This document shows, in pieces, positions 1 through 64,000 of a stretch of 64,000 nucleotides of DNA. Source of the DNA: Candidatus Thorarchaeota archaeon (GTDB lineage Archaea > Asgardarchaeota > Thorarchaeia > Thorarchaeales > Thorarchaeaceae); assembly GCA_046758445.1 (NCBI GenBank), contig JBHIAE010000003.1, positions 1 through 64,000 of the forward strand, given 5' to 3'. A program made the translations under genes and the position numbers. Within the stretch, counting starts at the first letter, position 1. Each line of letters begins with the position of its first letter. The notes below the pieces were generated by a model. That model was given only the letters and a program-made list of their open reading frames with translations. It had not been told where the DNA came from and did no database searches.

Positions 1-260
1 CCTCTGAGCTTCACAATCTGTTCTTGAGGAGATACCCAGTTGCCCTCAAATGCAAAGACCTCGTAGTCTAGATTGGAGAACTCAGCGATGGCCACAATCT
101 CTTCAACTCCAGCTAGCACAGTCTTACTCTTCGCAAAGATCGTGGCCGCTCCTTTTGCATCGGCAGGAACTGTGATCTCTGTAGTGAGGTCTCCAGACCT
201 GATGTCTTCCCGAAGGAAACTCTTCAACGTTTCAATCACCGAAGGAGGCAACTCTCTCAT
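1..260 (-). CDS. nadC: Nicotinate-nucleotide pyrophosphorylase (quinolinate phosphoribosyltransferase), 5' part only; runs off the window start
   Basis: Not in the ORF track. Manual translation from ATG 260 gives MRELPPSVIETLKSFLREDIRSGDLTTEITVPADAKGAATIFAKSKTVLAGVEE..., with the NadC N-terminal 'L.ED...GD.TT' and 'AK...V.AG' pattern. Confidence 0.8.
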   Translation of the reverse strand, partial: MRELPPSVIETLKSFLREDIRSGDLTTEITVPADAKGAATIFAKSKTVLAGVEEIVAIAEFSNLDYEVFAFEGNWVSPQEQIVKLR

Positions 261-276
261 TTTGCATCACGTCTCG

Positions 277-906
277 TCAACATCGGGTATGATCAGGGTT
301 TCTTGTTATCTGTCCGCGGGGGGTAGTTTCTCCGAAGATCTCGGCCTGAAATGACATGAACTCGGTAGTTGAATCCTCCCAGAGGTCCTTAGGGAAGCCC
401 GCCTTGTTGCAGGTGTGCTCTAGAAAGGTCTTGGTATCCCAGCCATACTCTAGGGCGACCTGGGGAAGCAGGAGTCCGCGCATACCCCCTCTGCTAGCGA
501 TAAGCCCATCTCTTCCCACCTTTACCAACTCAAGGAGTTCGCTAGGATCTAAGTATTCTAGCTTTCGAGGTGGGGTAAGGACACTGAGGTCTACAATGAT
601 CTGGTCGAGCTCTCCAGGGCTGACCGGTGTGAATCTGGGATCATGGACTGCTGCATCAATGGCAGAGTCGACTGTGGCTTCAATCAAGGGCTGTGTTGGA
701 TATGGGCGACCGATACACCCCCTGAGTCTAACATGACGCCCCTCCAGGACATTGAGGGTGACAAAGACTCCAGACTTCTCCCACAGCTTCGGTGAAGCAT
801 CGTCTGGTATTGTTGGTTGAGTCTTAGTCTTCACATACCCATCCACCGACTTCCTTGCCAATTCTACAAGGAAGACACCATCTTCCTCAGAGTAAGCATA
901 GTCCAA
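277..906 (-). CDS. AMMECR1/AmmeMemoRadiSam protein A family
   Basis: GVFVTL, LRGCIG, DPRF, GRDGL, GLLLPQV and KAG motifs. Confidence 0.92.
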   Translation of the reverse strand: MDYAYSEEDGVFLVELARKSVDGYVKTKTQPTIPDDASPKLWEKSGVFVTLNVLEGRHVRLRGCIGRPYPTQPLIEATVDSAIDAAVHDPRFTPVSPGELDQIIVDLSVLTPPRKLEYLDPSELLELVKVGRDGLIASRGGMRGLLLPQVALEYGWDTKTFLEHTCNKAGFPKDLWEDSTTEFMSFQAEIFGETTPRGQITRNPDHTRC

Positions 907-958
907 TCAGTATCCACCGATTCTTTCGAGCACTCGAGACCGGTTATGCTTTTCGCAT

Positions 959-2275
959 TCACCACACTTTCCGTACAGGCACTCTTCCGACCATTCCGGG
1001 GTCAACCAAGAACTCACCGTGATCGTATACAACGTTTCCTTCCACTATCGTGATTACTGGACGGGCTGCAACGTTCCTTCCTTCGAACGGAGTGACCTTG
1101 GCTTTTGAGTGAAAATCGGACCCGCGAATCTCCCATTCTTCTCTCGCAACGACTATGAGGTCGGCATCATAACCCGGTGTGAGCACTCCTTTGCCATGGA
1201 TGTTCAGTATCTTTGCAGGGCCCGAGCAACAGAACCTTAGATAGTCAATCCAGGTGATATTGCCATTGAATACCTCTGTCAACATCAGGGGAACAGTGGT
1301 TTCGAGTCCGGGCGTTCCCGCTGCTGCCTCAAGGAACGGCCTTGTCTTCTCGTCCATCCGATGTGGAGCATGGTCTGAAGCTACACAATCGATTGCGCAC
1401 GTTCTCGTAAGCCCTTCCAGTAGTGCCTCGTTGTCATAGGGGGACCTTAGTGGAGGTAGCATCTTAGCTGTCCCGTCGTCATGTGTAAACTCGCCGCCAG
1501 ATAGGAAGAGGTGATGAGGTGTGACTTCAGCAGTAAGCGTTTCCTCAGCCCTGTTCTCTGCAATTAGACGCACAGACGTACCGCAGCTGACATGGCATAC
1601 ATGCAGCCGTCCTCTCACTTTGTCCCTCACTGACAGAAACATCTTGAGTGACTTGACTTCACTCTCACAACTGTGAAGCAGGAGGTAGTCACTGAGCGTC
1701 TTGGGCTTCTTCGTACGTGGTGCGGCGTCTGGATGTAGTAGGACCGGGATGTTGTGCTGAGCAGACAACTTCATACATTCGAGGGCTCGCTTCTTGCTGT
1801 ACCTTGTACCTTTGTCGAGGGGGGCATGTGGGTATACTTTGACGCCCAAGATCTGCGGCAGCATTGTCTTATCGAAGTCTTCCACCCTCTTTGGGATTCC
1901 TGCATAAAAGCCGACGTTCACATATCGGTCTACTTCTGCGCATGCAATCTTCCCTTCCAGAACATCATTGGTCAGTATTGGAGGCTTCGAGTTTGGCATA
2001 TCAACCACAGTGGTAACGCCTCCAGCTGCTGCAGCCATGGTTCCAGTTTCGAAGGTTTCCTTGTCAGTTTCTCCCATGTCCCGAAGATGGACATGAATGT
2101 CAATTGCACCAGGGAGGATATACATACCATTGCAGTCTATCCTCTCTGTAGCAGAGGGCTCAGCGTCTACATTGTATATGCCTTCTATCTTGCCGGAACT
2201 GATTCCCACTGAGCCGACCGCTTCTCTACCCTCCACTATCACTATGCCATTGCTGAGAAGCAGGTCCACAGGCAT
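959..2275 (-). CDS. pyrC: Dihydroorotase (cyclic amidohydrolase family)
   Basis: PGAIDIHVHLR, AAAAGGVTTVVDMPN, HVCHVS, EVTPHHL, PPLR, SDHAPH, PGLET. Confidence 0.85.
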   Translation of the reverse strand: MPVDLLLSNGIVIVEGREAVGSVGISSGKIEGIYNVDAEPSATERIDCNGMYILPGAIDIHVHLRDMGETDKETFETGTMAAAAGGVTTVVDMPNSKPPILTNDVLEGKIACAEVDRYVNVGFYAGIPKRVEDFDKTMLPQILGVKVYPHAPLDKGTRYSKKRALECMKLSAQHNIPVLLHPDAAPRTKKPKTLSDYLLLHSCESEVKSLKMFLSVRDKVRGRLHVCHVSCGTSVRLIAENRAEETLTAEVTPHHLFLSGGEFTHDDGTAKMLPPLRSPYDNEALLEGLTRTCAIDCVASDHAPHRMDEKTRPFLEAAAGTPGLETTVPLMLTEVFNGNITWIDYLRFCCSGPAKILNIHGKGVLTPGYDADLIVVAREEWEIRGSDFHSKAKVTPFEGRNVAARPVITIVEGNVVYDHGEFLVDPGMVGRVPVRKVW

Positions 2276-2320
2276 GCCTAATGTTTGGTCACGGTGCGTT
2301 AAGATTGTGTCGCCGAAGCC

Positions 2321-3142
2321 CTACTTCTTGCTTTGTGGGACCTTGAACTTGTTGGCAACGAAACGTGTGAAGTCTGTGGCACTTATGATTCCGACCAGTC
2401 TATTCCCCTTGCCCACTACTGGTAACGTGTTCAGATTCGCATCAAGCATCCTCTCTACTGCGACCGCAATCGTGTCCTCTTCAGACACAAGAGGTGGCTG
2501 CTGAATCATAGCATCTACCACACGAATCTGTCTTACCTGATTCTTTCGATGCTTGTCGGGAACCTCAACACTGAAACGTGCCATCGCCTCAGCAACAGCC
2601 CTCTCGGTGAGCAGTCCTAGTACTCGACCCCCATCGGTCACCGGAAGTCCTGAGTAGCCCTTATCGAGCATCTCAACTCTCGCTTTCACAAGGCGTTCAA
2701 CTGGATTCACGACCAGAAGGTCCTCAGTTGTCATGAGGTCGCCTACCTTAACATCCTCGAACTTCTTTATTAGTGAAGAAAGCTCAGTCTTGGATATCAC
2801 ACCGACAAGCTTGTCCTCTTTGTCTACCACCGGACAGCCACTCATTCCCCTATCGATCATGAGATGCGCCACTTCGGTGATGTCGTCATCTGGAGTCACA
2901 GTGATCACGGTGTCAGTCATTGCACTCGAAACATGAAGTCTCCCAATTGATACTGCGACTACTTTGCTAACACTCAGCCTGTCTGCTATGTCTGCATAAG
3001 TTAGAATTCCTCGAACGGCTCCGTTCTGAGTTACGATCAGCCTATCTACACGCTTCTTGTCCAATAGCACAAGCGCTTGAGATAGTCTCTGATCTTTGTC
3101 TATTGTGACCGGTTCGGCCATGATTTGACTTACTTCCAACAC
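2321..3142 (-). CDS. CBS domain protein (four CBS motifs)
   Basis: Repeated M..pv.tv / PVVD..lvGiis..D units. Confidence 0.9.
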   Translation of the reverse strand: MLEVSQIMAEPVTIDKDQRLSQALVLLDKKRVDRLIVTQNGAVRGILTYADIADRLSVSKVVAVSIGRLHVSSAMTDTVITVTPDDDITEVAHLMIDRGMSGCPVVDKEDKLVGVISKTELSSLIKKFEDVKVGDLMTTEDLLVVNPVERLVKARVEMLDKGYSGLPVTDGGRVLGLLTERAVAEAMARFSVEVPDKHRKNQVRQIRVVDAMIQQPPLVSEEDTIAVAVERMLDANLNTLPVVGKGNRLVGIISATDFTRFVANKFKVPQSKK

Positions 3143-3194
3143 ACGAACCTCCTGTTTTTCACCTGTCTGTACCCATCCATACCGTCTGGTTCGA

Positions 3195-3758
3195 CTAGGT
3201 TCTGCATACTTCGCACAAGTACCGACCGTCTATCAACGCAAGATCAGTGGAGTACTCGCCACAGCTATCACATATACCCCCAAAGGCTATTAGTTCATCC
3301 TCCTCTTCCTCATCCCTAACTCCATGGTTGTTCCGCACTCTTAGGGACTCCATCAAGACGTCAATGAGTTCGGGGGACCAACGAAGGATATCCCTTGACG
3401 TGATTATGCCGGCAAGAGTGTCGTTCTTCAATACAGCCACTCGACGAATGTTGCTTTTTGCCATTACCCGCATGGCTTCTGTGAGAGCGGTGTCTGGCGT
3501 GACGTGGACGAGGGGTGAACTCATCACTTCACTGGCCTTGGTTGCCTTCGGATCTCTTTGCTCTGCAACTACTCTGCGCGCGATATCCGATTCTGTTATC
3601 ATCCCTACCGCACGAGTCCTGTCCATTATTATTATTGAACCAATATCCATCTCAGCCATACGAGAGGCCACCTCGCGCACCGTCGCGTCTGGCGGCATCG
3701 TCACTACGTTGACAGCCATTATGTCTCTGACAGACATGGAATGCGTAGGGTCAGACAC
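3195..3758 (-). CDS. CBS-pair protein with C-terminal zinc ribbon
   Basis: Two CBS motifs, an acidic linker, then CDSC-x14-CEVC. Confidence 0.88.
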   Translation of the reverse strand: MSDPTHSMSVRDIMAVNVVTMPPDATVREVASRMAEMDIGSIIIMDRTRAVGMITESDIARRVVAEQRDPKATKASEVMSSPLVHVTPDTALTEAMRVMAKSNIRRVAVLKNDTLAGIITSRDILRWSPELIDVLMESLRVRNNHGVRDEEEEDELIAFGGICDSCGEYSTDLALIDGRYLCEVCRT

Positions 3759-3923
3759 TGAATATACCTCCGCGCCTCAGAAAGTTGATACAACACCCAG
3801 AGTCCTCGGGCTGTGGGGTGCGTCCTTGACTGCCTCGTTCCCGCACGGATTTAAACGTGTCTGTGCTGGCTGTCATGTGTTTCAGAGCAAGAGATGCGTA
3901 TTCTATCAGTCAGTACCACTCTT

Positions 3924-5939
3924 TCAAGAAGACCTGACCTTTCCTCCACCGGCCGGCAACACGCGCATCAAATCTTCCTGAGGGATCTGTTCAACGAGGT
4001 GGAACTTCTCCTCTGGTAATGTCCTCTTTAGAGAACTTACAATACTCTTCACAAGCTGACCTTTCTTCTCTCCGCCAGGATCTACTCTAAGATGATGTTC
4101 GGTGAGAGTTGTAATCGCTGATGGGGGTCCAGAAACGGGAATTGCATAGTCATCCTCAAGCAATATGCCTACTGCAAGTTCCACAGGCACGGATTCAATG
4201 TAGTTCTTTGTGCCATAGATCATTACAGCCCCACTGGGCAGATACTCTCCAGATGGCGGGCTGAAGCTGACCTGCTCCGGATTCACCCAGTATGCTTCAC
4301 CACTTGAGAGACCATCTTGCCAAGCGCGCGAAAACGTAACTGCAAACTGCGCTGCCTCCTTGAGCGTCTGTTCTCCTGGCGGTCTGTCAGGCACCTTCAC
4401 TATCACATAGGGTGCTCCATGAACAGATGCATGGAGAAAGACATCATTTGGACTCATTTGGCGCTTGGCAAGCCTCTCGTTAGTCTTTGCATCTCGGCCC
4501 CCTATGACCAGAAAGCCCTCAGACGAGATGAACCAGCGGAACTTCTCATACCATCTCTTCTTCCTCAGCTTGACCGGTTTGACCTTCCGAACTTCAGGCT
4601 CAATCTTGCTCTTTTCTAGGTCCTGCAGCTTGACCTTTGTCTTCTCAATCTGCCGCAATGCACCCTTTGTCTTGGACTCGGCCTTCTTCGCCTGTTCGTA
4701 TGCAAGTGAAGCGTTGTCCTGTGCACTCTTTCTGATGTCAAGACCCACTTCTACTCCGGACAGACTCACAGTGATCTTGGCCTGGGACGGCACAATCTTC
4801 TCGATATGACTTGCCGATACAATGTTCTTCTCTTTGCCCTTCTCAACTCTTGCCAATACCTCAGTCCATGAGAGACCATTTGCCCGGGCGTTCGAAATCG
4901 TGTCCAGAATCTCCTGAACTATCTGAAAGTGTGCATAGATGGCCTCCCCAGAAGCTCTCAGCGTATTGGCCTGAGTCTCTAATCTCGAAATGTTCTCTTT
5001 CTGCTTCTTTATTATCTTCTCAAGACGCATACGCTCCTTTTCATAGGCATCTTGGACCTCATCATGCTTCAGCTCAATGTCTGAAACCCCGAAGAACCTG
5101 TCCATTGCCTGACTGAGTGAGGCGAAGGTTTCCGTGGGGAGGCCTTCGTAGATCTCAAACATAAACGGAAGAAATGCGATGGCATCCTCCTCTTCCTCGG
5201 CAGACTCACTGTAGACCACACGAGGCTCGCTGACTCCCAACTTGAACTTCTCTCGAAACTGGTGCAGGCCTCCTGCTAAATCCTTCACAGCCTGTGAGTC
5301 TAAATTAGATACATTGGTCCTTGGGTCAACACCTGATAGAGCACATATCTCTTCGCAGCTGAGAGCGTCGAGGTTCAAGCGACTAGTAAGAGTGCGAACG
5401 ACGTTCGCAGTCGAGTCGGCTATTATCTCTTCAAAAGAGTTCATATTCAGGCCGAGAATGTCCACACCACGCGGAGGAGGAAACTCATACTGGGCCTTGG
5501 GTACTACGCTACGGTCCCTCATTTTTCTGTATCGCATAGCTACAAAGATGGTGTCATTAGGGTCAAGGAGGAGAAGGTTACCACTTCCAAATAGCTCGAC
5601 GACCAACTTGTGCGAGCTAGACTCATCGCCGATCTCGATTACAATGATACGGTCCAAGTCATGCTGGAAGACCGAGATGATCCTCCTATCACGAAGATAC
5701 TTCCTGAGAACTGTGCAGAACTTCGGTGGCACTCGAGGAGCAACTCGCCGGAACTCGGTTAGATGAATACGCCTCCCGACCTGAATCAGTAGCTGAGATG
5801 TGCCTCCGCCTGGCTTGTAAAGTCTGAGCACAAACACATCACCATACTGATACAGATTCTTGACAAACGAGCCTTCTGCGGCCTGTTTGAGTTCTGGGAG
5901 AATCAGACGGATGTCAGTATTGCTCATGGTTTCCTTCAT
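3924..5939 (-). CDS. rqcH: Ribosome quality control factor Rqc2/RqcH (NEMF/NFACT family)
   Basis: DRII...ELFGSGN N-domain, coiled coil, WYEKFRWFISS, GGRDA..NE, HA..HGAP, SGEYLPSGA. Confidence 0.92.
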   Translation of the reverse strand: MKETMSNTDIRLILPELKQAAEGSFVKNLYQYGDVFVLRLYKPGGGTSQLLIQVGRRIHLTEFRRVAPRVPPKFCTVLRKYLRDRRIISVFQHDLDRIIVIEIGDESSSHKLVVELFGSGNLLLLDPNDTIFVAMRYRKMRDRSVVPKAQYEFPPPRGVDILGLNMNSFEEIIADSTANVVRTLTSRLNLDALSCEEICALSGVDPRTNVSNLDSQAVKDLAGGLHQFREKFKLGVSEPRVVYSESAEEEEDAIAFLPFMFEIYEGLPTETFASLSQAMDRFFGVSDIELKHDEVQDAYEKERMRLEKIIKKQKENISRLETQANTLRASGEAIYAHFQIVQEILDTISNARANGLSWTEVLARVEKGKEKNIVSASHIEKIVPSQAKITVSLSGVEVGLDIRKSAQDNASLAYEQAKKAESKTKGALRQIEKTKVKLQDLEKSKIEPEVRKVKPVKLRKKRWYEKFRWFISSEGFLVIGGRDAKTNERLAKRQMSPNDVFLHASVHGAPYVIVKVPDRPPGEQTLKEAAQFAVTFSRAWQDGLSSGEAYWVNPEQVSFSPPSGEYLPSGAVMIYGTKNYIESVPVELAVGILLEDDYAIPVSGPPSAITTLTEHHLRVDPGGEKKGQLVKSIVSSLKRTLPEEKFHLVEQIPQEDLMRVLPAGGGKVRSS

Positions 5940-6014
5940 AATCGCTTCTCCAACTGACCGAGCGTTTTATAACCTAGTCGATTAACGGAGGCACCAGTCC
6001 GTAGGTGCCAGCAG

Positions 6015-6371
6015 ATGTCTTCATTGATCAACCCTCTCAGAGGCCTCTTCAAGTCCATCTTTGGAAGATGGGAAGACAAGCCAGACAATCAACAGACCTA
6101 CGTCAAGATTCTCTTTGCAGTGCTTAGCGGGATATTCTGTGGTCTGCAGGGACAGACTTTTGCTGGAACAAGGGGCCTGGCATTTGGTCTGCTTGTCTAC
6201 TCTCTGAGTCTCTTTGTGATCGTGTATCTCCTTGAGATAGACCCCGAGGAAATCGGTGGACGTCAGAAACTAATCACAGCAGGCCTACCCACCTACCTGC
6301 TTCTCTGGGTTCTTCTTTGGACGCTGATATTCGCATTTACACTGCCTCCCGAAATCATTGGAGACCTCTAA
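6015..6371 (+). CDS. EMC6/RAB5IF-like three-TM membrane protein
   Basis: Three hydrophobic segments. SG..CG.(x)G..G pattern and C-terminal GL.TY.L.W..(x)WT, resembling eukaryotic EMC6. Confidence 0.65.
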   Translation: MSSLINPLRGLFKSIFGRWEDKPDNQQTYVKILFAVLSGIFCGLQGQTFAGTRGLAFGLLVYSLSLFVIVYLLEIDPEEIGGRQKLITAGLPTYLLLWVLLWTLIFAFTLPPEIIGDL

Positions 6372-6393
6372 GCCAAGTATGCTGTCTGCGTCA

Positions 6394-6939
6394 CTATATG
6401 AGCGCCAGCACCTGGATTATGACGTAGCCCAACAACAAAAATGGAATTTGTGGAACAACTGGACGCCCCTCTTCGAACTTATCTTGCACATTCTTAGTCC
6501 ATCTGGAGTACACATAGCCGAGAAGTAACATAATGAAGAGTCCCAAACCTCCGCCAACGAATGCTTCGAATGTCGGAGAGTTCCACACTGCAAATTCGAT
6601 GCCAGGACTCATTATGGCCACAGTCACAAGGGACTTGGCATCGGCGCCACCCAGCGACCCAATCCTGAAGAGCAGGTACGATAGAAATGATACGAAGATG
6701 AACGCCGTGAGATGAAGAACAGGACTCTCGGCCACGTGTCCTGACAAGACCGTCACGCTGAAACCGACTAGGCCTCCTGCCAACATGTACAGATTTCTGA
6801 CCTTTCGACCATGTAGGTCCATTATACTGTAGACGATGAGTAGCACCAGAGTCACGCTAAACGCGAGAACCGAAGTGATTGACAAATCAAGCGCCATTCG
6901 CACCCAGTCCTGAACGTGCTGCTGTGAGAGTGTTGTCAT
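6394..6939 (-). CDS. A24 prepilin/preflagellin peptidase-like protein
   Basis: First Asp in S.MDL..R.V.N, GGADAK motif, and C-terminal VP.IPF. Confidence 0.8.
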   Translation of the reverse strand: MTTLSQQHVQDWVRMALDLSITSVLAFSVTLVLLIVYSIMDLHGRKVRNLYMLAGGLVGFSVTVLSGHVAESPVLHLTAFIFVSFLSYLLFRIGSLGGADAKSLVTVAIMSPGIEFAVWNSPTFEAFVGGGLGLFIMLLLGYVYSRWTKNVQDKFEEGRPVVPQIPFLLLGYVIIQVLALI

Positions 6940-7072
6940 CTAAAGTATATAGCCCCATCACAGGCTACGAGGCAGACAGCAAGAAAGATTAGGCACTTAA
7001 TGGGCCTCCGGGCGGGCGCCAAGGGTTAGTGTACAATCTCCCTTGCACTAGGACTATTCAGAAGCTGATAGA

Positions 7073-7960
7073 ATGAAAGACTCCATGCAAGTCATTGAGG
7101 AAACTACTGTCCGTCTTCTTAGGATGGCGGCCACGAGGCTTCCCAAGGATGTTGAAGATGCACTGAGAAATGCACACGACCGTGAAACGGATGAAACCGC
7201 CAAGACTCAGCTATCTGCGATCCTACAGAACATTGAGATAGCTGAGGCAGGTATTCCCATGTGTCAAGACACTGGAATCATCACATTCTATCTCAAGGCG
7301 GGCGACAAGTTTCCATTTACCAGCAAAGTGAGAGAATCTCTTGTGAAAGCGACAAGGACAGCCACTGCTACCGTGCCCCTTCGTCCAAATGCAGTGAATC
7401 CAATTGTTGGAGGCAACTCGGGGGATAACACTGGTAGGAAGATTCCTTGGATCAACTGGGAAATTGTCCAGGGTGACACGCTCGAGATCACAGCATTTCC
7501 AAAGGGCGGTGGCAGCGAGAATGTGTCCATAGTTGGCATGTTGAAACCTGGAGTTGGCCTGACTGGTGTGAAAAAGCTGGTAGTAGACAATGCGATGAGC
7601 TATATGGGCAAGGCTTGCTCTCCGAACATAATTGGAGTTGGGATTGGCGGTGGGGCTGACATCTCCATCAAGATTGCGAAGGAGCAGCTACTTAGACCCC
7701 TCAATGACAGTCATCCAGAGCCCGAGGTGGCTGAGATTGAGAAGGACCTAGTGGAAGCAATCAACGCCACTGGTATTGGTCCTATGGGCCTTGGCGGCAA
7801 GACAACGGTCTTGGGTGTGAAGGTCGACTACGCAATGCGACACCCTGCAAGCCTGCCCGTAGGGGTAGCCGTACAATGCTGGGCCGCACGTCACAGCAAG
7901 GCCATCATCTCGAAGGATCTCGAGGTCACATACCTGACCCATCCAATGGAGGGTGAATAG
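7073..7960 (+). CDS. fumA: Class I (Fe-S) fumarate hydratase, alpha subunit
   Basis: PMCQDTG, PLRPN, PKGGGSEN, ACSP, GIGPMGLGG, HPASLPV, QCWA. Confidence 0.92.
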   Translation: MKDSMQVIEETTVRLLRMAATRLPKDVEDALRNAHDRETDETAKTQLSAILQNIEIAEAGIPMCQDTGIITFYLKAGDKFPFTSKVRESLVKATRTATATVPLRPNAVNPIVGGNSGDNTGRKIPWINWEIVQGDTLEITAFPKGGGSENVSIVGMLKPGVGLTGVKKLVVDNAMSYMGKACSPNIIGVGIGGGADISIKIAKEQLLRPLNDSHPEPEVAEIEKDLVEAINATGIGPMGLGGKTTVLGVKVDYAMRHPASLPVGVAVQCWAARHSKAIISKDLEVTYLTHPMEGE

Positions 7961-8570
7961 ATTGCCAGAGTATCATCTCACAACTCCAGTTTCTGAGGAG
8001 GATGCTAGGAAGCTGAAGGTTGGCGATGTTGTCTACGTAACTGGTGAGCACGTATACACCGCTCGTGACGAGGCCCACCTCAGAGCCCTTGAGCTGTTTG
8101 AAGAAGGTGTGAAACCCCCGGTTGACTTCGAGGGCAGTGTTGTCTATCACGTTGGTCCTGTGGCATGGCAGAAGGAGGGCAAGTGGCAGATTGTTTCAGC
8201 TGGACCCACTACGAGCATCAGGATGGAGATGGTTGAGGAGGACTTCCTGCGCAAATACAAGGCCCGCATCATAATCGGAAAGGGTGGAATGGGGGAGAAG
8301 ACCTTGGTGGCGCTCGGTGATGTTGGAGCCGTCTACTGCAGTTTCACCGGCGGATGTGGAGCATTGGCGGCACGGGGGCTAAAGGAAGTCCGCGCCTACG
8401 AATGGAGAGATCTTGGAATGCCAGAAGCCCTCTGGGTGATTACAGCTGAGGAGTTTGGACCATTGCTTGTCACCATGGACTCTCACAGCCACAGTCTTCA
8501 TGATATCATGGATGAGCGGGTCGCTGCGCGCAAGGGCGAGGTCTATGCCAAGATTGGAGTCAAGGGGTGA
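7953..8570 (+). CDS. fumB: Class I fumarate hydratase, beta subunit
   Basis: TARDEAH, YHVGP, AGPTTS.RM, IGKGGM, DLGMPEA. Confidence 0.92.
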   Translation: MNRLPEYHLTTPVSEEDARKLKVGDVVYVTGEHVYTARDEAHLRALELFEEGVKPPVDFEGSVVYHVGPVAWQKEGKWQIVSAGPTTSIRMEMVEEDFLRKYKARIIIGKGGMGEKTLVALGDVGAVYCSFTGGCGALAARGLKEVRAYEWRDLGMPEALWVITAEEFGPLLVTMDSHSHSLHDIMDERVAARKGEVYAKIGVKG

Positions 8571-8659
8571 ATCTTCTCGACCACAACAGCAACTCTTAAA
8601 CGGTCCGTATCTGCCCGACCGTTCAGGCGCGGAGAAACTTCTCCATCGGAGGACTGTGA

Positions 8660-10348
8660 TTGAACTACAAGACGATGATGTGCGATGTCTTGGTGGTTGG
8701 CGCTGGCGGAGCTGGATGCCGTGCAGCTATCGAGGCATCGAACCACAATCTCGATGTAATCATGATTAGCAAGGAGCTCGTCGGAAAGGCACACACAGCC
8801 ATGGCCGAAGGCGGCTACAACGTGTCCTTAGGCAATGTGGATCCGGACGACAATCCTGAAACTCACTTCAAAGACACGATTGTTGGCGGGAACTACCTGA
8901 ACAATCAGAAGCTCGCCAGAATCCTCGTTCGTGACGCCTCAGAGAGAATCTTCGACCTAGAAGAATACGGTGCGGTCTTCGATAGGACGCCAGAGGGCAA
9001 GATTGCTCAGAGACCCTTTGGCAAACAGTCATGGAGGCGGACGGCCTATGCCTCTGATAGAACTGGTTCTGAGATAATGGTGACACTCACCGAGGCCATC
9101 CGAAAGACCTCTGTTCGCGTCTTCGATGAGGTGTTTGCCACGAAGATTCTCGTTGAAGACGGAAGAGTGGCAGGAGTAACTGCCATTGACATGAAGTATG
9201 GCGACTATCTTGTATTCCGTGCCAAGTCAGTAGTAATGGCCACGGGCGGCGCAGGCCGCATCTATGAGGTGACCAGTAATGCCCAACTCGATGTGGGTGA
9301 TGGCTATGGGATGGCCTACGCGGCAGGCTGTGAGCTTATCGACATGGAGATGGTGCAATTCCATCCGACTGGAATGGTCAAGCCAGAATCCGCGAAGGGT
9401 CGACTTGTCACAGAGGCCGTGCGTGGCGAGGGCGGAATCCTCCTGAACAACAAGGGAGAGCGATTCATGAAAAGGTACTATCCTGAGGTGATGGAGCTCG
9501 CGGGCCGCGATCAGGTTGCACGGTCTATCATGACCGAGGTCGTCGAGGGACGCGGCTCTCCAGATGGCGGAGTCTACCTCAGCATATCACATCTCCCGCG
9601 CTCTATCATCGAGTTCAGACTCGAGAGTATGATTGAGCAGTTCGAGGATGCAGGAATTGACATCAGAGAAGAGCCTATGCAAGTATCTCCGACCTGTCAT
9701 CACTTTATGGGTGGTATCAAGATTGACGAAGAGTCAGGCACGAACGTCGGGGGGCTCTATGCTGCAGGGGAATGTACAGGTGGAGTGCATGGCGGAAATC
9801 GACTGGGAGGCAATGCGCTTGCCGACACTCAGGTGTTCGGAGCCCTAGCAGGTCAAGGTGCTGCGAGGTTTGCGAAGCTGAATAACCACACTGGTTTCAA
9901 TCGCGAAACGGTCGTTGGAGAGTTTGAGAAGCTCGAGGCCATGCTTGAGCGGAAGGAGGGAATCGCTCCAGCCGATGCCCGAAAGGAACTCACCGAGCTG
10001 ATGTGGGAGAAGGTCCAGATATTCAGGAAAGAGGAGGACTTGGCCTTTGCAGTGAAAGAGCTTCGGCGGATCGAGAGAGAGAGAGTCCCCAACATCAAAG
10101 TGGACGTTCAAGTCAAGCGGTTCAACCCGGGCTGGCATCAGGCCATAGAGTTCGAACATATGGTCACGACAGCAAGAATGGTTGCCGAGGCGGCTTTGAT
10201 GAGAAAGGGTAGCAGGGGTGCGCACTACCGCGTTGACGCTGACCGCAATGATAAGGGCTATTACAATATCGTCATTCACAAGGGTGAAGACGGCAAGATG
10301 GAGCTACGAAAAGAAGACCTGGTGATCACTACAATAACGCCACCATAG
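8660..10348 (+). CDS. tfrA: Fumarate reductase flavoprotein subunit (thiol:fumarate reductase TfrA-like)
   Basis: GAGGAG FAD motif, AHT.MAEGG, QFHPTG, TEAVRGEGG, HHFMGG, HGGNRLGGN. Confidence 0.88.
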   Translation: MNYKTMMCDVLVVGAGGAGCRAAIEASNHNLDVIMISKELVGKAHTAMAEGGYNVSLGNVDPDDNPETHFKDTIVGGNYLNNQKLARILVRDASERIFDLEEYGAVFDRTPEGKIAQRPFGKQSWRRTAYASDRTGSEIMVTLTEAIRKTSVRVFDEVFATKILVEDGRVAGVTAIDMKYGDYLVFRAKSVVMATGGAGRIYEVTSNAQLDVGDGYGMAYAAGCELIDMEMVQFHPTGMVKPESAKGRLVTEAVRGEGGILLNNKGERFMKRYYPEVMELAGRDQVARSIMTEVVEGRGSPDGGVYLSISHLPRSIIEFRLESMIEQFEDAGIDIREEPMQVSPTCHHFMGGIKIDEESGTNVGGLYAAGECTGGVHGGNRLGGNALADTQVFGALAGQGAARFAKLNNHTGFNRETVVGEFEKLEAMLERKEGIAPADARKELTELMWEKVQIFRKEEDLAFAVKELRRIERERVPNIKVDVQVKRFNPGWHQAIEFEHMVTTARMVAEAALMRKGSRGAHYRVDADRNDKGYYNIVIHKGEDGKMELRKEDLVITTITPP

Positions 10349-11925
10349 TGGAGGAGCAAAGAATGGCAACGACGATCAAAGCGAAAGTCTTCAGGTACAA
10401 TCCCGACCTTGACAATGAACCTTACTTCCAAGACTTCGATGTGGAATACGAGCCAGGGATGACCGTGCTTGACGCTCTTCTATACGTGCAGGACATGTAC
10501 GATTCCAGTCTTGCATTTCGGTGGGAATGCAGAGGTGGCCAGTGTGGGTCTTGTGCGGTGAAAGTGAATGGGACTGCCAGGATTGCATGCAGGACAAAGG
10601 TTGACCCTGATGAGAATCTCTTCATCGAGCCACTGGAGAAGATGCCTGTCATCAAGGACCTAGTAGTGGACATGGCCCAGGTGACCTTTCGACTCAGGCG
10701 CATTAGGCCCTACGTAGCTCGCGACAAGAAGCCCGAACGACCCGAGATAATTCACGCCGAGGAGATTGAGAAAGTCAGAGAGATTCGCAAGTGCATTGAA
10801 TGCAGCGCCTGCCTGTCAAACTGTCCGATTGTCCATGAAACGTGGGACTATCCAGGACCGATGATCATCCGTCAGATTGCACGACTCGAACTCGACCCGC
10901 GCGACGTCGAAGACCGTGTAGCTATGGCGATTAACGAGTCTGTATACAGCTGCACTACTTGCAAGATGTGCACGGACATCTGTCCGAAGAGAATCGACGT
11001 CCCTGCCCTGGCCGTTGAACTTCTCCGTGCCAAGGCTGTTGAGGCGGGCTATCCTCTAGCCCCTGGTCAGCAGGGCTTCATTGATTCGATAAAAGCAACC
11101 GGTAGGTCAGTCCCCGAGAAAGAGCCTCCTCTGCTGAGGGACATCAAGACCGCGGAATTTCTGGTGGACAAACCGCGTGGTCGAGTCGCCTTCTTCACAG
11201 GCTGTCTTATTGATTACAGGATGCAGAATACTGGTAAGGCACTGATCGATGTCCTGAACCGTAACAGTGTGGATGTTATTGTCCCAAAGGAGCAGTGGTG
11301 CTGTGCAAGCCCCGCCTTCAGGACAGGTGATCTGAGCACGGCCAAGGCTGCTGCCCGACGAGTCACTGAGATATTCGAGGAAACCGCAAAGAAGTATGAC
11401 CTTGACACCGTGGTAGTTGCGTGTGCTGGTTGTGGGAAGACCCTGCGTGAAGATCATCGCCCATTGATTGCGGAAGAGCGCGGTGAGCCTCCCAAATACA
11501 GTGTCTACGATCTGGCAGAGTATCTGATTCGAGTCGTTGGTAAGGAGAACATTGTCCCGCCCAAGGGTGAGATCAAGCTGAAGATCACGTACCACGAACC
11601 ATGTCACCTGGGTAGGGGTCAGCATGTATACGATGAGCCTGTCGAACTGCTCAAGATGATTCCTGGCGTAGAATACATCGAAGATCCGTATCGGAATCGA
11701 TGCTGCGGTGCAGGAGGCGGTGTCCGTGCAGGTCTACGGGAGCTGTCGCAGAAGATTGCCACTACAAAGAAGGAATACATCGAGGCCACGGGTGCGGAGA
11801 TGGTCACTACAGAGTGTCCCTTCTGCGCAATCCAGATTACGGACATCCTTGAGGAAACTGATATTCAGACTCGCTACATCCCCGACCTACTCGCAGAGTC
11901 CTACAGAACCGGCGATGCAGAGTAG
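10348..11925 (+). CDS. tfrB: Fumarate reductase Fe-S subunit fused to two CCG domains (TfrB-like)
   Basis: 2Fe-2S motif CRGGQCGSC, two 4Fe-4S motifs, FTGC/WCCAS and YHEPCHL/CCGAGGG CCG domains. Confidence 0.85.
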   Translation: MEEQRMATTIKAKVFRYNPDLDNEPYFQDFDVEYEPGMTVLDALLYVQDMYDSSLAFRWECRGGQCGSCAVKVNGTARIACRTKVDPDENLFIEPLEKMPVIKDLVVDMAQVTFRLRRIRPYVARDKKPERPEIIHAEEIEKVREIRKCIECSACLSNCPIVHETWDYPGPMIIRQIARLELDPRDVEDRVAMAINESVYSCTTCKMCTDICPKRIDVPALAVELLRAKAVEAGYPLAPGQQGFIDSIKATGRSVPEKEPPLLRDIKTAEFLVDKPRGRVAFFTGCLIDYRMQNTGKALIDVLNRNSVDVIVPKEQWCCASPAFRTGDLSTAKAAARRVTEIFEETAKKYDLDTVVVACAGCGKTLREDHRPLIAEERGEPPKYSVYDLAEYLIRVVGKENIVPPKGEIKLKITYHEPCHLGRGQHVYDEPVELLKMIPGVEYIEDPYRNRCCGAGGGVRAGLRELSQKIATTKKEYIEATGAEMVTTECPFCAIQITDILEETDIQTRYIPDLLAESYRTGDAE

Positions 11926-11963
11926 AGTCCTTGGTTTGGTTCTCTCCCCACCCCGTTTATTGT

Positions 11964-13232
11964 CTACCTTCCCCTGAGATACTGTCTTAGCATTCTATGG
12001 GTCTGAAGAGCGGCCAATGGGCTCTCAATCAATCCATAGTCCGCGAGTGACCAAACAGCATGAGTGAAGATGGTCACGTGTGACGCTCCCGGTGCTCCAT
12101 TGACCGTGGGCATTGCATATTGAGCAGCTCTGATAATTGGCCAGTCCCCCTTGGCAATGTCAGGGATCATTTCCTCAAACACATGTGAGTTCAAGTCCAT
12201 CATCTTGTCCCAATAGTCGGATGCGTTCTTGACCAACCAGAGCCTGACTCTGCCTGAGTCCGGCAGGTCTATTCCGCTAGGAAGTCTATCCCAGTCCGTT
12301 CCAAATCTTTCTCTAATGAGACTCTCAGTCGAGATCTGTGCTCGTGTCAAAGGTTGTCTGCCAACGTTCTTGCGAAGCCTCTCTAACAACCACTTGACCG
12401 CATCACTATGAACGTAACCTGTGTCGGCGGCAACAGCGATTCTGTGGGCAAAGATGCCGTTGTGACCAAGAATCCCATATTCAATCACCGCACTGGCAAA
12501 GAGGCTCTTGTGTCTCGTTAGAATTGTTGGGCCTGCTAGTCTGTCCATTTGGGTATCTACGCGGAATCCGTCTGGCTGTTTCTTCGACACCTTTCTTACA
12601 AGATACTCGGTCAAGTGCCACAGTGTAGCTTCGTATGGGAGCTTGAAGTCAAAGTGAGGGAGTTCAAAGAGGAGTGATATCGGCATGATGAACGCATGCC
12701 CCAAGTTGTCAGCATCTTCTGCACCCAGAGATGCTGTCATCCGTCGAAGTCTAATCGGATCATCTGTACTGCCCAGCTGAAGGGCAGCTTTCAAAGCCCC
12801 GATTTGAAACTGCTCTCTGACTGACTGTGCGTAGTCGCGCATTGTGCTGTCCAGAGAACCGAGCTGAGTGGTGACTTTGTACCTTGGACCCTTGTTTCTG
12901 GCCCAGTGGTCTATCACTGCCAAATGGAGGGCCACTCTCTCGAAGAGGGCTCTCTGAAGTGGTTCTCTGAGTTCATCGGGCACTTTTATCGATGGGCTCT
13001 CAGGCTCTTCCGCAAGGAGGTCTGGATTGTACCCGAGTTCCTCTATCATCCGATGAACTGAGTAGGTCAAGATTGTGGAATGAGGTGTGTCAAAAGTACG
13101 TTGTTCATGCCAAGCGGCGGCATGCATTAATATAGCCCACATTGCTGAAGGCCTAGTATTTGATATCATCTCACTCGCTTTTGATAGTGCCTCAGGTCCG
13201 TTTCCCTCCAGACAGGACTGAAAGAGTGTCAT
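11964..13232 (-). CDS. Hypothetical alpha-helical protein with four repeated H-x-x-I motifs
   Basis: 422-aa ORF with motifs PHSTI, GHAFI, GHNGI, SHVTI. Confidence 0.7.
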   Translation of the reverse strand: MTLFQSCLEGNGPEALSKASEMISNTRPSAMWAILMHAAAWHEQRTFDTPHSTILTYSVHRMIEELGYNPDLLAEEPESPSIKVPDELREPLQRALFERVALHLAVIDHWARNKGPRYKVTTQLGSLDSTMRDYAQSVREQFQIGALKAALQLGSTDDPIRLRRMTASLGAEDADNLGHAFIMPISLLFELPHFDFKLPYEATLWHLTEYLVRKVSKKQPDGFRVDTQMDRLAGPTILTRHKSLFASAVIEYGILGHNGIFAHRIAVAADTGYVHSDAVKWLLERLRKNVGRQPLTRAQISTESLIRERFGTDWDRLPSGIDLPDSGRVRLWLVKNASDYWDKMMDLNSHVFEEMIPDIAKGDWPIIRAAQYAMPTVNGAPGASHVTIFTHAVWSLADYGLIESPLAALQTHRMLRQYLRGR

Positions 13233-13356
13233 GCGTGGTCGCCTCGCCAGAACTCTGTTTCAGGTATCAAGCTTTGAAGCATCTTAACCTTTCAGGAATA
13301 CGATTCCGTCAAAGAGGGTCCGTGAAGCGTCATGATATTGGACCATGAACCGGTCA

Positions 13357-13881
13357 CTATGAAACTATGAATGACTCACGACACATTGTACAAGTTATAG
13401 TTTCTCCCTTTACTCCAATGCGGTTCAGGTCACTCTTGCAATATGGACATACATTGATCGTCTTGGGTGGCGGGCCAGTACCTGTACCTAAGATGAAGTC
13501 CCCAGCATCATGGTCGATTCTACCGGACAACTCTCGACCATCTAGCAGGTCACTCAATATACGGCTCACGTTCATGGCGCTGACACCGGCATCCTGTGCG
13601 ATACGCTCTATCGGAATTCGGCGCATGGCCTGAACTGTCTTTTTCACTGCGGTGACAGGGTCTGTCATAGCTGGCTTGGGAGGGGGTGGAGACTTGAGAG
13701 CTTCACGTGCTTCTGCTAGGTCCGTTGGCACGCCCCCCGCTGCAAGAAGATTCGACCTCAGCTCTGCTATTCTCTGGTTGTACTCATTCTCTGAAACCAG
13801 ACCGCGCATATAGTCAAGATTCAGGTCCTTGATGGCTGTTTCGATTCTCTTGATTTCCTCAGGATCACTCATGAGTTCCAT
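13357..13881 (-). CDS. Protein with SHOCT-like N-terminus, PCI-like winged helix and C-terminal zinc ribbon
   Basis: L.LDYMRGLVSENEY, IPIERIA...V.RILSDLL...LSGRID, CPYC-x14-CTMC. Start is likely ATG 13881 or 13872 after GGAG. Confidence 0.65.
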   Translation of the reverse strand: MELMSDPEEIKRIETAIKDLNLDYMRGLVSENEYNQRIAELRSNLLAAGGVPTDLAEAREALKSPPPPKPAMTDPVTAVKKTVQAMRRIPIERIAQDAGVSAMNVSRILSDLLDGRELSGRIDHDAGDFILGTGTGPPPKTINVCPYCKSDLNRIGVKGETITCTMCRESFIVS

Positions 13882-14024
13882 GTCTCCGATGGGGGCGTCT
13901 ACCACTGGTAGTAACTCGCCAATATAAGCGGAGCGTCTTTGAATACCTCTTCGCTTTAGCTCATATCTTGCTAGGAGAAGTGGCACAAGTATGAGTCTTC
14001 AGGACTAAGTAGGGCCCTTTGAAT

Positions 14025-14636
14025 CTACAGGCGCACTCCTTCAGGAAGTTCATCGAGCAAGAGCCCCTCTGCCTTATTCACTGCCTTGAGGGCCTTTCTT
14101 CCTCCTATGTTCTCTAATGCTCCAGCAACTGTCTGTCTTACAAAGAGCGACTCATCATGTAGAGCCCCTATCAAAGAATCAATGGCAGCCTTGTCCCGAC
14201 GCTCACCTAGTTGCACTGCAGCGTAGATGCGAACCATGTATCTTGAATCATTGAGGCAACCGATTAGGTGCGACGTAGCTCTTGGATCCTTCATTTGACC
14301 TAGACGATCAATAGCGCCGAGTGAAATCTGTTCATCATCACTCCGGAGCTCCACCAGTAACTCATCAATCATTGGGGAAACCTTTGCTGATTGTCGTTTT
14401 GTGACCTTCCTTGAAGTGGTTGCTCTCTTCTTCTTTGGCGCAGTAGTCTTCCTTGATTTGGCCTTTGGTTTCTTCACTCCAGCTTTGACAGACTTCTTCT
14501 TCCTAGCAGCGCTCTTAGTGTCTTTCTTGGATTCTGAGGACTCCTTCCTCTTCTTTGGCTTGCTGCTCTTCCCCGATTTTCCGGAGGTTCTAGACACTGT
14601 TCTGACTCTCCACGATTGGCCAATTGAGCTGCTCAC
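14025..14636 (-). CDS. HEAT/PBS-lyase repeat protein with long Lys-rich N-terminus
   Basis: About 80 aa K/S/R-rich tail, then three L.D...VR..AA..LG repeats. Confidence 0.8.
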   Translation of the reverse strand: MSSSIGQSWRVRTVSRTSGKSGKSSKPKKRKESSESKKDTKSAARKKKSVKAGVKKPKAKSRKTTAPKKKRATTSRKVTKRQSAKVSPMIDELLVELRSDDEQISLGAIDRLGQMKDPRATSHLIGCLNDSRYMVRIYAAVQLGERRDKAAIDSLIGALHDESLFVRQTVAGALENIGGRKALKAVNKAEGLLLDELPEGVRL

Positions 14637-14734
14637 TAGTCAAATCTGTCCGTATTAATGGTTTTCACCAGCCCTACCACAACAAAAACAACTTAACGCG
14701 CTCTAGAGCACGCTCTATTGAGGAATATCCCAGG

Positions 14735-15121
14735 ATGCATGAGTTCTCAGCAGCATGTTCGATTATTGACGCTGCCCTTCAAGCCGCAAAGAACCACAAT
14801 ATCAAGAAGATTACTAAGGTCAACATAGAGGTGGGAGAGTTCACCTTCTTAATACCTGAACAACTTGAGTTCAACTTTGAGATTGCCAGTCAAAAGACGA
14901 TGCTTGAGGGTGCTAAGCTGAGCATCACGCTGATGCCGGGACAGATAAGGTGCATCGACTGTGGATTCGAGGGTGATGCCCGGGGCGAGGAAGACCTACC
15001 ACCACAGGTTGCCATGTTTGCGCCGATGAAGTGTCCCAATTGTGACAGCAGTGCAACAACCATAACTGGTGGCAAGGACTTTGTCATAAGCAATATTGAG
15101 GTAGAGATTGCTACCTCCTAA
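14735..15121 (+). CDS. hypA: Hydrogenase nickel metallochaperone HypA
   Basis: MHEFS N-terminus (ATG 14735), CIDC...CPNC, G.DF.I..IE. Confidence 0.93.
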   Translation: MHEFSAACSIIDAALQAAKNHNIKKITKVNIEVGEFTFLIPEQLEFNFEIASQKTMLEGAKLSITLMPGQIRCIDCGFEGDARGEEDLPPQVAMFAPMKCPNCDSSATTITGGKDFVISNIEVEIATS

Positions 15122-15149
15122 TGTGACCTGTCGTGAGAACTAGAAGAAT

Positions 15150-15527
15150 CTAGATGAGAACAGCATTGAGAATGCCATCCTGTCCGGGCCGACTAGTGAC
15201 CATGGCACGACCCTTGGCAGTCTTGATTATTGTACCTCGAGTGATGACTTTTCGTCGCTGATAGTCCATGTTGGCAGGATTGGTCTCTACATCTTGAATC
15301 TCGACACGGAACGTCTGGTTCTTCTTTGGGTCTGTGACATTCACCATAGTGACCCGAAGCACGGGTACCTTCCTGCTATTGCCCTTACTTACAATGGTCT
15401 TTCTCTTGGTGTCACCCATAACGGTTTCAGTTGGAGTACGGCCCAGTTCGTACTTTCTCTTGCTCCGGAAACGCTTCAGTCGCGCTCCGCTCTCCGTTCG
15501 GGTTGATCTTCTATGCCAAACGCCCAT
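15150..15527 (-). CDS. rps8e: 30S ribosomal protein S8e
   Basis: KRKYELGR, RRKVITRGTII, VTSRPGQDGILNAVL. Confidence 0.96.
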   Translation of the reverse strand: MGVWHRRSTRTESGARLKRFRSKRKYELGRTPTETVMGDTKRKTIVSKGNSRKVPVLRVTMVNVTDPKKNQTFRVEIQDVETNPANMDYQRRKVITRGTIIKTAKGRAMVTSRPGQDGILNAVLI

Positions 15528-15548
15528 TTCTGACTACCTCTTGGTTGG

Positions 15549-15712
15549 GTCACTGATAGCACATTCAGAGGTTGCTGCTCCAAGGCGAAGTTTGCGCAGC
15601 TGCAACAAAGCTCAGGGTATCCAAGTGTAGTTTGATAGGAGCTTGAGTACTTCTGTCAGTGACTATGCATTAGGCCCAGTGCCGTTCCTGGGCGGACAGG
15701 ACAATTGTGTCC
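15549..15712. ncRNA. Candidate structured RNA between scpB and rps8e (leader or sRNA)
   Basis: GTCACTGA/TCAGTGAC outer stem enclosing two hairpins, plus two further small hairpins. Confidence 0.35.
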
Positions 15713-15829
15713 AGAATGTCCATCTCACAATGAACGGTCACAGACGCACTCTGCAGAGTGGTTTTAAATCTTGCTTACTGGCGAAGTTCAGAATGGCACT
15801 CGTTCCATTAGTCCCACTGCATAGACAGG

Positions 15830-16393
15830 CTAGAGCAAATCTATCTCTGGTTGTGCCTCAGCCTGACTCTGTTCCTCCAGAATGCGTTTCATCTTGAATC
15901 GAAGCTGTGCCTTCATCCTGACCTTGTCATGGTCGAGGCCGAAATAGTCTGCAAAAAGGTTGGTGGTCTTCAGAAGTTTCGTGCGACCTTCAGGTATTGC
16001 TTCTATGAACTTCTTCTCCACAAGCTCCTTGATATGGTCGTAGCAGTGTGTTCCTCTATCAGCCACAAGCTCCGATTGAAGAATTGGCTGCTTGAGAGCG
16101 ACATACACCAGAGTCTGAAGTGTTCCAAAGGACAAGAGTCCGCCGGGAATGAGTTTGGCGACGTGTGGGGTCAGCTCAGGTTTAAGCTGTAAGACGTATC
16201 TCTCGCGAGGAAGTTCGACGACCTCGAGTGCTCCACCACGTTTGCTGTAGTGCCTACCGAGCTCCTCAAGGAGCATTCTTGTAGAAGACTCTGCCTTGCC
16301 GATAATGCCAGCAAGTTCCTCTATAGCGATTGGCCTACCTACAACATAGAGAGCAGCTTCGAGCTTAACCAGGTCCTCGTCCACTACTATCAC
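15830..16393 (-). CDS. scpB: Segregation and condensation protein B (kite)
   Basis: LEAALY, LQTL..VA.KQPI, RG...YDHIKEL, TT..FADYFG. Confidence 0.92.
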   Translation of the reverse strand: MIVVDEDLVKLEAALYVVGRPIAIEELAGIIGKAESSTRMLLEELGRHYSKRGGALEVVELPRERYVLQLKPELTPHVAKLIPGGLLSFGTLQTLVYVALKQPILQSELVADRGTHCYDHIKELVEKKFIEAIPEGRTKLLKTTNLFADYFGLDHDKVRMKAQLRFKMKRILEEQSQAEAQPEIDLL

Positions 16394-17110
16394 CTATCTC
16401 TCAATGGCAGGCTCGACTTCTTCGGAGAGCTCCTCATCTTCCTCCGGAGTGGGTGGAGGCAGCATCTTCACCCAAATCACTTGCTTCTCGTCCATCCAGA
16501 TGTCGATGAATGCTCTGGCATAAAGATGTAGCAGAGCAAACAAGACACGGACTATCTCTCTTCTGGTGTTATTCATTAGGATGTCCACGAACTTGGCGGT
16601 TTCATCGATCTGCATGATCTTGGAGAGGTCATCAAAGACCTCAGCAATGTTCTCCTCCACGTCTGCCCTTGTAGCCTCCACTTGGAAGGAAAGTGGGTCT
16701 GCTCTGGACCTGTATCTCTTCCTCCTCGGAGTTGGACGCCGACGAACGCCCTTGCTGAGCACCCTATCCATAGCTATCAGTAGCTCTTCAAGGGTGACTC
16801 GTTGATTGCTGATCCTGAATGGTGGTCGAATCAGAGGGATAACAAGCTCTTCGTCCTTGTCTTCATCTGGTGGGAGGAGTCCCAGCTCAATGAGCTCCCT
16901 CGTCTTCTTCATGAATATTACAGAGGCTGAATACAGTGCACTCCCTGAGATCCGAAAGTCGATGTCCCCCAGGCGTCTCATCTCACGGAGGAATCCGGAC
17001 ACGAGCTTACCGATGTCGACATTCCATGGTTGAACCTTGTCTAGCTGAAGCACATCAGTGAGCAGAATATAGGGTGGTGCGGCCCAGAAAGGAGATCTCT
17101 CATCGTTCAT
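16394..17110 (-). CDS. scpA: Segregation and condensation protein A (kleisin)
   Basis: PWNVDI..L, DFRISG.AL..AS, VTLEEL..A, F.ALL.L; lies between smc and scpB. Confidence 0.88.
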   Translation of the reverse strand: MNDERSPFWAAPPYILLTDVLQLDKVQPWNVDIGKLVSGFLREMRRLGDIDFRISGSALYSASVIFMKKTRELIELGLLPPDEDKDEELVIPLIRPPFRISNQRVTLEELLIAMDRVLSKGVRRRPTPRRKRYRSRADPLSFQVEATRADVEENIAEVFDDLSKIMQIDETAKFVDILMNNTRREIVRVLFALLHLYARAFIDIWMDEKQVIWVKMLPPPTPEEDEELSEEVEPAIER

Positions 17111-20100
17111 GCCGTCGATGCCACCTCCTCTAGATCCACTGACACGATTCTGGAGATGCCGTCCTGATTGGACACTCCAATCAGAAGGTCTGCCTTTCGC
17201 ACAGTCGTGTCTCTCAGAGAAACTACTATGAACTGTGATGACATCGACATCTCTGAGATCAAGTTTGCTACATTGTGAGCATTGACATCATCCAGAGCTG
17301 CATCAATCTCATCCAAGACGTAGAAGCTTGCAGGACTATACATCTGGACTGCAAAAATGAGCGCGAGTCCAGTCAAGGTCTTCTCTCCACCACTCATTGC
17401 ATCCAATGTCACCAGCTCCTTGCCTTGTGGCTTAGACCTGACAGTGATTCCGCCCATCAACGGATGCTCAGGGCTCTCTAGCATCAATGTTGCCTCTCCA
17501 CCCGGGGAGAGCTTGGCAAACACCTTTGCGAAGTTGTCCGCTATGTCATTGTAGACCTGCAGAAACTTGCGAGTCTTCTCGGCCTCAATCTCCTCCATGA
17601 AGGCTAGTATCTCTTTATGCTCTTCCTCTAGTGCCGTCTTCTTATCGACAATCTCCTCGTACCTCTCCTTCTCAAGGTCATAGTCAGTCAGTGCCTTGAG
17701 ATTCACAGGGCCGAGGGCCTCAAGCTCTCTCTCGAACTCCTTGATCTTGTCATCGAAGGCATCGATCTCCTTGTAGGTGAGTTCTCTCTCTTGTGTCCGC
17801 TTGGCGAGCTCCTCACTGGAGTCCGCTAGTTGACCGAGTTCTGCGGTGAGTCCTACTATGTCAGTTTCAAGGCGTGAAAACTCTGTCTGAAGACGGTAGA
17901 CTGCTTTCTCATTTGCAGTCTGCTCTTCTCTTATCTCCTCGTGACGCAGTCTTAAGTTACGAAGTTTCTCCTTCAATTCTAGTTGATATACCCGCTTGTC
18001 CTTGACAGCCTCTTCAATTCTCTCCCTCTCCTCCTTGAGTTTGACAAAGTCCTCCTCCTTCCCAGTCAACTGCTCCTGCAGGAGTTTCACCTCATCCTCC
18101 AAACCTGGGAGGACAGTATTGATTGTCTGGAGGCGTTGCTCAAGCTCGACAAGTTTGGGCTTCAGTCTCTCATCCATTGCAACCTTCAAAGAGGTTATTT
18201 CGCTTGTGAGTGCCTCCCGTTCTTTCTTGTGGTGCTCTAGCACCTCTTTGAGATCCTTCAGATACTGGCTGAGCTTGGCGGTGTCTGACTTTGCAAGTGT
18301 TTCATTTGCATCATCACGCTGGCTCCTCACTGTTTCCCTGTGTGCGGTGAGCTCATCGTCCCGTTCTCTCAGGCTTTCAATCTGACTCTCCAGCTCGCCA
18401 GTGGTCAGTTGTGCCTTGTTGATCTTCTCTTTCAAAAGTCCCGTCCTGTTCTCCTTCTCCTCAAGACGTTCCTCAAGACCCTCAAGCTCCAGTCTTGCCC
18501 TATAGTTGCTCCTGGACAGTCCCTGAAGTTCAAGGTCAATCTTGTTCTTCTTTGTACGGAGTTCTTCCTGCTGTGCGACGAGCCCAGCGAGTATCTCCTC
18601 AAGACCCTGAAGCTTCCTCTCGATTTCAGGACTTGTGTCTTCTACCTGTAGTGAGAGCCCCGTCATGCCCTTGTAGTAGTGGCCTCCTGTGATTAGACCA
18701 GAACGCTCAACAAGGTCCCCCTCGAGCGACACCGATCTCCATCCCTTGAAGCCGATGGTCTTGGCGGTCTCGAAGTCCTCCGTGACAACAGTGTCTGAGA
18801 ACACGAACTCGAATGCCGGGCGCATTTTGGAGTCAAACTCGACCAAGTCTATGGCAAGACCGATTATTCCTTTGCCTTCGGGAACCTTCTTCGCTCGCTT
18901 GGTGCTGATTCTGTTTAGCGGAATGAAGGAGGCACGTCCTACCTTCTCAATCTTCAGGACATTGACACATTTCGTAGCGACCTCATCTTCTTCCACCACG
19001 ATATGTGAGAGTCTATTGCCTCCGGCCACCTCCATGGCCGTCGCATACTCGGGGTCTATCTTTCCAAGTTCGGCTACCGTGCCAAAAATGCCGCCTATGG
19101 TTCCTGAGTCTCGAAGTTCGAGAACCCTGGCGATTGCGCGTCTTCTCTTCAGAAAGGCCTCTTCTGCATCTCGAAGGGCATCCTGTCTTGCTTGAACGCG
19201 AATAAACTCCTCTCTTGTGTCCTTGACAATCTTGGCTGTTTCCGCCACCTCTGCGTCCACAGTCTTCAGACGATCCTCGATTCGCTCAACTTCGTTCTGG
19301 CTGCCCTCTTCCTTTTCTTCAGACTTTTGGAGTCTCTCTCGTTTGACGGGGATAATTCGTCTAAGCTCTGAGAGCTCATCATCTGTCTTTTCAAGTAGTT
19401 CGCTGGAATCACGCAGTTCTTCATACAACATACCGAGTTCTTTGCCGTCTGTCTTGATTGCTGAGCGGACCTCTGACACACCCTCGTCGAGCGCTCTCAT
19501 CTGATTGTTGAGGTCCTGGAGACGTTGTGTCATCTCAAATGTTTCAGCCTGTTCCTTCTCGATTTTGTCTTCTAGGGACGCCATCTTGTTTGTGCAACTC
19601 ACAATCTCCTCGTCAAGTCTGGAAAGTTCCTGTATCTTCTCATCAGTCAGGGCGCCAGAGCCACTGACCTGACCCTCAATTGACTGGATCTCCACCTCTA
19701 TTGACTCACGGTCTGCCAGGCTCTTCTCATACTCTATTCTTACACGCTCGAGATCACCCCTCGCATGGTCTACTGCAGCGGACACAATTCCGTATTGCTC
19801 TGAAACTCTCGCAGAGTCGCCGCCCGTGATAGTGTCAATCTCTTGGTCTATACCTTCTATCTCCGCGTCCGCATTTCTGGTCCCTTCTTCGACTTCGACC
19901 AGTTCTCTGCTAAGCCTCTCCGCTTCCTCTGTTCTTTCTGCAAGGGTCTCGTGAATAGTTTCAATCCTACTCTTTCCCTTGATGGTTCGCCATGCCAGGC
20001 TATCAATCCTCACGCTCTTAATCTGGTCGTTGAGTTTTTGATGGCGCAGGGCATCCCCTCTCTCTTCCTCAAGTTTCTCAAGTTGACGACGTCGCTCCTG

Positions 20101-20697
20101 GAGTTGCATGTCAACCTTCCCTAGGTTCGACTCACTCTCTGCCAGCTTCTTCAGGGCCCTTTCCTTCTGCTCATCATAGGCAGATATCCCAGCTATGTCT
20201 TCAATCAGCTTGCGGCGATCATTCGGACTGACCTTCACAATCTGTGCTATCTCTCCCTGAAGAACAAGATTGTAACCATTGGGGTCCACACCAATGGCTC
20301 CTAACACTTCCAGAACAGTGCCTCTTGTTACAACCTTCCCATTGATTCGACAGGTTGACTTACCTGTGTCGTCGAGCTCTCTCTCAATGACGACCCTGTC
20401 AGTGTCTACCTGCAACTTCCGGTCTTTGTTGTCAAAGTGAAGCTCGACATGTGCAGACTTGGCCTTGGGGGGCATATCGGGCTTCGGAGGCGAATACAGT
20501 AGGTCCGAAAAGACATTTGCTCGCAGGGTCTTTGCACTAAGCTGGCCTAGGACGAAGAGAACTGCGTCAACTACATTTGACTTGCCGGAACCGTTTGGTC
20601 CGACTATGCATGTGAAGCCGGGACTCAGCCTAACCGTAACATTGTCTCGGCCGAATGACTTGAAGCCCTTACAAACAAGCTTGTCAATGTGGACCAA
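17107..20697 (-). CDS. smc: Chromosome segregation ATPase SMC
   Basis: GFKSF, GPNGSGKSN, coiled coils, hinge, MSGGEK, LDEIDAALD. Confidence 0.97.
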   Translation of the reverse strand: MVHIDKLVCKGFKSFGRDNVTVRLSPGFTCIVGPNGSGKSNVVDAVLFVLGQLSAKTLRANVFSDLLYSPPKPDMPPKAKSAHVELHFDNKDRKLQVDTDRVVIERELDDTGKSTCRINGKVVTRGTVLEVLGAIGVDPNGYNLVLQGEIAQIVKVSPNDRRKLIEDIAGISAYDEQKERALKKLAESESNLGKVDMQLQERRRQLEKLEEERGDALRHQKLNDQIKSVRIDSLAWRTIKGKSRIETIHETLAERTEEAERLSRELVEVEEGTRNADAEIEGIDQEIDTITGGDSARVSEQYGIVSAAVDHARGDLERVRIEYEKSLADRESIEVEIQSIEGQVSGSGALTDEKIQELSRLDEEIVSCTNKMASLEDKIEKEQAETFEMTQRLQDLNNQMRALDEGVSEVRSAIKTDGKELGMLYEELRDSSELLEKTDDELSELRRIIPVKRERLQKSEEKEEGSQNEVERIEDRLKTVDAEVAETAKIVKDTREEFIRVQARQDALRDAEEAFLKRRRAIARVLELRDSGTIGGIFGTVAELGKIDPEYATAMEVAGGNRLSHIVVEEDEVATKCVNVLKIEKVGRASFIPLNRISTKRAKKVPEGKGIIGLAIDLVEFDSKMRPAFEFVFSDTVVTEDFETAKTIGFKGWRSVSLEGDLVERSGLITGGHYYKGMTGLSLQVEDTSPEIERKLQGLEEILAGLVAQQEELRTKKNKIDLELQGLSRSNYRARLELEGLEERLEEKENRTGLLKEKINKAQLTTGELESQIESLRERDDELTAHRETVRSQRDDANETLAKSDTAKLSQYLKDLKEVLEHHKKEREALTSEITSLKVAMDERLKPKLVELEQRLQTINTVLPGLEDEVKLLQEQLTGKEEDFVKLKEERERIEEAVKDKRVYQLELKEKLRNLRLRHEEIREEQTANEKAVYRLQTEFSRLETDIVGLTAELGQLADSSEELAKRTQERELTYKEIDAFDDKIKEFERELEALGPVNLKALTDYDLEKERYEEIVDKKTALEEEHKEILAFMEEIEAEKTRKFLQVYNDIADNFAKVFAKLSPGGEATLMLESPEHPLMGGITVRSKPQGKELVTLDAMSGGEKTLTGLALIFAVQMYSPASFYVLDEIDAALDDVNAHNVANLISEMSMSSQFIVVSLRDTTVRKADLLIGVSNQDGISRIVSVDLEEVASTA

Positions 20698-20894
20698 GAT
20701 GCTCCCTTCCCGGCATTAGATGACTCTTACATATGAGGCGTGTCACTTGTACTTTCAAGACGATACGGAGGCCTAAATACGCTTGGTACTACCTGCGTGA
20801 CACCCAGAGCATATTCAGGTATGCCTCTCTGTGCCTCCGAGTAACTAAATCTAGCCAAAAAAAGGTAGCTCTGTGTAAGAATAGGGTCAGAAGC

Positions 20895-21260
20895 CTAAGT
20901 CAACATCCCCAACAAGGCGCGCTTAAGGGCCATCCTCACTAATCCCATGGATTCACGCGCACCTTCTCCTGCAATGCCTGCCAATACAAGTTTCACGTCC
21001 CCTAGAATTGCGATATAGCCATTGTCAGTGGCGATTGTGACTTCTTTCAGCCCTCCTTTGTCAAGTCCACTGGCAAGCTGAGACGAGTTAGCAGCAATCT
21101 TGACGGAGAGATTCGCGATATCAGAGTGTTTGATCCCCCCTGAAATGGTATGCCCGAAAATCACTTTGCCCTTTGCATCACAGACGACGATGCCTTGTAG
21201 ATCCTCGTTGGAAGCCATTGTGTCGGCCACAACTTTCTCAATCTTCTTCTGATCAACCAC
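20895..21260 (-). CDS. Roadblock/LC7 domain protein
   Basis: GIVVCD.KG.V, L.KG.L.EVTI.T.NG pattern, C-terminal MGLVR helix. Confidence 0.8.
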   Translation of the reverse strand: MVDQKKIEKVVADTMASNEDLQGIVVCDAKGKVIFGHTISGGIKHSDIANLSVKIAANSSQLASGLDKGGLKEVTIATDNGYIAILGDVKLVLAGIAGEGARESMGLVRMALKRALLGMLT

Positions 21261-21434
21261 TTTGACATATCCTCCAAAGATGCCGATGCACGTCTTCTTC
21301 TGTCTGGTACTTGATGTGTTTATATCTTATGTGTTGGTGGGTCTTCCGGACACATCGCTTAAGAGCACTTTTCGTAGCTTAGTTTTTAACCTCAAATGTG
21401 AACCTAGCGCCAAGACTTTTGGAGTCGATTATGA

Positions 21435-23066
21435 ATGCCTATGCTGAGAACTAGTTCGGAGGCTTTTCCAGCCTCCAAGGAGGTCATGAAGGACCTCCCA
21501 TACGTCTTGCGTGTCGAGTTTGGCGACTTGGCGCGGGACGTCACCAAGATCGTCGGCAAGCCGATAGCTTGTCACAAATGCAATGGCTTTCTTCTCAGTA
21601 CAGATCAAATTGTGGAAGACGAGAAGGTTGGAAAGCACTTCGTCTGTCCATTCTGTAGTACTTTGAATGTGATTGAAGGAGAGATTGTTGTCGCTGGTGA
21701 CGATACTGACTTCGTACTGAAGCTGCCGCCTGAAGAAACAGAAGCCGACACTGAAGCCATCTCAACAGGTGGCCGGTCGTTTCTGGCACTGATCGATGTT
21801 TCTGGGTCAATGGCCGGTGAAAACCTGGCTGCTGTCAAACGCAGCCTTAGTACTTCTATTGACAGTCTTGCTGCAAACTCCCCAGACACTATGTTCGGCC
21901 TGATTGAGTTTGAGAGCTCAGTTGTCTGCAGGAACTTAGAAACCGGTGAACCAATCGAGCTTCCTAGAGAGTCGTTTGCAAGTCTAGAAGCAATAAAGGA
22001 CTCCACAAAGCGTATCTTGGACAAGATCAAGATGGTCAATGTTGGCGAGAAGGCAAGGGACCTGAAACAACACGTGACCGCCCTGAGAGACCAAGGTGGT
22101 ACGGCGTTGGGTCCTGCGGTCGCCATGGCCTATGTGATATCAAAACATCGCGATGTCGGGCGTGTGGTCCTTCTCACTGACGGACTTGCTAATGAGGGCA
22201 TTGGTGCCCTTGAAGGGTTCCAGGTGACTCCTGCAGGCAAGTTCTACGAGGGCCTTGGAGATGACTTCAGGAAGCTCGGTACCGCCTTGGACGTGGTTGG
22301 GATAGCATCCGGCGCAGGAATGGAGCTCAAGACTCTAGGCCTATTGCCCGAGGCCACAGGCGGCACAATGTACTACGTGACACCCAATGAGCTAGACAGA
22401 AGCCTGTCAGAGCTTGCAGGAGCCTCACTTCTCGGTCGAAACGTCGAAGTCAAGCTGATAACGCCTGCTGGGGTCAAGGTGAAAGACGCCTCCGGAGCCT
22501 CCAGAGCTGTGCTTGAGGAGCTTACGAAGAAGAGTGAGGGCAAGATTGGTGTTGTAGGTGGGGACCACGAGCTCTACTTTGAGATCGAGCCCAAGAAGAG
22601 AATCAAGGAAGAGGAAGTGCCGATACAGGTCCAAGTGGCCTACACTGATGAAGACGGCGCCAGAAGAGTCCGTGCTGTCACAACGAAGCTTCGTGTGGCA
22701 AATAAGGAGGACGAGATCATGAAGACTCTGGACCCGACCGTTGGCGCGACCTTTGTGACACAGAAGGCAGGTGAGGATGCAGTCAGAGGTGACAGAACAA
22801 AGGGCAAGAAACGCCTTGAGTCCTTCAGGTCCGCAATGAAAGCACGTTCAAAGGCTGCACCAAAGGCTGTCCAATCTATGCTTGAGAAGGCCGATCGCGC
22901 TCTTGAGAGGGAGGAAGAGGAACTGGAGGTTCAAGAGGCACGAATGGAGGCCGCTCCTGCCGCTGGTCGAGCTCCCTCGGCCGCAGCTGACATGTCTGCA
23001 GTGGAGAATCTTGCTCAGATGAAGAGAAGCTCGAAGAAGATGTTCGATGACGAGGATGAAGAATAG
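21435..23066 (+). CDS. Sec23/Sec24-like zinc finger plus vWA domain protein
   Basis: CHKC...F.CPFC...N zinc finger, MIDAS DVSGS, GGTALG, LTDGLAN, beta-sandwich and helical C-terminus. Confidence 0.75.
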   Translation: MPMLRTSSEAFPASKEVMKDLPYVLRVEFGDLARDVTKIVGKPIACHKCNGFLLSTDQIVEDEKVGKHFVCPFCSTLNVIEGEIVVAGDDTDFVLKLPPEETEADTEAISTGGRSFLALIDVSGSMAGENLAAVKRSLSTSIDSLAANSPDTMFGLIEFESSVVCRNLETGEPIELPRESFASLEAIKDSTKRILDKIKMVNVGEKARDLKQHVTALRDQGGTALGPAVAMAYVISKHRDVGRVVLLTDGLANEGIGALEGFQVTPAGKFYEGLGDDFRKLGTALDVVGIASGAGMELKTLGLLPEATGGTMYYVTPNELDRSLSELAGASLLGRNVEVKLITPAGVKVKDASGASRAVLEELTKKSEGKIGVVGGDHELYFEIEPKKRIKEEEVPIQVQVAYTDEDGARRVRAVTTKLRVANKEDEIMKTLDPTVGATFVTQKAGEDAVRGDRTKGKKRLESFRSAMKARSKAAPKAVQSMLEKADRALEREEEELEVQEARMEAAPAAGRAPSAAADMSAVENLAQMKRSSKKMFDDEDEE

Positions 23067-23075
23067 CCAAAGCAC

Positions 23076-23118
23076 GAGTGATGTCGGCCAAGAGCCGCGT
23101 CACTCAACTTCCTTTTTG
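23076..23118 (+). terminator. Hairpin plus T-tract after the vWA gene
   Basis: GAGTGATG/CGTCACTC and CGGC/GCCG stems followed by CCTTTTT. Confidence 0.45.
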
Positions 23119-23259
23119 ACGTCAATTGTTCAACTCAAATGCGCAAAAGAATGCGCAAACGAGCTATTTTGTGCCTAGAACATCTCCATAAGTCTAAAAT
23201 ACCCAACTGCGGCGTTAGGATTTGTCAAATGCACTTTTGACAGCAGCGGAGACTCTACC

Positions 23260-23550
23260 TTGATTAGCCAAGAGAAACTCAAGGGCATCATCGACCGTCT
23301 CAAGACACAGGACGGTGTCCGTGGGGTCGTCGTTACCACCATGGAGGGCCTGCCCCTGAGTAGCGACCTAGACCCGGAAACCACCGAGAATGTCGCTGCA
23401 ATCATAACCTCTCTCGTGGGAAAAGCACTGGACACGGTGCGTCTACTACGTGAGGGGGCGTTGTCGTTCCTTACACTGGACACAACACAAGGTCAAATAA
23501 ACATCGCACCCGATGAAAAAGAGGGCCTGATATTAGTGGTCCTCAAGTAG
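23260..23550 (+). CDS. Roadblock/LC7 domain protein
   Basis: GVRGVVV.T.EGLPLSS, ENVAA, short 96-aa form. Confidence 0.9.
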   Translation: MISQEKLKGIIDRLKTQDGVRGVVVTTMEGLPLSSDLDPETTENVAAIITSLVGKALDTVRLLREGALSFLTLDTTQGQINIAPDEKEGLILVVLK

Positions 23551-23575
23551 AAGTAGTGTGAATGGGGTTGTAACC

Positions 23576-24046
23576 ATGAGCGATCCGAAAGCGTTCGACA
23601 GAATCCTCACGGAGATCATAAGGCAGGACAAGGGAATCAAGAAGGTAATCCTAGTAGACAAGACTGGTCTGACAATTGCCAACGTGAGCAAGCTGTCGTA
23701 TTATCCAGTTGATGTTGACAGCATAGGTGCGATTGCAAGTGCCGTGTTCTGTGCTAGCGAGGAGCAGGGCAAGAACCTCCAGATTGGTGAGCTGGAGATT
23801 GTGACCTCAGAGTTCTCAGAGGGCAAGATCTTTGCTTCGGCTTGTGGAAAGGGTGTACTCTGTGTCGTGTCTGAGGCTGAGGTCAATATCGGACTGATAC
23901 GCCTCGTCATGAAGAAGCAGGGTGTGCAGCTGGCCAATGAGCTAGACAAGTTCCTGGCAGTGGAACCCCTCACTCCGTCCGACAAGGACAAGGAGATTGA
24001 TGAGGAAGATCTGAAGTCAGCTCTGGCAGAGCTCGAGAGAGTCTAG
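23576..24046 (+). CDS. Roadblock/LC7 (MglB-like) protein with acidic C-terminal helix
   Basis: VILVDKTGLTIA, IGAIAS, V.IGLIR, C-terminal EEDLKSALAELERV. ATG at 23576. Confidence 0.88.
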   Translation: MSDPKAFDRILTEIIRQDKGIKKVILVDKTGLTIANVSKLSYYPVDVDSIGAIASAVFCASEEQGKNLQIGELEIVTSEFSEGKIFASACGKGVLCVVSEAEVNIGLIRLVMKKQGVQLANELDKFLAVEPLTPSDKDKEIDEEDLKSALAELERV

Positions 24047-24190
24047 TTCCAACGCAGACTCCCTCAAACAGCCCCGATTGTGCCACAAAGGCTTTTATGA
24101 GACCACACTTCTAAGTCATCAGCCCCCTGAGCAGGGCTTCTGTCTAGGGACCTGAGGAGCAAGAGCAGTGACGCAGCGAGGTGAACCGCG

Positions 24191-24754
24191 ATTCGGAAAG
24201 ACGACAAAGGGCGCATCCATCTGAAGCTAGTCTTCTACGGGCCATCTCTCGGAGGCAAGACGACAGCTCTCCGATGGCTCTATGGGAAGGTTGAGGGGCT
24301 TCAGAAGGGAGAGTTCACTGCTATCGAAGATGAAACGAACCGTACTCTGTTCTTTGACTATGTCCCCATGAGTGCGGGAGGTCGGGTGCTCTTTGACGTC
24401 TTCACCGTGGCCGGCCAAAAGCGCCACAGGCACCAGAGGAAGGTCGTGCTTCAGGGTACTGATGGAATACTATTTGTTGCGGACTCGTCACCCGATCAGA
24501 GGGATGAGAACACAGAGAGCTTCGAGGAGCTAAAGCTCTTTCTGGGCGATGGACTGGGACGAGAGATTCCAATAGTTGTCATGTTGAACAAGCGGGACTT
24601 GCCGAACAGGATGTCACGAGATGAGATGCTCGACCTGTTAGGTCTTGGAGGCAGTGTACCAATCTACGAGACCATTGCAGTTCAGGGCGTAGGAGTTAAG
24701 AGAGCGTTTCAAGCCATAGCCCGGGAAGTAATTCTGAAGAGAATGTACAAATGA
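24191..24754 (+). CDS. MglA-type small GTPase (probable ATT start)
   Basis: The reading frame extends upstream of ORF 24368: KLVFYGPSLGGKTT (G1), RTLFFD (G2), TVAGQ (G3), NKRD (G4). In-frame TGA at 24182; SD-like GAGGTGA before ATT 24191. Confidence 0.88.
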   Translation: MRKDDKGRIHLKLVFYGPSLGGKTTALRWLYGKVEGLQKGEFTAIEDETNRTLFFDYVPMSAGGRVLFDVFTVAGQKRHRHQRKVVLQGTDGILFVADSSPDQRDENTESFEELKLFLGDGLGREIPIVVMLNKRDLPNRMSRDEMLDLLGLGGSVPIYETIAVQGVGVKRAFQAIAREVILKRMYK

Positions 24755-24773
24755 TATCTACCAGGTGAAGCCA

Positions 24774-25145
24774 ATGGGAGAGACCCGCGGAGACACATTG
24801 GAAGGCGTTCTTAACGAACTACAAGGGAGCATTCCCGAGGTTGAGGCTTGTGCAATAGTGAGTGTCGAGGGGCTTCCAATTGTTTCAGCCTTGCCGACTG
24901 ATGTGGATGAAGCAAAGGTCGCTGCCATGACTGCTGCAATGCTTACTATTGGGGAGAAAGCAGCAATAGAGCTCGGAAAAGGAAACCTAGAGCAGGTCAA
25001 TATCAAGGGTGTGGATGGCTGGCTACTGGTCATCCAAGCTGGGTTGAACGCATGTCTCACTGTTTCTACTACCGCTACTGCCAAGCTTGGAATGGTCTTT
25101 CTCGAGATGAAGAGGGCTGCCGAGAAGGTTTCTCAGATGATATAG
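24774..25145 (+). CDS. Roadblock/LC7 domain protein
   Basis: AIVSVEGLPIVS, VAAMTAAML.IGE.A..ELGKG.L.QV.IKG. SD AGGTGA then ATG 24774. Confidence 0.92.
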   Translation: MGETRGDTLEGVLNELQGSIPEVEACAIVSVEGLPIVSALPTDVDEAKVAAMTAAMLTIGEKAAIELGKGNLEQVNIKGVDGWLLVIQAGLNACLTVSTTATAKLGMVFLEMKRAAEKVSQMI

Positions 25146-25225
25146 TCGTAGTGCGTGACTTGTCTTAGCATCAAGGCTATTAAGGGACACAAGTTGCTCT
25201 AGAAAGAAACAGGAAGTGCAACTGA

Positions 25226-25993
25226 GTGAACCTTGCAGGCCCCGTCTACAGACTATACGAATATGTCTTACACAGGCAGCTGCACAAAGACAAGGCTCCT
25301 CGCCACGTTGGAATAATCCTTGACGGGAATCGCCGCTATGCGAGGCAGCACGGCCTTGAAGTTCCCTGGTTTGGACACCAAAAGGGTGCACAGAAGGTAA
25401 TGGAAGTGCTAAGGATCCTGTGGGAGGCTGGAGTGAAGGTCTGTACACTCTACGCATTCTCCGTTGAGAACTTCCAGAGAAACCCTGACGAAGTAAATGA
25501 GATCATGGCCATTGCAAGGGAGAAGTTCAGCGAGGTCGTTGGGAACCCTGACGTCCACAAACACAAGGTCCGCATAAAGGCAATTGGCCGAGTCGATCTT
25601 CTTCCAGAGGATGTTCAACAGGCCATCGGCCAGGCTGAGGCCGAAACTGAGAACTACAGCGAGCATATTCTGAATGTGGCCATAGGATACTCTGGAAGAG
25701 CAGAACTTGTAGATGCGGTACAGGCAATCGGTGAGAAGATTCGAGAAGGCACGCTTGACCCATCAATGATCGATGAGGAAATAATCGAGCGTCACCTGTA
25801 CACGAATGGTGTGCCTGACCCTGACTTGATAATTAGGACATCCGGCGAGGAACGCCTCTCCGGCTTCCTTCTCTGGCAGTCAGCATATTCTGAGCTCTAC
25901 TTTGCACAGATATACTGGCCTGCAGTAAGAAGGATTGATATCTGGCGGGCACTACGGTCCTATGCTCGGCGATCACGTCGATTTGGCGAGTGA
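25226..25993 (+). CDS. uppS: cis-prenyltransferase (polyprenyl diphosphate synthase)
   Basis: HVGIILDGNRRYA, YAFSVENF.R, YSGR.E, DLIIRTSGEERLSGFLLWQ. Confidence 0.96.
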   Translation: MNLAGPVYRLYEYVLHRQLHKDKAPRHVGIILDGNRRYARQHGLEVPWFGHQKGAQKVMEVLRILWEAGVKVCTLYAFSVENFQRNPDEVNEIMAIAREKFSEVVGNPDVHKHKVRIKAIGRVDLLPEDVQQAIGQAEAETENYSEHILNVAIGYSGRAELVDAVQAIGEKIREGTLDPSMIDEEIIERHLYTNGVPDPDLIIRTSGEERLSGFLLWQSAYSELYFAQIYWPAVRRIDIWRALRSYARRSRRFGE

Positions 25994-26002
25994 CACAGTC
26001 TT

Positions 26003-26143
26003 TTATCTGACCTGCACCCCGGACTGGGAGTAGACGATCTTGCACAGGATACTTCTGTGTTCCATCTTTCCCCTGATTGGTGTCACCACCGTCTTACAGA
26101 ACTGTTCTTCTGTGAGGGCATCAGAATCTTTGTTTGACATCAT
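26003..26143 (-). CDS. Candidate 46-aa small protein
   Basis: MMSNKDSDALTEEQFCKTVVTPIRGKMEHRSILCKIVYSQSGVQVR, preceded by AGGAG; below the ORF-track cutoff. Confidence 0.4.
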   Translation of the reverse strand: MMSNKDSDALTEEQFCKTVVTPIRGKMEHRSILCKIVYSQSGVQVR

Positions 26144-26164
26144 CGAGATGAAATCTCTCCTACA

Positions 26165-26428
26165 GACCTGACTTCCTTCTCCTGTCTTGGTGCCGGTGCA
26201 TCACTCCCGGCGACAGAGAGTCTTTCCACAGTTCTTGCCACGGCGGGGTCATAATCACCCGCTCCCATTTCATCACCGAAGACGAGAACGTCCATTCGGA
26301 CACGGTGAACAGCCGCGGACTCCTGAAGACTTGATGCGAGGTTCCCCGTGAGGAGTGAGAAAGTCCCTTGGGAGTATCTCCCTCCGGTTTTCGGCAGTGA
26401 GCAATCGCCACATGATGAAACGAGAGCG
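26165..26428 (-). ncRNA. Candidate large structured RNA or leader
   Basis: 16-bp stem 26413-26428 with 26260-26275 whose two mismatches are G-U pairs only on the minus strand, multiple inner hairpins, TATA-like element at about 26447-26453. Confidence 0.55.
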
Positions 26429-26519
26429 CACTTACCTAGTTCTCTCATATATTAGAGTGGTCTTGTCACCCTTTATATTCCCGTTACTCGTTCTTGAGTC
26501 TGTTCAGGAGATCATAGCA

Positions 26520-27716
26520 TTGGCCAGGAAGCCAATTGATGTCTATCGTGGTCTTATTCGCACACGCGTTAACGAAGAGATTGCCCTGCATATCGATACA
26601 GTCGTTGAAAGATACTCTGACCACATGTTTGCTGACATGAAGCTGTCTCATCATCTAAAGAGATTCGTTGGAATATGGGCAAGGCTGGTAGCCTATCTGA
26701 ACCAAAGAGAAACCGTGGATGTTCCTGATCTCACAGCTGCGATTGATCTACTGGACTACTTCACATCGACCTCGAAATGGTGGACATTGTCAAGGGATGA
26801 TCCCGGCATAGTCCTTAGACCCCCTTCCCGAGACCCGAGAGAGTTCATCAAATCCTTACCACTGGTCAGCTTTTCTAGTAAGGCCTTGGGAAGAGCATCC
26901 AGTGCAGCAGAGAAACTCTCACATTTCCTTGAGGAGCATAAGATTGGAGGGGCAGACACACGAGCAGATCTACGCGAACATTTCATCTCGACTTGGCATC
27001 TCATTGGAGCATCTGTGTGCAAGAGTCAGGGACGCAACACGACTGAGGAGGGTGACTTTGAAACTGCCTATGACTTGGTTCGAGTGCTGCTGTTCTACAC
27101 GCCTGCGGATGACTTCATGGCGCTGACGGCTGTACGCCAGGTTGCCACGAATCCAATCCTGTCAAGACTTGCTGAGATTGATTTTGGACCAGGGTTCGAT
27201 AGAAAACTCGATTCTTCATTGGCTGCCAGGTTGGAGAGATCCCATGGCGAGTATCTCACAAAGATTGCAAGGTTGACGACCGCCGAGTCTAGAAGCATCC
27301 TAACGAACTCTCTTCGAGTGTTGGCCCAGCTACAAGCGCTCAAATTGGGAATAAGTCGAATCAAGATAGAAGACTACGAACCTGTGACTATGGGGGCGAT
27401 GGAGCTCTTGGATAGAATAGATGTTCCCTCCGCCCTACTTCACGAACAATCCAAGGTAACAGAGCTCTTCAAGAGTCTTCAACCAGAAGAAGGCGTTGAA
27501 GAGAAGATGGCCCTATTGAAGAGGAGAGTTGAAGGACTACTAGTCGATTCCACTGGCAATAGGGACTTTCTGCTTCAGTTCACTAAGCTCGTGCCGAGAA
27601 TCACTGCCCTGCTGCTACTACTTGCGGGCGGCACCAAGGCCAAACCTGGAGAGAAGCTAAAGGATTGTGATGTCAAGAGAGGCCTTATTCTGCTAAACAG
27701 ACTCCTCAATGAGTAG
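26520..27716 (+). CDS. Hypothetical helical protein with four repeats resembling a histone-fold or AAA+ lid C-terminus
   Basis: Start revised to TTG 26520 (TTTATA at 26472, CAGGAG SD); repeated R/K..V...D...A..L motif. Confidence 0.7.
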   Translation: MARKPIDVYRGLIRTRVNEEIALHIDTVVERYSDHMFADMKLSHHLKRFVGIWARLVAYLNQRETVDVPDLTAAIDLLDYFTSTSKWWTLSRDDPGIVLRPPSRDPREFIKSLPLVSFSSKALGRASSAAEKLSHFLEEHKIGGADTRADLREHFISTWHLIGASVCKSQGRNTTEEGDFETAYDLVRVLLFYTPADDFMALTAVRQVATNPILSRLAEIDFGPGFDRKLDSSLAARLERSHGEYLTKIARLTTAESRSILTNSLRVLAQLQALKLGISRIKIEDYEPVTMGAMELLDRIDVPSALLHEQSKVTELFKSLQPEEGVEEKMALLKRRVEGLLVDSTGNRDFLLQFTKLVPRITALLLLLAGGTKAKPGEKLKDCDVKRGLILLNRLLNE

Positions 27717-27732
27717 ATTCCTTGTTCTTTTC

Positions 27733-28452
27733 CTATTCTTCAATGAGAATTCTAGCGTCCACGACAAGAACGCCTTTGCCTTTCTCATAGAGAAACACTG
27801 GGTTACAGTCAAGCTCCGAGATGTCGGGATTCTCTTCCATCATCCTGGAAACCGCCATTATCACCTTGACCAAGGCATCCACATCGCGTGGAGCCTGACC
27901 GCGGATACCATCGAGTATCTTCGCGGCCTTTATCTCACGAATCATTTCTCGCGCATCAATCTCAGCTAGGGGAATCAATCTGAAAGTCACATCTTTCAAG
28001 ACCTCTACGAATACTCCTCCGAGACCGAACATCAGTGCATGGCCGAACTGAGGGTCGCGAGTTACTCCCACAATGACCTCGGTTCCTGTGTCTGCGAAGT
28101 CTGAGATGAAGACACCCTTACTCAGATCAACCTGGATTCCTTCCTTGTTGCCATATGCCTTCGCGTTCTCCATGATCTCAGTAAACGCCTTTCGCACTTC
28201 ATCGGCATTCTGTAGGTTGATTTTGACCCCTCCAGCATCTGACTTGTGCAAAACGTCCTTGGAGAGGATCTTCAGAACCACTGGAAAGCCAATCTTCTTC
28301 GACTTCTCCACAGCTTCATCAGCTGTAGAAGCCGTATCATAGGGTGGAATTGGAATCCCATATGCCTTCATGATGTCCTTTGCTTCGTGCTCGAGAACAA
28401 AGGTTCTGCCCTCCTCGCGGGCAGTCTTGAATATCTTCTTGGCAGCCTTCAT
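27733..28452 (-). CDS. Acetate/acyl-CoA synthetase (ADP-forming) beta subunit, ATP-grasp
   Basis: E.EAK.I...YGIP, GFPVVLKI.S....HKSDAGGV, DPQFG..LMFGLGG, ELD.NP, VDAR. Confidence 0.9.
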   Translation of the reverse strand: MKAAKKIFKTAREEGRTFVLEHEAKDIMKAYGIPIPPYDTASTADEAVEKSKKIGFPVVLKILSKDVLHKSDAGGVKINLQNADEVRKAFTEIMENAKAYGNKEGIQVDLSKGVFISDFADTGTEVIVGVTRDPQFGHALMFGLGGVFVEVLKDVTFRLIPLAEIDAREMIREIKAAKILDGIRGQAPRDVDALVKVIMAVSRMMEENPDISELDCNPVFLYEKGKGVLVVDARILIEE

Positions 28453-28562
28453 CCTTGTTCAGACCTCTCTGCACTGCTGATTAGTTCCTCTTATTTATGG
28501 TTTCAGGCAACATAACACAATCCTAATAGCAGCACCCAGAATGCGTAGGTTGAGGCGCAGAT

Positions 28563-29570
28563 TTGGGATTCGACATACTCTCGGACGGCCAAGCCATTAT
28601 GGAATCGTCAAGCTCAGAGCTTGAAAGGTCCATGGGGCTTGCATTTGATTCCAGACGAAGAGTCTTTGGAGATGAACTGCTGTGCTATAGCCCGACTGCT
28701 TATCCCTACAAGATATCTGATCACAAGCAATCAAGCCTTCACAACTTCATCTCTATCAGCGTCACGGGTACCTCTTGTTCTCTTGAATGTGATCATTGTG
28801 ATGGGCATCTCTTGAAGGCGATGAAACCGGCTCTCACACCCGAGGCGCTTGTCAAAAGATGCCAGGAGGTAGAAGCTCGCGGAGCTGAAGGCGTCCTAAT
28901 CAGCGGTGGGTCCGATTCCAAGGGGCATGTTCCACTGGACAGATTCGGTGAGGCTATCAAGACAATAAAGACTGAGCTCGGGCTGAAGGTTGTTGTCCAT
29001 ACTGGTCTTGTGACCGAAAAGACAGCACAGCTCTTGAAGGAAGCAGGAATCGATGCCGCTATGCTTGACATCATCGGCAACGAGCAGGTCGCACGGAGTG
29101 TCTATCACATAGAAGATGGCCCAAGGAGAATGAATGCCTCTCTTAGCATTCTTCGTGAGTCAGGGATTCCTACTGTGCCTCACATCTTGGTCGGTATCAA
29201 CTATGGCAAGATTGGGGGTGAGCTAGAAGCAATGCAGATGATCGCACAGAATGACCCCGCAGCAGTGGTTGTTATAGTTCTGAATCCTGTTAGAAGAACA
29301 CCGATGGAGTCTATCAACCCTCCTGCTCCTGAAGCCATTGGAAGGGTCATCACGGTAGCACGTCACGCGATGGAGAAGACACCCATACTCCTCGGTTGTG
29401 CACGGCCAATGGGGCAGCACAAGGTGGACTCTGACAAGTACGCAGTTATGAGTGGGGCAAACGGAATTGCCTACATAAGTCAGGCAGGCGTTGATTTTGC
29501 CAAGGAACGTGGGTTAGAGCCCGTCTTTAGCGACATATGTTGTAGTCTTGCCTATCAGATGTTCATGTAG
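28563..29570 (+). CDS. Radical SAM protein, archaeal lipoyl synthase LipS1-like
   Basis: SVTG..CSLECDHC, LISGG, GCARP and C-terminal CCS motifs. Confidence 0.75.
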   Translation: MGFDILSDGQAIMESSSSELERSMGLAFDSRRRVFGDELLCYSPTAYPYKISDHKQSSLHNFISISVTGTSCSLECDHCDGHLLKAMKPALTPEALVKRCQEVEARGAEGVLISGGSDSKGHVPLDRFGEAIKTIKTELGLKVVVHTGLVTEKTAQLLKEAGIDAAMLDIIGNEQVARSVYHIEDGPRRMNASLSILRESGIPTVPHILVGINYGKIGGELEAMQMIAQNDPAAVVVIVLNPVRRTPMESINPPAPEAIGRVITVARHAMEKTPILLGCARPMGQHKVDSDKYAVMSGANGIAYISQAGVDFAKERGLEPVFSDICCSLAYQMFM

Positions 29571-30108
29571 GCATCATGCGAACAGCCCGAGCTATGGTTT
29601 CGTAGCCCAAGTCAAAGAACCATAGTCCTACTGCACTTGGTAGGAAATCTGGCCACACAAGGGCGAGAAGCAGGACTGCCAGCTTAAGGGCAAATCTGTA
29701 GCGAAAGAAGGCCGCCACCCAAGGACTATTCCCTCCTTCTGCCCAGTCATTTCCTCGCTCATCGATAATTGCAGTCAATAGTAGAACTGTCAGAAGTGCG
29801 AGCCATTCAAACCATCTCGTTATGACTGGCACTCCAATCACAATCAAGACGACGCCGATCATTAGGAATCCCACGAGAAACTGTGGTCGGTTCACCTTGC
29901 CAGACAGGAGAACACCAATCACTATCGCTGTCAATAACACTAAATCCAATTCAGAAACAGTCATAATCAATCCGAAAAGTAGTCCTGACAGAGCGAGAGG
30001 TGCTGCTGCTAGATTGGGCCTGCCAAGCTCATCAAGCAGGTCGTCACCGAGCTTGAGTGTCAGACCGGCCAGCCAATATGACACATAGTAAAGAAGCCAC
30101 TCAAGCAT
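29563..30108 (-). CDS. Uncharacterised multi-pass membrane protein
   Basis: Hydrophobic helices with K..DD..DE and DE.GND acidic motifs. Confidence 0.75.
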   Translation of the reverse strand: MLEWLLYYVSYWLAGLTLKLGDDLLDELGRPNLAAAPLALSGLLFGLIMTVSELDLVLLTAIVIGVLLSGKVNRPQFLVGFLMIGVVLIVIGVPVITRWFEWLALLTVLLLTAIIDERGNDWAEGGNSPWVAAFFRYRFALKLAVLLLALVWPDFLPSAVGLWFFDLGYETIARAVRMMPT

Positions 30109-30169
30109 CTAAGATCTCCTTCCAGAAAGTCTTCAGATCTCTGTGATATACAGACGTGTCCACGGTGGA

Positions 30170-30241
30170 GGCTCCTCAGTCTAACTATGACTCGTCGCTG
30201 GACATTGCTGTCCTCAGATAGCCAATTGCATCATCGGAGCC
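30170..30241 (-). ncRNA. Box C/D guide sRNA targeting LSU rRNA helices 69-71
   Basis: Minus strand reads GGCTCC, ATGATG (C), guide, CTGA (D'), hairpin, GCGACGA (C'), guide, CTGA (D), GGAGCC. Guides are complementary to UAACUAUGAC and UAGCCAA; TTTTAT lies about 25 nt upstream. Confidence 0.8.
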
Positions 30242-30284
30242 TTGTCTGCATCAGTTGATTATCTGATAAAACTTAGTACCCCAC

Positions 30285-30569
30285 CTATAGGAGTACTACA
30301 GGAGTTCCTATGGCTTGGCCTGGGAGATTCGTTCGGAACTTCGCGCGAACAGCTCCGCCATTACCGTGAGGGCCAAGAACCTTTCCGAGGAACTCGCGTC
30401 CAGTTTCCGAGGACCAGCGCACCTTTCTGCCAACGAGAGTTGCTGCTTCTGCCCTTGTCTTGATGTTGTCAAACAAGAGGAGCACTTGGTTCGGGTTCTG
30501 CAGGTGTTTCCCTCTCCGATAACTTGTAACAACGCCCTTCAGACCTTTCTTGACCTCGGTTTTGGGCAC
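30285..30569 (-). CDS. rpl35Ae: 50S ribosomal protein L35Ae
   Basis: SYRRG...Q..NQ.L, GKV...HGN.G.VRAKF..NLPGQAIG. Confidence 0.95.
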   Translation of the reverse strand: MPKTEVKKGLKGVVTSYRRGKHLQNPNQVLLLFDNIKTRAEAATLVGRKVRWSSETGREFLGKVLGPHGNGGAVRAKFRTNLPGQAIGTPVVLL

Positions 30570-30650
30570 TATGGTTTCCTCCAGTGGGATTCTCGTTCAC
30601 GCCTTTGGGATGTCATATAAGAGTTACTGAACATCCCTTCTCGTCTGCGC

Positions 30651-31283
30651 CTATTCAATCTCTGGGCCCTTGCTGGGTCTGTCTATCTCTGTTGCTTCAG
30701 ATATGTGAGTCTGTAGACGGTCTGCAATCATCCTGCTCTTCTCGACTAGCACATCTCTTACTGACCATCCAATTGTGTCTTGGCGGAGCGTGATCTTGAA
30801 CAGTGCGAACCAGGCTCGCCCGTCGGCGTATGCCCCCGCCTGATAAAGATCCTCCACCATCTGCTGAGCAAGTCCAACCTTGTCATCTGCGTCCTTGAAC
30901 CTGCTGATGACAATTCGTTCACGTTCGATAATCTCCTTGACACGCCAGGACATTTGGAGAGAGCTCACAAGAGAGAGTATTGCTACAAACAACACGTAGG
31001 GCATCAGAGGTGTCAGCAAGTAGAGGATCTCAGAGAAAAGAAGGATGCCGATTATTGACCCAACAAGAATCACCTGAAAGAGTACTGTTTCTATCAGGAC
31101 ATTTCGAAGCTGAGCTATTCGCCAAGAGTAGTACCGCGAAAGAAACGACTTAGGCGGACGAAAGTGTGTGATGTCATTGAGGTATTGGTTTCGTCCTCGG
31201 CGCACGATGAATAGCAGTACGCCCTGTAGAAAGAGCGCGTTTATAATCACCACGAACGAATACACCTGGACAACACTCTGCAT
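30651..31283 (-). CDS. Hypothetical membrane protein (three TM helices plus helical C-terminus)
   Basis: Likely start ATG 31283 (MQSVVQ); the upstream ORF extension overlaps dhs and the structured RNA. Confidence 0.7.
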   Translation of the reverse strand: MQSVVQVYSFVVIINALFLQGVLLFIVRRGRNQYLNDITHFRPPKSFLSRYYSWRIAQLRNVLIETVLFQVILVGSIIGILLFSEILYLLTPLMPYVLFVAILSLVSSLQMSWRVKEIIERERIVISRFKDADDKVGLAQQMVEDLYQAGAYADGRAWFALFKITLRQDTIGWSVRDVLVEKSRMIADRLQTHISEATEIDRPSKGPEIE

Positions 31284-31382
31284 AGGTGTAGAGCACTGCT
31301 CTGGAGATTTAAAGGCTATTGAACTGCGCGCAAACGCAATACTTTCGCTTCTCTCTCTATACTTCATCAGTTCTTTGAAACC

Positions 31383-31505
31383 TATTACCGCGGCCCGAAA
31401 GGCTGAACCACGCATGAACGCACTATATTCATACTCGATTCGTTTTGGGCAACGCGGGTCCCGGTCAAGCCCTCCCGGTCGAGAACCTGGGCCCGCGTTC
31501 TTTCT
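31383..31505 (+). ncRNA. Candidate structured RNA with antisense element to SSU rRNA helix 18
   Basis: TATTACCGCGGC is the reverse complement of GCCGCGGUAAUA; two long hairpins, then a U-rich tract. Confidence 0.45.
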
Positions 31506-31561
31506 TATTCCCACAGAATGACTTATCTCAGTACCAAAGGCTCCCGATGTTGGTGGCCGTA

Positions 31562-32485
31562 GTGAAACGTGTTCGTCACTTAGATCCAACCAGCCAAGAC
31601 ACCATTCATGGCCTCTTGGAGGCCATGGAAGACGTCGGAGTCCTTGGGGCAGGCAGACTAGGAAGAGCTACCTCCATTGTCACACGTATGTTCAACGACC
31701 CGGATTGTTTCAAGTTTCTGTCACTCTCAGGTCCTATGGTTCCGGGTGGCTTACGGAAGCTCATTAGTCATCTAGTCAAACTGGGGAAAGTGAACGCAAT
31801 AGTCACCAGCGGCGCAAATGTCGTACATGACTTAGTGGAGGCTTATGGCGGCGCCCACTATCGGGTTCCCAGTGAAAGCGACGATCAACAACTGAGAGAG
31901 GCAGGCATGGGCCGAATCGCCGACATCTATGCTGAAGAGAAGGACTTCGAAACCCTTGAGAAGAGAATCTATGTCTTTCTTGACGCTATGCCCGAGGAGA
32001 ACATGACTAGTCTGGCGCCTAGCGAGTTCCTCACACAGCTTGGACACACCTTGACTGACGAGGGGTCAATAGTATTCCAGGCGGCCCGGAACAGTGTCCC
32101 CATAATCTCGCCTGGCCTAATGGACTCGATGCTGGGGCTTCATCTGTACACCTACAGCACAATGAAACGCTTCAGCCTCGACTTTGTGAAGGATTTGAGA
32201 ATCCTTGGAGAACTTGTGACTGAGACAAAGAGGACGGGGGCCATAATGCTGGGAGGGGGGCTCACTAAGCACTTCACTATGGGGTCCACGATTCTCCGGG
32301 GTGGTCTCGACATGGCTGTTCAAGTCACCCTCGACCGACCTGAGGGCGGCAGTCTGAGCGGTGCCCCCCTTGTTGAGGGAGTCTCCTGGCAGAAGGTGCA
32401 GACAGGGGCCAAGTTTGAGACCGTAATCGGAGATGCCACCATTATCTTTCCGTTGATGGTGATTGGTGCTCTGAATGCACGATGA
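31562..32485 (+). CDS. dys: Deoxyhypusine synthase
   Basis: LSGPMVPGGLR, VTSGANVVHD, GRI.DI, LGGG..KH, GSLSGA...E.VSW.K, GDATI.FP. Start approximate. Confidence 0.92.
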   Translation: MKRVRHLDPTSQDTIHGLLEAMEDVGVLGAGRLGRATSIVTRMFNDPDCFKFLSLSGPMVPGGLRKLISHLVKLGKVNAIVTSGANVVHDLVEAYGGAHYRVPSESDDQQLREAGMGRIADIYAEEKDFETLEKRIYVFLDAMPEENMTSLAPSEFLTQLGHTLTDEGSIVFQAARNSVPIISPGLMDSMLGLHLYTYSTMKRFSLDFVKDLRILGELVTETKRTGAIMLGGGLTKHFTMGSTILRGGLDMAVQVTLDRPEGGSLSGAPLVEGVSWQKVQTGAKFETVIGDATIIFPLMVIGALNAR

Positions 32486-32533
32486 GTAGTCTGGGAATTG
32501 GCACGTTCTCTGCCAAGGCTCACTCGGAATAGT

Positions 32534-32761
32534 CTACGAACGTGCAATCACAATCAGTCCGATCAGAGCCAGCAATGCACCCAAGTAGAGATGGTCCAAG
32601 TGAAAGCCAGAAATGACTATGGGCTGGAAGTCAGGTAGCCAATGGAGCCACTCTGTTCCGGGAACGAAGTGATGGAGATCATCAAGGAAGATTGCAGCTC
32701 CGATGATGAACATCAGCGCACCAGCTGCGAGTCTGCCACTGCTTCTCGAAATGTCAGTCAC
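32534..32761 (-). CDS. Small two-TM membrane protein
   Basis: SD GGAGGAG; two hydrophobic helices with a His-rich loop. Confidence 0.6.
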   Translation of the reverse strand: MTDISRSSGRLAAGALMFIIGAAIFLDDLHHFVPGTEWLHWLPDFQPIVISGFHLDHLYLGALLALIGLIVIARS

Positions 32762-32928
32762 TCTCCTCCGTCATTGGTTACACGACGGTCTACAATCATA
32801 CTGAATAACGGTGGGCTATCAATCATTGCATTTGGACGGCACCCATTTTGGACCCAATGACGTTACCGAACACTTATCTTGACACCTGGTTAACAAATGT
32901 TAATTCGTATATCGAGAGGATGATTCGA

Positions 32929-33330
32929 ATGACAGACAAATATCCAGTGCCATACAAGAAAGACCAGGTGTACTTCCAGTATGATGTGAAGGACTTCAAT
33001 AGAGCCAAGAAGTTCTACGAGGAAGTTCTGGGATTTGAGAAGACCTGGGACGGCGGTGAGGAAGCCGGGTGGGTAGAGTTCGCCCTGCCAGTTGGCGGCG
33101 CAAGAGTGGGCCTAAACCTCAAGCGTGAAGGCGAGATAGACCGTGGTTCAGGGACTCTGACGCTTGTAGTAGAAGACCTTGACGTGACAAAGAACTACTT
33201 TGGGACCAAGGGCGTTGAAGCAAGTGACATTGTGGACATTCCAGACATGGTGTCATACTTTGATATCGAGGATACCGAAGGAAACCCAATTCAGGTTGTT
33301 TCTGATCCGAGAGTGAAGAGTGAGAAGTAG
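32929..33330 (+). CDS. VOC/glyoxalase family protein
   Basis: V.D..RAK.FY..VLGF, L.VEDLD, F.I.D.EGN.I. Confidence 0.9.
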   Translation: MTDKYPVPYKKDQVYFQYDVKDFNRAKKFYEEVLGFEKTWDGGEEAGWVEFALPVGGARVGLNLKREGEIDRGSGTLTLVVEDLDVTKNYFGTKGVEASDIVDIPDMVSYFDIEDTEGNPIQVVSDPRVKSEK

Positions 33331-33476
33331 GTACAGGCAATACTAAGGGGATGAACCACTGATTCTATACTTCAGAGTTCTCTCATTAAATTCCTAGTTA
33401 GAGCTCTGTTCGAGAAGCTGAATGTAGGACGGAAGGCATTTGAGAGAGGGTAACCCTCATACAAATGTGACCTGTC

Positions 33477-33974
33477 ATGAATGCCAAGCAGTCTGGCAAC
33501 ATCATAGCTAAGGCCCTGGAAGCACAATACACAGGAAGCCTGAATATGCTCCAAGCTGCAATTGCAGCTGTCCCAGACGAGAGATGGCACGCAGGAGTGG
33601 GGGCGTGGTTCTACTCTTACAACGTCTACCATACCATCGAGGCCGTCCAGTTCTATCTTGGTAGCGATCCAGATGCCATGAAGTGGGGGGCAAGAGCTGG
33701 ATTTGAGTGGAGCCCTGATACGAATATAGAGAAAGACGTTCTACCAAAGCTGAACAAGAAACTAGTGAATTCCCATATGCTGGAGGTCCGCCAGAAGCTG
33801 TCAGATATACTGAAAGCGATGAGGGATGAGGAGTTCTTTGAAGTCGATGGCTTCTATTGGGTTGACTCCATCTTTGAGAAACTAGTATATTGTCTTCGTC
33901 ACACTGCTCATCATGTAGGGGAGCTTTGCAGAGCTCTTAGAGAATGGGGCTTGGAGCCTGTGAAGTGGTCCTAG
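33477..33974 (+). CDS. DinB/YfiT family protein
   Basis: L..AI..VP.E.W, YH, C-terminal RH..HH.G.L. Confidence 0.85.
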   Translation: MNAKQSGNIIAKALEAQYTGSLNMLQAAIAAVPDERWHAGVGAWFYSYNVYHTIEAVQFYLGSDPDAMKWGARAGFEWSPDTNIEKDVLPKLNKKLVNSHMLEVRQKLSDILKAMRDEEFFEVDGFYWVDSIFEKLVYCLRHTAHHVGELCRALREWGLEPVKWS

Positions 33975-34034
33975 TTGAGGTATTCCGAAGGAAGAGTTCA
34001 AGCAGAACTACGAAAAGAGAGTGGTCGTATACCC

Positions 34035-34166
34035 ATGGAAAGCAGATTGAAATGTCCTGTGTGTAAGAGCACGGAGATTAGTAGGGAGATGTATCATGGG
34101 GCCTTTGGCATCAGGGCTCGCTTTGTCTATTACTGCAGGAAGTGTGGGAATCAATGGGAAGAGTGA
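34035..34166 (+). CDS. Small zinc-ribbon protein
   Basis: MESRLKCPVCKSTEI...YYCRKCGNQWEE. Confidence 0.7.
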   Translation: MESRLKCPVCKSTEISREMYHGAFGIRARFVYYCRKCGNQWEE

Positions 34167-34276
34167 CTGCGACACAAAGTGTTGGAGAACCCATGCCATA
34201 ATCCTTTTATTCGTTGCAAAGGGCTCTCGGGTGAATCTGGCCACATGTTAGGCCATCGACCAGTCAGGTGAGCAAA

Positions 34277-34816
34277 ATGGGAAAGCGACCAGGTCATTGC
34301 TATCGCGAGGCGGATAGGCCGCCATTCGTAAGACGTCGGTACATTCATCGTCAGCCAGCCAGCCGGATAGTCAGCTTTGACATGGGCAACGCTGGCGGTG
34401 AGTTTGATGTGGAGCTCTCTCTAGTCGGACTTGAGAGGTGCCAGATTCGACATCAGGCCCTGGAAGCAGCCCGAATTGCCTCTAATCGGCATATGACCAA
34501 GACAGTTGGCCGGAAGAACTACCACCTGAGAATCCGAGTAAAGCCATACCATTACCTCCGAGAGAACAAGATGATATCCGGAGCGGGTGCGGACCGTGTT
34601 CAGGACGGCATGAGAAAGGCATTCGGCAAGGTCATCGGTGTGGCAGCCAGAGTGAGGCCTAATCAAGCGCTTATCACCATTCGGACCAACAAAGAGAACA
34701 TCAAACAGGCAATGAGGGCACTGAAGAAGGCTGCGCCCAAGATGCCCACACCCTGCAAGGTGAATTTCGATAGGATAGACCCTGAGCTGAAAAAGAAGCT
34801 TGGCTATGGCGCCTAG
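34277..34816 (+). CDS. rpl16: 50S ribosomal protein L16/L10e
   Basis: RP..CYR, QIRH.ALEAAR, LRENKM..GAGADR..DGMR.AFGK. Confidence 0.96.
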   Translation: MGKRPGHCYREADRPPFVRRRYIHRQPASRIVSFDMGNAGGEFDVELSLVGLERCQIRHQALEAARIASNRHMTKTVGRKNYHLRIRVKPYHYLRENKMISGAGADRVQDGMRKAFGKVIGVAARVRPNQALITIRTNKENIKQAMRALKKAAPKMPTPCKVNFDRIDPELKKKLGYGA

Positions 34817-35553
34817 TCCTCGATATTTCTCTTCATCAAGTTTCTCAGCTTTCTTACGACTCCCGTGAGTGTCGCCACTTCACGTCCGGTCATATACGCC
34901 CTGCCCAGAAGATTTCTGAAGACCTGCCTAGCAATCGGCTTTCTGTAATCCTTGATATCTAGCTCATCTACGACCTCATCGAAGAACTTGTAGACAATCT
35001 CTCTTTCCTCTCGAGTGGCTGGTTTGGCTTCAGTAGCCTCTGGAGGCTCCACAGGTGCGAACTTCCTGAATAGCTCGTACAGTGTAACAGCAACAGCATG
35101 GCTGAGGTTTAAGCTCGGATATCCTTTGGACACCGGTATTGTGAATACGAGGTCGCAGAGAGAAACCTCCTGATTTGTCAATCCAGCATCTTCTCTTCCA
35201 AATACTAGTGCTACACGGCCAGACACAGAACGCGGATCAGGGAGTTCTTGGAGCGGCACAGCAGCCCTTGTTACACTGTGATTCCGACCCACTCTTGCTG
35301 TAGCAGCCCATGATGCATGCATATCCCCTAGAGCTGACTCAAGATCTGTAAAGACTCCTGCTGACTCCAGAATCTCAAATGCACGTACAGAGAACATTCG
35401 AGCGTGTTCGTCGTTTCGGGAATCCTCTCCCACGATTCTAAGGGCGTTCACGCCGAAATTGGCCAGAACTCTCGCTGCGAAACCGACGTTTCCTGGATTT
35501 CTCGGCTCTACTAGGACTACCGTGAGGTTCGACAGCTCGCTCAACATGACCAC
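34813..35553 (-). CDS. trmJ: tRNA 2'-O-methyltransferase, TrmJ/SpoU family
   Basis: VVLVEP...GNVG..AR...NFG, VFGRE..GLTN.E, IP....YPSLNLSHAV. Confidence 0.9.
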   Translation of the reverse strand: MVMLSELSNLTVVLVEPRNPGNVGFAARVLANFGVNALRIVGEDSRNDEHARMFSVRAFEILESAGVFTDLESALGDMHASWAATARVGRNHSVTRAAVPLQELPDPRSVSGRVALVFGREDAGLTNQEVSLCDLVFTIPVSKGYPSLNLSHAVAVTLYELFRKFAPVEPPEATEAKPATREEREIVYKFFDEVVDELDIKDYRKPIARQVFRNLLGRAYMTGREVATLTGVVRKLRNLMKRNIED

Positions 35554-35562
35554 CTACGAGAT

Positions 35563-36741
35563 CTACCTGTGCATAAGCTGAAGCACATCTCCATCTTGAA
35601 GCGGATAGTTGAGTCCGACCTGCCTGCGCTTTACCTTGTCGTGTTGACGATATATCACTGCGGCCCGAAACTTCTCCACAAACAGCTCTTTGTGAACCTT
35701 GGCCGCAGCATCCTCGACAACAGAGCCCTCAGGCAAGACGATGGGTTTGTCCTCTTGTTTCTTTCCGGGAATCTTGGTGTAGACTCTAAGGATGTCAAGA
35801 TGACCGTACAGAGCCCACATCATTCCGTCCAAGTTTTCCCCTCTCTCTGCGGAAACTGGGATGATGTCGAAACGTTCTCCATACTTCTTTTCAAGTTCCT
35901 CAAATCGCCCCTCAGAACCTGGGACATCGCCCTTTGTGGCTATTATTAGGGCGCGCACATAGGCCACGCTGGCATCCATGGCGTCCATGAGATGTTTTAG
36001 CGTTGCAGGTCTTTGGAAACGTACAATGATGTTGGATACCCTACTCGCTCTCAGATACTCGCGGACCTCTTCTATATCACCCTGATAGTGCTGCGCACCG
36101 TAGATCATATGGCCGCCAAGACCAACTCGCTCAATTCTGACTGCGCTCTGCTCTCTGTTCAATCGGATTCTCGTGCTATCCAATTCACCGAGTATGACAC
36201 CCATCTGGGAGTCGATGTCTTGCGACAGATCGATGACAAGTGCGATACAATCAGTGGTACGTGCGACTGCTAATGCCTGCCTCCCTATTCCGGCCTCATG
36301 ACTCCCTTCGAACAGTCCTGGAATCTCAACCAGTTGAATGTTGATGTCTTCCAAAGTCAGCATTGCTGGTGTCGGAATTGCAGTCGTGAAGGGATAGTCG
36401 CCAACATCAAACTCTGCATTAGTCACTGCGTTGATCAAGGTCGATTTTCCACTGTTTGTTACACCAATGAGACAGACCTGCCCCGCACCCTCCTTGCGTA
36501 TCACACCCTCCTCGGAGGCTCTTGCTCTGCTGCGAGTTCGTTCCTGCTCCTTCTGTTTCTCAAGCTTTGCCTTCAGCTGAGCAAGCTTCTTCCTATAGTC
36601 GCCAACCATGCGTTCTGCACCCTTATGTCTTGGAGCTAAGGAGAGCAGTTTCTCCAATTCCACGATCCGCTGCGCCAAGTCTTCGGTGTCCTCGTAGATT
36701 TGTCTCTGTTTGTCGAACTCAGGAGATACATTGGTCGGCAA
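35563..36741 (-). CDS. DRG/OBG-family GTPase with TGS domain
   Basis: PRHKG.E, G.TNSGKST, YPFTT, IRVYTK-like motif and TGS domain. Confidence 0.92.
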   Translation of the reverse strand: MPTNVSPEFDKQRQIYEDTEDLAQRIVELEKLLSLAPRHKGAERMVGDYRKKLAQLKAKLEKQKEQERTRSRARASEEGVIRKEGAGQVCLIGVTNSGKSTLINAVTNAEFDVGDYPFTTAIPTPAMLTLEDINIQLVEIPGLFEGSHEAGIGRQALAVARTTDCIALVIDLSQDIDSQMGVILGELDSTRIRLNREQSAVRIERVGLGGHMIYGAQHYQGDIEEVREYLRASRVSNIIVRFQRPATLKHLMDAMDASVAYVRALIIATKGDVPGSEGRFEELEKKYGERFDIIPVSAERGENLDGMMWALYGHLDILRVYTKIPGKKQEDKPIVLPEGSVVEDAAAKVHKELFVEKFRAAVIYRQHDKVKRRQVGLNYPLQDGDVLQLMHR

Positions 36742-36895
36742 AGCGGGCTACATCCACATACTAGGTTTCTGTTTCGTTGTCCCTTCTGAAGACTGTCATT
36801 ATGAAGGTTTTCAAAAGGACCACAAACATCAGCGAATGTGTGATTGATTCTTCTTGCGCGTTGTGGATATATACGCTCAACAACCACATCACAAT

Positions 36896-38089
36896 ATGCT
36901 GAGAACCTACGTGTATCGATTGTACCCGAATAAACGTCAACGAAACCTGATTCGCAAGAACGTCGATGCCTGTAGGTTTGTATACAATTGGGCATTGGAG
37001 CAAAAGGTGACAGTCTACGAGGATGGAAAGAGATCCCTATCCTGGTTTGACCTGAATAAGATGCTCCGAAAGCTCAAAACTGAGGAAACCTGGCTCAAGG
37101 AAGCATACTCTCAATCACTGCAGCAGGCTGTCAGGCGTGTCGACCTAGCCTTTAGACATTTCTTTCGGAGATTGGAGAATGGAGAAACGCCTGGTTTCCC
37201 ACGATTCAAATCTAAGAGAATCCTTCGACAGTCCTTTGACATCCCTCAGTTTTTCCAGGTGGAACCGTCAAAGAACAGAGTGAAACTTCCTAAGATTGGA
37301 CGTTTGAAAGCAGTCCTCCATCGTCAGTTTGAAGGACAGGTCAAGTGTGCTACAGTCACAATGACAAGCACAAGAAAGTACTTCATTCACATTGTAGTCG
37401 ACACAGACGATGACCTTCCTCAGAAGTCACGGATTCATTCGGGAAACACAGTTGGCATGGACCTTGGTTTCCTTAGCTATGCTACTCTGTCGACTGGAGA
37501 GAAAATCGAAAACCCCCGACATCTCGAGAGGTCAATTCAACGGTTGAGAATACTCCAGCGAAGACTCGGTCGGAAACAGTAGGGCTCAAAGAACCATGAA
37601 ACAGAGAGATTGCGAGTTGCTCGTCTTCATGAGAGAGTCCGAAACCAACGCCTTGACTTCCAACATAAGCTCTCCACAAGATTGGTGCGCGAGAACCAAG
37701 GCATCGCAGTAGAGAGTCTGAATGTATCAGGAATGATAAGGAATCGTCTACTCGCTCGAAGCATATCCGATGTTGCATGGTCGTCCTTCCTACGAATATT
37801 AGAGTACAAGTCAAAGTGGATGGGAACGACTCTCATGACAGTGGGACGCTTCGAGCCCACATCAAAAGTCTGCAGCACGTGTGGCCACAGAAACAACAGC
37901 CTCACACTATCAGATCGTGAGTGGGCTTGTCCGGAATGCGGGAGTTCCCATGATAGAGATGCCAATGCAGCTATGAATATCAAGCAAATAGGACTACAAA
38001 CAGTTACACCCCGGGTACCGGGGGAAGTGCCTGTAGACCCGTCCCAGAGGGAGGGGATGAAGCAGGAAGCCACTGACCAAGGTCAGTGA
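36896..38089 (+). pseudogene. tnpB: TnpB (IS200/IS605 RNA-guided nuclease) interrupted by in-frame TAG at 37580-37582
   Basis: YRLYP HTH, G.P.FK, LPKIG, RuvC motifs GMDLG / VESL / DRDANAA, Zn finger CSTC-CPEC. The two ORFs are in the same frame. Confidence 0.88.
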
Positions 38090-38117
38090 CAGTTCACGAA
38101 GGTTTCTTCTTGTTCCA
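38008..38117 (+). ncRNA. TnpB omega-RNA 3' region and element right end with adjacent guide
   Basis: GAAGCAGGAAGC, CACTGACC-AA-GGTCAGTG hairpin (38071-38088), terminal TTCAC at 38093-38097. The 5' boundary is approximate. Confidence 0.7.
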
Positions 38118-38118
38118 T

Positions 38119-38697
38119 CTATGCTCTATCGGCGGCGAAGTTGATGTCCAGAATAAAGCGTTCAGGATGGGTCGGTCTAGGCAAATAGATGGGCGGCCGA
38201 CCTGAGAGGTCTTCCATCATCTCTCCTTGCTCCACAGCGTACACAAACAGCCCTGACAAGGCACTAGTTTGCTCTTGACCTTGGTCAATGTCGTCAGCTG
38301 CAAGGTAGATATCAGACTCGGGCCAGAGCGCCAACAAATCCATCAGGTCTACTCTTCTAATCTCTATTCCATTGTCCATCTTCCTTGATTCACCAAGAGA
38401 TAGACTCTCCAAGGCCCGGGCTGCCTTTAGCAGGAAGAAGGAGATTGAACGTTCATCCGGGGAAACACGCTTTAGCGTAGCACCCGGGAATGTTATCACC
38501 TGAAGGTCCCTAGAGTCCCCATAGGCAATACTAACTTCTACATTCCTTCGCAAGTCACCAGAGATGAATAGTCCTACATTGATACATCGACATGCAACAA
38601 TGACCTGCCAAACATTGTTTCCAGCCTTCACCTGACTCTCTTCTATTGGAAACTGGTTGAAAAGGAGCAAGAACCGACGATATGACATCGTGGGCAC
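38119..38697 (-). CDS. TrmY-like tRNA pseudouridine-54 N1-methyltransferase, divergent
   Basis: R.F, CRCI...LF.S...RRNV, V.PDERS motifs; adjacent to srp54. Confidence 0.7.
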   Translation of the reverse strand: MPTMSYRRFLLLFNQFPIEESQVKAGNNVWQVIVACRCINVGLFISGDLRRNVEVSIAYGDSRDLQVITFPGATLKRVSPDERSISFFLLKAARALESLSLGESRKMDNGIEIRRVDLMDLLALWPESDIYLAADDIDQGQEQTSALSGLFVYAVEQGEMMEDLSGRPPIYLPRPTHPERFILDINFAADRA

Positions 38698-38711
38698 TCT
38701 CAGCGAAACGA

Positions 38712-40055
38712 CTATGTTCCTGGAAGTCCCGGTAGCCCAGGGATTCCACCACGTCTGCCTCGACGCTGCTTCCCAAACTGCTTCATCATCTTCTGCATCT
38801 GTTGGTGTTGCTTTAGTAGATCGCGCACGTCACGACGGCTTGTTCCTGAGCCTCGAGCAATGCGTTGAATCCTGGAAGACTTGATGGTCTTCGGATTGTC
38901 GAGCTCGCTCTTGGTCATCGAACTCATAATGACTTCCCAGCGCTTCATGTTCTCTTCCTGAATCTGCGCCATCTCATCCGGGAGCTTGTACTGAAGGCCT
39001 AACATCTCCATGACCTTCCCAATCGGTCCCATCTTCTTCAGTTGTCTAAGCTGTGCCATCATGTCATTCAGTGAGAACTGCCCCTTCATGAAACGCATAG
39101 TGGCATCTTCATCGACCTCAATCTGTGCCTCTCTGACCTTCTCAATGAGGCCCTTTATGTCTGACATGCCCAACAATCGGCCGGCGAACCGCGTTGGATT
39201 GAAGGGTTCGACTGCATCCATTGATTCGCCAATTCCAATGAACTTGACAGGAGCACCGGTTGCAGCCACTGCAGACAGTGCTCCTCCTCCTTTTGCACTT
39301 CCGTCAAGCTTTGTTACAATTATAGACCCGATGTCTGTGGCCTTCCTGAATGCTGCAGCCTGCGTTCCAGCTTGTTGACCAAGAGTTCCATCAACCACGA
39401 GCACAATCTCTTGGGGCTTCACGGCCTTGGAGATGTCCCGCATTTCCTTTATGAGGCCAGTTTCCTCGCGATGTCTTCCCGAGGTGTCGAGAAGAATAAG
39501 CTCGATGCCCTTCTTCTTCATGTCACTAACGCCTTTCTTCGCCAACTTGACAGCGTCTTTTTCATCCTCGTCGCCCCAGAAGGGCACATTGGAACGCTCG
39601 GCCAACTGTTTGAGTTGGCTGTAGGCACCTGGACGGAAATTGTCAGCACAGATGACACCAGTCTTGATGCCTCTCTTCTGGTAGTATCGAGCCAGCTTCC
39701 CGATGGTCGTTGTCTTCCCGGAGCCCTGAATTCCAACCATCATCAAAAGATTGGGCTTCCCTGGTTTGATTTCAAGTGGAACGGTCGTTTCACCCAAGAA
39801 GTGTGCAAGCGTGTCCCAGACGACTTTGACTATATGTTCTCGCCTAGAGATGCCTCTGGGCAGCGACTCATCAAGCGCTTGTTCTTCCACTCTCTCTGTT
39901 ATGGCCATTACAAGATTGACGTCCACGTCGGCCACCAATAACGCACGTTGAATGTCCTTTGTAAGCTCCTTTACAAGCTCTTCATCTATTACGCTCGCAC
40001 CGAATAATCTCTTCAGAGCAGAGTTGAGTGCCTTTCCTAGACCTTCCAAGACCAA
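38712..40055 (-). CDS. srp54: Signal recognition particle protein SRP54
   Basis: GIQGSGKTTT, DTSGRH, TKLDGSAKGGG, Met-rich M domain with RIARGSG. Confidence 0.97.
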   Translation of the reverse strand: MVLEGLGKALNSALKRLFGASVIDEELVKELTKDIQRALLVADVDVNLVMAITERVEEQALDESLPRGISRREHIVKVVWDTLAHFLGETTVPLEIKPGKPNLLMMVGIQGSGKTTTIGKLARYYQKRGIKTGVICADNFRPGAYSQLKQLAERSNVPFWGDEDEKDAVKLAKKGVSDMKKKGIELILLDTSGRHREETGLIKEMRDISKAVKPQEIVLVVDGTLGQQAGTQAAAFRKATDIGSIIVTKLDGSAKGGGALSAVAATGAPVKFIGIGESMDAVEPFNPTRFAGRLLGMSDIKGLIEKVREAQIEVDEDATMRFMKGQFSLNDMMAQLRQLKKMGPIGKVMEMLGLQYKLPDEMAQIQEENMKRWEVIMSSMTKSELDNPKTIKSSRIQRIARGSGTSRRDVRDLLKQHQQMQKMMKQFGKQRRGRRGGIPGLPGLPGT

Positions 40056-40191
40056 TTCGATTCACCGTCTTGCTGGGTGCCGTCTGGGAGTTCTCCATAT
40101 CAACCTTCGCCTTGAGATACAGCGATTGAAGTTTAAGCAACGGGAAGGAATAAAACGGAACGGCCTGACAGGCAACTCCCAGATGATATAG

Positions 40192-40677
40192 ATGAGCAAG
40201 AGGAAGAAGTACGAAGGCATTCGGGTCGTGAAGATATCAGACGGGACCGTCATCGACCACATACGAGCCGGACATGCACTTGAAGTCCTCCAGATTCTAG
40301 GAATCACAGGGAGGGAGGACAACATCATCACTCTGGCGATGAATATCTCAAGTTCGAAGATTGGCCGCAAAGACATAGTGAAGCTTGAGAATCGTTCTCT
40401 TGAGGATCATGAGGTAGCTCGAATTGCACTTGTGGCACCGGATGCGACACTGAATCTCATCAAATCTGGCAAGGTAACGAAGAAGACACGGGTAAAGCTT
40501 CCCGACACAATCACTGATGTCATCATCTGTCCAAACCAGCGGTGCGTTACAAACAAAGAACGAGAGCCAATCGCACCGAAGTATGAGGTCGTTGCTCGAA
40601 CTCCTACCACTCTCAAATGCTTATACTGCTGGACTCTTGTTGATGAAGAGGACATTGTTGCCCAGTTCGCTGAGTGA
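40192..40677 (+). CDS. pyrI: Aspartate carbamoyltransferase regulatory subunit
   Basis: GTVIDHI, KDIVK.E, AP.AT.N.I, CPN..C.TN, C.YC. Confidence 0.95.
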   Translation: MSKRKKYEGIRVVKISDGTVIDHIRAGHALEVLQILGITGREDNIITLAMNISSSKIGRKDIVKLENRSLEDHEVARIALVAPDATLNLIKSGKVTKKTRVKLPDTITDVIICPNQRCVTNKEREPIAPKYEVVARTPTTLKCLYCWTLVDEEDIVAQFAE

Positions 40678-40796
40678 ACATGAGCAGTTCAGAGCAGAGA
40701 GGTCGAATGAAAACCTTAATTTGATGGACACTTGAAGCAGGCTCCAACCAGAATCGAGGTTTGAGCCTCCAGAGTCAAAGTGACGTGAAACAACAT

Positions 40797-41120
40797 ATGG
40801 TCGGCAACAAGATTGTTGTAATTGGGGACCGAGATACGGTCACTGGCTTCCAGATGGTTGGAGTGAAGGACTGTTCAGTCCCGAGCTCTCCAGAGGAAAC
40901 AGTCAAGTCGCTGACTAGGTTCTTCAGAAACCCCGACACGGGACTCATTCTCATCACAGAACCCCTTGCCAAAACTGTGGAAGACACGATCCTTGAGCTC
41001 TCTGAGGCTCCAGTTCCAGTGGTCCTGCTGATTCCCGACAGAAACGGAACAACCGGGGCTTACGACGAAGTTCTACGGGAGCTCATTCGAAAAGCTGTAG
41101 GTATCGAGATTAAGGTCTGA
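40797..41120 (+). CDS. atpF: A/V-type ATP synthase subunit F
   Basis: KI.VIGD.DTVTGF..G, IP, I.KAVG. Confidence 0.92.
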   Translation: MVGNKIVVIGDRDTVTGFQMVGVKDCSVPSSPEETVKSLTRFFRNPDTGLILITEPLAKTVEDTILELSEAPVPVVLLIPDRNGTTGAYDEVLRELIRKAVGIEIKV

Positions 41121-41145
41121 CGTTACATTGATGGAGTGAACAAAG

Positions 41146-42954
41146 ATGACTCAGGAAACCGGAGGAATAGAGAGCATTGCTGGACCCGTTGTTCGATGCG
41201 AAGGACTGACTTCTGTTCGAATGTATGAAGTTGTGCGAGTGGGCGAACAACAGCTAATCGGAGAAGTGATTGAGGTCGGGGAAGGCACCTGTACCGTACA
41301 GGTCTACGAGGAAACTTCTGGTCTGACTCCCGGGGAGCCAGTTGTCCCAACTGGTGACTCCCTATCTGTTGAGCTAGGTCCTGGCCTTCTCGGTTCTATT
41401 TACGATGGAATTCAACGTCCTCTCCCCGAGCTCCGAGAGATGTCTGGGGACTTCATCTCGAGGGGTCTTACCGTAGAGGGAATCAACAAGGAGAAAAAGT
41501 GGGAGTTCAAACCCTCGATCAAGGTTGGGGACAAGGTCGAGCCTGGAGACATAGTCGGCGAGGTCCCAGAAACTGGCATTATAACGTCCCGAATCCTCAT
41601 GCCAGTGGAAATCGAGGGCGAGGTCGTAGAAGTAGTACCTCCCGGGGAATACACAGTTCTTGAAACAATCTGCAAGGTGAAGAACAGCTACGGCGATATC
41701 CACGACGTCATGATGCTTCAGAGAACACCAGTTCGTATTGGCCGACTTTTCAAAGCCCGAGTGCCCATGGACACGCCTCTTATTACTGGCCAACGGGTCA
41801 TTGATACGTTCATGCCTCAGGCAAAGGGTGGCACTGGCGCCATACCTGGAGGCTTTGGAACTGGCAAGACAGTCGCGCTTCATCAGTTTGCCAAATGGGC
41901 CGATGCACAAGTAGTCGTATACGTTGGTTGTGGAGAACGTGGCAATGAGATGACCGAGGCGCTTGAGGAGTGGCCACACCTCAAAGACCCTAAGAGTGGC
42001 CGTCCGCTCATGGAACGCACAGTGCTGATTGCCAACACATCAAACATGCCTGTCGCAGCTCGTGAAGCATCCATCTACGTGGCTGTGACGCTTGCTGAAT
42101 ACTTCAGAGACCAGGGTTTTGATGTGGCTCTGATGGCAGACTCAACTTCACGGTGGGCCGAAGCCCTTCGGGAAATCTCCGGCCGGCTGGGTCAATTGCC
42201 GTCTGAGGAAGGATATCCTGCCTACCTTGGTTCCAGACTTGCTCAGTTTTATGAGCGAGGTGGAAGAGTGAGAACGTTGGGCTCAGAAGAGCGGCTCGGC
42301 TCAATCACTATCTGTGGTGCGGTTTCACCTCCTGGAGGCGACTTCTCTGAACCGGTGACTCAGGCCACGCTCCGGATCGTAAAGGTGTTCTGGGCTCTGG
42401 ACAAGGACCTGGCGGCACGGAGATTCTTCCCGGCCATTAATTCACTGACGAGTTACTCCCTGTATCATCCAACTCTCGAACCGTGGCACAGAGAGAACCT
42501 TGGAGATGACTGGCCCGAGCTAGTACGGGATGCCATGGCACTACTTCAGAAGGACCAAGAACTCAGAGAGATTGTGCAGCTTGTAGGTCCAGACGCACTT
42601 CCTGAGTCAGAGCGCGCAACTCTAGAGGCCGCTAGAATGATCAAGGAGGACTTCCTTACTCAGAGCGCACTTCATGAGATTGATACATTCTGTCCCATTG
42701 GAAAGACGTACCGCATGCTACGCTTGATTATCAAGTTTACAGAGAAGATGGCTGAAGCTGTGAGCTTGGGCGTACAAGTCAGGAGGATTCTAGAGTTCAG
42801 CGTCCTCGACAACATTGCTCGAATGAAGATTACGCCCTGGGATAGTTATGAGTCAACGATGGACACCATCGAGAAGAAGACGGAAACAGAGTTCCAGTCG
42901 CTGTACAAAGAACTAGCTGACTCTGGCATGGTGATATCAGAAATCGCTGAATGA
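41146..42954 (+). CDS. atpA: A/V-type ATP synthase subunit A (no intein)
   Basis: GGFGTGKT, GCGERGNE, ANTSNMPVAARE, DSTSRWAEALRE, PPGGDFSEPV. Confidence 0.97.
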   Translation: MTQETGGIESIAGPVVRCEGLTSVRMYEVVRVGEQQLIGEVIEVGEGTCTVQVYEETSGLTPGEPVVPTGDSLSVELGPGLLGSIYDGIQRPLPELREMSGDFISRGLTVEGINKEKKWEFKPSIKVGDKVEPGDIVGEVPETGIITSRILMPVEIEGEVVEVVPPGEYTVLETICKVKNSYGDIHDVMMLQRTPVRIGRLFKARVPMDTPLITGQRVIDTFMPQAKGGTGAIPGGFGTGKTVALHQFAKWADAQVVVYVGCGERGNEMTEALEEWPHLKDPKSGRPLMERTVLIANTSNMPVAAREASIYVAVTLAEYFRDQGFDVALMADSTSRWAEALREISGRLGQLPSEEGYPAYLGSRLAQFYERGGRVRTLGSEERLGSITICGAVSPPGGDFSEPVTQATLRIVKVFWALDKDLAARRFFPAINSLTSYSLYHPTLEPWHRENLGDDWPELVRDAMALLQKDQELREIVQLVGPDALPESERATLEAARMIKEDFLTQSALHEIDTFCPIGKTYRMLRLIIKFTEKMAEAVSLGVQVRRILEFSVLDNIARMKITPWDSYESTMDTIEKKTETEFQSLYKELADSGMVISEIAE

Positions 42955-43026
42955 TACCAGTAAGAGCCGTCTGTCCAGTATACAGCAGTGGTGTTTATTG
43001 GTCTGTAGTCCCACATAACTCAAGAC

Positions 43027-43578
43027 ATGAGTCGAGAACAGGAACTAGCAGAGCTTCATGAAGAGATTCTCAAGTGCACAAGGTGTCCGCTAAATGCCAC
43101 CCGGAGAAACGCAGTGCCTGGAGAAGGCCCCCTCAACGCCACCGTGATGTTCATCGGCGAAGCGCCCGGTGTTAAGGAGGATGAATCCGGAAGGCCGTTT
43201 GTGGGGCGTTCTGGAGGTTTCCTGACAGATTTGATTGCTGAGATTGGACTGTCAAGAAATGAAGTATTCATCACGTCAGTTCTGAAGTCACGACCACCGA
43301 GAAACCGTGCTCCAAGAAAGAGCGAGATCGAGGCCTGTAGACCATATCTGGAGCGCCAGATACGTATTGTGAATCCAGATGTAGTCGTGCTTCTTGGAGG
43401 TGTAGCCGTTTCATCCATAATCGGTCCTTGGAAGATCTCAGAGGCACACGGTAGAATGTATGAGATAGAAGACCGGAAGTTCCTCATTACATACCACCCC
43501 GCAGCAGCGCTACGATTTCCGAAGCTAAGAGAGGCCATGGCTGCGGACTTTGCAGCTTTGAGGCGCGAGTTTGAGTGA
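43027..43578 (+). CDS. udg: Uracil-DNA glycosylase family 4
   Basis: CTRCPL, GEAPG..ED..GRPFVG, RPP.NR.P, HPAA.L. Confidence 0.92.
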   Translation: MSREQELAELHEEILKCTRCPLNATRRNAVPGEGPLNATVMFIGEAPGVKEDESGRPFVGRSGGFLTDLIAEIGLSRNEVFITSVLKSRPPRNRAPRKSEIEACRPYLERQIRIVNPDVVVLLGGVAVSSIIGPWKISEAHGRMYEIEDRKFLITYHPAAALRFPKLREAMAADFAALRREFE

Positions 43579-43613
43579 GTGGTGGTTAAATTGCACCAGA
43601 TTAACAACCTGAC

Positions 43614-44132
43614 GTGGACTCAATGGTCGTGTCAATGGTCCCCCTGATACTGCAGACCCCCTTCGACATACCTGCCTTTCCACCATGGATGGAAGCCGCA
43701 GACCTAATTCTGAATGTCTTCTTCGCACTCGTCATTCGAGGATATCTGATACTTGTGCTTGTAGGGTTCATGATCTATGTGACAGGGCTAAGTGATGGTC
43801 TAGCGAAGACACTAGTCGTCTTTGGAGTGGCGATGTATATAGCAGGGCCCTATTTGCTTGGCATTCTCGCAGATCTAGCTGGTGTGACACCGCCGACCCT
43901 CGAAGATGCAACTGGCGCATGGTTCGGGCTTTTCGGGATGACAGATGCGGAGCTGATAGATGTTCTGGTGACTCTTGGCGACATCATAGTTGCTGTTGCC
44001 ATCCTTGCGGGTGCAATCATGTATTTCACTCCCCTCGCTGGTGACTTGAAGACGAAAGGACAGTCGTTAGTTGTCCGAGGATTGCTATTGATTCCCATAC
44101 TAAGCTTCTTTCACATAGCCGCCTGGCTCTAG
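43614..44132 (+). CDS. Hypothetical four-TM membrane protein with internal duplication
   Basis: Two similar hairpin units: G.MIY.TG...LAKTLVV.G and G.IMY.TP...KGQSLVV.G. Confidence 0.7.
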   Translation: MDSMVVSMVPLILQTPFDIPAFPPWMEAADLILNVFFALVIRGYLILVLVGFMIYVTGLSDGLAKTLVVFGVAMYIAGPYLLGILADLAGVTPPTLEDATGAWFGLFGMTDAELIDVLVTLGDIIVAVAILAGAIMYFTPLAGDLKTKGQSLVVRGLLLIPILSFFHIAAWL

Positions 44133-44222
44133 CAGACGAACACCAGACGGGAAGTCTTAAAACGAGCAGCAGTGTACCGAGGCGAACGAAACTCGAAAGG
44201 ATGACCATAGGCGGATTTCACA

Positions 44223-45620
44223 ATGTCTAAGTCCTCAGTTGCCTATCGCACAGTGTCCGATGTTAGCGGGCCTCTTCTTGTTGTGGAGAACACACATGAC
44301 GTTGGTTACAACGAGGTTGTCAAAATCCGTGCTCCGAATGGAAACCTCCTCACCGGCACTGTTCTTGAAACAGGCCGTGGAAGAGCAGTGATTCAGGTCT
44401 TTGAAGGAACAAGTGGTCTCGATACCGACGTTACTGCTGTTCGTTTCACGGGAGATACTCTGAGGCTTCCTGTTTCTAGCGAGATTCTGGGTCGCGTTCT
44501 TGATGGTTCAGGCAACCCTCTAGATAGTGGTCCTGTTCTTACGGCAGAGGACCACTGGGACATCTACGGGTCCCCCATCAATCCGTATGCAAGACAGTAC
44601 CCCCGTCAGCCCATTCAGACAGGACTGTCTGTAATTGACGGTCTGAACACACTTGTTCGAGGACAGAAGCTACCAATCTTCTCCGGCTCCGGTCTACCAC
44701 ATAACCGGATTGCAGCACAGATTGTGAGACAGTCCAAGATTCCTGGTGAAGAAGGCGATTTTGCCATAGTGTTTGCTGCGATGGGCATTACGGCCACAGA
44801 ATCACAATACTTCATGAAGTCCTTCGAAGAAACCGGAGCTCTAGAGCATACAACCATGTTCTTGAATCTGGCCAACGACCCGGCGATTGAGCGAATCATC
44901 ACTCCAAGAGCCGCGCTGACAGCAGCTGAATATCTGGCCTACGAGTCCGAAATGCACGTTCTTGTCGTATTGACAGACATGACGAACTATGCGGAGGCAC
45001 TTCGAGAGATAAGTGCGGCAAGGTCCGAGGTTCCTGGACGTCGTGGCTATCCGGGGTACCTGTACACAGACCTTAGTCTAATCTATGAGCGTGCCGGAAG
45101 AATACACGGGAGAAACGGAACAATTACGCAGATGCCAATTCTCTCAATGCCTCAGGATGACATGACCCATCCGATACCTGACCTGACCGGTTATATCACT
45201 GAGGGTCAGCTTCCTCTGAGCAGAGCACTCCATAGGCGAGGTGTCTATCCACCTATCGACCCGGGACCATCCCTCAGCAGACTTATGAAGGAAGGTATTG
45301 GTGAGGGTATGACCCGCTTCGACCACAAGGAAGTCCAAGCACAACTCTACTACGGTTACTCTGAAGGAATAGATCTGAGGGACCTAGTGGCCGTCGTCGG
45401 TTCTGAGGCCCTAACTGATCGCGACCAGAAGTACCTCAAATTTGCCGATCGTTTTGAGCAGGAGTTCATAAGCCAAGATGAGTTCGAGGATCGCTCCTTC
45501 GAACATACGTTGGATCTCGGATGGAACCTCCTCAGCGAGTTCCCTGAGCGTGAACTGAAACGATGTGACCCTGAAACAATCTCGTGGGCAAGTGAAAGGG
45601 GCGTTTACAAGTCGGCATAG
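44223..45620 (+). CDS. atpB: A/V-type ATP synthase subunit B
   Basis: [48 protein letters not shown]. Confidence 0.97.
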
Positions 45621-45658
45621 TCCAAAACACCACTAGGCACATATAGTTCATTCGCAAT

Positions 45659-46003
45659 TCATTCTGGCTCGAGCCCGTGGTGCAGGTAATGGTCCTTCTC
45701 CTTCTTCGCACCAAAACTTCGAAGGCCGTCTGTCTTCAACTGAGCCTTGATGTCCCGTGCTTCCGTGCGACTAATCTCCCCACGTCCCATCATATAGTCT
45801 ACAATCTCGATAGCCTGGGAGAGAGTATCGCATCGCCGAATATAGTCCACAATATCCGGGACAAAGGTCTGATGAGCTTTGGGTTGGTCAGGTTCCTCAG
45901 ACATCGTGCGGACACCATCTATCTTGTGGGTCTTGGTGCGTCCTGCTTCCAGCTCATCGCTCAATGCAGGATATGCATCATCGAACTCTTCTCGTGACAT
46001 CAT
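45659..46003 (-). CDS. DUF2095-like conserved archaeal protein
   Basis: YP.L..EL, P..VD.IRRCDT...A.EI.DY...RGEI, G.RSFG.KK...Y. Confidence 0.8.
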   Translation of the reverse strand: MMSREEFDDAYPALSDELEAGRTKTHKIDGVRTMSEEPDQPKAHQTFVPDIVDYIRRCDTLSQAIEIVDYMMGRGEISRTEARDIKAQLKTDGLRSFGAKKEKDHYLHHGLEPE

Positions 46004-46103
46004 AGATCACCAGACTGCCTGCACCGCGACCAGACCTGGCATGTAATCCAAGACTTCTCTAGGATTTTCATTTATAACCTTAGCCAAGACGGCTGGAGTC
46101 ATC

Positions 46104-47630
46104 TCAAGCCCTCAAAAACGACCATGATAGCTCCCCTTTCAGACGCTCAGAGTCATTTGCCAAAGATAGGAAGCGAACGCCTGTTTCCTTTTCTGCTCTT
46201 CTCCATCCACCGAATCCTCCATACCTCGCTGCTAATTGAATCACCTCTCCGATTGAACGATCGCCGACTGACAATGCTGCTTGAATTCGTGCACTTCTGG
46301 GGTCAGTCCCTTCAACCTCAGTCCGTGGCACATTTCGCAGCCCGTTCTCAATCAATTTGAGCTTGTTTCTAAGCTCTTGAACCACGGGTTGGCTCTCACG
46401 TTCCCATCTAGTTTGAGCTTTAGGCACAAACGGATTGACACTAGCTGTCACTTTGATACCTGAAGCATTTGCAAGATGTTTGACCATCTTCACAATGTCC
46501 TTCAGATCGTCATCCGACTCATCGGGAAGTCCAATTATGAAGTAGAGTTTCAGTGCCTTGTATCCAGCTTCCACGGCCAGACTGACAGCTCTCTGAATGT
46601 CATCCTCATTCAGTCCTTTGCCCATGGCCTTCCTAAGACGGGAGGAGCCAGCCTCGGGAGCGATAGTGAGTGTTCGCTGACCTCCCTTCACAAATGACTT
46701 GAGCATCCGGGAAGTGACCGAGTCTGCTCTGAGGGATGGGGCTGAGAGCTCAACATTCTGCTCGACAATCCATGCAGCAAGATCCTCTAGGCCATCTAGG
46801 TCCCCAAGGGATGACCCTATCAGTGAAACCTTTCGGACAGGTGTGTTTTCGAGTCCCTTAGTGACAATCTCCTGTAAACGTTCCAGCGACCTGACCCTGC
46901 GAGGTCGACAGATGTGACCGACCAGACAGAACCTGCAAGAGTGACCACACCCTCGGGTGACTTCAACCAGGAAGGACTTTCCAAACACCGGTTCCAGTTT
47001 CGCGCCCTCTGGCACATCTGGAACAATCTGGTCAGTGGGATGGAACAGCTCCTCAAGACTATCTATTGTGAGTCTTGTGACTGAGGATTGTGATTCAGAC
47101 GGGACATATACTCCTGGAATCTCAGCCAAATCGGCTATTACCTCTGACCTAGAGGAGGCGTCCCGAATAGAATCCACAATATCATGAATAACAAGGTCGC
47201 CATCCCCAATCACAAATGCATCCACAAAGTCTACATAGGGCTCAGGATTTGCACTGACGGCTGGCCCTCCGACCAGCACTATTGGACTATCAGCGCCTCT
47301 GTTTTCGGCTATGGTTTCAATCCGACCCTGTTCTAGCATCTGCAATAGGTTGACGATGTCCTCCTCCCAAGTCAACGAGAAGGCCACAACATGATTGTCC
47401 TTGAGTGGACGTGCTGTTTCCAGAGAGAGTGCTGGAGATGGCACATCATACCTGAAGTATCTCTCACAAGAAGTGTCATTCCTCCTGTTCAAGCCCTCGT
47501 AGAAGAGGTGTGTGGCAAGTGATGTCATTCCAACCCTGTAAGTGGACGGATAGCCATATCCAACTTGGACCTCAATTGCTCGGAGGTCCTTTACAACGAT
47601 GTTATGTTCTCTGAACTGGGTCTTGGACAA
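46104..47630 (-). CDS. Radical SAM protein with B12-binding-like N-terminal domain
   Basis: YP..Y..GM.SL, GGP....NPEP, EV.RGCGHSCRFC, APEAGS, F.PK..T. Confidence 0.88.
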   Translation of the reverse strand: MSKTQFREHNIVVKDLRAIEVQVGYGYPSTYRVGMTSLATHLFYEGLNRRNDTSCERYFRYDVPSPALSLETARPLKDNHVVAFSLTWEEDIVNLLQMLEQGRIETIAENRGADSPIVLVGGPAVSANPEPYVDFVDAFVIGDGDLVIHDIVDSIRDASSRSEVIADLAEIPGVYVPSESQSSVTRLTIDSLEELFHPTDQIVPDVPEGAKLEPVFGKSFLVEVTRGCGHSCRFCLVGHICRPRRVRSLERLQEIVTKGLENTPVRKVSLIGSSLGDLDGLEDLAAWIVEQNVELSAPSLRADSVTSRMLKSFVKGGQRTLTIAPEAGSSRLRKAMGKGLNEDDIQRAVSLAVEAGYKALKLYFIIGLPDESDDDLKDIVKMVKHLANASGIKVTASVNPFVPKAQTRWERESQPVVQELRNKLKLIENGLRNVPRTEVEGTDPRSARIQAALSVGDRSIGEVIQLAARYGGFGGWRRAEKETGVRFLSLANDSERLKGELSWSFLRA

Positions 47631-47689
47631 CTCTCCCCATTCCTGGTTTTCATTTCTTAATCTCGTTTGCCACGTTATTCCTATTCTCT

Positions 47690-48958
47690 CTAATCTGTTT
47701 CTGACTGTTTCTGTGTGACCCGTAGAAGTTTCCCAGGTGCCACGTCCTTCTCCACAATCACACCGATTCCTGTTCGCGACTCTTGATGTAGAACAACTCC
47801 TGGCGCGAGAAGAGTCCCTATGCCAGTCTTGACGTTGTCTCCAATGATTGCTCCAAGTTTCCTCCGACCAGAGTCGACCAGCTTGCCCTTCACCATTACT
47901 CTAACTGGTCTATCATCGTGTCTGAGATTTGCGGTAATAGTGCCTGCTCCGAAGTTGACCTTCTTCCCAATCACCGAGTCCCCAACATACGAGAGATGCC
48001 CGATACTAGCCCCCTCCATGACCAATGAGTTCTTGATCTCGCAACCATTGCCCACCTTGACGCCCCTGACTAGGCAAGAGTGAGGTCGAAGATAGCAGTT
48101 CGGACCGACCACAGAATTCTCGCCAATGTACACCGGCCCCTCAATGTATGCTCCACTCTTTACTATCGCTCCGGGCTTTACGGTGACCTTTCCCTTGAGC
48201 ACTGCACCATCTTCTACGACGCCGGATATCTCACCCTTCATGTCAGCCTGTATCCGTTCATTTGCTACGAGAAGGTCCCAGGGTTTCCCAATCTCGAGCC
48301 ACCATGAAGGTATGGTATATGCTCCCACGCTCCTTTCACTGATGATCTTCATTATCGATTCAGTTATCTCGTACTCGCCTCGAGATGACAACTCAGTCTT
48401 ATCAATGGCCTCCCAAAGTTCCTTTCCTGCTGCATAGATTCCAGCATTGACCAGATTACTCACCAGCTGTTCTTCAGTTGGCTTCTCAATCAGGTTGGTT
48501 GCTCTTCCATCTTCCACGGCTACAACACCATAGGCAGTAGGGTCCTCGATTGGGAAAACAGAGAGAGTGAGGTCATGATCACTCTTCTTGTGATAGTCTA
48601 TCAGCCCCGTGAACGTACCGGGGCCCACCATCACATCACCATTCATCAGAAGCACCGAGTCGTCGCCAGCAAAGTCCCTTGCATGACCCGCTGCGTGAGC
48701 TGTTCCCTTTCTCTCAGCCTGAAGAACATATGAAACACTCATCTTTCCCCAGTCCTCTGAGTCGATGGCTTCTCGGAGCTGTTCTCCATGATATCCATAG
48801 ACAACAAGGGTCTCCCGTATCCCAGCTTCTTTGAGACCATCCAGAGTGTGGAATATGAGCGGTCTTCCAGCCACGGGCAGTAGATGTTTCGGAACATAGG
48901 CTGATAGGGGCATCATTCGAGTTGATTCGCCAGCAGCGAGTAGAGCAGCCTTCTTCAT
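47690..48958 (-). CDS. glmU: Bifunctional sugar-1-phosphate nucleotidyltransferase/acetyltransferase (archaeal GlmU-like)
   Basis: LAAG..TRM.PL...PK, EKP, RGEYEIT, hexapeptide repeats, HLSYVGDS, ANLR.D. Confidence 0.9.
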   Translation of the reverse strand: MKKAALLAAGESTRMMPLSAYVPKHLLPVAGRPLIFHTLDGLKEAGIRETLVVYGYHGEQLREAIDSEDWGKMSVSYVLQAERKGTAHAAGHARDFAGDDSVLLMNGDVMVGPGTFTGLIDYHKKSDHDLTLSVFPIEDPTAYGVVAVEDGRATNLIEKPTEEQLVSNLVNAGIYAAGKELWEAIDKTELSSRGEYEITESIMKIISERSVGAYTIPSWWLEIGKPWDLLVANERIQADMKGEISGVVEDGAVLKGKVTVKPGAIVKSGAYIEGPVYIGENSVVGPNCYLRPHSCLVRGVKVGNGCEIKNSLVMEGASIGHLSYVGDSVIGKKVNFGAGTITANLRHDDRPVRVMVKGKLVDSGRRKLGAIIGDNVKTGIGTLLAPGVVLHQESRTGIGVIVEKDVAPGKLLRVTQKQSETD

Positions 48959-49181
48959 GGTGGGTCGAGCATCTCGATGTTATACTTCGTTATAGAGTTT
49001 GTCGGGCATTGTGTGAGGAGTTTTGAGTGCAACAAGTAGCGCGGTGACGGACTGCGACACTCCATCCTAGGCTGCGATACATTAATATACTTCATTTTTG
49101 ATAGATATACTATCGTTTGAAGCAAGTTTCGAGAACTCTGCCTGCTTCAGACAGAACGAACGAAAGTAGGTGAATAACCGA

Positions 49182-49427
49182 ATGATGTCAGATGAGCAAC
49201 TGAAGGAGGAGCTTAAGGATCTGAAGCTCACCAAGAGCCAGATGATCGTGCTAGATATCCTCCGTACCAGCGGCAAGGGCGGCGTTACTCCCAAGCAGCT
49301 CCTGGACAAGGTTTCCTTCGCTCCGAGGACCGTGAGATACGCCCTCAGAAAGCTGCTCAAGAAGAAATTGATCAAGAGAGTACCCTGTCTTCAAGATATG
49401 AGGCAATGGATATACGTACCCGCTTAA
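49182..49427 (+). CDS. Small basic winged-helix protein
   Basis: LTKSQ..VL, APRTVRYAL..L, L.D.RQ. Confidence 0.85.
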   Translation: MMSDEQLKEELKDLKLTKSQMIVLDILRTSGKGGVTPKQLLDKVSFAPRTVRYALRKLLKKKLIKRVPCLQDMRQWIYVPA

Positions 49428-49522
49428 CCAAATAAAGGCCTATGAGCGTCGATTTACGATAATAGACTCTTATAGGCCTAGAAACACATCCCGTTTCAAG
49501 GGTCGATGTACAACGAAATCCG

Positions 49523-50287
49523 ATGACTTCTGCAGGTCGCTTCCAAGACGAAGAACCCTATCGAGAAACTCAAAGACGGTGCGACCTTGCAATACCTGAC
49601 CCGGAGTTTGGAGAGATGGAAACAATAAAGATCGTGACAGGCGAGGAGGAAACCGCGGCCGTCGTTCGTGCCCTGAATGATGAGAATCGTCGACGGATAC
49701 TTCACGCACTTAGGTCCAAACGGATGTCAACATCAGAGATATGCGATTTTTTGGAGACCACAGATCCAGACAGGGAATTGAAGCCTCAGACCGTCCGCTA
49801 TCACCTGAAAGAGCTGGAGAAGGCCGGTCTGATAACGCAAGAAGGCTTTGAACCAGCTGGAAATGGCGATAGTCACATAATGACAAAGTTGTGGAGAGCC
49901 ACAGCTGAGAACGTGTTCATAGCGACCAGCGACATGGATGGTCTCCCTGAGAGAACGGTCAATGGAATTGACATGACTCTCGATCTTGTTGGAACGATGC
50001 GAGAGCTAGGATTCGTCCTCGAGGATGAGGAAGAGATACAACAGATCGCCCACGACTTCGTCGAGCGAGACCGGCTCTGGAAGAAGAGCCAAGAAGAGGC
50101 AAAGTTGATCCTCAAGAGTGTGTCTGCTCTTGACCCTGGTGTCTACTCCATACTCCTGAGAATCCTTGGCATTGCACAACTCAGCGATTCCGATTTCCGG
50201 CGTTATCAGGAGCTAAGCCAGAGCCTCACTGCTAGATTCAGAAAGGCATACCTAGACGGCTTGGGCGAGAATCCGAGAGTCTACTAG
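49523..50287 (+). CDS. ArsR-family HTH transcriptional regulator
   Basis: AL.DE.RR.IL..L, QTV.YHLK.LE.AGLI; start uncertain. Confidence 0.82.
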   Translation: MTSAGRFQDEEPYRETQRRCDLAIPDPEFGEMETIKIVTGEEETAAVVRALNDENRRRILHALRSKRMSTSEICDFLETTDPDRELKPQTVRYHLKELEKAGLITQEGFEPAGNGDSHIMTKLWRATAENVFIATSDMDGLPERTVNGIDMTLDLVGTMRELGFVLEDEEEIQQIAHDFVERDRLWKKSQEEAKLILKSVSALDPGVYSILLRILGIAQLSDSDFRRYQELSQSLTARFRKAYLDGLGENPRVY

Positions 50288-50396
50288 CAAATGCATACAG
50301 ATGGATATCGGTCAATCCACACGCTCATAGTGTTCAGCCTGAAGTAAAGGTTTCTCGTTCGCTGTCTCTATATCATGCTGAGTCCGGTGTTCTTCT

Positions 50397-51943
50397 TCAC
50401 TTCATATCCTTCGCCATCGACTCCGCCATCGTCACCCACTGGTCAGGAATGAGATAGGGCCATCCCTTTGAGAAGCCGAGGTTTCTGAAGAATGAGAGTA
50501 GCAGATCCTGAACGCCCAGACCCCTCAATTGATCCTCTCCACCATCCATCACCCATACGGTGGCCAAAACCAATATCGCAGCCGCCCGGGTTTCCCAGTG
50601 GGAAGATGACAGAGCAGTCACCACCTCTGACAAGCCTTCACTCCCTTTCTCGTAGATCATGGTGCTGATGTTGCCGACGGCAGTCTTGCTACTCGTGGTC
50701 CAGGTCCTTCCAGATTCAGGTGAGAAACAGAGAGCAACGGCGGTGAGCGAGGACTTCACAGTCCCTCTCTCGGGATAGTACAGCATGAACCGGGTCGCAC
50801 CTCTTAACACGGCATCATTCTCAATCATCAAGGCAGAAATCAAGTCCTTATCTTGAACTTTGAAGTCGACATAGGCTATGTCTTTCTCGTCGTAAAGATG
50901 CTCTGAGGAAAGGAACATGAAGAGAATGTAGGCTGCTCGTTGTGTGGAGGTCCGACTCGAGAGCTCCACCATGTCCTTGATTGTTGTAAGCTGGACGCTC
51001 TTTAGTGAGCCAAGATTCTTGGTCAAATGCTCGTAGAACACCTCTGAGAGGTCAACACTGGAAGAGAGTCCATCAAAGACCGCCATCGCATGCGACCAGA
51101 GGTAGTGTCTATGTGTGGTAGCAGCCAAGGGATTGCCTCCACCCCAAAGTCAACGACTTTGCTACAGACCAGCCCATCAAGTTCCGGACCAAGGGAAGAC
51201 TCGGCTTGGCCGTAAACTCTCGGGATTAGGTCTTCTATGCATCCGATTCCTTCTATCTCAACAAGACGGTCAAGTGCCCAATCTCCAATTCGATTTCCTA
51301 GTATGAAAGGATGCCACACGTCACGTGCCTCGAGGAAATAACGTAGGCGCTCGCCCAACTCAGAATAGTTGTATCTATGGGCAATACGCGTCGCCAGATC
51401 AAGAGCCTCTAATGACGTATGCATGATGTACATGTCTTCTGGTCTTATGACGTCTTCAGCTGTCCATTTCAGCCCACAAATGAACTTCACCACTGGGTCC
51501 AGCACCTGCCGCACGTCAATCTCATTGAAGCCTCTCAAGATTGTTTCATGAATAGTATACTCGGGCCAATCCCTAAGCAATTCACTGTTAAGCGCCTTTC
51601 CCAGCAAAGGGATATGGTTGCCGACGTCTTCTTCAAGTAGATCTTCAACTGCCTCTAGGATTAGAGTGACATCGAATTGCATCTCCGCAATATCTCGCCC
51701 ATCGATGTCAGAGTTTTCAAGAATCTCAGTGAACTCCAGAAGCTTGCCTAGGAACTCCCGGGAGCTGTAGATGCCCGCTTTGTAGAGCTCCATGGTTGCC
51801 TTTCCTCTTGTTTCAACTGAGTTCAATGCATTGAGGAGTGCATCGATTTCATCATCTGAAAGGTCGTCACGCGTTCTTGGCATGGTCGCTCTCACATTGG
51901 ATTGTCTTGTGAGAACTGATTTAACCTTCGGTCTTTCTTGCAT
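50397..51943 (-). pseudogene. Helical (HEAT-like) hypothetical protein split into two overlapping frames (51023-51943 and 50397-51128)
   Basis: 106-nt overlap; the reading continues plausibly across a frame change near 51105-51112. Confidence 0.55.
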
Positions 51944-52018
51944 TCCTCTATGCCTTCAGAAAGGCCTACCTAGACAGCGACAATGAAAACCCAAAGGTCT
52001 ACCAGCCTTTGACTGATC

Positions 52019-54340
52019 TCAACTACTGTCTTCACGATGGAACGGATATCGTGTAGTCAACAGACGCCTTATTCTCCCGGCTATCTTGGGTCCCACACCC
52101 TTCACTCTTCGCAGCTCTTTCTCCTCAGCAGAGAAGATTTTCTCCAGAGAACCGAGCTCTGTCAACATTGCCCGTGAAGTCACTGTGTCAATGCCTGGGA
52201 ATCCGGACAGAATGTACTCGAGTGTTTCAGCGTCACCTATCCTGGTTTCCCCTGTTCGTGTCCGCAACGGGCGCTTGGCACCAACCTGCTCGAGATGTGC
52301 TAGGCGATAGAGTACGTTGGCGGTTTCAGTTGCATTCCGTGTCCACAGGATTGGAATCTGAATGCGGATGGCTATCGACGCAAGTGCACCATATAAGGAA
52401 GCAGGACTGACGGCCCTCAAGCCGATGAGTTGTTCTCCCTCGATTATGAGCACAGGACGACGATACGCGGAACGTAGAGAGGTCAGTTGTACAAAGAGTC
52501 GCCCATCAATCAAGGACTGTATGAAATCACCGGTTTCTTTCCTTTCAACAGCCACCTCCTCGGATACGATGTAGTCACCTATTTCGAGGCTCTCTCCGGA
52601 CAGCTCGACATCAAGACGCGTTAGCTCACGCGGGACCGCTGTTGGAAGCTCTCTGGAGTCAACAATCATACGGATCCGATCATCTACCTTGGGTTCTCTC
52701 TTTCTCGGTGGAATGGCCGCGACTTCTGTGTCCACTTCCTCCTCAACAAAATCCTCAAGACTCATCTGCTCTTCCTCTGAGTCTTTCTCAGCCTCCTTGA
52801 GGGCCGATGGCATCTTCTTCAATTTTCTCACCACACTCCAATGATAGAACTCATCATGCGTTCCTCGAGCAACGAATATCACCACACGACCCGGTGTCTT
52901 TCGTCCTGTTCTTCCTCGCCGCTGGATGTAAGGGACAACGGACGGCACGCAGTCATAGAACACCACCAAGTTACACTCAGGGATGTCAAGACCCTCCTCG
53001 CCTACCTGTGTAGCGACTAGTACGTTGAACTCGTTGTTTCGAAACCTTTCCAGTACTTCGACCTGCTTCTTCTGACTGAACCCTTTATCTCGCCCTCTGG
53101 AACTCTGCCCCACAAAACGACTGACCCTTGCGTGTTTCAATTGCTCAAGGGTTTCGACGACTTCTGCCGCTGTGTCACGGAATCTAGTGAAGACAAGAAT
53201 TCGAGAGTCTAGATCCACTGAGAGTTGCTCGTTAACGAGCTCCAGAATGGCATCCGCTTTCGGATGACGGTGTCCCCTCTCTATGAGGGCTTGCAGTAGG
53301 CTCTCAAACTGCTGAAACTCGGCTCTGGATATGAGATCCTTGACGCCCTTGGAGCTCTTCTTGTTGCGGACCTCTTCGTAGATTCCCTGAATGTAGCGGT
53401 GTGTTGGTGTGAGTCCCTGAGTACCGATAAACTCAATCAAGTGCACGATTCGAAGGGCAGCCGTGAGGTTTCGAATGACTAGATAGAGACCTCGTGGTGG
53501 CTTTGTGTAAGTTCCTATCTCCCTTCGGACCTGCTGCTGAACACGAAGTATCTCCTTGCGGCTTAGACGGCGGCTGTCTGGAAGTGAGAAACCATGGTCC
53601 AGAATTGGCCTCTTGTAATCCTCAAGAAGGCCGTAAAGGATGTCTTTCAGAACCTCGACTTCTGAAGGCAAGACGAGATAGTGCATGTCAGTCGCAATCG
53701 AAACCGCATACTCACGAACATCTGGACTCTGCTCGTTGCGCACTTCCACTCTATCCAAGCGGAGGTTCGTGCAAACAGTCTTGATATGGTCTGCCTGATG
53801 CCCAGGTGAGGCGGTCAGCCCCAGGGAAAGGGGACTCTCTCCCTGTTTCTCATAGAGCTCGGCTATGAAGGTGTAGGCGTAGTTCCCCACACCTCGATGG
53901 GCCTCATCATAGACAATAAGTGAGACCTGACTCAGACTGTACCGTCTTTGTACAAGGTCATTTTGCAAAGCCTGAGGAGTCATCACCAGAACCCTAGACT
54001 CGGACCACATGCCAGGTCGGGTATCTGGCGGATCTTGACCAGTCATGCAGACTACTTGGTCTGGATCAATGTCCAATACCCTTCTCAAGAATCGGGCCTG
54101 TTGGTCAACCAGTGGGCGAGATGGCGCCAGGAATAAGATTTTGGACTCCGGCCGTTCTGTAAGAAGTCTGGCCGCCACAAGTGCCGCTATAACTGTCTTC
54201 CCAAGTCCAGTACTCAATACAATCATGGTGCTTTCCTTTGAAGCCACCTCAGAAAGACTGACCTGATACTTTCTGTAGTCAATGCTCTCCTTTCGCACTC
54301 CTGGCGCATCGACATAGGCAGTCTTCAAATCAAATCCCAC
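52019..54340 (-). CDS. hef: Hef (FANCM/XPF-like) helicase-nuclease
   Basis: TGLGKT, DEAH, TASPG, QRRGRTGR, ERCC4 motifs VDSRE / GDY / VERK, HhH. Confidence 0.95.
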   Translation of the reverse strand: MGFDLKTAYVDAPGVRKESIDYRKYQVSLSEVASKESTMIVLSTGLGKTVIAALVAARLLTERPESKILFLAPSRPLVDQQARFLRRVLDIDPDQVVCMTGQDPPDTRPGMWSESRVLVMTPQALQNDLVQRRYSLSQVSLIVYDEAHRGVGNYAYTFIAELYEKQGESPLSLGLTASPGHQADHIKTVCTNLRLDRVEVRNEQSPDVREYAVSIATDMHYLVLPSEVEVLKDILYGLLEDYKRPILDHGFSLPDSRRLSRKEILRVQQQVRREIGTYTKPPRGLYLVIRNLTAALRIVHLIEFIGTQGLTPTHRYIQGIYEEVRNKKSSKGVKDLISRAEFQQFESLLQALIERGHRHPKADAILELVNEQLSVDLDSRILVFTRFRDTAAEVVETLEQLKHARVSRFVGQSSRGRDKGFSQKKQVEVLERFRNNEFNVLVATQVGEEGLDIPECNLVVFYDCVPSVVPYIQRRGRTGRKTPGRVVIFVARGTHDEFYHWSVVRKLKKMPSALKEAEKDSEEEQMSLEDFVEEEVDTEVAAIPPRKREPKVDDRIRMIVDSRELPTAVPRELTRLDVELSGESLEIGDYIVSEEVAVERKETGDFIQSLIDGRLFVQLTSLRSAYRRPVLIIEGEQLIGLRAVSPASLYGALASIAIRIQIPILWTRNATETANVLYRLAHLEQVGAKRPLRTRTGETRIGDAETLEYILSGFPGIDTVTSRAMLTELGSLEKIFSAEEKELRRVKGVGPKIAGRIRRLLTTRYPFHREDSS

Positions 54341-54423
54341 ACCATGGCTACTTTGTCTGTCTTCTGATAATACTCACTGTAAAAAGGCTCCTACCACTTG
54401 AACATGATTAGGAGTTAGACGCG

Positions 54424-54759
54424 ATGACAGCCGGCGAGGCATTGCCAAGCATAGAAGCTGAGCTCTATGAACTCAGCATGCCCGGTAGACTGCTGGGCAA
54501 GGAAGTCCTTGACAGTAGAGCACGAAGAATCGGCATTGTGAGGAGCATACGAATTGCTCTGCATCCCACCCGTTCAGAACTGATAGTGAAGGGGGCGGAG
54601 GTCGAGTTCCCTGTAGACTTCGCCAAAGTTGAAACGGTGGGGACGGTGGTTCAACTCAACTCGACCGTCAAGGAAGCAGAAGAGATTGAGGTTCATGACG
54701 TCATCCGTCTGCAGAAAGAAGTCCTCGATGACATAAAGTCCTACCTTGGAGCAGGCTAA
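54424..54759 (+). CDS. PRC-barrel domain protein
   Basis: LLGKEV.D.....IG.V..I, V..VG..V.L. Confidence 0.75.
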   Translation: MTAGEALPSIEAELYELSMPGRLLGKEVLDSRARRIGIVRSIRIALHPTRSELIVKGAEVEFPVDFAKVETVGTVVQLNSTVKEAEEIEVHDVIRLQKEVLDDIKSYLGAG

Positions 54760-54834
54760 ATCCGGATTTTCAGAGGACTGGTCCCATAGAAGAGTTAATA
54801 GCGGTCAGGAAGGCATTCCGTTTTTGGTGTCAAA

Positions 54835-55659
54835 TTGATGGACCTGTCAGTCGAAGACTTGGCAAGTATGATTGACCATACGCGTCTCAAGCCAGAAACC
54901 AAAAGGAGCAAGATCCAGCAACTCTCCGAAGAGGCAATCACTTTCGGATTCGCATCTGTCTGTATTAATCCAGTTCACGTCGCATATGCCTATGAATTGT
55001 TGAAGGACACTCAAATCAAGGTGTGTTGTGTGATTGGCTTTCCTCTAGGTGCCAATCTATCAGAGGTGAAGGCTGTAGAAACAAGAGAGGCTGTTCGGTC
55101 GGGTGCTCATGAGGTAGACATGGTAGTCAACGTCGGCGCCCTTCGCGACGAGAACTATGAGCTCGTCAAGAGCGACATTGAGGCAGTAGTTGCCGCATCA
55201 GGAGATGCTCATGTTAAGGTAATTCTGGAAACAGGTCTTCTGACTGATGATCAGAAGCGTAAGGGATGTCTTCTCTCAAAGGAAGCCGGGGCAGACTTCG
55301 TAAAGACCTCTACTGGATTTGGTCCGATGGGCGCTACACCATACGACGTTCGTCTGATGCGGGAAACCGTTGGCGAAGATATGGGCGTCAAAGCCGCCGG
55401 TGGGATTCGAACCTTCAAGGATGCAATCAAGATGATCGAGGCCGGGGCCGATCGACTAGGCACAAGCGCAGGTATTGCAATTGTTGAAGACTACCGATGG
55501 GCCCAGTATAGCGACTCTTGGATGCAACCGGATAGACCCTGCTGGGACTGTCCAAGTCGTCAGGCAAATCTCGCTAAGCAGCCCAAGGAAGTGTATGTCT
55601 GGTACAAACAGCGGTGCTTGATCTGTCCTGACCGAGATGAGAATGTGTTTAATGACTAG
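54835..55659 (+). CDS. deoC: Deoxyribose-phosphate aldolase with C-terminal four-Cys extension
   Basis: IDHT.LKP, GFPLGA, E.DMV, KVILET, FVKTSTGF, KAAGGIR, R.GTS. Confidence 0.95.
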   Translation: MMDLSVEDLASMIDHTRLKPETKRSKIQQLSEEAITFGFASVCINPVHVAYAYELLKDTQIKVCCVIGFPLGANLSEVKAVETREAVRSGAHEVDMVVNVGALRDENYELVKSDIEAVVAASGDAHVKVILETGLLTDDQKRKGCLLSKEAGADFVKTSTGFGPMGATPYDVRLMRETVGEDMGVKAAGGIRTFKDAIKMIEAGADRLGTSAGIAIVEDYRWAQYSDSWMQPDRPCWDCPSRQANLAKQPKEVYVWYKQRCLICPDRDENVFND

Positions 55660-55671
55660 GAGGGGAGATGA

Positions 55672-57462
55672 TTGACAGAGTCACCGCAACCATATTCTGA
55701 TGCAGAGATTCTCAGTGTTTCATTGACAAAGGGGAAGATAAACAGAGAGTCCATCTCATCTGACCTTTATTTCGAGTACCTGGGAGGCCGTGGACTGGGT
55801 GTAAAACTTCTATATGACAATCTTGCCCCGAAGACTGACCCGCTTTCGCCAGCAAATTGGCTGATCTTCGCTGTAGGTCCTCTCACCGCCACTACTGTAC
55901 CCACCGCCGGTAGATTCGTAGTTGTCACGAAGTCACCTCTCACGGGCACCATATTTGATTCACATGCTGGAGGTTACCTTGGTGCTCAATTGCGCCGAGC
56001 AGGCTTTGCTGCAGTAGTCTTCCACGGTGCCTCATCGTCACCTGTGTATCTCTGGATCGATAACGATGAGATGGAGCTCAGGGATGCTTCGAAAGTTTGG
56101 GGCAGGAATGTCGAGGAGACCACAGATCAGCTCTTGAAGGAGACCGACTCAAAGGCTCAGGTAGCTTGCATTGGACCCGCGGGAGAGAACCGTATCAACC
56201 TCGCCGCCATTATGACAGACAAACACAGAGCGGCGGGACGTGGGGGTGTCGGCGCCGTGATGGGGTCGAAGAACCTTAAGGCGGTCGTTGTAAGAGGCAC
56301 AAGGCAAGTTGGTGTCAATGAACCCGACCGACTGAAAGAGGCTGTCAAGAGGGCTCGTCGACTGATTAAGAAGAACTCTGTTACTGACAAGTCGCTCCCC
56401 ATATATGGAACAGCAGTGCTAGTGAATGTCGCCAATGAGTTTGGTATGTTGCCGACCTACAACTTCCAAGAGGGGACATTCAATGACGCGGTAGGAGTGT
56501 CAGGAGAGAAGCTACTTGAGAGGCTCTCTGTTCGAACCTACAATTGCTTTGGTTGTCCCATAGGTTGTGGACGAATCAGTCGGGCAGAGGGCAGAGAAGT
56601 CGGAGGTCCTGAATACGAAACAATATGGGCGTTTGGTCCGCAGTGCGGCATAAACGACCTAGAATGGATTGCGGCAGTGAATCACCACTGTAACCTCTTG
56701 GGGATTGATACAATCTCAGCGGGGAGCACAATAGGCTGTGCCATGGAACTGGTGCAGAAGGGCAATCTTGATGCACCGCTCCATTTCGGAAACACGGAGG
56801 GCATCATTGAACTGATTCAAGACATGGCTCACGCTCGCGGGCTTGGCGGAGAGCTTGGAGAGGGTAGTCGAGCGTTCGCATCCAGGTATGGTGCTCCGGA
56901 GCTCGCAATGCATGTGAAGGGACTTGAGATTCCAGCCTATGATCCTCGCGGTGCACAAGGACATGCTCTTGGCTATGGCACCTCCAATAGAGGAGGCTGC
57001 CACCTACGGTCCTACCTAATTGGCCCGGAGATACTGGGCAGTCCTGTGCGGGTTGACCGCGATAGACCTGAAGGTAAGGCTGACCTTGTGATTCTATACC
57101 AGAACCTCTCTGCGGCCATGGACTCAATGGTCCTGTGCCGATTCACCAACTTCGCATGGACTGTCGATGACTATGCCGAGATGTTGGCTGCTGCCACAGG
57201 TCTCTCAACAAGCGGGCGGGACATCCTGAAGATAGGGGAGCGCATCTGGAACATTGAACGTCTCTTCAACAATCGTGAGGGTCTGACAGCTAAGGATGAC
57301 CAACTGCCACCGAGGTTCCTCTCGCCTCTTCCTGAAGGCAATTCGCGGAACCGTGTTGTCCACATGAATGAGATGCTCACGGAATACTACAGACTCAGAA
57401 ACTGGGACCAAGACGGCCGTCCTACCAAGAAACGTCTCAAGAGTCTCAATCTTGTCAGTTGA
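55672..57462 (+). CDS. aor: Tungsten-type aldehyde:ferredoxin oxidoreductase family
   Basis: GGRGLG, KSPLTG, IGPAGE, GRGG.GAVMGSKNLK, CFGCPIGC, PEYET, YDPR, RGGCH. Confidence 0.93.
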   Translation: MTESPQPYSDAEILSVSLTKGKINRESISSDLYFEYLGGRGLGVKLLYDNLAPKTDPLSPANWLIFAVGPLTATTVPTAGRFVVVTKSPLTGTIFDSHAGGYLGAQLRRAGFAAVVFHGASSSPVYLWIDNDEMELRDASKVWGRNVEETTDQLLKETDSKAQVACIGPAGENRINLAAIMTDKHRAAGRGGVGAVMGSKNLKAVVVRGTRQVGVNEPDRLKEAVKRARRLIKKNSVTDKSLPIYGTAVLVNVANEFGMLPTYNFQEGTFNDAVGVSGEKLLERLSVRTYNCFGCPIGCGRISRAEGREVGGPEYETIWAFGPQCGINDLEWIAAVNHHCNLLGIDTISAGSTIGCAMELVQKGNLDAPLHFGNTEGIIELIQDMAHARGLGGELGEGSRAFASRYGAPELAMHVKGLEIPAYDPRGAQGHALGYGTSNRGGCHLRSYLIGPEILGSPVRVDRDRPEGKADLVILYQNLSAAMDSMVLCRFTNFAWTVDDYAEMLAAATGLSTSGRDILKIGERIWNIERLFNNREGLTAKDDQLPPRFLSPLPEGNSRNRVVHMNEMLTEYYRLRNWDQDGRPTKKRLKSLNLVS

Positions 57463-59447
57463 CTAATGGTTTAGCAAAATGGAGTTGTGTTCTACTGGCT
57501 CGAAACACAGGTCGGCGTAAGAAGTTCAGAAGGTCTCACGCGCCCTATCTTGCGGAAATCAGGCTCTTTTGGTGTGATTCCTGTAACGTACCGACGCCTG
57601 CAAAAACAGAATGTAGCACATGTGGCAGCATTCCTAGGAGAGTCGGAATCTCTCCTCCCGGCGACCCATACCCGGCCATGGAGGGCCATCTCAACTATGC
57701 AATCAAGACAATTGACACGCAATTCGGCGAAGGGGTGGGCAAGGATCTTCTACCTGCTGGCAAGACCATAGTAATGAACAAGATTCCCTCGCTAGATGCG
57801 ATGTTCGAAATCGTGATTGATGGCTACATTATTGGCAGACTGCGATATGAAGTCCCTAAGCATGATTACACTTTCTTACTGACACTTGAGGGTGGGAGAA
57901 GGATTGGACAGTCGAGCAGACAGAAATGGGTTAGTTGTTACGATGACGTTCTGCAGTATCTAAAGAAGGGTGCGAACCTGATGGTTCCGGGTATTGCTGG
58001 ATGCGACTCCGACATTGAGGTAGGTGACGAGGTATGGGTTACTGACAGTAATGGCAGCGTGATAGGTGTTGGGACAGCTCGGATGAGCGGAGAGCAGATT
58101 GCAGCAGAACCCAAGGGCTATGCAATCAAGATCAGAGAGGTGGACAATCCCCGGCCACCCGCCATAAACCCGAAGAATGCGACTTGGGATGAAGCAGTAA
58201 ATGCCAACGCAAGGGAGATTGACCGCATTGAGGAAGAAGCAGTCACTTTCATCAGGCGCACCATTGAGAAGAGAAGTCTACCTGTGGTAGTGGGCTTCAG
58301 TGGTGGGAAGGATTCTCTTGCTACATACTTACTAGTAGAGAAGGCTCTTGGTCGGAGCCCCCCTTTGTTCTTCATGGACACTGGCTTGGAGCTACCTGAA
58401 ACAGTTCAATATGTGAGTGAGTTTGCTGAGCGGCACGAAACGATTGTAGTTGGACAGAAGGCAGGGCACAAATTCTGGGAGTCTATCGGTTCTTTTGGTC
58501 CTCCTGCCAGAGACTTTCGTTGGTGCTGCAAGATACTGAAACTGGGACCTGCTGCACTATCCATAAGCGAGGAATTGGATGGCAGCACACTCACCTTCAT
58601 GGGTCAAAGAAAGCTGGAGTCATTCCAGCGTTCTGTAGAACGTCGAGTATCACACAATCCATGGGTGCCTGGGCAGACCTCTGCCAACCCAATCCAGAAC
58701 TGGAACGCTCTCGAGGTCTGGCTGTACATCTTCAGAGAGAAGGAGCCCTTCAACATAATGTACAACAAGGGCTATCACAGGATGGGGTGCTATCTGTGTC
58801 CTTCATCCCCGCTCGCAGAGATTGAAAGCCTTGGTGAAACTCACCCCGAACTTCACACAAGATGGCGAGAAGAGCTGAACAGGTGGGCCCAGAAACTTGG
58901 CCTTCCTGAAGAGTGGGTTGACATGGGTTTCTGGAGATGGAAGCGGCTGCCTCCAGGGCAGCTTGGTATGATTGACAGCCTCGGCCTAGAGATAGAAGCA
59001 GATAGTCCCGGGCGTAAAGAAGGCCTAGATCTGACTGCTGTAAAGGGGGTTTCTCCCTGTGTGGAGTCGGGCTTTAGCTTCGAGGGGCAATTCTCAGCAG
59101 GCATTGATCTCGACAGAGTGTCAAAGCTGGCGCCCATCTTTGGGAAGACCAAGGTATCTCAGGAGCTGGGTGCTCTGAGGACAAAGTCTGGAGAGAACAC
59201 GATTTCACTGTTTAGTTCAGGTTCTTTGGTTATTCGCGGAAATTCAAATTTGGAGGTTGATCAGTTGGCGAGGCAGGCAGAGCGCGCGGTGAAACGTTCT
59301 TTGTTCTGTCAGGCATGTGGAACCTGTGTGCCCCAGTGCGAACAGGATGCTCTGAACCTGAATGAAGGCATGATAGCTGTTGATGAAGCGAAGTGCACCA
59401 ACTGTCTCAAGTGCGATCAGTGGCCTTGTCCCATATACTTGGACTGA
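57459..59447 (+). CDS. Zn-ribbon/PUA/PAPS-reductase-like protein with C-terminal ferredoxin
   Basis: WCDSCNVP, PUA motif GAN.M.PGI, PP-loop SGGKDS, RWCC...K, R.GC..CP, two C-terminal Cys clusters. Confidence 0.85.
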   Translation: MTNGLAKWSCVLLARNTGRRKKFRRSHAPYLAEIRLFWCDSCNVPTPAKTECSTCGSIPRRVGISPPGDPYPAMEGHLNYAIKTIDTQFGEGVGKDLLPAGKTIVMNKIPSLDAMFEIVIDGYIIGRLRYEVPKHDYTFLLTLEGGRRIGQSSRQKWVSCYDDVLQYLKKGANLMVPGIAGCDSDIEVGDEVWVTDSNGSVIGVGTARMSGEQIAAEPKGYAIKIREVDNPRPPAINPKNATWDEAVNANAREIDRIEEEAVTFIRRTIEKRSLPVVVGFSGGKDSLATYLLVEKALGRSPPLFFMDTGLELPETVQYVSEFAERHETIVVGQKAGHKFWESIGSFGPPARDFRWCCKILKLGPAALSISEELDGSTLTFMGQRKLESFQRSVERRVSHNPWVPGQTSANPIQNWNALEVWLYIFREKEPFNIMYNKGYHRMGCYLCPSSPLAEIESLGETHPELHTRWREELNRWAQKLGLPEEWVDMGFWRWKRLPPGQLGMIDSLGLEIEADSPGRKEGLDLTAVKGVSPCVESGFSFEGQFSAGIDLDRVSKLAPIFGKTKVSQELGALRTKSGENTISLFSSGSLVIRGNSNLEVDQLARQAERAVKRSLFCQACGTCVPQCEQDALNLNEGMIAVDEAKCTNCLKCDQWPCPIYLD

Positions 59448-59537
59448 CGTATTGCGAGTCGTTATATAGTGAGTACAGTTTCTTTGACAAAAGCTTAATT
59501 ACAGAGCCCCAACGGGGGCCTCCGTGACTCCAAACTA

Positions 59538-60896
59538 GTGACAGCCAAGGCGGCCAAGAAGATGCTCAGCGCGATCTCAATCACGATATGGCGATTCCGC
59601 AGGTACCTCGTGCTGAGTCTGGTTATCTCCATGATAGCAATTCCATTTGCCAACTTCCTGGTAATTGAACGCGACCGTAATCGGAATGAGATGTACGGGG
59701 AGGCCTTCTGGAGATTCGGCTTCAACGTCTATGACATGACTGATGACGAAGTCGCTGAAGCTCTGGGATACCATCCTGAGAATTACACGCTGCCAGAATA
59801 TCTAGGTAATGTTACGTACGAGTATCCAGTGTTCGGCCTGATCTTCTTTGCTATAGCTGCTTGGTTATTCCCAGGACAGGGAGGTTTACAGCCGCTATGG
59901 TTGAACTTCATTCTGACGCTGGTATTTAACCTGAATCTCGTCTTGGTAGCTATTCTGCTAGGAGAGCGCATATTCAACAAGAATTGGGCACGGATGTTGT
60001 TCGGCGGTTACTTCGTCTACGGCCTGATAATGTCCGCGGGAGGCGGCAAGCTCGAGCCCATTGTAGATTGCCTGCTTCTTCTGGCACTAGTGCTGAACAA
60101 GGAGAAACAACATGGAAAGGCGATGTTTGCCTTAGGTCTATCAGTGCAGACTAAGATATACTCGGTCGTTGCTCTTCCAATCCTATTCATCACAGCTCCT
60201 CTTTCGATTATCTGGTTCCTTGCTTCAACATTTATAACCGTAATTCCGTTTCTCTTCCTAGGAGCAGACTTCAGCACTCTGTTGTCGCATTTCCTGAATA
60301 CAACAGAGTACAGCTCCTACATCGTCAACCCGATGTTTCCTGGACTTTTCCTAGCAACACCAGATATCAACAGCGATCCTGTCACTTTCTATATGTGGCC
60401 TCCAGCTCTGATTCCAGTCGTCATATACGTGACATTCATGCTATTCACGTTTCGGCCTTACCTGCCTCTCAGAGCTGATTTAATGGAGGCATCATGGCAC
60501 ACGAAGCTGAAGTTACTGTTCCCTCTCTACATCTATATGCTTCCTGCGATTCTCTTCGTGTTCAGGTGGGTCATGCCCTGGTATCTCTTCTGGCTGGGTC
60601 CTATGATATTCCTATTCAAGGAAGACGAACATGCCATTGGCTATCTAAAACAGCTCACAGTTGTGGGCTTCGTCTATGCTTTTGGGATACTCTGTAACTG
60701 GCCTTACTTCATCTCTGGACCCCTGCCTGACTTCTTGATACACTTTCCACTCGGATGGTACACCCTTCTGGGTCTATTCCTATTGGTATTGTCAGCTGCA
60801 GTATCATTTGGTATATGGCGATGGACTTTCAAACGCAGAGAGAGAAGAGCTCAGAAGATTCGAGAGGCCATCGCACGCGGCGAGCTAGTGATGTAG
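59538..60896 (+). CDS. GT-C superfamily membrane glycosyltransferase (GT87/PIG-M-like)
   Basis: About 12 TM helices, YEYP loop, K.Y, PWY..W. Confidence 0.65.
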   Translation: MTAKAAKKMLSAISITIWRFRRYLVLSLVISMIAIPFANFLVIERDRNRNEMYGEAFWRFGFNVYDMTDDEVAEALGYHPENYTLPEYLGNVTYEYPVFGLIFFAIAAWLFPGQGGLQPLWLNFILTLVFNLNLVLVAILLGERIFNKNWARMLFGGYFVYGLIMSAGGGKLEPIVDCLLLLALVLNKEKQHGKAMFALGLSVQTKIYSVVALPILFITAPLSIIWFLASTFITVIPFLFLGADFSTLLSHFLNTTEYSSYIVNPMFPGLFLATPDINSDPVTFYMWPPALIPVVIYVTFMLFTFRPYLPLRADLMEASWHTKLKLLFPLYIYMLPAILFVFRWVMPWYLFWLGPMIFLFKEDEHAIGYLKQLTVVGFVYAFGILCNWPYFISGPLPDFLIHFPLGWYTLLGLFLLVLSAAVSFGIWRWTFKRRERRAQKIREAIARGELVM

Positions 60897-60897
60897 T

Positions 60898-61362
60898 TTA
60901 GATGCGGGCTGTTCCATTCTCACGATAGTAGTCGATTATCCGTCGTCTAATGAGCGTAGAGGAACAGAGTCCATCTGCATCTCGTTTCTCAAGTCTGACT
61001 ATCTTAGTACTCATCCCAACATCTGTGAAAAGCCTCTCCAAGGCATCCATGTCAGTCTGTTGATCATACCCGAGCGCAATGATGTCGGGGTCAATGTCCA
61101 CTACGATAGAGGTGTGGTCGGTGGTATCGTACCCTAGGACCGCTCTGTCCACCATCTTCAAAGATTCAACAATTCGTCGTCTTTGTTCTGCTGGGAATAC
61201 TGGGGGCGCGCCTCTTTCCTTCTCGACAGTCTTGTCGAGCGCGACCACGACGACAAGTTCCCCTCCATCACCAACCAGCTCTCTGGCTTGTTCGAGGTAT
61301 GCGATGTGTCCAAGATGAAGGATGTCAAACTTCCCAGCAGCCAGCACGCGCTTACCTGCCAT
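60898..61362 (-). CDS. ribL: Archaeal FAD synthetase (cytidylyltransferase family)
   Basis: G.FDILH.GH, V.RAVLG, PDII.LG.DQ, SST.I. Confidence 0.85.
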   Translation of the reverse strand: MAGKRVLAAGKFDILHLGHIAYLEQARELVGDGGELVVVVALDKTVEKERGAPPVFPAEQRRRIVESLKMVDRAVLGYDTTDHTSIVVDIDPDIIALGYDQQTDMDALERLFTDVGMSTKIVRLEKRDADGLCSSTLIRRRIIDYYRENGTARI

Positions 61363-61381
61363 GAATAACCCCTCAGTCAAA

Positions 61382-61651
61382 CTAGTCCTCGTCGACGGCA
61401 AGGAACTCGGTGCCTTCCTTTATGACCTCAATCCGACGCTTAGTCTTAGTAATCTGGCTGACATGGACCAGACCGTTGATTTCAAGCTGCATCAACGCCT
61501 GGTTGAGTTCTGCGTCGCTCGGCTCGTCGCCCAACTCCTTCTTCAGCGCTCTTGTCAGCTCATCGTCGAGAATGACCCCTCGCCGTTTCTTGAGTATTTG
61601 AACGATTACATTTCTGAGTGGTAGCACACTCCACGATGTCATCAATACCAC
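61382..61651 (-). CDS. Small conserved winged-helix protein
   Basis: I..ILK...G.I.D.EL, ELN.ALM.LEI.GL..V. Confidence 0.75.
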   Translation of the reverse strand: MVLMTSWSVLPLRNVIVQILKKRRGVILDDELTRALKKELGDEPSDAELNQALMQLEINGLVHVSQITKTKRRIEVIKEGTEFLAVDED

Positions 61652-61661
61652 ATCCTGACGT

Positions 61662-63857
61662 TCATATGTATCCTGGAGGTGTGGTCTCCATAGCTTGAGT
61701 GGATCTGCGCATCTCCCTCTCTATCTTCTCAAATCGTTCGATATCTTCTGGCGTCACCGAAGCGTGGATGGCGGCCAGTGCAGACTCGAAGTGCCTCCAA
61801 GAAACAAGATTAGCATCCAAGTCCTCGCGAAGGGCACGCATGCCCGCCTCACGACAGACGGCTTCAATATCCCCACCAACATATCCTTCAGTTTGATCTA
61901 CCAGCGCACCTATCGAAACGTCTGAGTCAAGTGGCATGCCATCTGTGTAGATATGGAAGATCTCCTTCCTACTCTTGGCATCTGGAGCTCTTACATAGAC
62001 AAATCGGTCGAATCTCCCAGTCCTCAGCAGAGCTCTGTCAATCAAGTCGGGTCGGTTTGTTGCGGCGAGGACGATTATGTCCTTCATTGATTCGAGTCCA
62101 TCCATCTCGGTGAGGAGCTGACTGATTACTCTCTCTGTGACATGACTGTCACCGCTACTCCGGCCTCTAGTTGGAGCAATCGCGTCAATCTCGTCGAAGA
62201 AGATTATTGCAGGAGCGGCAGTTCTTGCCTTTCTGAACACCTCTCTAATGGCCTTCTCACTTTCTCCGACCCACTTGGAAAGCAGCTCCGGGCCCTTCAC
62301 ACTGATGAAGTTGGCCTCACTCTCAGTTGCCACAGCCCTGGCAAGGAGTGTCTTTCCGCATCCCGGTGGACCCCAGATAAGAACGCCTTTTGGAGGCGAA
62401 ATTCCGATTCGGGTGAATGACTTTGGTTTCTTCAACGGCCACTCGACTACCTCAATGAGTTCCTGTTTCACCTCAAGTAGGCCGCCTACATCAGTCCAAT
62501 GGACGTTAGGTACTTCAATGAACACCTCCCTCACGGCAGAGGGCTGTATCTCTCTCAGCGCCCCAAGGAAGTCAGGGTTGTTGACCTCCAATTGGTCAAG
62601 GACTTCCGGAGGTATCTCTTCCTCTTCGAGGTTTATCTGAGGCAGGTATCTTCTCAGTGCCTTCATGGCTGCCTCTCTACAAAGCGCATTCAGGTCTGCG
62701 CCCACAAAGCCGTGCGTTATCCTCGCAAGGTTCTGAAGGTCCACTTTGTTATCACCTTCAGAGGTAAGAGGCATTCCCCTCGAGTGAATATGCAGTACCT
62801 CCAGCCGCCCGGTCTCGTCCGGCACTCCAATCTCAATCTCGCGGTCGAATCTTCCTGGACGTCGTAGAGCGGGATCTAGAGCATTGATTCTGTTGGTGGC
62901 ACCAATCACTATTACTTGGCCTCGAGCCTTTAGGCCGTCCATTGTTGCAAGAAGCTGCGCCACTACACGGCGTTCGACTTCTCCCTGAACGTCCTCTCGC
63001 TTTGGCGCAATGGCATCTAGCTCATCGATGAAGATTATACTCGGCGCGTTCTCCTCTGCCTCTTCAAAGATCTTCCTGAGTTTCTGTTCAGACTCGCCAT
63101 AGAACTTGGACATGATCTCCGGACCATTTATGTGAACGAAATTGGCCTCCGACTCAGAAGCGACAGCCTTTGCAAGCAATGTCTTGCCTGTTCCTGGTGG
63201 TCCATGGAGAATAAGTCCGCGCGGAGGATCAATACCCAAACGCTTGAATATCTCGGGATGCCTCATTGGCAGCTCAACCATCTCACGGATTCGTTGAATT
63301 GCATCAGCAAGACCCCCGATCTCTTCATACGTCACCTGTGCAGCGCCAATTACGTCACCAGTCGGTTTTTCGGCAATAGATAACATACTAGAATGCTGAA
63401 CCACAACAGTACCTGCAGGTTTGACTGATGTGACCTTGAATGGAATCGCTCTCCCGAGAATGGGAATGAATACTGTGTCGTTTAGAGTAACTGGACAGTT
63501 CAGGAGTTTTCTCTTGACGAACTCCTCAAAGCGTGGCTCAGGCCGAATTGGCACAGAAGTCGGTGCAAGAGTGATGTTGCGTGCAGGCTCCTCATTTGCC
63601 CGACAGACAGTCACTTTCTCACTGAGACTCACGCCAGCGTTCCTGCGTATTCTACCATCCATGCGGATGATCTCTCGTCCCTTGTCTCCCTGATATGCTG
63701 GCCAGGCAATTGCAGCTGTGACTCGCTTCCCTTTGATTTGGATTATATCTCCAGTTCTGACTCCAAGCTTTTCCATAGACATGGCATCGATTCGTACAAT
63801 GAACCTGCCAATGTCTCTGTGTTCGGCCTCTGTTACCTTCAGAACTATTTCGACCAT
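61662..63857 (-). CDS. cdc48: CDC48/VCP AAA+ ATPase
   Basis: N-domain plus two AAA modules (GPPGTGKT and GPPGCGKT) with SRH motifs. Confidence 0.97.
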
Positions 63858-64000
63858 TGCTCAACAACAACCTCCGGTTCTTGTATGGTGATAATCCAGA
63901 AACGGGGTGGGTCTTCGGCAACCCGCCAGCAACACCAAGCTTCCCATACTCTGGCTTCCATGAGAGGGTATTTCTACACCGAGATAATCTCCCAGTAAGC

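Follow-up and report, generated by a model that had tools for sequence, protein, structure and literature searches.

The locus at positions 20895-25145 of the window (the whole stretch of 64,000 nucleotides that was analysed) raises the question of whether a Sec23/24-like protein, encoded in a Thorarchaeota MAG among four Roadblock proteins and an MglA-family small GTPase, works with them as a primitive coat or positional module, as a sequence-only reading had proposed. All six genes of that reading were found where it had placed them. The arrangement is probably that of an old, Asgard-wide switch made of the GTPase and the four Roadblocks, with Sec23L, a member of an already published family (PMC11914678), lodged in the divergent RblA/RblB spacer in one Thorarchaeota family. 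The six genes, a promoter-like block and the conserved flanks are as follows.

16394..20697, minus strand: scpA and smc, conserved flank downstream of RblA and on the same strand (ORFs, Pfam ScpA)
20895..21260, minus strand: RblA, divergent Roadblock of 121 aa (Robl_LC7 22.2 bits, LAMTOR5 22.4 bits)
21435..23066, plus strand: Sec23L, Asgard Sec23/24-like protein of 543 aa with C4 zinc finger, vWA trunk, beta-sandwich and helical tail
23138..23201, plus strand: promoter-like block 5' of RblB, with AATGCGCAAA twice at 23138-23159 and a TATA-like TCTAAAATA at 23193-23201
23260..23550, plus strand: RblB, short Roadblock of 96 aa, RBLC7/dynein-light-chain type (Robl_LC7 55.6 bits)
23576..24046, plus strand: RblC, MglB-like full-length Roadblock (Robl_LC7 37.7 bits; start in the ORF list GTG 23558)
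24191..24754, plus strand: MglA-family small GTPase of 187 aa with an ATT start (PDB MglA, E 5e-38)
24774..25145, plus strand: RblD, full-length Roadblock (Robl_LC7 57.5 bits; start in the ORF list GTG 24765)
25226..25993, plus strand: uppS (cis-prenyltransferase), conserved flank downstream of RblD (Pfam Prenyltransf 260 bits)

RblA is transcribed in the direction opposite to the other cluster genes, toward smc-scpA. The genome contains 14 Roadblock matches over 3.25 Mb, four of which lie within 4.3 kb, and since the arrangement also recurs across several Asgard classes, this clustering is not due to chance. The order RblB-RblC-MglA-RblD-UppS, with RblA divergent from it, was found in Thor-, Jord-, Baldr-, Frey- and Hodarchaeota, often beside SMC-ScpA; smc-scpA is again adjacent in Thor, Jord, Frey and three further families (f2, f12 and f19), and uppS adjoins the module in nearly all loci examined, those of other classes included. 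In some relatives unrelated genes separate RblC from the GTPase or the GTPase from RblD, so the module is not a tight operon. Because they travel with the GTPase across Asgard classes, the four Roadblocks are, on synteny grounds, very likely its dedicated partners.

The best solved relatives of the GTPase are MglA proteins (E 5e-38, 133 bits), Arf being far weaker (~1e-11). Its motifs are GPSLGGKTT, NRTLFFD (R51), TVAGQ (T72, Q76) and NKRD, the G3 element having the MglA-specific form TxxGQ, in which T72 replaces the Ras aspartate. Among 17 orthologues, T72, Q76 and D56 of LFFDY (the FFD aspartate, strand beta2) are invariant, and the intrinsic switch I arginine R51 is present in 16, the G046 orthologue having Phe, which bears out the earlier assignment to the MglA type with its own arginine in RTLFFD. 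In the last helix K170, R171 and R178 are invariant or nearly so, and identity within the order is 84-99%. The 187 residues comprise a G domain only, with no C-terminal Roadblock domain detected by Pfam or motif alignment. The frame is open over 24185-24754, with no ATG, GTG or TTG upstream of the P-loop; the start codon is ATT 24191, which lies behind a GAGGTG-like ribosome-binding site and aligns with ATG, GTG, TTG, ATT or ATA in 13 relatives.

The four Roadblocks are distinct from one another. RblA falls just below the Pfam Robl_LC7 cut-off of 23 bits; profile comparison with RblD orthologues by hhalign gave a probability of 94.5% (E 7.7e-8 over 112 columns), and RblA orthologues keep the equivalent position in Thor-, Jord-, Baldr-, Frey- and Hodarchaeota. 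RblB lacks a C-terminal helix, and its best solved relatives are 7f8f (E 2e-24), which judged by length and by the paper is the Odin-RBLC7 structure, followed by eukaryotic DYNLRB (E 3e-12). RblD is closest to 7f8m (E 3e-22), deposited as 'Roadblock from Thorarchaeota SMTZ1-45', the score of which suggests a paralogue. Its start is more likely ATG 24774 than GTG 24765, since the latter falls within an AGGTGA ribosome-binding site. RblC, the most conserved of the four, likewise more likely starts at ATG 23576 than at GTG 23558, since one relative has a stop codon upstream of 23576. By sequence, the solved structure nearest to it is M. xanthus MglB, with LAMTOR2 next, while in Foldseek LAMTOR2, MK-D1 Roadblock3 and MglB score alike. 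The predicted structure comprises a Roadblock core (alpha-beta-beta-alpha-beta-beta-beta-alpha), a disordered linker and a helix at 143-155; this is the acidic C-terminal helix noticed earlier in the sequence, and its motif (D/E)(D/E)LK(S/A)AL.ELE(R/K)V is kept across classes. RblC orthologues of two other lineages contain intron-like inserts.

The closest known system is MglA-MglB(-MglC) of Myxococcus xanthus and Thermus thermophilus (3t12, 6izw, 6h5b), which shares the GTPase family with its TxxGQ, intrinsic arginine and FFD aspartate, a Roadblock partner encoded adjacent to the GTPase, and extra Roadblock paralogues (MglC in Myxococcus). RblC combines the full Roadblock fold with conserved mglA adjacency, as in MglB, and both elements of the Myxococcus-type contact are present, namely a tethered acidic C-terminal helix on one partner and a Lys/Arg-rich last helix (alpha5) on the GTPase; their docking is predicted. 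The Asgard cluster differs in having four distinct Roadblock genes, implying heterodimers, against one MglB homodimer, one of the four being of the short dynein-light-chain type; it occurs in an archaeal host, outside any gliding or type IV pilus context, and adjoins smc-scpA and uppS, and its GAP and GEF activities are putative. With Ragulator-Rag (LAMTOR1-5, RagA/C) it shares the use of several distinct Roadblocks, long and short, in the service of small GTPases, and RblC matches LAMTOR2 in structure as well as it matches MglB, but the GTPase is not of Rag type, having no C-terminal Roadblock domain, and no LAMTOR1-like tether was recognised in the cluster by Pfam.

By analogy with bacterial MglA/MglB, RblC would dimerise with another of the long Roadblocks, RblD being the most likely, and the dimer would bind one GTPase asymmetrically. 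As a putative GAP it would supply no arginine finger and would instead position the GTPase's own Arg51 and Gln76, while the acidic RblC helix would dock on the last GTPase helix and tune nucleotide exchange like the MglB Ct-helix, for which co-variation with alpha5 of MglA has been reported (PMC6785124). The short RblB, perhaps with RblA, may form a second dimer acting as scaffold or adaptor in the manner of MglC or LAMTOR4/5. All these pairings are inferences from analogy, and the output of such a switch would most likely be spatial or positional signalling.

The fold of Sec23L is that of Sec23/Sec24. Pfam detects Sec23_trunk (43.3 bits, cut-off 27), Sec23_BS just below its cut-off (33.2 against 33.5 bits) and, weakly, zf-Sec23_Sec24 (17.3 bits), so that zinc finger, vWA trunk and beta-sandwich follow in the order known from Sec23/Sec24. 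Foldseek with the AlphaFold2 model (pLDDT 86.8, pTM 0.88) placed Sec23/Sec24 chains at all ranks from 1 to 46 (E ~5e-27, TM 0.6-0.73), followed by ArnB and generic vWA proteins (8s05, 5a8j, 4fx5; E 1e-13 to 1e-15). A generic vWA fold was considered and rejected on this comparison (~5e-27, compared with 1e-15 for ArnB and generic vWA), in agreement with the initial assignment. Helices occupy 434-537 of the model with no Pfam Sec23_helical match, although a helical domain is counted as present in Asgard Sec23-like proteins (PMC11914678). No residue of the complete MIDAS (D121, S123, S125, T223, D249) and none of the four zinc-finger cysteines varies among the 20 Asgard orthologues; no gelsolin domain was found by Pfam, and the model ends in helices at residue 543, so that both features attributed to the protein at the outset, the full MIDAS and the missing gelsolin domain, are upheld. 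In eukaryotic Sec23/24 trunks, unlike these orthologues, the MIDAS is not known to be invariant. The genome, 92.7% complete, has no Sec23_trunk gene besides Sec23L, and each relative has one full copy, so that a paralogue pair of the Sec23/Sec24 kind is missing. The SMTZ1-45 orthologue carries the database name 'SEC24 family transport protein'.

Sec23L is thus a member of the Asgard Sec23-like proteins (PMC11914678; Nat Commun 2025), with which it shares the zinc finger, the trunk, the beta-sandwich, probably the helical domain, the missing gelsolin domain and Sec23/24 as best structural match. Gene neighbourhoods were apparently not treated in that paper, the words neighbor and operon being absent from its text; new here are the place of Sec23L in the Thorarchaeota MglA-Roadblock cluster and the invariant MIDAS. 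The likeness to COPII Sec23/Sec24 with Sar1 extends over the overall fold and the domain order up to the helical domain, but Sec23L has no gelsolin domain and hence no GAP arginine, is a single gene with an intact MIDAS in place of a paralogue pair, and lies beside a GTPase of MglA type rather than a Sar1/Arf protein; the neighbours that were examined include no Sec13/31-like genes.

The position of Sec23L in the cluster is far more restricted than the module itself. Among named records holding both flanking Roadblocks, 42 Thor-type loci carry it in the RblA/RblB spacer, and it is absent from this place in two further Thor-order loci (isolate A361 and a same-order relative) and in 7 of 7 loci of other classes. 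The module occurs without it in G019/A361, G025, G035, G090 and G046, as well as in named Jord-, Baldr-, Frey- and Hodarchaeota records, and in the same-order relative, A361 and six other Asgard families Sec23L is found elsewhere, among unrelated neighbours. It is within the cluster only in one Thorarchaeota family, all copies of which form one clade in a quick tree, indicating that it moved into the cluster once. The proposed module therefore holds for the four Roadblocks with the GTPase, by deep synteny, and does not hold for Sec23L, which is unlinked outside that family. Since the cluster is old and Asgard-wide and contains Sec23L in one family only, its position there gives no evidence for a primitive vesicle coat. 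The adjacency makes the protein a candidate partner.

The natural deletion in G018 points the same way. Only ~29 C-terminal codons of Sec23L are left there, the module is intact with a GTPase 96% identical, and no second copy was found with the Sec23L query or the Sec23_trunk family. The block upstream of RblB is kept in Sec23L-bearing relatives, in G018 and in G019, where Sec23L is not at this locus; the exact AATGCGCAAA repeat occurs nowhere else in the window, and we infer that the block at 23138-23201 acts as a promoter. Sec23L, having come into the divergent RblA/RblB spacer, would then most likely be its own transcription unit, with RblB-RblC keeping the ancestral promoter.

Apart from this favoured reading of an old switch with a late neighbour, Sec23L could partner another small GTPase (Arf-, Rab- or Ras-like), its adjacency to MglA being coincidental, although we regard this as rather doubtful. 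Among its closest non-Asgard profile matches (E ~1e-64) are proteins named 'circularly permutated Ras protein 1-like', whose Ras domain is N-terminal, and its closest eukaryotic relatives by sequence are these Ras-fused CPRas proteins, the architecture of which (PMC2430557) comprises the same C4 finger, vWA/Sec23 trunk and beta-sandwich and differs in that a circularly permuted Ras domain, with no counterpart in the Asgard protein, is part of the polypeptide. Furthermore, Sec23L of G056 is preceded, at a distance of 126 nt and in the same orientation, by a gene for an Arf/Ras-like GTPase, and in genus g17 a gene for a Rab/Ras-like GTPase is found two genes upstream. Those Loki-like genomes, however, hold 60-89 Ras-family matches each (~2% of genes), a GTPase within two genes in two of about nine independent off-locus lineages is not significant (estimated P ~0.16), the seven other lineages have no GTPase neighbour, and CPRas is itself a protein of unknown function (PMC2430557). 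Taken with the work of Sec23/24 with Sar1, the Ras-fused relatives and the two Loki-like genera make some GTPase link plausible for the protein family.

Sec23L may also act in signalling independently of any GTPase, as an ArnB-like scaffold, its MIDAS binding an acidic or phosphorylated partner as in Sulfolobus ArnA-ArnB (motility genes), a possibility that we likewise consider doubtful. After Sec23/24, the structures that match best are ArnB and related vWA proteins, ArnB has the same vWA, beta-sandwich and helical layout with a zinc finger contributed by ArnA and a metal at its MIDAS (PMC12852372), and the invariant MIDAS of the Asgard orthologues would fit such a role; nevertheless, Sec23/24 match far better (5e-27 against 3.5e-15), and Pfam revealed neither an FHA-domain gene nor a kinase gene in the neighbours checked.

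That Sec23L is a GTP-dependent effector or coat-like adaptor of the adjacent MglA, with the four Roadblocks as GAP and scaffold of a proto-coat or positional module, is improbable: the stable adjacency in 42 loci, the Sec23/24 fold, the binding of Sar1 by eukaryotic Sec23 (Bi et al. 2002, as cited in PMC11914678) and the Ras domain fused to its nearest eukaryotic relatives in CPRas (PMC2430557) speak for it, but the gene is unlinked elsewhere, the G018 deletion leaves the module intact, a conserved promoter-like block of its own precedes RblB, the GTPase varies hardly at all, with or without Sec23L in the cluster, Asgard Sec23-like proteins are reported to lack the gelsolin domain and the Sar1-contact residues and to bind an Asgard Arf weakly and insensitively to nucleotide (PMC11914678), and linkage within the family is little informative, since the whole 15-kb neighbourhood is collinear there. 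The stable adjacency within the family may nonetheless reflect a link acquired there, and the narrower proposal that Sec23L was recruited in this family as a GTP-dependent effector of the old switch, quite improbable as it appears, would, if true, represent a living pairing of a small GTPase with a Sec23/24-fold adaptor predating both gelsolin-based GAP activity and the Sec23/24 duplication.

The ORF list and Pfam searches recovered all six genes that the sequence-only reading had placed at the locus, namely four Roadblock genes (RblA to RblD), a zinc-finger/vWA protein of the Asgard Sec23/24-like type (Sec23L) and an MglA-family small GTPase (MglA), arranged as follows:

20895-21260, minus strand: RblA, with weak Roadblock/LAMTOR5 matches
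21435-23066, plus strand: Sec23L, 543 aa; Sec23_trunk exceeds the curated cut-off, Sec23_BS falls just short of its own, and the match to the Sec23/24 zinc finger is weak
23260-23550, plus strand: RblB
23558-24046, plus strand: RblC
24185-24754, plus strand: open frame of the small GTPase (MglA)
24765-25145, plus strand: RblD
flanks: scpA-smc (minus strand) and uppS (plus strand)

The genome, a 3.25-Mb MAG (92.7% complete), contains a single Sec23_trunk gene, and the cluster accounts for four of its 14 Roadblock matches; public records of its relatives carry the label Thorarchaeota.

Inside this Thorarchaeota family, the whole stretch from scpA through the downstream genes is collinear, and linkage there therefore says little. 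More distant genomes, i.e. Thor isolate A361 (G019), a member of the same order (G025) and a representative of another family (G035), possess the intact module, RblA divergent from RblB-RblC-MglA-RblD-uppS, with smc-scpA beside RblA, a short RblA-RblB spacer and Sec23L on another contig. The same arrangement without Sec23L in between was found in a genome of Jordarchaeia (G090), and likewise in G046, where RblA is lacking. The switch, consisting of one MglA and four distinct Roadblocks beside smc-scpA and uppS, is common to at least five Asgard classes. Of 80 named public loci, 42 of Thor type carry Sec23L in the RblA-RblB spacer, which lacks it in two more Thor-order loci (A361 and its same-order relative) and in all seven Baldr-, Jord-, Frey- and Hodarchaeota loci holding both flanking Roadblocks. 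In some relatives, unrelated genes separate the GTPase gene from RblC or from RblD; judging from their sequences, these intruders appear to encode a 293-aa protein whose N-terminus is hydrophobic and membrane-like, a TetR-family regulator next to a cysteine-rich protein, and a zinc-ribbon-like protein of 154 aa, at the following positions:

L031, 4548-6434: intruding gene(s)
L032, 3483-5800: intruding gene(s)
L036, 10185-10973: intruding gene(s)

The module is a conserved neighbourhood, not a tight operon. A contig labelled Hermodarchaeota (JBHLLF010000035.1) carries the same cluster, its GTPase being 99% identical and its Sec23L Thor-like, and is probably mis-binned Thorarchaeota DNA.

These comparisons divide the earlier proposal of a proto-coat, in which the four Roadblocks regulate the GTPase and Sec23L is its effector. 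The Roadblock-GTPase part is upheld by deep synteny and family features; the effector or proto-coat part is not supported, Sec23L being unlinked outside one Thorarchaeota family, an outcome that the sequence-only reading had itself named as refuting. The Sec23/24-like gene has often been seen as hinting at proto-coat machinery in Asgard archaea; its position beside the GTPase switch is here a late trait of one family and should therefore not be taken for an ancestral coat module. Of the two components, the Sec23/24-like protein was known before, and the conserved module of MglA with several Roadblocks is a novel form of a known switch type. Asgard Roadblock structures have been solved and MglA-like GTPases predicted in MK-D1, whose GTPase and Roadblock genes generally lie outside operons, and gene order was noted to be a poor guide to GTPase-regulator pairs in Asgard archaea (Tran et al. 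2024, PMC10933270); the present module is an exception. Roadblock and small-GTPase families have also been listed as core Asgard genes, in neighbourhoods that differ from this one (ESCRT; LAMTOR1-like/Rab-like/DENN) (Liu et al., bioRxiv 10.1101/2020.10.19.343400), and no description of the MglA/four-Roadblock block was found in the literature searched.

Among solved structures, the GTPase comes closest to MglA of Thermus and Myxococcus (E 5e-38), with Arf far behind, and its motifs are MglA hallmarks: TVAGQ replacing DxxGQ, the switch-I arginine in NRTLFFD, the FFD aspartate and NKRD. From the upstream stop to the P-loop, its frame is free of ATG, GTG and TTG. The ATT at 24191 aligns exactly with the start codons of 13 orthologous loci (ATG in five, GTG in three, TTG in two, ATT in two and ATA in one), most of which have a GAGGTG-like ribosome-binding site before the start and the rest a related purine-rich one; in the window, AGGTGA precedes the ATT (24182-24193). 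Since this codon matches the relatives' starts behind a conserved ribosome-binding site, the protein begins at ATT and comprises 187 residues, and a broken gene, which the missing canonical start might have indicated, is ruled out by the same two observations. The variation among five start codons means that weak, non-canonical initiation is tolerated, or used, for this highly conserved protein.

All four Rbl proteins belong to the Roadblock family, RblA being recognized as a true member by profile comparison (94.5%). RblB is of the short type, with 7f8f as its top solved relative, followed by eukaryotic dynein light chain Roadblock; from its length of 94 aa and the description in the paper, 7f8f is taken to be Odin-RBLC7 as solved by Tran et al. 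2024. RblD is akin to the solved Roadblock of Thorarchaeota SMTZ1-45 (7f8m), so that two of the four have close relatives with structures already solved. The closest solved relatives of RblC are Myxococcus MglB and then LAMTOR2; its predicted model consists of a complete Roadblock, a disordered linker and a terminal helix, and fold comparison gave similar scores for LAMTOR2, an MK-D1 Roadblock and MglB. Its final 13 residues, (D/E)(D/E)LK(S/A)AL.ELE(R/K)V, are kept in Thor-, Jord-, Baldr- and Freyarchaeota, and K170, R171 and R178 are conserved in the last helix of MglA. In bacteria, MglB contacts MglA through its acidic C-terminal helix, which occupies a pocket at the basic alpha5 helix and shows co-variation with alpha5 (Baranwal et al., PMC6785124). 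This precedent and the three conserved basic residues underlie the proposed mechanism, in which the acidic C-terminal helix of RblC would engage the basic last helix of MglA, as in MglB-MglA; the pairings and activities of the proteins are inferred. Membership of the four Roadblocks in a Ragulator was ruled out, as the GTPase is not of the Rag type and a LAMTOR1-like protein was not recognised. The defined five-protein set is useful for testing how multi-Roadblock regulators, such as Ragulator, could have evolved from an MglB-type GAP.

The RblC orthologue is broken at the same codon by frame-breaking inserts of 31 nt in Jordarchaeia (RPF2, Jordarchaeum madagascariense) and of 29 nt in G035; the insert is absent from all 84 other loci, and the window's own gene has none.

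L069, 7743-7773, minus strand: RblC insert, identical in L138
L135: RblC insert
L046, 7113-7141, minus strand: RblC insert

With pairing read by hand, the flanks of the insert can fold into a helix, a 4-nt bulge, a 4-bp helix, a 3-nt bulge and a helix, and the two bulges are as far apart as the insert is long. Cut symmetrically behind the second nucleotide of each bulge, the transcript would again encode PVD(I/V)DG, exactly as in uninterrupted orthologues; this position of cutting within the bulges is that of the textbook bulge-helix-bulge motif. The inserts thus look like bulge-helix-bulge introns in mRNA, candidates for such introns in an Asgard protein gene. We know of no protein-gene precedent besides crenarchaeal cbf5. 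The literature search likewise returned cbf5 (PMC2738675) and no other.

The Sec23L model built with AlphaFold2 from 20 orthologues (pLDDT 86.8) retrieved exclusively Sec23 or Sec24 chains of the PDB at Foldseek ranks 1-46 (E about 5e-27, TM 0.6-0.73), followed by a bacterial vWA protein and Sulfolobus ArnB proteins (1e-13 to 1e-15), and the protein therefore has a Sec23/24 fold, as had been supposed, and does not fall among generic vWA proteins. Its four cysteines and the residues of the vWA metal site (MIDAS) are invariant, and the SMTZ1-45 orthologue has been deposited as 'SEC24 family transport protein'. The Asgard Sec23-like family has been published as lacking gelsolin and Sar1-contact residues, and its members bound an Asgard Arf weakly, regardless of nucleotide (PMC11914678). 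An index-based search for longer, fused forms was blank because of its word index; the exhaustive profile search yielded 4533 relatives at E up to 0.001, including longer ones. The best relatives after the Asgard ones are eukaryotic, longer or similar in size (E about 1e-64), and no canonical-length Sec23/24 was evident among the best 150 of the 4533, ten of which were checked with Pfam. Two of those checked (P0166, P0169) are 'circularly permutated Ras protein 1-like' with an N-terminal Ras domain, and others, from a stramenopile, a choanoflagellate and Entamoeba, have none. The closest eukaryotic sequence relatives of Sec23L are CPRas-type proteins, which combine a circularly permuted Ras domain with a zinc finger, vWA/Sec23 trunk and beta-sandwich, an architecture described by Elias and Novotny (PMC2430557); protist zinc-finger-vWA proteins that stand alone are close relatives as well.

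A general GTPase connection of Sec23L is plausible in view of the CPRas fusion, the precedent of Sec23 with Sar1, and the other small GTPase genes that adjoin Sec23L in two Loki-like genera. In the Loki-like family f9, an Arf/Ras-like GTPase gene lies directly upstream of off-locus Sec23L in G056, and a Rab/Ras-like one two genes upstream in genus g17, with these features near the gene:

L060, 5794-6465: f9 feature near off-locus Sec23L
L061, 4835-5365: f9 feature near off-locus Sec23L
L062, 4350-4874: f9 feature near off-locus Sec23L

These genomes have 60-89 Ras-family matches each (about 2% of genes), and a GTPase beside Sec23L in two of about nine independent off-locus lineages can be accounted for by chance (P about 0.16, a rough estimate). 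The complex prediction of Sec23L with MglA, GTP and Mg, run without controls, scored 0.00 and counts neither way for binding.

Off-locus Sec23L orthologues are 31-45% identical and have unrelated neighbours (glycosyltransferase, prenyltransferase, TauE, DUF998, OsmC and others). In a quick tree, the Thor-family copies form one clade, which indicates a single move into the cluster; the off-locus A361 copy falls near the poorly resolved base of this clade, and may thus be ancestral or have moved out later. The 251-genome family search overlooked the window's own Sec23L, so its counts are lower bounds and were unused for absence. In one relative (G018, 96% complete), the RblA-RblB spacer holds only the last ~29 C-terminal Sec23L codons (L047:6085-6171), and no further copy was found with the Sec23L query or the Sec23_trunk family. 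This remnant is a natural deletion of Sec23L, despite which the module is intact, with a 96% identical GTPase. Another genome, assembled as one contig (G004), carries at a different site a second, truncated copy (L028; C1:931703-932242; residues 1-180, 87% identical).

Upstream of the RblB TATA-like box there are two exact AATGCGCAAA repeats, 12 nt apart (23138-23159), and most relatives keep a TTGCGCAA-type site there. The AATGCGCAAA repeat is not enriched elsewhere in the window, hence no regulon is claimed, and the AATGCGCAAA/TTGCGCAA site is a candidate for regulator binding. The TTGCGCAA-type repeats and TCTAAAATACCC are retained upstream of RblB with Sec23L in place, with its deletion, and in A361, where Sec23L is not there; given this conservation, RblB-RblC most likely keep their ancestral promoter.

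Follow-up and report, generated by a model that had tools for sequence, protein, structure and literature searches.

Within the window, meaning the whole 64,000-nt stretch of the Candidatus Thorarchaeota contig that was analyzed, the structured minus-strand region downstream of uppS is very probably the 3' module of a TnpB element of Asgard archaea (Thorarchaeota), in a copy that lacks TnpB and is most likely an immobile, decaying remnant. A sequence-only reading of the same DNA had proposed a novel class of RNA. This proposal did not survive comparison with other genomes, since full-length tnpB genes in this genome and in 17 related ones carry the module at their 3' end. The 3' limit of the feature, which had been set at 26165, was likewise moved, as the element extends further, to about 26007. 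The parts of the locus are as follows (positions in the window).

26007..26470, minus strand: whole TnpB-less ('solo') element remnant of 464 nt, composed of a relic of the tnpB 3' end and the right end
26055..26443, minus strand: region homologous to the predicted omegaRNA scaffold (family helices 1-18; RNAalifold consensus of 55 copies)
26140..26448, minus strand: 102-aa ORF, a leftover of the frame for the C-terminal tail of TnpB (tblastn with the TnpB of contig C37)
26413..26428, minus strand: 5' arm of a copy-specific 16-bp helix, which replaces a variable hairpin inside family helix 2
26260..26275, minus strand: 3' arm of the 16-bp helix, corresponding in the family to a loop and the 3' strand of helix 10
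26007..26054, minus strand: terminal segment with the last hairpin, a degenerate GTTCACTCA motif and the right-end terminus (family alignment, 3' 60-85 nt)
25987..26006, minus strand: predicted guide position, in host DNA directly 3' of the right end and antisense to the stop codon of uppS
26472..26479, no strand assigned: TATA box of the host (TTTATATT as read on the plus strand), 24-31 nt ahead of where the module starts
25226..25993, plus strand: uppS, convergent with the element (Pfam Prenyltransf, E = 2e-77)

Copies of the module and the tnpB genes that carry it

The minus strand of 26100-26520 was used as a blastn query against 40 relatives. By this approach, seven copies of the repeat were detected in its own genome and up to 14 copies per genome overall, with the repeat present in 17 of the 24 genomes of the same family and absent from all 16 genomes of other families that were searched. 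Five of the copies in its own genome were found to form the 3' end of an ORF of about 558 aa (contigs C37, C102, C15, C4 and C70), and one further copy, besides that of the window, was TnpB-less. The ~558-aa ORF matched Cas12f1-like_TNB (46 bits, cut-off of 26), OrfB_IS605 and NCBIfam guided_TnpB (E = 7e-27), as well as solved structures (PDB TnpB 9nzp; TnpB and Cas12f), and its own genome thus encodes five full-length 558-aa TnpB paralogs with the module. In these paralogs and in about 29 relatives, the module was found to share the strand of tnpB, to overlap the gene's 3' end and to reach the right end.

The module is composed of the last ~100 codons of tnpB and about 130-135 nt of right end, and it occupies about 26007-26470 on the minus strand of the window. 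DNA alignment revealed homology of the window copy to 54 family copies from ~26470 down to the terminus CAGGTCAG at 26014-26007, and its identity to the paralogs of its own genome was 73-78%. When the TnpB encoded on C37 was used as a tblastn query, only its residues 480-558 were matched in the window. The 102-aa ORF left in this part starts with an ATG, at a position where full-length genes have GTG (Val). Approximately 25-26 of the 55 aligned copies were found without an upstream tnpB, all with a common start point.

A more distant TnpB subfamily (C2, C24, C85 and C90; ~45% protein identity) has in common with these copies a conserved 3' block, GGTGGTGACA...GGAACACAGAAGT, and short matches to window positions 26048-26111 were seen at C24:505-545 and C8:9461-9523 of its own genome (G000). 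In the TnpB of C37 (L023:2261-3937), residues at about 350-360 read AIGRLKN, with a glycine where RuvC-II usually has glutamate, and RuvC-III at about residues 430-440 reads NADRN. This pattern resembles the derived TnpB clades with a rearranged RuvC-II and NADxN (PMC10691335), in a part of the protein where the alignment to solved TnpB is weak.

The RNA of the module has the signature expected of a TnpB omegaRNA (reRNA) scaffold. This layout was recognized from a structured region that has the strand of tnpB, covers the last part of the ORF and reaches the right end, and from sister copies that diverge immediately past the terminus. The identity of the omegaRNA rests on position, strand and covariation, and not on a family match, because Rfam holds no matching model: a search of Rfam 15 gave no match at gathering thresholds, and the matches listed at E <= 10 were at chance level. 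The strong Rfam match that had been named in advance as a refutation of novelty was not what overturned it. The absence of SRP and RNase P signatures from the region was confirmed, with the SRP RNA located on C20 and the RNase P RNA on C1, and no tRNAs were detected in the window.

Insertion site and element ends

The syntenic site was compared in three relatives (G006, G007 and G008), in which only 54-73 nt separate uppS from the next gene. These are empty sites. Relative to them, the window contains 477 extra bases (25995-26471), and its flanks are 89-92% identical to those of G007. The window copy is an insertion that is missing at the same site in all three relatives.

At the right end, copies share the terminus consensus GAAA-Y-R-GGT-Y-A-K, which in the window has the form CAGGTCAG and ends at 26007; sister copies in G017, G018, G021 and its own genome were found to diverge immediately past this point. 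At the left junction (about 26470/26471), host DNA abuts the module directly, without the GTAYGAGTTCAAAA-type upstream motif that is retained about 36 nt before the RNA start in the solo copies of G006, G012, C40 and G018b. A candidate left-end motif, ACGAGT at 26482-26490, was rejected as a weak match within host DNA common to G007. Comparison of 22 upstream regions yielded neither a TAM nor the true left boundary of full elements.

Several observations were made on sequences adjoining the ends. Directly after the right end, a GCTAGGCCGAGCTACACTACAGGGGC-type repeat is present in several copies (C40, L041/G006, L051/G012 and the flanks of L043, L046 and L078), and it also lies upstream of some solo copies; it may represent a preferred target or another small repeat. 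Full-length copies have a conserved leader about 60-130 nt before the tnpB ATG that contains GAGTGAAC, which is complementary to GTTCACTC of the right end, and AACTTTATATA occurs twice in this leader.

Comparison with the spacers of relatives identified ACAGTCTTTTAT, beside the uppS stop codon, as the promoter-proximal end of the ancestral host spacer. About 36-55 nt of the ancestral spacer downstream of uppS are gone from the window (25991-26006 compared to the G007 and G008 spacers). This loss looks like a microhomology deletion, as the break is flanked by GTGAC on both sides, with one of the two repeats overlapping the stop codon of uppS. The 20-mer at 25987-26006, which would serve as the guide, is host DNA common to the empty sites and has no match in the genome outside its own locus.

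The TATA-like element pointed out in the sequence-only reading is real (26472-26479) but is not part of the element: it is host DNA of the neighboring plus-strand gene of 453 aa, and it is kept upstream of that gene in the empty sites of all three relatives. An A/T-rich box also precedes other solo copies, at about -26 to -31, and the window's box may be used for the minus strand as well. The ORF of the 453-aa gene (26355-27716) is overcalled at its 5' end, where the initial ~40 codons lie over the element; relatives are homologous only from 26472-26492 onward, a nearby ATG in G008 is out of frame, and the true start is possibly a TTG at about 26520.

Conservation of the RNA fold and decay of the tail frame

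An alignment of 55 family copies (A1) was folded by RNAalifold. The consensus contains 90 pairs in 18 helices and spans 26443-26055 in the window. Compensatory double changes were detected at 70 of the 90 pairs. Standard pairs were formed in 93.8% of the alignment cells at paired positions, compared to 40-47% (about 43%) in slid controls, and 483 cells were changed on both sides, compared to 81-106 in the same controls; none of 500 shuffles reached the observed values on any measure. Paired columns were about half as variable as unpaired columns, in the full-length and the solo sets alike. The structure continues about 85 nt beyond the tnpB stop codon (26140), with the end of the element about 130 nt beyond it, and the scaffold is ~390-430 nt in length. 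For the last 60 nt RNAalifold returned no consensus because of indels, and the terminal hairpin was seen only by eye.

The stems quoted in the sequence-only reading were all found on the minus strand where that reading had placed them, and comparison across the family separated them into two groups. The GGGAG/CUCCC, GUCC/GGAC and UCUCUGUC/GACAGGAGA stems correspond to family helices 4, 9 and 12, respectively, and each covaries, and the GCCGG/CCGGC stem shows covariation at all five of its pairs. By contrast, the two central pairs of the GGACUUU/GGAGUCC stem form in only 2-3 of the 55 copies, and the GGGU/ACCC stem, although 84% paired, hardly covaries and is in competition with helix 8, which has better support; the alternative GCGGG/CCCGC pairing overlaps the GGGU/ACCC columns.

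The 16-bp closing helix, which had been the most striking part of that reading, exists in the window (26428-26413 with 26275-26260) and even extends to 17 bp, but it is not conserved. Across the 55 copies, its positions were paired at 38.7%, the same as in shuffled and slid controls, so its G-U pairs, which had been read as a mark of selection at the RNA level, belong to a helix specific to one copy and do not carry that argument. The helix crosses family helices 1 and 2 and takes up the 3' strand of helix 10. A helix of 16 bp arose in none of 150 dinucleotide-shuffled versions of the region, and the helix of the window is therefore not a chance feature of composition. The notion that its 5' arm is a duplicate of the 5' strand of helix 10 was discarded, as the match of 9 of 11 positions is at about chance level. 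The overall stability of the region was not unusual compared to shuffles (MFE z = -0.15 for the minus strand and -0.80 for the plus strand). A different long-range helix outside of the family consensus, a perfect 15-16 bp in length, was observed in four copies of one solo subfamily (L054, L055, L057 and L060 of G017/G021) at module alignment positions of about 174 and 377. This helix may be a tertiary or alternative pairing specific to that subfamily.

Whether RNA or protein is conserved was examined from the state of the tail frame, which was open in all 29 full-length copies and interrupted by stops or frameshifts in 12 of the 26 solo copies. Since these 12 solo copies with broken frames keep 81-87 of the 90 consensus pairs, it is the RNA that is conserved and not the peptide. 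Pairwise differences at codon positions 1, 2 and 3 were 0.276, 0.270 and 0.327 in full-length genes, a weak periodicity, and 0.308, 0.313 and 0.318 in solo copies, with no periodicity. Taken together, the decay of the solo frames, the codon periodicity and the lower variation of paired columns argue that the selected product of the module is RNA. The earlier proposals that conservation acts on a minus-strand RNA, and that the locus is a protein-less RNA-gene unit, were upheld.

The 102-aa ORF could instead be a genuine gene for a small protein that descends from the TnpB tail (26140-26448, minus strand). Its frame is open and starts with ATG, some 25 nt downstream of a TATA box, as in leaderless archaeal mRNAs, and an ATG is found at the same position in 13 solo copies, 8 of which keep the frame open. 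However, open frames are about equally frequent in solo copies that have no start codon at all, so the openness of a solo frame is uninformative; together with the interrupted frames and the missing third-position excess of the solo copies, and the lack of a Pfam match to the ORF, this makes a small-protein gene highly improbable. The open 102-aa ORF of the window is a relic.

The 46-aa ORF at 26003-26160 lies within covarying helices 14-18 and is not a conserved frame, because family indels in this region are 4, 7, 9 and 11 nt in length. This observation bears on a further proposal of the sequence-only reading, that of a novel riboswitch-like leader, here taken as a cis-regulatory RNA that would control the downstream 46-aa ORF or uppS. 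Such a role would be in keeping with a highly structured sequence located just upstream of a small ORF and convergent with uppS. It is nonetheless hardly credible, as the module recurs in dozens of settings unrelated to one another and at the ends of tnpB genes, the site is empty in three relatives with an intact uppS, the frame of the 46-aa ORF is not kept, and no riboswitch of Rfam was matched. No conserved link to a regulated downstream gene was found among the copies.

State of the window copy and relation to known systems

The preferred reading, that of a TnpB-less remnant, can be placed in the following scheme. In intact elements, the DNA of the module encodes a weakly constrained C-terminal tail of TnpB of ~100 aa and, on the same strand, a predicted structured RNA of ~390-430 nt that continues past the stop codon to the right end. 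TnpB would bind this scaffold, and the ~16-20 nt that follow in the transcript, copied from the flank just past the right end, would act as a guide for finding and cutting matching DNA beside a TAM. The window copy has kept the scaffold and an intact right-end terminus and has lost tnpB and the conserved upstream module, most simply through a deletion event that would have taken most of the host spacer with it. It cannot make a nuclease of its own and probably cannot move, and it has gained a 16-17-bp inverted repeat that outcompetes the family fold.

Folding of the individual copies was consistent with such decay. The window copy forms 78 of the 90 consensus pairs (12 broken), the fifth lowest number among the 55 copies, and part of this deficit is probably an alignment artefact, as a perfect ACAGAA/UUCUGU hairpin is present where helix 17 would be, which suggests that helix 17 is misaligned in this copy. 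Its MFE was -132 kcal/mol, compared to -89 kcal/mol when constrained to the consensus. This gap of 43 kcal/mol, by a measure that depends on the gapped alignment, was the third worst of the 55 copies, and intact copies of its own genome had gaps of 3-13 kcal/mol. Lacking tnpB and the upstream module, and folding mainly through an inverted repeat of its own, the window copy is best regarded as an immobile, decaying relic. Some expression of this copy is plausible given that its 102-aa frame is open with an ATG and the TATA box is at the distance expected for a leaderless transcript.

In an alternative reading, the window copy would be a working stand-alone guide-RNA gene, driven by the host TATA box and loaded in trans by one of the five full-length TnpB paralogs. 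Its guide, derived from the flank, would be antisense to the uppS stop codon and spacer, and the RNA would either mark the empty allele for cleavage, as in homing-type maintenance, or act as an antisense or regulatory RNA. TnpB-less copies are abundant, have a common start and keep their fold while their ORFs decay, and as a class these solo modules suggest maintenance or recent amplification. Several solo subfamilies share non-TnpB sequence upstream, as mobile mini-elements would. The A/T-rich box of the solo copies is represented in the window by a perfect AATATAAA at -31, and the omegaRNAs that PATEs often encode are ones that must be used in trans (Meers 2023, PMC10055086). The window copy, however, is among the worst folders into the family structure, has three mismatches in its GTTCACTCA motif (the form GTCTACTCC at 26035-26027) and is devoid of the upstream module. 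Its TATA box is the promoter of the neighboring gene, from which firing on the minus strand is putative, and its guide has no match beyond its own locus. Cross-loading by a paralogous TnpB is uncertain, since the window copy is only 73-78% identical to the paralogs of its own genome. A working trans-acting guide-RNA gene at this locus is, on balance, unlikely. The broader proposal, that TnpB-less scaffold copies are dispersed stand-alone guide-RNA genes used in trans by TnpB paralogs, is in our estimate quite improbable; if it were true, the host TATA box would drive an RNA with a guide antisense to the 3' end of uppS, and the locus would be a domesticated RNA-guided regulator or a locus-marking device in an Asgard archaeon.

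The remnant assigned here can be compared to three known systems. TnpB omegaRNAs are established, and the usual scaffold is ~130-150 nt in length and overlaps a few tnpB codons. The omegaRNA or reRNA of IS200/IS605-IS1341-type elements, for example ISDra2, was reportedly described in 2021 by Karvelis and by Altae-Tran. Similarly to these omegaRNAs, the Thorarchaeota module lies on the same strand as tnpB, includes the 3' end of the ORF, reaches the right end and forms a structured, conserved scaffold, with a flank after the end (the guide position) that differs from copy to copy. By contrast, the Thorarchaeota scaffold is about three times longer (~390-430 nt versus ~130-150 nt) and overlaps a tail of ~100 aa instead of a few codons. 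The system also differs in that the window copy carries no tnpB and that no Y1 TnpA match (PF01797) was obtained by Pfam in its own genome, which is 92.7% complete.

Asgard TnpB groups linked to aCas1 (Cas1H-Asgard-1/-2) have a conserved GTTCACTCA downstream of tnpB (Altae-Tran 2023, PMC10691335), and the motif is present in nearly all copies of the family described here. An Asgard host, a GTTCACTCA downstream of tnpB that is preceded by a variable stretch and an NADxN RuvC-III are features common to both. Four loci of its own genome (C37, C102, C2 and C85) pair tnpB divergently with a gene for a giant protein, as listed below.

C37:17467-23037 (L126:68-5638) of G000, minus strand: giant ORF of 1857 aa, divergently upstream of tnpB
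C102:2087-4462, C2:131025-134495 and C85:1621-6351 of G000: other giant-ORF loci

This giant protein may be the 'aCas1' partner of the literature. It gave no Pfam match, no match to PDB sequences and no detectable homology to Cas1, and Cas1 (PF01867) gave no Pfam match in the same 92.7%-complete genome. The family likely belongs to the aCas1-linked Asgard TnpB group, an assignment that falls short of proof given the missing Cas1 signal in the giant protein and the missing Y1 TnpA in the genome. Unlike in the Cas1H-Asgard groups, the stretch before GTTCACTCA is constant within subfamilies, and variation is seen in the flank past the terminus; the window copy, moreover, carries neither tnpB nor the giant gene.

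The third system comprises PATEs and effector-less omegaRNA mini-elements (Dyall-Smith 2011, PMC3119063; Meers 2023, PMC10055086). Like PATEs, the TnpB-less copies are derivatives of TnpB elements without the protein, generated by deletion of the core, and the window copy has no transposase or nuclease gene, with the 102-aa tail relic alone remaining. Unlike PATEs, which have both ends, it has a terminus at the right end only.

For this locus the result is deflationary: what looked like a new class of RNA is left over from a transposon, and the helix that stood out most is peculiar to this one decaying copy. The protein-less TnpB guide-RNA element is of a known kind, and the window copy is partly decayed. 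The family to which it belongs is an Asgard TnpB guide scaffold that is very large (~400 nt), covaries well and has no Rfam model, and its alignment is ready for a covariance model. Nearly half of the family copies have no nuclease gene yet have kept the RNA fold, and the family is a natural test of the use of effector-less guide RNAs in trans.

Follow-up and report, generated by a model that had tools for sequence, protein, structure and literature searches.

The canonical archaeal box C/D sRNA, for example M. jannaschii sR8, is built pseudo-symmetrically from a C/D and a C'/D' motif, has guides of 10-12 nt and specifies its targets by the N+5 rule (PMC6009581, PMC5062973), with one motif forming a K-turn and the other a K-loop (PMC6009581). 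In the large subunit (LSU) rRNA, helices 68-71 are a hotspot of archaeal methylation (helices 68, 69 and 71), with dense predictions around E. coli A1912 (PMC4644070). Double targets lying near each other are common in archaea (PMC4644070, PMC6009581), and ~45% of Pyrobaculum sRNAs direct both of their guides to nearby sites (PMC6009581). Two of the RNAs described from this hotspot, Sac-sR113 of Sulfolobus acidocaldarius and IHOsR91 of Ignicoccus hospitalis (Dennis et al. 2015, PMC4644070, Additional file 1), carry D guides of the form ...CAGAGUUAC(U/G)-CUGA, which are antisense to the helix 69 loop GUAACUCUG; their N+5 nucleotide, predicted from the sRNA sequences alone, is the second A of UAAC, i.e. 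E. coli A1913. The D' guide of IHOsR91, UCGGCAAGC, is antisense to the helix 71 strand GCUUGCCGA.

The same loop is modified in eukaryotes. Yeast 25S rRNA carries Am2256 in the helix 69 loop, guided by snR63 and located two nucleotides 5' of Psi2258 (PMC2794176); as Psi2258 is E. coli 1915, Am2256 corresponds to E. coli 1913. This methylation is conserved in human, and snR63 and U46 are listed as homologues (PMC2794176, PMC2780460), which bears out, for yeast and human, the remark in the initial annotation of the present locus that A1913 is 2'-O-methylated in eukaryotes. Box C/D sRNAs are under-annotated in archaea, low sRNA numbers have been reported in mesophilic archaea (PMC7994747), and we found no catalogue of Asgard C/D sRNAs in the searchable literature.

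Here we describe a genuine, previously unannotated box C/D guide RNA of 74 bases on the minus strand (30242-30169) of a 64-kb window, the whole stretch of Thorarchaeota (Asgard) DNA that was analysed. It is a well-supported yet ordinary addition to a well-known RNA class. Taken as a whole, the locus is very probably best explained as a box C/D sRNA of ~74 nt with its own transcription, the D guide of which would be directed to E. coli A1913 and the D' guide most likely to C1934.

Anatomy of the guide RNA

A dual-guide box C/D sRNA had been proposed in the initial annotation, and every element described there is present at 30242-30169 (Table 1). All of its strings and coordinates agree with our minus-strand reading of 29900-30500, and its range, 30151-30271, also includes the TATA box.

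Table 1 Features of the sRNA gene and its neighbours, listed in the direction of transcription.
Feature	Position in window	Strand	Conservation or remark
Upstream neighbour, ribosomal protein L35Ae (eL33) gene rpl35Ae	30285..30569	-	PF01247, E = 1.7e-20
TATA box TTTTATCA, BRE-like aa(g/c) before	30264..30271	-	Centre ~26-27 nt before the terminal stem's first G
Terminal stem, 5' strand (A)GGCUCC, stem I of the C/D kink-turn	30236..30242	-	Covariation; GGCUCC = 30241-30236
Box C, AUGAUGc	30228..30234	-	UGA invariant, AUGAUG nearly invariant in 55 homologues
D' guide AAUUGGCUAU, 10 nt	30218..30227	-	Core GGCUA(U) nearly invariant, 5' part variable
Box D', CUGA	30214..30217	-	CCGA, CCUA or CGAA in a minority of homologues
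Internal hairpin GGACA-GCAA-UGUCC, 14 nt	30200..30213	-	Covariation
Box C', GCGACGA, degenerate	30192..30198	-	GA core and last GA conserved
D guide GUCAUAGUUAGA, 12 nt	30180..30191	-	UCAUAGUUA invariant in 55 homologues
Box D, CUGA	30176..30179	-	Conserved in 55 homologues
Terminal stem, 3' strand GGAGCC(U)	30169..30175	-	Covariation; GGAGCC = 30175-30170
Downstream neighbour, 181-aa ORF starting MLEW, no Pfam match	29563..30108	-	Start 60 nt past the sRNA

Boxes C and D lie near the 5' and 3' ends of the RNA, as is usual for the class, and the terminal stem that encloses them can gain a seventh pair from A30242 and U30169. Both box pairs are in exact kink-turn register: the stem abuts the GA of D or D', and opposite it lie a 3-nt bulge, G.A, A.G, pyrimidine-U and G-C. 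In the C/D motif the bulge is G30235-A-U, and G30232 and A30231 form sheared pairs with the GA of box D; in the C'/D' motif the bulge is A30199-G-C, followed by G.A and A.G. Of 34 sequences, 32 retain the G-C pair of the non-canonical stem, and two have U-A instead. The C/D kink-turn can thus be recognised at the sequence level from its register and from compensatory changes in the stem, the three-dimensional kink being predicted, and the internal boxes (CUGA, hairpin, AGC-GACGA) supply a second K-motif. Since the hairpin closes C'/D', this second motif would be a full kink-turn in place of the usual K-loop.

The spacers are 12 nt (D) and 10 nt (D'; 10-11 nt across the family), within the ~10-13 nt of the class, and the D' guide grows to 11-12 nt, (C)AAUUGGCUAU (30228/7-30218), when C30228 and G30229 of box C are counted. 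Some features depart from the consensus: box C ends in C and not in A (consensus RUGAUGA), box C' agrees with its consensus at only 5 of 7 positions, and the D' spacer of 10-11 nt is shorter than 12.

Conservation and covariation in Asgard genomes

A BLAST search over 60 relatives returned one homologue in most members of the family (76-100% identity), and BLAST and pattern matches together gave 55 distinct homologues. The initial annotation had suggested a covariance search in Asgard genomes; run with a model built from the homologue alignment, it found the RNA in 24 of 26 sampled family genomes, always as a single copy (E about 1e-25), and one copy in the only genome sampled from the sister family (f2). 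Weaker single matches were obtained in four further families, f5 (12 of 13 genomes), f9, f18 and f20, whose homologues have the same layout, in which D', hairpin and C' precede a D guide directed to helix 69. Family f5 probably corresponds to Heimdallarchaeaceae.

Across the 55 homologues, box C (at its UGA), boxes D', C' and D (at their GA cores), the string UCAUAGUUA and the D' core GGCUA are invariant or nearly so. Variation is found in the D' guide towards its 5' end and in the sequence of the hairpin, which remains paired. This pattern is typical of a C/D sRNA, with boxes and D guide fixed and a hairpin that is free in sequence but paired. The two helices are paired in 92% of cells of this set, against about 43% (32-48%) for slid partners. 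Within the family, compensatory changes occur at 8 of 12 pairs, i.e. at four of seven in the terminal stem and four of five in the internal hairpin (94.5% of cells paired); a covariation score as high as the observed one came up in 0 of 500 shuffles. All seven pairs of the terminal stem (90.7% of cells paired) and all five of the hairpin (85%) show compensatory changes across Asgard families, in an alignment that was fitted to the covariance model and is biased towards structure by construction. The internal hairpin is kept in the Thorarchaeota, f5, f9 and f18 homologues, with a short loop instead in sister family f2 (L122).

Minimum free energy (MFE) folding of the sRNA alone was not significant (z = -1.1), as expected of a guide RNA. 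A pairing between the two guides in the MFE fold (UGGCU with AGUCA) was rejected, as the base opposite the invariant C may be G, A or U and no compensating change accompanies this.

The D guide and the tip of helix 69

The genome has a single 23S gene (G000:C53:12049-15379), whose target segment reads CCGGGACUAACUAUGAGUCUCUUAAGGUAGCCAAAUGCC. Numbered from box D in the upstream direction, positions 2-11 of the D guide form 10 of 10 Watson-Crick pairs with 23S CUAACUAUGA (E. coli 1910-1919); the duplex (-12.8 kcal/mol) is the best site in the host 16S or 23S, and helix 69 is the best LSU site of the D guide for all 55 homologues. Guide position 5 faces LSU 2045, which is A1913 in the helix 69 loop in a global alignment to E. 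coli rrlH, so that the D guide combines an N+5 target with more than the complementarity of at least ~9 bp to its own rRNA that characterises the class. On this basis, the most likely role of the sRNA is to guide sugar methylation of a single adenosine at the helix 69 tip of the LSU rRNA.

The initial annotation had named the A1913 equivalent in the helix 69 loop as the D-guide target. Both the 10-bp pairing with the host's own 23S and the rrlH alignment support this. Its extension of the pairing into UAACUAUGACUC does not hold, as the host reads UAACUAUGAGUC and guide position 12 falls in a G.G mismatch: the closing pair of the host helix 69 is C1910-G1920, and the G at position 12 stands opposite G1920. 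Nor does the host have GACUC, which had been taken for a eukaryote-like helix 69 variant; it reads GAGUC. Helix 69 of the sister-family genome G037 does read GACUC, and the G037 guide pairs with it.

Between Asgard families, guide and helix 69 change together. The Thorarchaeota family and f5 combine the helix 69 sequence CUAACUAUGA with the guide UCAUAGUUAG, and f18 combines GUAACUAUAA with UUAUAGUUAC, a difference of two compensated positions; f9 shares the helix 69 sequence of f18, and its guide ends in ...AUAGUUAC. In all four, A1913 is the nucleotide at N+5. No compensation between guide and target was seen within the Thorarchaeota family, where the targets are nearly invariant and the variants of G034 (helix 69) and G024 (helix 70) are uncompensated. 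In G034 (23S L090, sRNA L024), the closing pair of helix 69, C1910-G1920, has become A-U (C1910 to A, G1920 to U), and the guide has changed from G to A at position 2 and from G to U at position 12, i.e. to the new letters of the target and not to their complements, which shrinks the guide-target duplex to the 9-nt loop.

The D' guide and a model of the ribonucleoprotein

The duplex of the D' guide with the host 23S segment GUAGCCAA (E. coli 1930-1937) starts with a G.U at position 1 and is interrupted by an A.A at position 9, beyond which three further pairs overlap box C (-14.7 kcal/mol; LSU 2066 = C1934). Core positions 2-6 are Watson-Crick to the universally conserved UAGCC; overall the pairing at this site amounts to 6-8 bp in some relatives and to 9-10 bp in genera with UUUGGCUA(U/G). 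The D' guides of f5, f9 and f18 target the adjacent G1940 and G1945, matching lineage-specific forms of helix 71; in f9 and f18 the guide fits the helix 71 variant of its own family. We favour C1934 on account of the fit of the invariant core, the 9-10 bp in the UUUGGCUA genera and the neighbouring D' targets in the other families. The C1934 target of the initial annotation is thereby upheld in part: the core GGCUA(U) fits GUAGCC (E. coli 1930-1935), but there is the A.A mismatch at position 9, and a site at ~2404 pairs better.

The rRNA segment itself differs among relatives. The f5 23S (L141 / L142) reads GGUAGGCAAAUG where Thorarchaeota have GGUAGCCAAAUG, E. coli position 1934 being G and not C, and the f5 sRNA aims its D' guide 6 nt further 3', at G1940, a case of a guide sliding along one rRNA segment. 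The G037 23S (L093, G037:C23:100708-103772) contains an insertion of ~790 nt at about 720-1500, directly after helix 69 (between ...GGGAGUAACUAUGACUCUC and GGCAGUAAUAAU...) and precisely in the interval that separates the two sites predicted as sRNA targets. A 10-bp hairpin forms its end, immediately before UUAAGGUAGCC; it has the appearance of an rRNA intron and includes, by eye only, a coding-like stretch before the hairpin.

The proteins of the C/D ribonucleoprotein (RNP) are all encoded in the genome, fibrillarin (PF01269, 284.9 bits) beside Nop5 (PF01798, 226.6 bits) on contig C2 and L7Ae (PF01248, 91.1 bits) on contig C20. By the established archaeal C/D RNP model, L7Ae would bind the terminal C/D kink-turn and the stem-closed C'/D' kink-turn, and a Nop5 dimer, bridging the two K-motifs, would assemble on them together with two fibrillarin molecules. 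The 12-nt D guide would then pair with nascent 23S 1910-1919 (E. coli numbering), the closing base and loop of helix 69, and fibrillarin would 2'-O-methylate A1913, which lies opposite guide position 5 as numbered from box D. The D' guide would most likely pair 21 nt downstream, at GUAGCCAA, placing a methyl group on C1934, and a single RNP would hold the helix 69-71 segment during folding.

This last step could also be the principal one. The RNP may be mainly an rRNA-folding chaperone for helix 69-71, with one or both guides non-methylating and the D' guide degenerate or 'orphan', a reading that we consider possible, though rather unlikely. The spacing of 21 nt between the targets would suit it, and a chaperone role of double guides has been proposed by Dennis et al. 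and Lui et al. (PMC4644070, PMC6009581); the complementarity of the D' guide is short and variable (6-10 bp), and some homologues have degenerate D' boxes. The register to A1913, however, is exactly N+5 in all families, even where guide and helix 69 have changed together, and the invariant positions of the D' guide are 2-6, those that flank the predicted methylation site. Chaperoning and methylation can, moreover, coexist.

A second alternative is the same C/D sRNA in which, in this genus, the D' guide would be directed to a variable hairpin loop near LSU 2537 (~E. coli 2404), a site that we take to lie near helix 88, or to both sites, which seems to us unlikely. The host sequence CUGGCCAAUUG pairs there with guide positions 2-12 continuously, with one G.U, at -15.8 kcal/mol against -14.7 kcal/mol at C1934, and it is the best LSU site for 30 of the 55 homologues, measured against the 23S of the window's genome; the mean over the 55 homologues against this 23S also favours it, a mean in which the window's own genus weighs most heavily. 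In G011 and G014 the loop reads AUAGCUAAUUG and again pairs with the guide over its full length. Against this, the complementarity is lost in G015, G024, G025, G029 and G034, and a site so variable among relatives does not explain why GGCUA(U) is invariant across the family. Guide position 3, always U, would form a wobble there but a Watson-Crick pair at C1934, where the UUUGGCUA(U/G) genera have their longer pairing and which the D' targets of the other Asgard families, G1940 and G1945, adjoin. From these pairings we would place roughly half of our confidence in C1934 as the D' target and a minor part in the ~2404 site in this genus, the remainder falling to a weak or non-methylating D' guide.

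Genomic setting and transcription

The sRNA gene lies in a gap of 176 nt between two minus-strand ORFs, just downstream of the rpl35Ae stop codon. The linkage to rpl35Ae is also found in sister family f2, conserved C-terminal coding sequence stands upstream in the homologues, and the 'atgcttgagtgg' start recurs 3' of the sRNA in many relatives. Further on, a radical SAM / BATS-domain gene (biotin or thiamine-synthesis type; 28563-29570, plus strand) converges on the 181-aa ORF.

A promoter-like 'aa(g/c)TTTTATCa' is found at a fixed upstream distance in nearly all of the 55 distinct homologues. Archaeal promoter spacing of the size seen here fits a transcript that starts at the stem, and from this spacing the start would be expected there. 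No oligo-T tract follows the terminal stem on its 3' side; the 3' end presumably arises by trimming to the RNP, and read-through is possible.

It is this possible read-through, together with the position between rpl35Ae and a conserved downstream ORF and the conservation of the rpl35Ae linkage at order level, that would speak for a cis-acting L7Ae-binding element instead of a free sRNA, located in the 3' UTR of rpl35Ae or in the leader of the downstream membrane-protein gene. We regard such an element as very improbable: the RNA has its own conserved BRE/TATA, positioned for transcription to start at the stem, the f5 homologue has an entirely different setting (flanked by genes for a zf-AN1/M50 peptidase and an FMN-dependent dehydrogenase), and a cis element would have no need of a 10-nt helix 69 antisense that is invariant and co-varies with that helix.

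Genome scans and the role of chance

When the 3.25-Mb genome was scanned strictly for RUGAUGN...CUGA, with both boxes present and a correctly placed terminal stem of 4 bp or more, 23 candidates emerged, compared with 9 from the reversed sequence, and the RNA at 30242-30169 was the sole candidate with both a 7-bp stem and a perfect 10-bp rRNA match. A scan for 9-mer rRNA antisense with adjoining boxes gave only noise (120 real against 85-109 decoy matches). The scan for full architectures gave 47 candidates, the distribution of whose rRNA matches was like that of decoys, except for the 30242-30169 RNA and a candidate at C21:36194-36243. By such simple scans there are very few convincing candidates, and no other convincing C/D sRNA was found by them in the genome, which fits either a mesophile with few guides or boxes too divergent for the patterns used.

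The candidate at G000:C21:36194-36243 (plus strand; L147 about 1521-1570) is compact and C/D-like, with a D' guide that matches LSU 580 over 12 contiguous bp. It was not accepted as an sRNA. It lies antisense inside a 207-aa ORF, and its relatives show a uniform identity of 72-77%, flanks included, which looks like conservation of coding sequence; it may be a chance occurrence within coding sequence or an antisense-embedded sRNA.

Outside the host genome, a degenerate 21-nt pattern covering the 3' half of the RNA (D guide, D box and stem) matched 51 contigs in 596 Gb of prokaryote genomes. Most were labelled Thorarchaeota or Promethearchaeota, with one Hermodarchaeota and a few 'uncultured archaeon', and none of the 51 carried a bacterial or non-Asgard label. 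Rfam found no family at gathering thresholds in the whole 64-kb window; its E-value mode gave only weak matches to eukaryotic SNORD families (SNORD83, 18.2 bits; SNORD46, 15.2 bits) plus a spurious GlmY. That box-like motifs should have come together by chance in this intergenic spacer has next to no probability, for although CTGA, TGATG and similar short motifs are common and decoy rRNAs at times match box-flanked 12-mers over 10 bp (for one decoy, at 2 of the 47 architectures), the idea is already refuted by the pattern search, the conservation, the covariation and the covariance-model counts, and is further countered by the promoter and by the single copies confined to Asgard genomes.

Comparison with eukaryotic and archaeal guide RNAs

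The nucleotide predicted for the Thorarchaeota RNA is the one methylated under the guidance of snR63 in yeast and of U46 (SNORD46) in plants and human (Rfam RF00218). The RNAs share a terminal stem with a C/D kink-turn, and the SNORD46 consensus D-guide string GUCAUAGUUA-nA-CUGA is common to both, which reflects the conservation of the target. The match to RF00218, at 15.2 bits against a gathering threshold of 40 (E = 1.7), leaves the Thorarchaeota RNA outside this family, and the identity of the predicted target, the helix 69 loop adenosine (yeast A2256 / E. coli 1913), is a functional likeness and not a sign of membership. SNORD46 is, moreover, ~100 nt long with a single guide, whereas the Thorarchaeota RNA has 74 nt, two guides and its own archaeal promoter. 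SNORD46 is intron-encoded.

Terminal stems are ordinary in archaeal sRNAs, so the stem does not make the RNA snoRNA-like, as had first been suggested. The eukaryote-like flavour seen in the initial annotation likewise recedes, given that the region is an archaeal hotspot (PMC4644070) and that Sac-sR113 and IHOsR91 have D guides of the same helix 69 type; with equivalent guides in Sulfolobus and Ignicoccus, the site provides no specific link between Asgard archaea and eukaryotes. It is conceivable, but improbable, that the helix 69 guide RNA with a second, stem-closed kink-turn forms one ancient orthologous lineage of Thorarchaeota, probable Heimdallarchaeaceae and other Asgard archaea that is directly ancestral to snR63/SNORD46; if so, the descent of at least one snoRNA could be followed across the boundary between archaea and eukaryotes.

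The RNA provides a well-anchored Asgard example of an under-annotated class, with its own promoter, a link to rpl35Ae, a single copy per genome, a range from Thorarchaeota to probable Heimdallarchaeaceae and a guide that co-varies with helix 69. It predicts Asgard ribosomes with Am1913 in the loop of helix 69, at the intersubunit bridge that contacts the A-site tRNA, a modification also present in eukaryotes and predicted for some Crenarchaeota. Annotation could be seeded with the alignment and the covariance model. Our understanding of how C/D sRNAs work is unchanged; the covarying second kink-turn and the phylum-level conservation with co-variation of guide and target are modest extras, the stem-closed C'/D' kink-turn being a small architectural point for studies of C/D RNP assembly.

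Among archaeal RNAs, Sac-sR113 and IHOsR91 share with the Thorarchaeota RNA the order C/D'/C'/D, spacers of ~12 nt and a D guide antisense to the helix 69 loop with A1913 at N+5, and the D' guide of IHOsR91 resembles those of f9 and f18 in being directed to helix 71. The Thorarchaeota RNA differs from both in its D' site, C1934, and in its longer terminal stem of 6-7 bp, and from Sac-sR113 in having a 14-nt hairpin, and with it a second true kink-turn, where D' and C' of Sac-sR113 are joined by a K-loop of 3 nt (UCA). The lack of similarity to either RNA outside the guide is compatible with shared ancestry or with convergence. Measured against the canonical archaeal sRNA, the Thorarchaeota RNA has the same pseudo-symmetric arrangement, guide lengths and N+5 rule, and its only structural departure is the stem-closed C'/D' motif, in which a covarying 5-bp hairpin and a 3-nt bulge make a K-turn of what is otherwise a K-loop.
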